NCBI GenBank assembly: GCA_041687695.1
Contig: JAWLBL010000034.1
Coordinates: 60,480 to 81,538, forward strand
Direction of reading: 5' to 3'
Source of the DNA: Myxococcota bacterium
Lineage (GTDB): Bacteria; Myxococcota_A; UBA9042; PHBI01; JAWLBL01
Length of the DNA stretch: 21,059 nt
The position numbers were made by a program, and so were the translations under genes. Within the stretch, counting starts at the first letter, position 1, and each line of letters begins with the position of its first letter. The notes under the pieces were generated by a model, which was given only the letters and a program-made list of their open reading frames with translations, was not told the DNA's origin and ran no database searches. Shown piece by piece: positions 1 to 21,059 of the stretch.

Positions 1-7
1 AGGAGGG

Positions 8-115
8 GCTGCGCCGGGCTTGGCGGCCCGATCCCGGCGGCAAGCCGCCGGGGCCGGGGCTCCAGCAAGCTGGAGCACTCCAAGGCCGCCTCCGCCGGCA
101 TCCACACGACGCATC
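8..115. mobile_element. Partial/degenerate copy A of the MITE-like element (right part only)
   Basis: 8-102 matches 241-335 with 6 mismatches in 95 nt. It ends in a degenerate right TIR (ACACGACGCATC) followed by TTCCA-GCCGGC (116-126), the same type of right flank as copy B. Left part is diverged or outside the window. Confidence 0.6.
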
Positions 116-434
116 TTCCAGCCGGCCCGGCTCGGCATCGGTTTCAGCATCACCGGCCTGGGACCGCCGGCTTCCAGAGGGTGTCGCAAAAGCCCAACCG
201 GAGTGCTCCACCTTGGTGGAGCCCCCATCCGGCGCAGCTTGCTGCGCCGGGTTTGGCGGCCAGATCCCGGCGGCAAGCCGCCGGGGCCGGGGCTCCGGCA
301 AGCCGGAGCACTCCATGGCCGCCTCAGCCGGCATCATTACGACACCCTCTTCCATCCGGCCGGAGCCGGCGTCGTTCTCGGCTTCGACCGCCTCTGGACC
401 GCCGGCTTCCAGCCGGCCGGAACCGGCATCGCCC
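116..434 (+). repeat. Tandem array of ~56-57-bp REP-like units (core GGACC-GCCGGC-TTCCA-GCCGGC), interrupted by the MITE
   Basis: Intact core at 396-417. Core split by the insertion at 161-176/350-360. Right half-core at 116-126. Tails 127-160, 361-395 and 418-434 resemble each other. Confidence 0.7.
177..349. mobile_element. 173-bp non-autonomous MITE-like element (copy B)
   Basis: Terminal inverted repeats GAGGGTGTCGCAA (177-189) and TTACGACACCCTC (337-349), 12/13 match. Flanked by direct TTCCA (172-176 and 350-354). Four internal hairpins at 205-222, 229-250, 266-285 and 292-309. No credible coding capacity. Confidence 0.75.
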
Positions 435-467
435 CCAACGCCCGGCCGCCCAGCGCCGGCACCGAGC

Positions 468-1538
468 TCAGGCCGGCAGCACGCCGCGTCCGCGCAGGAA
501 GGCGACCAGGGTGTCGAAGGCGGCCGCGCGCCCGTGCTGGACGAGGTGCGAGCCCGGAAAGACGGCCAGGTGCGCCCCGCCGAAGTGGGCGGCGAGGCGC
601 TCGGAGTAGCGCAGCGGGGTGACGCGGTCGCGCTGCCCGGCGATGACCAGGACGCGGTCGCTGGCGATGGCCGGGGGCCGCGCCTCGGGGCTGGTCGGGG
701 CGAAGGCGTCGATGAAGGCGTCGCGAGCCAGCCCGGCCTCGGCGGCGCGCGCCAGGGCCTCGGTGCCGAAGGCGTGATCCCACATCAGCTCGGCCACCGA
801 CGGGAAGGCGATCATCGGCACGGCGAAGTCCAGCGTGGGCTCGACCGTGGCGAGCAGGGCCGACGTGAAGCCGCCCAGGCTCATGCCGGCGACGCCGACG
901 GACGGGGCGCCGCGATCGCGCAGGGCGCGGACCAGGGCGCGCAGATCGCTGGTCGCCTGGGCGAAGCCCTCGTTGGCGCGGATGGGGTTGGTCGACGGGA
1001 ACATGGGCGTCCAGCGCCCCCGGGGCAGGCGGCGCGCGTGGAACGGCAGGTTGACCAGGACCACGTCCAGCCCCTGTCGATACAGCCACCGGGCGCGCAT
1101 CGCGACCTCTTCGATGGCATAGTGACCCGCGCCCCACCCGTGCAGGGCGATGAGGGTCGGGGCGGGGCGCCAGTGGCGGAACCAACGACCGTGACAGATC
1201 GCGTTCTCGGGGCAGCGGCCGAGGAGGGTTGCGTGGCTGGGTTCGAGCGAGCGCCAGACGCTGGGCCAGGTCAGGTCGACGACCTCGCCCTCGGGCAGGT
1301 CACGCACGGGGCGCTGGGTCAGGACCGCGGCCGGGGGCGCGGGGAACAGGCGGCCATCGCGCGCGGCCTCGGGGTACAGCCGGCGGGCGGCCTCGATGCG
1401 GCTCGCGAGCGAGGCGCGGGCGGCGCGGCGGCCGGCGGTGGGGCTGCGGAACGTGGCGCGGACGAACAGCGCGTCGAGGCCCTCGCCGAAGGCGGCGGTG
1501 GCGGCGCTGAGCGGGAGCATGGGGTCGAAGGTCGGCAT
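468..1538 (-). CDS. Alpha/beta-fold hydrolase (serine esterase/lipase-like; resembles ABHD18/DUF2048-type proteins)
   Basis: 356 aa. Oxyanion region ALHGWG, nucleophile elbow GMSLGG, candidate Asp in AGQRDRVTP, candidate His in FPGSHL. Confidence 0.85.
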   Translation of the reverse strand: MPTFDPMLPLSAATAAFGEGLDALFVRATFRSPTAGRRAARASLASRIEAARRLYPEAARDGRLFPAPPAAVLTQRPVRDLPEGEVVDLTWPSVWRSLEPSHATLLGRCPENAICHGRWFRHWRPAPTLIALHGWGAGHYAIEEVAMRARWLYRQGLDVVLVNLPFHARRLPRGRWTPMFPSTNPIRANEGFAQATSDLRALVRALRDRGAPSVGVAGMSLGGFTSALLATVEPTLDFAVPMIAFPSVAELMWDHAFGTEALARAAEAGLARDAFIDAFAPTSPEARPPAIASDRVLVIAGQRDRVTPLRYSERLAAHFGGAHLAVFPGSHLVQHGRAAAFDTLVAFLRGRGVLPA

Positions 1539-1544
1539 GGCGCG

Positions 1545-1573
1545 ATGGTAACCCGGGTCGGCTGGGTGCGGAA
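1545..1573 (-). promoter_or_regulatory. Putative sigma70-type promoter of the hydrolase, positioned for a leaderless mRNA
   Basis: On - strand: TTCCGC (1573-1568), 17 nt, TACCAT (1550-1545), 6 nt, ATG at 1538. No Shine-Dalgarno is present. Confidence 0.45.
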
Positions 1574-1606
1574 ACGCACTGTAGTTCCTCGGCGAGGTGT
1601 CCAGGT

Positions 1607-1622
1607 TCGGGTTGAAACCCGA
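1607..1622. promoter_or_regulatory. Palindromic operator-like site in the divergent intergenic region
   Basis: TCGGGTT-GA-AACCCGA perfect 7-bp inverted repeat. The half-site AACCCG recurs at 1550-1555. Confidence 0.35.
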
Positions 1623-1771
1623 CCCGCAGCATCGGCGTTGCCCGGCCGCCGGGGCCTCGGCATCATGCGAGGCATGGCGACGCGGGACGTCATGGGCAGC
1701 CGGTGGCGCAGCGCTCGGGAGCGCGCGTCGTGCGGGGCGAGCGTGGGCTCACGGGCCGCTGGAGGACCACC

Positions 1772-4000
1772 ATGAGCGCGACGGACGACGCCACGCGGAC
1801 GCGAAGCCAGGCCGCTGCGCAGGTCACAGGGCCTGCGCCCGGCGCCGAGCTGGACCCGGCCATCGCGGCCACCCTCGAAGAGCTGCGCTCGCGCCTGGCC
1901 GCGCTCGAGGCGCAGGCCGAGCTGGCGACCTGGCGCTCCGAGCTGGCAGCCGCCGCCCTGGAGAACGTCGGTGACGTCATCGAGATCACCGACGCCGACG
2001 GGCTCCTCCAGTATGTGAACCCGGCCTTCGAGCGGCTGACCGGCTACGCGTGGGAGGAGGCGATCGGGCGGACGCCGGCCTCCCTGCTGAGGAGCGACCA
2101 ACACGACGAGGCGTTCTTCGACGCGCTGTGGGCCCAGCTGGCGGCCGGGCGGATGTGGCGCGGCCGGCTGGTGAGCCGCGCGAAGACGGGCGAGCTGCTG
2201 CACTTCGAGTCGACCGTGTCGCCCATCCTCGACGAGGACGGGCGCGTGCTGCACATGGTCGCGATCAAGCGCGACATCGGCGAGCTGATGCGCGCCGAGG
2301 CGGCGCTGCGCGAGAGCGAGGAGCGCTTCCGGCGGTTGGCCGAGGCGAGCTTCGAGGGGGTGGCCATCCACGAGCGCGGGCGGATGGTCGACGTCAACTC
2401 GCGCCTGCTGGCGATGTTCGGCTACGAGGCGGACGACGTCGCGCTGGTGGTCGGGCGGCGCGGCATGGATCTGGTGGCGCCCGAGCACCACGAGCGGGTG
2501 CGCGAGCACGAGCGGCGCGACGGCGTGGGGCCGGTCGAGGTCGACGGGCTGCGGCGGGACGGGTCGCGGTTCCCCATCGAGATCTGCACGCGGGACGTGG
2601 CCATCGACGGGCGCCGGCTGCGGGTGACGGCGGTGCGCGACGTGTCGGACCGGCGGCGGACCGAGGCCGAGCTGAAGGAGGCCGAGGCCAAGCTGCGGCA
2701 CGAGGCGGCGCACCACGCGCTGACCGGGCTGCCCAACCGCGGGCGCTTTCTCGAGCAGGTGCGGGCCGCCATCGCGCGGCAGCAGACCAGCGGGCAGCTC
2801 GTCGCGGTGCTGCTGCTGGATCTCGACCGGTTCAAGATCGTCAACGAGAGCCTGGGGCACGCGGTCGGCGACAAGCTGCTGGTCGACATCACGCGGCGCA
2901 TCGTGGGGGCGCTGGGGCCGCGCGACATGGCGGCGCACCTCGGCGGCGACGAGTTCGCCGTCGTGGTCGAGCCGGTCGAGGACGCGTCCGACGCGCAGGC
3001 CATCGCCGAGCGCCTGCAGGGCGACCTGGCCGTCCCGTTCACCGTCGGCGCGCACGAGGTCTTCACCAGCGCCAGCATCGGCATCGCGCTGACGGGCGCG
3101 GGCCACGACACGGCCGAGACGCTCCTGCGCGACGCCGAGGCCGCCATGTACCGGGCCAAGGCCATGGGCAAGGCGCGCCACGTCGTGTTCGACACGACGA
3201 TGCACCTGCGGGCCGTCGAGCTGCTGCAGCTCGAGTCCGATCTGCGGCGCGCGCTCGAGCGCGGCGAGTTCCGCCTGCACTACCAACCCATCGTGGCGCT
3301 CGACGAGGGGAACATCGTCGGCTTCGAGGCGCTGCTGCGCTGGGAGCACCCCGAGCGCGGCCTGATGGCCCCCGGCGCCTTCATCCCGGTCGCCGAGGAG
3401 ACCGGCCTGATGGTCCCCATCGGGCAGTGGGTCATGCGCGAGGCCTGCCGCCAGGTCCGCGAGTGGCAGGAGACGTTCCCCTCCGACCCCCCGCTGATGA
3501 TCAGCGTCAACCTGTCCGGGCGGCAGTTCGCCCAGCAAGACCTCGTCCAACAGATCACGGCGACCCTCGGCGAGACGCGGCTCGAGGCGCGGCACCTCAA
3601 GCTCGAGATGACCGAGAGCATCATCATGGACAACGCCGAGTTCGCGACCGCGCTGCTCAGCGAGCTGCGGTCCCTCGATCTCCAGCTGTTCATGGACGAC
3701 TTCGGCACCGGCTACTCGTCGCTCAGCTACCTGCACCGCTTCCCGACCGACTCGCTCAAGATCGACCGCTCCTTCGTCAGCACCCTGGGGACCCCCGGCC
3801 GCCGCAGCGAGATCGTGCGCACCATCGTGCACCTCGCCCGCAACCTCGGCATGTCCGTCGTCGCCGAAGGCGTCGAGACGGCCGCCCAGCTCGACGACCT
3901 GCGCCTCATGGGCTGCGACTACGGCCAGGGCTACTTCTTCTCGCGCCCCATCCCCAGCGCCCAGGCCGCCGATCTCCTGGGCGAACGCCCGCGCTGGTAG
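1772..4000 (+). CDS. PAS-PAS-GGDEF-EAL c-di-GMP phosphodiesterase / diguanylate cyclase
   Basis: SD GGAGG at 1761-1765 before ATG 1772 (742 aa). PAS motifs YVNPAFERLTGY..EEAIGR and DVNSRLLAMFGY. GGDEF domain LTGLPNR, LLDLDRFKIVNESLGH, HLGGDEF. EAL domain FEALLRW, DDFGTGYSSLSYL, LKIDRSFV, VVAEGVET. Confidence 0.95.
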   Translation: MSATDDATRTRSQAAAQVTGPAPGAELDPAIAATLEELRSRLAALEAQAELATWRSELAAAALENVGDVIEITDADGLLQYVNPAFERLTGYAWEEAIGRTPASLLRSDQHDEAFFDALWAQLAAGRMWRGRLVSRAKTGELLHFESTVSPILDEDGRVLHMVAIKRDIGELMRAEAALRESEERFRRLAEASFEGVAIHERGRMVDVNSRLLAMFGYEADDVALVVGRRGMDLVAPEHHERVREHERRDGVGPVEVDGLRRDGSRFPIEICTRDVAIDGRRLRVTAVRDVSDRRRTEAELKEAEAKLRHEAAHHALTGLPNRGRFLEQVRAAIARQQTSGQLVAVLLLDLDRFKIVNESLGHAVGDKLLVDITRRIVGALGPRDMAAHLGGDEFAVVVEPVEDASDAQAIAERLQGDLAVPFTVGAHEVFTSASIGIALTGAGHDTAETLLRDAEAAMYRAKAMGKARHVVFDTTMHLRAVELLQLESDLRRALERGEFRLHYQPIVALDEGNIVGFEALLRWEHPERGLMAPGAFIPVAEETGLMVPIGQWVMREACRQVREWQETFPSDPPLMISVNLSGRQFAQQDLVQQITATLGETRLEARHLKLEMTESIIMDNAEFATALLSELRSLDLQLFMDDFGTGYSSLSYLHRFPTDSLKIDRSFVSTLGTPGRRSEIVRTIVHLARNLGMSVVAEGVETAAQLDDLRLMGCDYGQGYFFSRPIPSAQAADLLGERPRW

Positions 4001-4087
4001 CCCCGCGCTAGCGCCTGCGCTGTTAGCCCCGCGCCAACGCCGCCGGCATCGCCTATACTCGCGCGACCCGCCGCCGCCGAGGGGCCG

Positions 4088-5767
4088 ATGCACCAGCACG
4101 TCATCATCGAGGACTTCGTCCCCTACGACCGCAGCGTGCACTGGCGCCTGCACGACGCCTACTTCGCGCAGCGCGGCATCGACGCGTGGCGCGAAGGCGA
4201 GGTCCCGTACCAGTCGACCACCAACTACGCCGTCGCCACCATGCAGGCCAACCTGCTCGTGGCCCTCGCCCGCGACCTCGAGCGCGCCGGCGCCCTGGCC
4301 TCCGACGACGAGGTCTGGGTGCTCGAGGTCGGCGCCGGCCTCGGCCAGTTCGCCGCCAACTTCATGCGCGCCCTCGACGCCTCCTGCGGCCCCGAGGGCC
4401 GCGCCCTGGCCCCCCGCGTGCGCTACGTCGCGTCCGACTACTCACCACGCTCGCTCACCGAAGCCCTCGAGACCCCCGAGCTGGCCCCCTGGGTCGCCAG
4501 CGGCCGCCTCATGGGCGCCCACTACGACCTGCGCGACCCCACGACCATGCGCCTGTACGGCGGCGCCGCCCTGCCCCACCCCCCGCTCCTGGTCATCGCC
4601 AGCTACATCGCCGACTCCATCGCCTGCAAGCAGCTCCAGCGCCGCGGCGCCCACTGGTTCGAGTCCCACGTCCAGGTCCGCGCCCCCCTCCACGACGGCG
4701 AGCCCCCCACCGCCGACGCCGTCCTCGAGCGCCTCCTGGCCGACGCCCGCCAGCGCGACCTCGCCCGCGAGCTCGAGCTCCACTACGAGTGGCACCCCGT
4801 CGACCTCGACGCCGCCCTCGGCGCGCCCCACGCCGACCTCGTCCGCCACGCGACGAGCGGCCTCGACCAGGTCACCCTCCACTACCCCATCGCCTTCTTC
4901 TCCTTCGCCCTGGCGATGGCGCAGCTGCTCCGCCCCGGCGGCGGCCTCCTCGTGAGCGACTACGGCACCGTCACGCGCGACCAGCTCGCCCTGCTCCGCG
5001 AGCGCCGCCCGGCGGTCTACGGCAACTCCTGGACCCACGAGGTCGACTTCGCCCTCTTCGACGCCCTCGGCGCCCTCCCCGGCTGGCAGACCCTGCGCAC
5101 CCGCGACCCGCTCCTGTCCGTCCACACCGCCCTCGTCCGCCCCTCCGCCCCGCCCGGCGGCGCCCTCGCCCGCGACTTCGCCCGCCTCTACCTGCACGGC
5201 CACGCCGGCGAGGACATGCTCGACTTCGCCGCCGCCGCCCGCCAGGCCACCCAGGCCCAGGACCACGCCCGCGCCGCCCGGCTGTGGCGCCGCTGCCTGG
5301 CCCTCGACCCCGCCAGCGCCGAGCTCCACTACCGCCTGGGCGAGGCCTGCATCGACGCCGGCCACTACGCCCGCGCCATCGACACCCTCGAGGCCGGCCG
5401 CGCCCTCGACCCGACGCACCGCTTCGACTTCGAGTTCCACCTCGCCCGCGCCCACTGCCTGCGCGGCGACGCCGCCGAGGCCGAGCGCTGGTACCGCGCC
5501 GCCCTCGCCCTCGAGGAGGACCCGGTCACCTGGACCAACCTCGGCGTCCTCCTCGAGTCCGCGCGCCGCTTCGACGAGGCCTATCGCGCCTTCAAGCGCG
5601 CCCTGGTCCTCGATCCCGACGCCACCCGCACCCAGGAGCGCCTCGCCCTGCTCAAGGACCGCTGGTGGCAGCAGCAGGTCGCGTCCCTCGCGCCCGCCGA
5701 GCGACCCGTCACCCCCGACGCCACGCGTCCCCCGCCCCCGTCGCGGCTGGTCGAGCCCACCTCCTGA
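4088..5767 (+). CDS. Class I SAM-dependent methyltransferase (MidA/NDUFAF7-like) fused to C-terminal TPR repeats
   Basis: 559 aa. SAM motif I VLEVGAGLGQFA, post-I YVASDYS, IASYIADSI, LLVSDYG. TPR-like segments LALDPASAELHYRLGEAC, WTNLGVLLE..AFKRALVLDPD. TATACT -10-like hexamer at 4054-4059 and GAGG upstream. Confidence 0.8.
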   Translation: MHQHVIIEDFVPYDRSVHWRLHDAYFAQRGIDAWREGEVPYQSTTNYAVATMQANLLVALARDLERAGALASDDEVWVLEVGAGLGQFAANFMRALDASCGPEGRALAPRVRYVASDYSPRSLTEALETPELAPWVASGRLMGAHYDLRDPTTMRLYGGAALPHPPLLVIASYIADSIACKQLQRRGAHWFESHVQVRAPLHDGEPPTADAVLERLLADARQRDLARELELHYEWHPVDLDAALGAPHADLVRHATSGLDQVTLHYPIAFFSFALAMAQLLRPGGGLLVSDYGTVTRDQLALLRERRPAVYGNSWTHEVDFALFDALGALPGWQTLRTRDPLLSVHTALVRPSAPPGGALARDFARLYLHGHAGEDMLDFAAAARQATQAQDHARAARLWRRCLALDPASAELHYRLGEACIDAGHYARAIDTLEAGRALDPTHRFDFEFHLARAHCLRGDAAEAERWYRAALALEEDPVTWTNLGVLLESARRFDEAYRAFKRALVLDPDATRTQERLALLKDRWWQQQVASLAPAERPVTPDATRPPPPSRLVEPTS

Positions 5768-5887
5768 CGCCCCCGCGCCCCCGCGCCGGCGGCCCACAGG
5801 GCGCGGAGCCGGGAAGCCCATCGCGCGCGCCCTGGTTGGAATCGATACAGGGCAACCCATCGGAACCACACGGGACCAGGAGCACGC

Positions 5888-6367
5888 ATGGCGATCTTCC
5901 ACGGCCACGAGCACGGCCCGGTCCACCTCCTCGAGACCCTCGTCGCGCTCGAGCACGACGCCGTCGAAGGGTATCGGTCGGCCATCGCGCGGGTCGACGA
6001 CGCGCGCGACCGCGAGGCGTTGACCGAGTTCATGGGCGAACACGAGCGCATGGCCCGCCGCCTGCGCGACCTCATCGCCGAGCTGGGCGGCGACCCCGGG
6101 CGCGAGGTCGAGACGTCGGTCCACAAGGGACGCCTCGCGCGCGCCCGCGTCGCCATCGGCGACTTCACGCAGGGCGAGGCGGGCATCCTGAAGAACGTCA
6201 AGGCCAACGAGGACGTGACCGCCAAGGCCTTCGAGCGCGCCTACGAGCGCGACGGCCTGCCCGAGCCGGTGCTGCGCCTCGTCCGCGAGGGAGAAGAGAT
6301 GGTCCACGGCCACCGGCGGTGGATGGAGATGCGGCTCGACGAGCTGGAGGGGCCGCACCTCGAGTGA
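5888..6367 (+). CDS. Ferritin-like four-helix-bundle protein (DUF2383 / PA2169-like)
   Basis: 159 aa, SD AGGAG at 5878-5882. LVALEHDAVEGYRSAI..FMGEHERMARRLRDLIAELGGDP..NEDVTAKAFERA..EEMVHGHRRWM fits the ferritin-like helix pattern. Confidence 0.8.
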   Translation: MAIFHGHEHGPVHLLETLVALEHDAVEGYRSAIARVDDARDREALTEFMGEHERMARRLRDLIAELGGDPGREVETSVHKGRLARARVAIGDFTQGEAGILKNVKANEDVTAKAFERAYERDGLPEPVLRLVREGEEMVHGHRRWMEMRLDELEGPHLE

Positions 6368-6378
6368 CCCCGACAGCC

Positions 6379-6637
6379 GGGGCCGTGGCGGTGGGCCGTG
6401 GCTGTGGCCGTGGGCCGTGGCCGTGGCGGTGGGCCGATGCCGTGGCCGTGGCCGTGACCGTGGGCCGTGGCTGTGGGCCGTGGGCCGTGGGCCGTGACCG
6501 TGGGCTGTGGGCCGTGGCCGTGGGCCGTGGGCCGTGGCTGTGGGCCGTGGGCCGTGGCTGTGGGCCGTGGCTGTGGGCCGTGGGCCGTGGCCGTGGGCCG
6601 TGGGCCGTGGCTGTGGGCCTGGCGGTGGGGCGTGGCC
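6379..6637. repeat. Simple-sequence repeat of mixed 6/7-nt units (G)GGCYGT
   Basis: About 260 bp of GGCCGTG/GGCTGTG/GGCCGT units (roughly 35-40, estimated by eye). The + strand is almost A-free. Intergenic. Confidence 0.95.
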
Positions 6638-6649
6638 GACGCCGCGACC

Positions 6650-6698
6650 GGACTGCACGAGCTCGCTCGTGCTCCGGCTTCGCGCAGCTCGCTGCGCG
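6650..6698 (+). repeat. GGACT-tagged double-hairpin REP-like element
   Basis: GGACT + GCACGAGC-TC-GCTCGTGC (6655-6672) + 8 nt + CGCGCAGC-TC-GCTGCGCG (6681-6698). Confidence 0.65.
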
Positions 6699-6756
6699 CC
6701 AGGGCCGGCGCTGAGGTGAGGCCCAGAGGGCCCCGGACGTTCGCCCCCCAGGCGCG

Positions 6757-6786
6757 TTGGCACCCATGACGCGCTGGTGTCATACT
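6757..6786 (+). promoter_or_regulatory. Putative promoter of the MopE-repeat lipoprotein with overlapping inverted repeat
   Basis: TTGGCA (6757-6762), 18 nt, CATACT (6781-6786) with TG at the extended -10 position. ATGAC-N8-GTCAT at 6766-6783. SD GGAGG at 6803-6807. Confidence 0.45.
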
Positions 6787-6811
6787 CCGGGCCTCGTCGT
6801 TCGGAGGCCCC

Positions 6812-9697
<2,886 letters not shown>

Positions 9698-9721
9698 CCG
9701 CGGCCCGTCCCCTCGCGCCGC

Positions 9722-9760
9722 GCCGCCGCGTGGGCCGATCCCTGGCTCCCACGCGGCGGC
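9722..9760. terminator. Strong hairpin between convergent genes (putative bidirectional terminator/stabiliser)
   Basis: GCCGCCGCGTGGG (9722-9734) and CCCACGCGGCGGC (9748-9760) form a perfect 13-bp stem. No U-tract. Confidence 0.55.
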
Positions 9761-9776
9761 CGGATCGCCTCCTCCG

Positions 9777-12700
9777 TCAGGGCGCCCCGTTGCTGACCCG
9801 CAGGGTGTACTCGCCGGCGGCCGGCGGGCTGCCGGTCCGGTAGACGCGCACGAAGTACGTGGTCCCATTGTCGCTGCAGCGCTGGACCCCGCTCGTCGTC
9901 GCAGCCTCACCGAACGCGCAGGGGCACTCGCCGAACTTCCCGTCGCCCCCTTCGCTGTAGAAGTCGGTGCGCTCGTCGAACTGGGTGGCGCCGCCGCAGA
10001 CCTTGTCTTGCGCCGCGCAGCCCCCGCGATGGACCTCGAACGCGTACTGTCCGCCAGGATTCACCGATAGCGCAATCTGGACGTGGAACTCGTCGCAGCC
10101 GGTCACGTCCGGCCAGTCGATGGCGTCGAACCGGTACCAGTGCGACACGCTGACGTCCGCGCCCACGCTGCCGCGGGCCTCGACGGTCGCGCCATCGTCG
10201 AGCAAGCACCCGAGCTGGCGCGCCTGCTGGCAGCTCGGGCCGCCACACACACCGGCGACCGCAGCGCACGGCTCGGGGTTCGGGTCGCCCGGATCGTGGA
10301 GGACGAGGTCGAGCACCTCGTCGCAGCTGTCGATCGTGCACGCCAGGCCGTCGTCGAGCGCGACCGAGCCAGGCACGCAGGCCCCGGTCGCCAGGTCGCA
10401 GGTCTCGAGGCCGTTGCAGAACAACCCGTCGTCGCAATTGGACACGTGCTCGATCTTCTTGAGCGCCTCGTTGCAGATGTCGTCCGTGCACGCGACGCCG
10501 TCGCTGAGCTCGAGCAGCTCGGTGGCACACCCGCCGAGGGTGCACTTCTCGACCCCGTTGCAGAACACGCCGTCGTCGCACGCCGCGTGGTCGAGCGCGT
10601 GCTTGACCGTCTTGGTCGCCTCGTCACAGGTGTCGATGGTGCAACCGATCCCGTCGTCGTGCGGCGGGTGGCCCTGCTTGCAGACCCCGGTTGGGCCGCA
10701 GACCTCGACGCCATTGCAGAACAGCCCGTCGTCGCAGTCGGCGGCCGTGGTGCAGGTGCACGCAGACCCCGGCACCCCGACGCACACTCCGGCGAGGTCG
10801 CACACGTCCTGGTCGGTGCAGCTCGCGCCGTCGTCGCAGGCCGTGCCCGGCGCGACCGGCGTCGTCACGCAAGCGTCGGTCTGCTCGTCGCAGCTCCCCT
10901 CGAGGCACGCCCCGTCCGCCGGGCAGCTCCGCGGCGCCCCCGCCACGCACTGACCCGCCGCGCACACGTCCCCGACGGTGCACCACGCGCCGTCCTCGCA
11001 CGCCGCCCCGTCGGCGCCCGCGTCGGGCACGGCGACGCAGTCGTGGTCCACACAGGCCAGCTTCATGCAAGCCGGCGCCGGGCCCTTGCAGTCGGCGTCT
11101 TTCGAGCACTCGCCGCATGTCCCGACGCACACCCCCGCCTCGCAGTGGTCGTCGTCGCTGCAGGCCAGGCCGTCGCTGCACGGGTTGCCGTCGTCGGGCA
11201 CGAACTCACAACCGCTCTGCGCCTTGCACAGGTCGTCCGTGCACGGGTTGCCGTCGTCGCACGTGACCTCCGTCCAGCCCTCGGGGTCGACCTGCGGCGC
11301 GCACGTCGAGCACACGCTCGTCGGCGACTTGCTGCCCACCGTGAAGCAGACGCCACCAATCAGACAATGCCCCGCCTTGACCTCGGACCGGCACGTCCCG
11401 TCCGCGCCGCACGTGTCCTCGGTGCAGCCGAGCCCGTCGGAGCACTGGACATCCAGGACGCAGGGGCAGCCCGGAATCGCCGGGTCCGAGGTCCCCACGC
11501 AGCTCCCCGCGCCATCGCATGTCGAGCTGGGCGTGCACGCATCCCCGTCGTCGCAGGCGGCGCCCGGGGTCACCTGGGCCTTGCACTGCCCCGCCGAGCA
11601 CGACGCCACCACGCAGGGCCCCGCCAAGCTCGAGCAGTCCATCGGTGCACCCACGCACGCCCCCTGGCCGTCGCAGGCGTCGTCCACGGTGCATGCGTCC
11701 CCGTCGTCGCACGGCGCCGTCGCGTTCGGCACATGCACGCAACCGCCTTGCGGCAGGCACGCATCGCTCGTGCACGGGTCCGAGTCGGCGCACACGACCG
11801 GGGTCCATGCGTTCGGGTTGGCCGCGGGGTCGCAGACCGCGCACAGGTTCGAGGGCGCCGTCTGCCCGGCCCCGACGCACGCGCCCCCCACCAGACACGT
11901 CCCCGGCGCCACGACGTGCCCGCAGGTGCCGTCGGCGTGGCACGTGTCGACGGTGCAGGGCAGGCCGTCGTCACACGCCGCATCCGAATCGCACAGGCAC
12001 CCCGGCAACATCGCGTCGACCGGCCCCTGACAGGCCCCTTGCGCGTCGCAGGTCGACACCGCCGTGCACGGGTCCCCGTCGTCGCAGGGCGCGTCGGCCG
12101 TGATGGTCACCGCGCACGCGCCGTCCACGCAGGCCGCCGTGGCGCACGCCGTCTCGAAGCCCTCGCAGTCCATCGCTTGCCCGGCGCAGCCCCCGGCGGC
12201 GTCGCACACGTCACCGACGGTGCACGCCTCGCCGTCATCGCAGCTGGCGCCCATCACTGGCGCCTGTACGCAGCCCGCCTCGACCGAGCAGCTGACCTCC
12301 CAGCAGGGGCCTTGGGCGACGCACGCCTCGACCAGGCTCAGGCTGGTCCCCGCTGCGTCGCACTGATACAGCCCATCGTCCTGGCAGACGAGCGCCCCGG
12401 CCTCGCACACCGGCGGCTGACAGCTCCCCGCCACGCACACCTGTCCCTCGGCCGCGCAGTCCTCCTTCGGCGTCCAGGCCACCCCGCCCAGGTCGCACAC
12501 CACGACGCTCGCCCCCTCGCACGCCGCGGCCCCGGGCTCGCAGATGGTCTCGGCGCAGTGCGCCCCGCCGGACTCCTGCACGCAGACCTGCCCCGCCGGA
12601 CACGCCCCGCACGATCCCCCGCAGCCGTCGTCCCCGCACACGCGCGCCTCCGAGCACGCCGCCTCGCAGCAGGCCCCGTCGCTGCACGTCTCACTGGCCG

Positions 12701-13862
12701 CGCACGTGCCGCAGACCCAGCCATCGTGCGCGCCGCAGGTCCTCCCCTGACACGGGTCGCCGACGATCGCCGGCTCGCAGCCCGCCAGGTTGAACCCCGT
12801 CGCGTCGTAGCTCACCTGGAAGCTCGCGCTCGCCGCGCCCACCGTGACGTGCACGGTCAGGCTGCGCCCCGGGCCCTCGACCGGACTGCACACGGCGACC
12901 GAGTAGAAGCTCGCACGCCGCGTGGCCATGCGCTCGGCGGTGTCCGCGAAGGCCGCCCCGTCGCCGTCCCCGAGCGTCGCGAAGAACGCCGGCGCGCTGG
13001 CGAGCTCACTCAGCTGCTCCGGGTCATAGCCGTCGACGAACGCCAGCACATGCACCTCGGTCGCGCTCGCCCCCAGCCGCTCGAGCACCGCGGCTCGCTG
13101 CGCCTGCAGGTCGCCGGTCTCGTGCAGCCCGTCGGTCACGAGCACCAGCGAGCCCACGGCGCGCGGGTCGCCCTGGCCCGCGGCGTCCAGCAGGTCCAGC
13201 GCCGTCGACACGGCCCCGTACAGGTTGCTCGACCCCCGCCCCGGATCGCCTCGGAGCGCCTCGATGCGCGCCCGAAGCAGCGCCGCGTCGTGGCTGAACG
13301 GCTGCCACACGACGGACTCGGCCGTGCTGCCGAAGACGTACAGGGCCAGCTCGTGCCGCAGCCGGGGATCGTCGACCTCGTCGACCAGCGTCTCGACCAG
13401 CGCGAGGGCGCCGTCGAGCACCGCGTCCAGGCGCCCGCTCGCCACGACCGAGTTGCTGAGGTCGAGCACGACGACCGAGCGGAAGGCGAAGTCCCGCGCG
13501 ATCGACAGCACCGGGGTCGGCGTGCCGGGCGGGCCCAGGGGCAGGCCGCTCTCGTCCTCGTCGACCCGCACGGCGCCCACGCTCGCGAGACCCGCGATCG
13601 GCGCTCCGGCGCAGTCGGCCAGCGAGAAGTCGAACCGCACCCCGGCGGGGGGCACCACCTCGGCCGGCCCCCAGCGCACCGCCTGCAAGCTGGTGCAGCC
13701 GGGCTCGGGCAGCTCACCGCCGCCGTCGACCTCGGCCGGCTTGGCCTCGCTGTCGATCTGTTCGATGAGGCCGCCGGCCGTGCTCTGGCCGCCGCAGGCC
13801 GCGGCGCCGAGGGTCATGGAGAGCAGGGCGGCGAGCGCTCGGCGCCGCATGTCGAGGTGCAT
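9777..13862 (-). CDS. vWA-domain lipoprotein with long Cys-rich repeat region and C-terminal beta-rich (PPC-like) domain; putative adhesin
   Basis: 1361 aa. Lipobox-like GAAA-C after a hydrophobic stretch. MIDAS VVLDLSNS (DLSNS at 13463-13449) and LVLVTDG. Many CDDGxxCTxxDxC repeats plus CDDGLFCNGxExC repeats. C-terminus TYFVRVYR..YTLRVSNG. Confidence 0.88.
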   Translation of the reverse strand: MHLDMRRRALAALLSMTLGAAACGGQSTAGGLIEQIDSEAKPAEVDGGGELPEPGCTSLQAVRWGPAEVVPPAGVRFDFSLADCAGAPIAGLASVGAVRVDEDESGLPLGPPGTPTPVLSIARDFAFRSVVVLDLSNSVVASGRLDAVLDGALALVETLVDEVDDPRLRHELALYVFGSTAESVVWQPFSHDAALLRARIEALRGDPGRGSSNLYGAVSTALDLLDAAGQGDPRAVGSLVLVTDGLHETGDLQAQRAAVLERLGASATEVHVLAFVDGYDPEQLSELASAPAFFATLGDGDGAAFADTAERMATRRASFYSVAVCSPVEGPGRSLTVHVTVGAASASFQVSYDATGFNLAGCEPAIVGDPCQGRTCGAHDGWVCGTCAASETCSDGACCEAACSEARVCGDDGCGGSCGACPAGQVCVQESGGAHCAETICEPGAAACEGASVVVCDLGGVAWTPKEDCAAEGQVCVAGSCQPPVCEAGALVCQDDGLYQCDAAGTSLSLVEACVAQGPCWEVSCSVEAGCVQAPVMGASCDDGEACTVGDVCDAAGGCAGQAMDCEGFETACATAACVDGACAVTITADAPCDDGDPCTAVSTCDAQGACQGPVDAMLPGCLCDSDAACDDGLPCTVDTCHADGTCGHVVAPGTCLVGGACVGAGQTAPSNLCAVCDPAANPNAWTPVVCADSDPCTSDACLPQGGCVHVPNATAPCDDGDACTVDDACDGQGACVGAPMDCSSLAGPCVVASCSAGQCKAQVTPGAACDDGDACTPSSTCDGAGSCVGTSDPAIPGCPCVLDVQCSDGLGCTEDTCGADGTCRSEVKAGHCLIGGVCFTVGSKSPTSVCSTCAPQVDPEGWTEVTCDDGNPCTDDLCKAQSGCEFVPDDGNPCSDGLACSDDDHCEAGVCVGTCGECSKDADCKGPAPACMKLACVDHDCVAVPDAGADGAACEDGAWCTVGDVCAAGQCVAGAPRSCPADGACLEGSCDEQTDACVTTPVAPGTACDDGASCTDQDVCDLAGVCVGVPGSACTCTTAADCDDGLFCNGVEVCGPTGVCKQGHPPHDDGIGCTIDTCDEATKTVKHALDHAACDDGVFCNGVEKCTLGGCATELLELSDGVACTDDICNEALKKIEHVSNCDDGLFCNGLETCDLATGACVPGSVALDDGLACTIDSCDEVLDLVLHDPGDPNPEPCAAVAGVCGGPSCQQARQLGCLLDDGATVEARGSVGADVSVSHWYRFDAIDWPDVTGCDEFHVQIALSVNPGGQYAFEVHRGGCAAQDKVCGGATQFDERTDFYSEGGDGKFGECPCAFGEAATTSGVQRCSDNGTTYFVRVYRTGSPPAAGEYTLRVSNGAP

Positions 13863-13905
13863 GGTTCGTAGGCCTCGGCCAGGGTCGTGGTTTCGAGTGG
13901 CCGAG

Positions 13906-13934
13906 ACGCTACACCGGGGCCGCGGAGCTGTCCA
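13906..13934 (-). promoter_or_regulatory. Putative sigma70-type promoter of the vWA lipoprotein gene
   Basis: On - strand: TGGACA (13934-13929), 17 nt, TAGCGT (13911-13906), about 44 nt upstream of the ATG. GAGG at 13876-13873. Confidence 0.5.
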
Positions 13935-14055
13935 CGCTCATTGCACCCGATAACACGCCCTCCTCACCCCTCGCTCGCCCCACCCGGGCCCAACCCGGCG
14001 CCACGATCGAACACGCCCGAATCCACCAATGTGCCACGCGGCACTTGGGCCCCAA

Positions 14056-14700
14056 TTAACCACGACAACCCGCACTGCGCAGGTCGGCCCCACGAGATCC
14101 ACGGCCACCAGGGTCCCGCAGCGCCTCCAGCCCTCGAATACCGTACTGCAGCGCCGCCACGAACCCAGCAAGGCCGGCCGCCGCCGCCACCGGCCGCACG
14201 CGCCCCACGCCCAGTGCCAGCTGCGCCAGCGCGACCAGCTGCAGATAGGTCGTCGCCTTGCCCCAGGCCCCCGCCGTGAAGTCCATGGGCGCGATCCGCC
14301 CGGCGCGCCGCAGCCGCCGATAGTTCACGAACGCCGGAGCGAGCAGCAGCTCCCGCGCCGTCAGCATCGCCCCCACCCACGCGGGGACACGATGCGCCCT
14401 CGCCAGCGCCGTCAGCGCCGACAGCACGAAGGCCTTGTCACACACCGGGTCCAGCCAGCCGCCCAGGCGCGCCTCGGCCTCGAGCACGCGCCGCGGCACG
14501 CCTGCCGCCGCCAGCCGCCCGCGCCGCCGCCGCGCGGCCAGGCCGTCCAGCCCGTCCGTCAGCCCGGCCAGCCCGACCAGCGCCAGGGTCGCGGCCGGCC
14601 GCGGCGCGACCGCCCAGACGGCGGCGGCCATCGGCAGCCGCACGAGGCTCAGCACGTTGGGCGTCGTCCACAGCCGCGCCGCCGCGTAGGGAGCCATCAC
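14056..14700 (-). CDS. CDP-alcohol phosphatidyltransferase family protein (PgsA-like)
   Basis: TPNVLSLVRL; TDGLDGLAAR...LGGWLDPVCDK; GKATTYLQ; hydrophobic helices. Start is GTG 14700 or ATG 14697, adjacent to the upstream stop. Confidence 0.88.
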   Translation of the reverse strand: MMAPYAAARLWTTPNVLSLVRLPMAAAVWAVAPRPAATLALVGLAGLTDGLDGLAARRRRGRLAAAGVPRRVLEAEARLGGWLDPVCDKAFVLSALTALARAHRVPAWVGAMLTARELLLAPAFVNYRRLRRAGRIAPMDFTAGAWGKATTYLQLVALAQLALGVGRVRPVAAAAGLAGFVAALQYGIRGLEALRDPGGRGSRGADLRSAGCRG

Positions 14701-14701
14701 C

Positions 14702-15076
14702 TCAGGCCTCGGCGACGATGTCGTCCCAGTCGCGCCCGAGGTCCGACAGGTCCTGCCTCAGCCGGTCCTCGCCCAGCGCCTCCTTCGCGCAGTGCAGGAC
14801 CGTCATGACCAGCCGCCGCGCCGCGTCGCGCCCCAGGTTGAACTGCTGCCCGATGAGCCCCAGGCACTCGTGGTAACCCAGCGGCTGCACCTGCTGCTGG
14901 TGGCTCCGCAGCCGCTCCAGCGTCAGCGGCTCGGGCAGCGCGCTCACGAAGTCCCGCGCGTGGTCCTCGTCGATGTGGCTCGCCACGATGCCCAGCACCG
15001 CCTTGACGGCCGACTCCGCGCGCTCGGGCCCCTCGATGACCTCCGAGGCCGCGTTGGTGAAGTCCTGAAACTCCAT
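14702..15076 (-). CDS. DUF2267-domain protein
   Basis: 124 aa from ATG 15076 with strong SD GGGAGGGAG. AESAVKAVLGIVASHIDEDHARDFVSALPEPL..AARRLVMTVLHCAKEAL matches the DUF2267 helical repeat pattern as I recall it. Confidence 0.75.
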   Translation of the reverse strand: MEFQDFTNAASEVIEGPERAESAVKAVLGIVASHIDEDHARDFVSALPEPLTLERLRSHQQQVQPLGYHECLGLIGQQFNLGRDAARRLVMTVLHCAKEALGEDRLRQDLSDLGRDWDDIVAEA

Positions 15077-15192
15077 GGCTCCCTCCCCGTGGGCGCCTGC
15101 ACCCGCGGCCCCCGCCGCGTCGCCTCCCACTCGCACGCCATAAGAACCTCGCCGCCTCCTTCTACCCTGCCCGGCCGCACGCCGAGGTCCCA

Positions 15193-15238
15193 GCGAGCGG
15201 CGTCGCCACCCTGCCTTGGGGGCGGTGACGCCGCTCGC
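15193..15238. other. Long GC-rich inverted repeat in the divergent intergenic region
   Basis: GCGAGCGGCGTC (15193-15204) and GACGCCGCTCGC (15227-15238) form a perfect 12-bp stem, extendable by G.T, C-G and C-G pairs. Confidence 0.6.
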
Positions 15239-15306
15239 CCCCGGTTCGCCTTGCATCGACCCCGCGTTTGTGGCGCCCTTGCTGCGCACGGACCGAGGGG
15301 GCTGCG

Positions 15307-17103
15307 ATGCGGTGGATGGCGCTGGTGGTGGGGTTGAGCGCGGCGAGCGCGGTGGTGGGCTGCGACGAGGGGCCGTCCTGCAAGTCGGGCGCCGCCAAAT
15401 GCTGGCCGCTCACGGCCGACGCCGACGCGCACCTCGAGGGCGACACGCAGGCCGACACCAAGACGCCCGACGCCGCGGACGACGACGTCCCCGCCCCGCC
15501 TCCGCCCGACTGGTCGACCGACGCCGCCCTGCCCGCCTCGGGCGAGCGCACCGACATCTACGGCCTCGGCCCCGCCCTGCCCGCCATGGTCCACACCGGC
15601 CTCGGCTACGCCCACGCCTGGCCGGTCGACGTCACCGGCGTCCGCCTGCCCTGGCGCCTGGTCGCCACCATCTTCGACCCCGACACCACCGACGAGACCA
15701 CGCTCTCGGCCCAATCGCTGGCCCGCTCCCAGCTCGGCTTCGGCACCACCACCGAGATGTACGACTGGCTCGGCCTCCCCGTCCGCGGCGACGCCCCCGA
15801 GGCCTTCCCCGGCGTCCCCTGGCCCGCCGACCTCGGCCCGGGCGACCGCGTCGGCGCCGGCCTGCTCGACACCGAGTACGGCCAGGCCCTCACCTTCTCC
15901 TGCGCGACCTGCCACACCGCCCGCGCCTTCGGCCGCACCGTCGTCGGCGCGACCAACCGCCGCTCGCGCGCCAACGCCTTCTTCGGCATCGGCAAGACCT
16001 TCTTCCCCCTCGTCTCCCCCGAGCTGGCCGTCGAGCTGGGCGGCGCCACCGAAGACGAGATCACCCTGCTGCTCGAGGCCCAGGGCAACCTCCCCGCCAT
16101 CGGCTACAAGCAGCCCGTCTCCGACGGCCTCGACACCTCGCTCGCCCAGGTCGCCCTCAGCCTCGCCCGCCGCAACGACGACGCCTGGGCCACCCGCAAC
16201 CCCGCCTTCGAGACCTCCCCCCGCCCCAACCTGCTCGACGACCTCACCGCCGACAGCAAGCCCGCCGTCTGGTGGAGCCTCAAGTACAAGACCCGCTGGC
16301 TCTCCGACGGCTCGCTGGTGTCCGGCAACCCGGTCTTCACCAACTTCCTGTGGAACGAGCTCGGCCGCGGCACCGATCTGCAGGCACTGTCCGACTGGCT
16401 CGACGCCAACCCCGACGTCGTCCAGGCCCTGACCGCCCTGGTCTTCGCCACCCCGGCCCCCCGCTGGACCGACTTCTTCCCCGACCAGCCCATCGATCTC
16501 GCCGCCGCCAAGCGCGGCAAGGCCCTGTTCGACGGCACCTGCGCCAGCTGCCACGGCACCTACGACAAGGCCTGGGACGACCCCTCCGCCGCCGACCCCT
16601 TCCTGACGACCCGCGTCACCTACCACGCCCAGACCCCGGTCCTCGACGTTGGCACCGACCCGCAGCGCGCCCAGGGCATGGCCGGCTTCGCCGACGCCCT
16701 GAACGCCCTCGAGATCTCCAAGCGCATGGACACCGTGGTCGAGGTCCAGACCGGCTACGTCCCCCCGCCGCTCGAGGGCATCTTCCTGCGCTACCCCTAC
16801 CTCCACAACCAGTCCGTCCCCAATCTCTGCGCCCTCCTCACCCCGGCCGCCGAGCGCCCCACCGAGTTCTGGCTCGGCCCCGACGAGGACCCGGCCACCG
16901 ACTACGACATGGCCTGCGTCGGCCTGCCCACCGGCGACGCCGTCCCCGCCGCCTGGAAGGACGTCCCCCGCGCCCGCATGGACACCACCCTCCCCGGCCT
17001 GTCCAACCAGGGCCACGACGCCTTCCTCCTCGACGGCGACGGCAACCCCCGCTTCCGCGCCTCCGAGCGCGCCGACCTCATCGCCTTCCTCAAGACCCTC
17101 TGA
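15307..17103 (+). CDS. Diheme c-type cytochrome lipoprotein, RoxA (rubber oxygenase)-like member of the bCcP/MauG superfamily
   Basis: 598 aa from ATG 15307 (SD GAGGGG). Lipobox VVG-C. CATCH (15901-15915) and CASCH (16540-16554). KPAVWWSLKYKTRWLSDG; GYVPPPLEGIFLRYPYLHNQSVPNL (MauG-type motif); SNQGH; C-terminal LIAFLKTL. Confidence 0.8.
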   Translation: MRWMALVVGLSAASAVVGCDEGPSCKSGAAKCWPLTADADAHLEGDTQADTKTPDAADDDVPAPPPPDWSTDAALPASGERTDIYGLGPALPAMVHTGLGYAHAWPVDVTGVRLPWRLVATIFDPDTTDETTLSAQSLARSQLGFGTTTEMYDWLGLPVRGDAPEAFPGVPWPADLGPGDRVGAGLLDTEYGQALTFSCATCHTARAFGRTVVGATNRRSRANAFFGIGKTFFPLVSPELAVELGGATEDEITLLLEAQGNLPAIGYKQPVSDGLDTSLAQVALSLARRNDDAWATRNPAFETSPRPNLLDDLTADSKPAVWWSLKYKTRWLSDGSLVSGNPVFTNFLWNELGRGTDLQALSDWLDANPDVVQALTALVFATPAPRWTDFFPDQPIDLAAAKRGKALFDGTCASCHGTYDKAWDDPSAADPFLTTRVTYHAQTPVLDVGTDPQRAQGMAGFADALNALEISKRMDTVVEVQTGYVPPPLEGIFLRYPYLHNQSVPNLCALLTPAAERPTEFWLGPDEDPATDYDMACVGLPTGDAVPAAWKDVPRARMDTTLPGLSNQGHDAFLLDGDGNPRFRASERADLIAFLKTL

Positions 17104-17108
17104 CGCTC

Positions 17109-18116
17109 ATGTCGCTCCCGCTCTCCGTCCTCGACCTCATCCCGGTCGGCTCCGGCTCGACCTCGCACCAGGGCCTCCTCAACGCCTTCGACCTCGCCCG
17201 CCGCGCCGACGCCTGGGGCTTCACCCGCTACTGGGTCGCCGAGCACCACAACACCGCCGGACTCGCCAGCTCATCGCCCGAGCTCCTCATCGCGATGATC
17301 GCCCGCGAGACCCAGCGCCTCCGCGTCGGCGCCGGCGGCATCATGCTGCCCAACCACTCGCCGCTGAAGGTCGCCGAGTGGTTCCGCACCTTGGAGGCCC
17401 TCTTCCCCGGCCGCATCGACCTCGGCCTCGGCCGCGCCCCCGGCACCGACCAGCTCACCGCCCTGGCCCTGCGCCGCTCCCGCGAGGCCCTGGCCGCCGA
17501 CGACTTCCCGCAACAGATCGCCGAGCTGCAGGCCTACTGCGGCGAGGGCGACTACCTGGCCGGCCACCCCCTCGGCCGCATCCGCGCCACCCCCTCCGAC
17601 GTCCCGCTGCCGCCGCTGTACATCCTCAGCTCCAGCGGCTTCGGCGCCCGCCTCGCCGCCCAGCTCGGCCGCCCCTTCGCCTTCGCTCACCACTTCAGCC
17701 CGGCCGCCGCCGCCGAATCGATGCGCGCCTACCGCCAGGGCTTCCGCCCCTCCGAGCACCTCGACCGCCCCCACGCCATCCTCGCCGTCTCGGTGGTCTG
17801 CGCCGACACCGCCGAGCGCGCCGACTTCCTCGCCGGCACCCACGACCTGCTCTGGGTCCGCATCGCCCGCGGCGAGACCGGCCCCATCCCCAGCCCCGAA
17901 GAGGCCGCCGCCTACCCCTACAGCGACGCCGAGCTGGCCCAGGTCCGCTCCTCCCGCGCCATGCTCACCGTCGGCACCCCCGAGCAGGTCAAAGCCCGCC
18001 TCACCACCCTCGCCACCGACCTCGGCGCCGACGAGCTGATGGTGACGACCCACGTCCACGGCCACGCCGACCGCGTCCGCAGCTACGAGCTGCTCGCCCA
18101 GGCCTTCGAGCTCTGA
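17109..18116 (+). CDS. Luciferase-like (LLM class) flavin-dependent oxidoreductase, YhbW-like
   Basis: 335 aa. LSVLDL, RYWVAEHHN, RVGAGGIMLPNHSPLKVAEWFRTLEALFPGRIDLGLGRAPG, FAFAHHF, VGTPEQV..ADELMVTT. Starts 5 nt after the cytochrome stop. Confidence 0.93.
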   Translation: MSLPLSVLDLIPVGSGSTSHQGLLNAFDLARRADAWGFTRYWVAEHHNTAGLASSSPELLIAMIARETQRLRVGAGGIMLPNHSPLKVAEWFRTLEALFPGRIDLGLGRAPGTDQLTALALRRSREALAADDFPQQIAELQAYCGEGDYLAGHPLGRIRATPSDVPLPPLYILSSSGFGARLAAQLGRPFAFAHHFSPAAAAESMRAYRQGFRPSEHLDRPHAILAVSVVCADTAERADFLAGTHDLLWVRIARGETGPIPSPEEAAAYPYSDAELAQVRSSRAMLTVGTPEQVKARLTTLATDLGADELMVTTHVHGHADRVRSYELLAQAFEL

Positions 18117-18145
18117 GCCCACGCGCAGCGCCCCGGCTCGACCCT

Positions 18146-18281
18146 CTGGAGCGCCCTCGCTCGCGAGGGCTCGTCGGATCAGCGCCGCTCGCGGCGCTCC
18201 GAACTCCACCCAACCTCAGCGCCGCCCCTGGAGTGCCCTCGCTCGCGAGGGCTCGTCGGATCAGCGCCGCTCGCGGCGCTC
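18146..18281 (+). repeat. Two direct 54-bp copies of a GGAGY-tagged double-hairpin REP-like element
   Basis: 18146-18199 and 18228-18281 differ at 1 nt (GGAGC/GGAGT). Each has GCCCTCGC-TC-GCGAGGGC + 10 nt + AGCGCCGC-TC-GCGGCGCT. Located between convergent stops. Confidence 0.9.
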
Positions 18282-18288
18282 ACCCACC

Positions 18289-19191
18289 TCAGAACTCGCA
18301 CAGCTCGTGGTCGACCTCGCGCTCGTCCAGCACCGACCCGGCGATCAGCATCGCCTCGTCGCACCCGACCACGCCGTCCCCGTCGACGTCCGCGTCATAC
18401 GCCCCGCCCAACCCATCGACCCGCACCATGCGGAACCGGCTGTGCGGGTCGTTCGACTCGACCGGCGGCGCGATGGCGCAGAACCCCTCGGACGCCCCGA
18501 ACACGTTCAGGTCGGTGACCCCGCTCGACGCCCCGTCGATCCGGTTGGGCGCCACGAACGTCCCGGTGTACCGGATGATCTGCCGCTGCCCCTGGTACCG
18601 CTTGCACTCGCTGCCGACCTCCAGCGTCACGCCGGGCTGCCCGTCCCCGTCCTGGTCGATGACCCGCGCGTCGCTCGCCTCGACCGGCAGCGCCTCGGTC
18701 AGCGGCTGGTCCAGCGTCACCCCCCACAGCGCCACCTCGGTCGACGAGGTGTAGGTCCCGCCCAGCTTCAAGGTCGAGACCAGCCCGCGGTCCACCGCCA
18801 CGAACTCGATGGCGCCCAGCACGGCGTCGGGCACCACGACCTCCATCCCGAACATCGGCGTCAGCGCCGTCTTGCACAGCCGGCGGGTCTCGACCAGCGT
18901 CGGCCCCTCCTGCGCGATGTCGATCAGATAGGTCGCGTGGGTCAGCTGCTCCTGCCCGAACACGCAGCTGCTGCGCTCGTGATACAGCAGCCACGTCCCG
19001 CTCATGGTCCCCGCTCCCGGCCCCTCGCCCAGCGCCACGTCGGCCGTCGCCGGCAGGTCCGCGACCTTGGCGTCGGCCGGCTCCTGGTCCGGGAACGTCG
19101 TCGCCGACCGCTCGACGCTGCACGCCCCCGGCGCGCCCATCACGGCCATCACGGCCACACAGGACGCCCACTGCTTCATCACGGCAGCCAT
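18289..19191 (-). CDS. Hypothetical exported protein, probably a lipoprotein, with DxDGDG Ca-binding-like motifs
   Basis: 300 aa from ATG 19191 (GGAG 5 nt upstream; alternative ATG 19179 overlaps the upstream TGA). Hydrophobic N-terminus ending PGA-C. Motifs DQDGDGQPGVT and DADVDGDGVVGCDE. Confidence 0.75.
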   Translation of the reverse strand: MAAVMKQWASCVAVMAVMGAPGACSVERSATTFPDQEPADAKVADLPATADVALGEGPGAGTMSGTWLLYHERSSCVFGQEQLTHATYLIDIAQEGPTLVETRRLCKTALTPMFGMEVVVPDAVLGAIEFVAVDRGLVSTLKLGGTYTSSTEVALWGVTLDQPLTEALPVEASDARVIDQDGDGQPGVTLEVGSECKRYQGQRQIIRYTGTFVAPNRIDGASSGVTDLNVFGASEGFCAIAPPVESNDPHSRFRMVRVDGLGGAYDADVDGDGVVGCDEAMLIAGSVLDEREVDHELCEF

Positions 19192-20612
19192 GACAACTCC
19201 ACCACGATGGCCCCCAGCCACCCGCCCGAGGTGAACCCCGGAAACCCCGGGTTGCCGGTCTGCAGCCCCTGCGCCTCGGGGAACGGCTGGCCGGTGCGCG
19301 GGTCGACCAGATGGTCCGGCACCTCGTCGCACACCTCGGTCACCCCGTCTCCGCACACCGGATAGCTCGCCAGCACGGCCTTTTTGGTCTCGCGCCGCAG
19401 CAGCGTGTGGAACTGCAGCGACCAGTCGAGCTGCAGCGGCTGCGACAGCGCCTCGAACCGGTATGAGGCGCCGACGCTGGCGATGAGCCGATCGTTGTCG
19501 ACGTAGTTGGTGCGTCCGGTCTGGTCCGGCACCGGGCTGGGCACCCACCCCAAGCCAGCGCGCACATGGTTGCCCGAGGCCAGCTCGAGCTCGACCCCCA
19601 GCCGCGGCGACACGGTGTCCGCGAACCCCGCCGGCTGGCTCTGCGCGTCGTGGAAGTCGCTCCACCGCTCGTAGCGGGCGTCCGCCGTCACCAGCGCCCG
19701 CCCAGCCTGCCACGCGAGCCCGACCGCCAGCGTGTCGGGCGAGTAGCTGGGCGTCCAGTCCAGCTGCTGCACGATGAGGCTCTCGTCCTGCCCGCCGCCC
19801 GCGCCCAGCCGGATCCGGTTCTCGCCGTGGATGCGAAAGTAGCTCTCGCCGCGGTACTGCGCACCCAGCTTGAACGAGTCGCCCAGATCGACCAGCACCC
19901 CGGCGAGTAGCCCGATGTTGCTGGCCGTGCCGATGTCCGCGTTGATGTCCACGTCGGCCTGGTCGCCGACGTCCGGGATGTAGACGCTGTTGCTCATCGT
20001 CGTGCCGGGCACGAAGGTCGCCCCCAGCCCGACCGACAGCCACGGCGCCACCCGATAGCCGGCGCCCAGCTCCAGGACCATGCGCTGGATGCGCTCGTCG
20101 ACCAGCGTGAAGTCCAGCTGGTTCGAGAACATCCGCTCGCGCTCGTCGGCAAAGCGCGTGTCGGCGTTGACGTACCCTGCCATCGGCATCGACAGCAGCA
20201 GCCCCGCCCGGAAGTTGTCGAGGCCGAACGACGTCACCGCCCCCAGGTTCAGCGCGACGCCCTGGTCCAGATCGGTCGTGTCCCGCCGCGCGTACGGCTC
20301 GCCACCGGTCGGCGCCACCTTGGCATGGCCGCCCAGGTCGCTGACGTCGTACCCGGCCGGCCGCTCGTCCAGCAGGATGCGCGCCCGGTCGAAGCCCCCG
20401 GTGAACCCGACCGTCACCCCGGTCCGGCTGCGCGCCAGCGCCCCCAGGTTGTAGAAGATGGCCGCCGGCCCCTCGGCCACGGCGGTCTGCGCCCCGCCCA
20501 TCGCCGCCGCCCGTCCGCTCGCCCCGTACAGCTCGAACGGGCTCGCCCCCGCCGGCCCTGCGGCCAGCGCGACCAGCGCCGCACCCATCACCCAGCGTCT
20601 CAACGTCATCAT
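19179..20612 (-). CDS. FadL/OmpP1/TodX-family outer-membrane transport protein
   Basis: About 477 aa. Signal peptide ending AGA-SPF. FadL-like N-terminus ELYGASGRAAAMGGAQTAVAEGPAAIFYN. Alternating beta-strands; RAGLGWVPSPVPDQ..YVDNDR. Start uncertain (20612/20609). Confidence 0.82.
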   Translation of the reverse strand: MMTLRRWVMGAALVALAAGPAGASPFELYGASGRAAAMGGAQTAVAEGPAAIFYNLGALARSRTGVTVGFTGGFDRARILLDERPAGYDVSDLGGHAKVAPTGGEPYARRDTTDLDQGVALNLGAVTSFGLDNFRAGLLLSMPMAGYVNADTRFADERERMFSNQLDFTLVDERIQRMVLELGAGYRVAPWLSVGLGATFVPGTTMSNSVYIPDVGDQADVDINADIGTASNIGLLAGVLVDLGDSFKLGAQYRGESYFRIHGENRIRLGAGGGQDESLIVQQLDWTPSYSPDTLAVGLAWQAGRALVTADARYERWSDFHDAQSQPAGFADTVSPRLGVELELASGNHVRAGLGWVPSPVPDQTGRTNYVDNDRLIASVGASYRFEALSQPLQLDWSLQFHTLLRRETKKAVLASYPVCGDGVTEVCDEVPDHLVDPRTGQPFPEAQGLQTGNPGFPGFTSGGWLGAIVVELSWLP

Positions 20613-20751
20613 CCTTTGCGTCCGCCCACCCGACGACTCCCAGGGCCCCGCCGCGCCCGGATACTGACGGACTCCTCCGCCCGAAGCGAGCCCATTCACC
20701 GAACGAACGCTCGCCCGCCGCCCGCACCGCCCCTCCCCCCGACTCGCCCCC

Positions 20752-21059
20752 CTTACGCCGCCGAAGGCGGCTTTCGGAGTGCTCGGCCCATGGCCGAGCT
20801 TTGCGCCGGCCACGCCGGCGCGTCCAACCCTCGCCCGCGCACCTCCCCCCGCCTCCGCCGCTTACGCCGCCGAAGGCGGCTTTCGGAGTGCTCGGCCCAT
20901 GGCCGAGCTTTGCGCCGGCCAAGCCGGCGCGTACCCACCCTCGAACCCGCACCTCCCCCAGACCCCACCCCTTACGCCGCCGAAGGCGGCTTTCGGAGTG
21001 CTCGGCCCATGGCCGAGCTTTGCGCCGGCCAAGCCGGCGCGTACCCACCCTCGAACCCG
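20752..21059 (+). repeat. Tandem ~110-bp triple-hairpin repeat, at least 3 units, runs off the window
   Basis: Units start at 20752, 20861 and 20971. First 60 nt identical. Hairpins GCCGCC-GAA-GGCGGC, GGAGT+GCTCGGCC-CAT-GGCCGAGC and GCGCCGGC-CA[A/C]-GCCGGCGC, then a variable C-rich linker. Confidence 0.95.

Follow-up and report, generated by a model that had tools for sequence, protein, structure and literature searches.

A gene-less element with IS1182-type ends and a REP doublet as cargo in the hairpin loops of a second REP family in a Myxococcota genome

According to reviews from Siguier's group, some IS1182-family elements reportedly duplicate the loop only. Within this family, IS1272 and TnSha1 insert into hairpin-forming inverted repeats in both orientations (PMC5678879, PMC4923244), and in the accessible portions of these accounts IS1272 deletes the target hairpin, leaves no duplication and uses terminators without a consensus. 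A loop-only duplication was drawn as a possible pathway by Wan et al. (their Fig 13c), who observe in the accessible text that palindrome targeting is brought up by Siguier et al. with no data given (PMC5678879). The gene-less MITEPye1 of Paracoccus yeei has IS1182-type TIRs, short direct repeats of 4 bp, an intergenic location and a strong fold, at 1-3 copies per chromosome, and the available part of its description reports neither a REP target nor REP cargo (PMC11578231).

Several other elements are known to target REPs, namely ISPsy8 (IS3), ISRm22 (IS4), IS1397 and ISPpu9/MITEPpu9 (IS110) (PMC1525189, PMC12288879, PMC3184786). These use one point of the REP, and ISPsy8 and ISRm22 use the hairpin axis with a short duplication (3 bp and 6 bp, respectively); MITEPpu9, the non-autonomous companion of a REP-targeting IS, carries an sRNA gene (PMC12288879). 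In the available portions of this literature, the families known to target REPs are IS3, IS110, IS4, IS256 and IS5. REPINs are described in the accessible text as distinct from MITEs, as copied only by RAYT, and as decaying after RAYT loss (bioRxiv 10.1101/2021.07.10.451892). REP dimers within longer palindromes occur in Anabaena variabilis and Halothiobacillus neapolitanus, with no IS family or target assigned in the parts of the report consulted (PMC3733652).

Here we describe a MITE from a Myxococcota bacterium that joins features of these systems, and report its ends, copy number, target, 5-bp duplication and two orientations, together with its REP-type cargo, the conservation of that cargo, and the fact that full elements sharing these ends belong to IS1182. 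As far as the available accounts go, it resembles IS1272 in family, in hairpin targets and in the use of both orientations, but it keeps the stem, duplicates the 5-base loop, uses one REP family and is non-autonomous; stem-loop-replacing transposition of the IS1272 type is ruled out, as both arms are kept and the loop is duplicated. It shares with MITEPye1 the lack of genes, IS1182-type TIRs, short direct repeats, intergenic placement and strong fold, and with the REP-targeting IS a single REP point, here used by IS1182-type ends. Unlike MITEPpu9, it carries a REPIN-like interior, and the likeness to REPINs (two inverted REPs, about 115 bp, conserved REPs and a more variable spacer) is set off by the position of most copies between DDE-type ends. 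Published examples already exist of IS1182 elements that target hairpins, of REP-targeting IS and of IS1182 MITEs; the present case stands out by how many insertions it comprises and by a cargo measured to be better conserved than the ends. A search of the main texts of openly accessible papers found no published description of an IS1182 MITE carrying a REPIN into REP loops.

The element and its array in the window

The window is the whole 21,059-nucleotide stretch of DNA that was analysed, contig C34:60480-81538 of assembly G000 (7.97 Mb, 73% GC). Its first part has the following features.

8..115 (+): upstream copy 1, a truncated older MITE piece (right 108 bp) whose right TIR has decayed; 88% identity to copy 2
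116..127 (+): target of copy 1, loop copy TTCCA and right arm of the REP
161..171 (+): interrupted target REP-A, foot GGACC and left arm GCCGGC
172..176 (+): left-hand copy of the duplicated 5-bp target, the hairpin loop TTCCA
177..349 (+): MITE copy 2, 173 bp, a young copy; 98-99% identical to copies on five other contigs
177..189 (+): left TIR, IS1182-type; agrees with the left end of full element L120 at 15 of its first 16 bases
200..314 (no strand assigned): cargo, a REPIN-like REP doublet, with REP-B hairpins at 200-222 (+) and 292-314 (-) and inner hairpins at 232-247 and 267-284
337..349 (-): right TIR
350..361 (+): right target duplication TTCCA (350-354) and REP-A right arm with one substitution
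396..418 (+): empty REP-A unit with its loop at 407-411; the genome has 133 such empty copies
468..1538 (-): neighbouring alpha/beta-hydrolase gene, given for context; the array lies just beyond its 3' end

The original prediction had placed 13-bp TIRs and flanking TTCCA at 177-349 and held that excision would restore a hairpin like the empty unit nearby. Both statements stand: the TIRs agree at 12 of 13 bases, TTCCA lies at 172-176 and at 350-354, and removal of 177-349 with one TTCCA yields a unit that differs from 396-418 in a single right-arm base. At 173 bp the element is too short for a transposase gene, and it is short, TIR-bounded and gene-less, as a MITE is. The predicted upstream copy at 8-115 is real, its decayed TIR being followed by TTCCA and a right arm, but only its right 108 bp are present; its left end and left duplication are out of sight because the window begins right after a 100-N scaffold gap and the junction of copy 1, with about 98 bp, is repeated before that gap. 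Just upstream of the window, at C34:60000-60479, rearranged MITE pieces lie on both sides of the gap, and the assembly there is probably unreliable. That earlier account of a nested element in a REP loop was sound as far as it went, but it overlooked the REPIN in the interior. Further REP arrays occur in the window at 18150-18280 and 20745-21059, one of the type that flanks the RAYT on C26 and three units of the type that flanks the RAYT on C54.

Genome-wide copies and their target

A BLAST of the MITE against the genome gave 172 non-overlapping matches, 88 of them near full length; a threshold of at least 84% identity left 87 near-full copies in 63 clusters, with both ends intact in 67 (51 clusters). 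This genome-wide check, set beforehand, bore out the predicted target: 61 of the 67 intact copies (46 of 51 loci) occupy a REP-A loop, 37 of them (28 clusters) in one orientation and 24 (18 clusters) in the other. Of the 67, 46 have an exact 5-bp duplication, 17 a 5-bp duplication with one mismatch and 4 none, and no copy among them shows a duplication of 4 bp or of 6-9 bp. Among the six intact copies outside REP-A, two have an exact duplication of their own (CCATA, TACTT), two have one with a single mismatch and two have none; CCATA sits between short inverted arms.

REP-A has the properties by which REPs are recognized: a short foot and a GC-rich hairpin, more than 100 copies, and arrays with variable spacers. 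It also flanks a Y1 (RAYT-like) gene on C22, with one copy before the gene and five or six after it as an inverted array; the only NCBIfam match of that gene is the RAYT model NF047646, at 73.9 bits and below the cut-off of 80. Four RAYTs elsewhere in the genome exceed the cut-off, three with their own REP types nearby and one, on C47, with no REP within its short flank. The RAYT-type genes number five (C15, C22, C26, C47 and C54), alongside six longer Y1 genes without REP flanks (C40, C48, C53, C59 and C61 being listed).

With 133 empty copies and 90 half-sites that run into a TIR, REP-A is filled to about 40%. The genome offers 14,617 GGC-N5-GCC sites, about 1.3% of which are REP-A, and 5,822 perfect 6-bp stems around five bases, REP-A accounting for about 110; set against this share, 46 of 51 loci gives p about 1e-62, a value that is overstated, the background including genic sites where insertions would be lost. 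Of the remaining hairpins with five central bases, two that are also abundant (69 and 66 copies) are used at 3 loci only, one base off centre and by copies with decayed ends, and for this reason stem and central sequence both appear to matter. The prediction of a non-autonomous, structure-targeted element therefore survives in its loop targeting and duplication, but not as targeting by structure alone.

In five copies (C2:51388, C3 end, C18:53600, C27:119772, C30:1) the first TIR bases have changed to REP-arm sequence; the change ruins the TIR, rebuilds a complete REP hairpin next to the element and resembles quasi-palindrome template switching. Two contig starts, C25:201 and C34:142, carry the same copy with the same flanks and may be a single locus that was assembled twice. 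In a small, hand-picked set of 10 families, MITE lengths showed no helical phasing (Rayleigh p 0.36-0.83, periods 10.3-10.6). Forty relatives contained no full match to the element, none of the genomes offered a close relative for comparing empty with filled loci, and REP-B was found in 0 of 106 genomes of the class; the target-plus-end pattern is present in 4 of 400 other genomes of the phylum, and a search of plasmids gave one 37% match.

The REP doublet and the IS1182-type ends

REP-B consists of a GGAGT foot, an 8-bp stem and a 2-base loop, and in the element two inverted REP-B hairpins enclose two more hairpins. The doublet has the properties of a REPIN, with two inverted REPs less than about 130 bp apart (200-222 and 292-314) that vary by 1-2% against 6.9% for the inner linkers, and judging from its sequence the interior would be a third layer, a REPIN of a REP family other than that of the target. 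REPs of the same build (same foot, stem length and loop length, with a different stem sequence) flank the RAYT on C26 (104 bits), and no RAYT flanked by REP-B itself was found in the genome. The 135 copies of the core comprise 80 flanked by TIRs on both sides, 48 with a single TIR and 7 with none, and by a loose match allowing up to 3 mismatches a TIR lies just upstream of 223 of the 274 REP-B hairpins; free REP-B tandem arrays without TIRs occur on C3 and C31.

The cargo is better conserved than the ends. With one copy taken from each of 63 loci, variation is 1.6% in stems, 1.2% in loops and 1.0% in feet, whereas the TIRs reach 10.8%, the inner linkers 6.9% and the outer linkers 12.5%; positions that vary in at least two copies make up 26 of 26 in the TIRs and 10 of 80 in the hairpins. 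The copies were chosen by BLAST reach to both ends, and any bias would run toward intact TIRs. The four cargo hairpins contain 23 compensatory and 13 broken pair cells, while broken cells number 91 of 630 in the TIRs and 38 of 306 in the separated target arms; the copies are interrelated, and neither these pair counts nor the variation counts are independent. Self-correction of hairpins can account for the conservation of stems, and less easily for that of loops.

REP-type hairpins likewise occur in the other interiors that this genome has between the same ends (217-218, 168 and 135 bp). These interiors belong to mini-elements with the same ends, the same loop and other REP-type cargo at C32:13928-14145, C45:457-673, C10:144721-144888 and C23:8750-8884. 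In a subfamily represented by C1:171046-171217 and C1:259028-259200, ends and target are the same and the orientation of the cargo relative to the ends is reversed.

The ends themselves had been guessed to be IS5/IS1182-like, a choice that resolves to IS1182: three elements in other DNA have the same ends and encode transposases that pass the IS1182 model NF033551 (cut-off 270 bits), L043 at 387 bits, L120 at 279 and L148 at 283. L043 (1,941 bp) has no matching duplication, L120 starts in a REP half near-identical to REP-A and has its right end beyond the contig, and L148, a complete 1,802-bp IS1182 from the same class as G000, lies in a 7-bp stem whose 4-base loop is duplicated, so that two of the three (L120 and L148) sit at a similar hairpin tip. 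Close relatives of these transposases with different ends (L147, L149-L152) are not in such hairpins. Other genomes hold mini-elements of 131-254 bp with the same ends, unrelated interiors and duplicated loops: TTCCA (L019, L030, L023, L096, L108), TGCCA (L185) and GTCCC (L159, which adjoins a RAYT-like gene). By eye, the interiors of L096 and L108 contain REP-type hairpins. L118 and L096, from one metagenome, have the same ends and a REP cargo closely like their own target, and the cargo of L118 has a TTCCA loop, which would allow self-nesting.

The contig scans demanded a TTCCA-like loop and give no measure of loop preference, whereas L148 and L159 came from protein searches free of that bias. 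A first strict scan returned 0 loci and two looser scans 13 and 86, mostly chance matches in genes, with a transposase at 1 of the 13 and 1 of the 86. The search for a transposase-bearing relative with the same TIRs thus succeeded in other DNA but not at home: no IS1182 transposase, whole or remnant, was found in the own assembly with PF05598, PF13751, PF01609 and L043, or with the three transposases by tblastn at E<=1. That assembly is in 63 contigs with 29 gaps, and 34 of its 126 contig ends lie inside these repeats; the helper has probably been lost or left unassembled. A 164-bp element at C26:72619-72782 has related but distinct IS1182-like ends and a CTAGC duplication.

Movement, targeting and alternative readings

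Taken together, it is very probable that the locus holds a 173-bp gene-less element with IS1182 ends in a REP-A loop, with the loop duplicated and a REP-B doublet inside, likely moved in trans by a DDE transposase of the IS1182 family; this last step we infer from the ends. Such a transposase would bind the two ends and, directed by the GC-rich stem and by the bases that adjoin the loop, join them at the two loop edges with a stagger of 5 bases; repair would copy the loop into the duplication. Tandem duplication of filled units may then enlarge the arrays. Once an element is inserted, its ends would drift, whereas the REP/RAYT system or host selection would probably keep the cargo hairpins under constraint, and in this way the MITE would have multiplied the REP-B family. 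For the first capture of the cargo we can offer guesses only: a template switch during gap repair, or else a RAYT insertion into an IS with a deletion afterwards.

Loop duplications could also be inherited, had REP and MITE been joined by one insertion and then spread whole as a compound unit through RAYT activity, gene conversion and tandem duplication. Elsewhere in this genome filled units have indeed been duplicated, with 10 of 24 adjacent copy pairs at least 99% identical and at least one of their flanks at least 94% identical, and the helper missing from the assembly and a cargo better conserved than its TIRs would fit such spread as well. The window pair, which the original prediction allowed might be a duplicated filled unit, does not look like one: copy 1 and copy 2 are 88% identical over 108 bp, their spacers are 61% identical, copy 2 ranks 49th of 87 among the relatives of copy 1, and its closest kin, at 98-99%, are on five other contigs, on which grounds copy 2 is better read as a young, separate insertion. 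In a tree of 67 copies, which is short and weakly supported (8 of 60 branches well supported), the two orientations are interleaved, with 19 changes needed against 22.1 in shuffles and at least 5 forced by well-supported branches; off-target copies carry different 5-bp duplications, and within this genome the same loop also houses three further interiors that have these ends. Compound-unit spread as the sole route is thereby largely refuted, and we regard it as highly improbable. Very unlikely, too, is an interior conserved as a small structured RNA gene or regulatory RNA, like ssr9 in MITEPpu9. The element does fold much more strongly than shuffled sequences (z -7.5, 0 of 200), and compensatory pair cells outnumber broken ones in its four hairpins, but it matches no Rfam family (best E 0.7), its hairpins are opposed on opposite strands with a REP-type foot in a build that also flanks RAYT genes, and free tandem arrays of them exist.

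The preferred reading, independent insertion of an IS1182-type MITE, leaves room for two views of its separate steps. At the targeting step, the transposase might read REP-A as plain duplex, a short palindrome around TTCCA, with no hairpin extruded. DDE enzymes often read duplex sequence, REP-A takes nearly all loci from a minor share of perfect stems, the other abundant REP hairpins are hardly used, and loops elsewhere are often TTCCA-like, though the scans that collected them demanded that. We nevertheless consider duplex reading rather unlikely: the loops in use also include CCATA, GTCCC and one of 4 bases that is duplicated as 4 bp, stems differ between genomes with their pairing kept, only about 1.3% of GGC-N5-GCC sites are REP-A, and IS1272 of the same family is described in the accessible accounts as reading hairpins without a sequence consensus (PMC4923244, PMC5678879). 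As for the cargo, the element may, tentatively, be a hybrid, a REPIN that took IS1182 ends as a second, faster engine, with the DDE enzyme delivering it into loops of the other REP family and RAYT or host selection keeping its hairpins and their loops roughly ten times better conserved than the transposon ends. If true, this would account for REP-B being the commonest REP of its build in the genome despite the lack of a RAYT flanked by REP-B, and for the repeated occurrence of REP cargo in IS1182 mini-elements of unrelated genomes.

With 61 copies at 46 loci in one genome, the element provides an unusually large natural data set for loop-only duplication, which stands only as a model in the available parts of the IS1182 papers, and L120, L148 and the target variants are named transposases and targets that can be tested. 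Integration at harmless sites could be a use for an enzyme whose insertions go into 5-base hairpin tips between genes. If the reading of the cargo is true, REP families would spread by way of a DDE transposase rather than their own RAYT, which would bear on REP copy numbers and on population models of REPINs.
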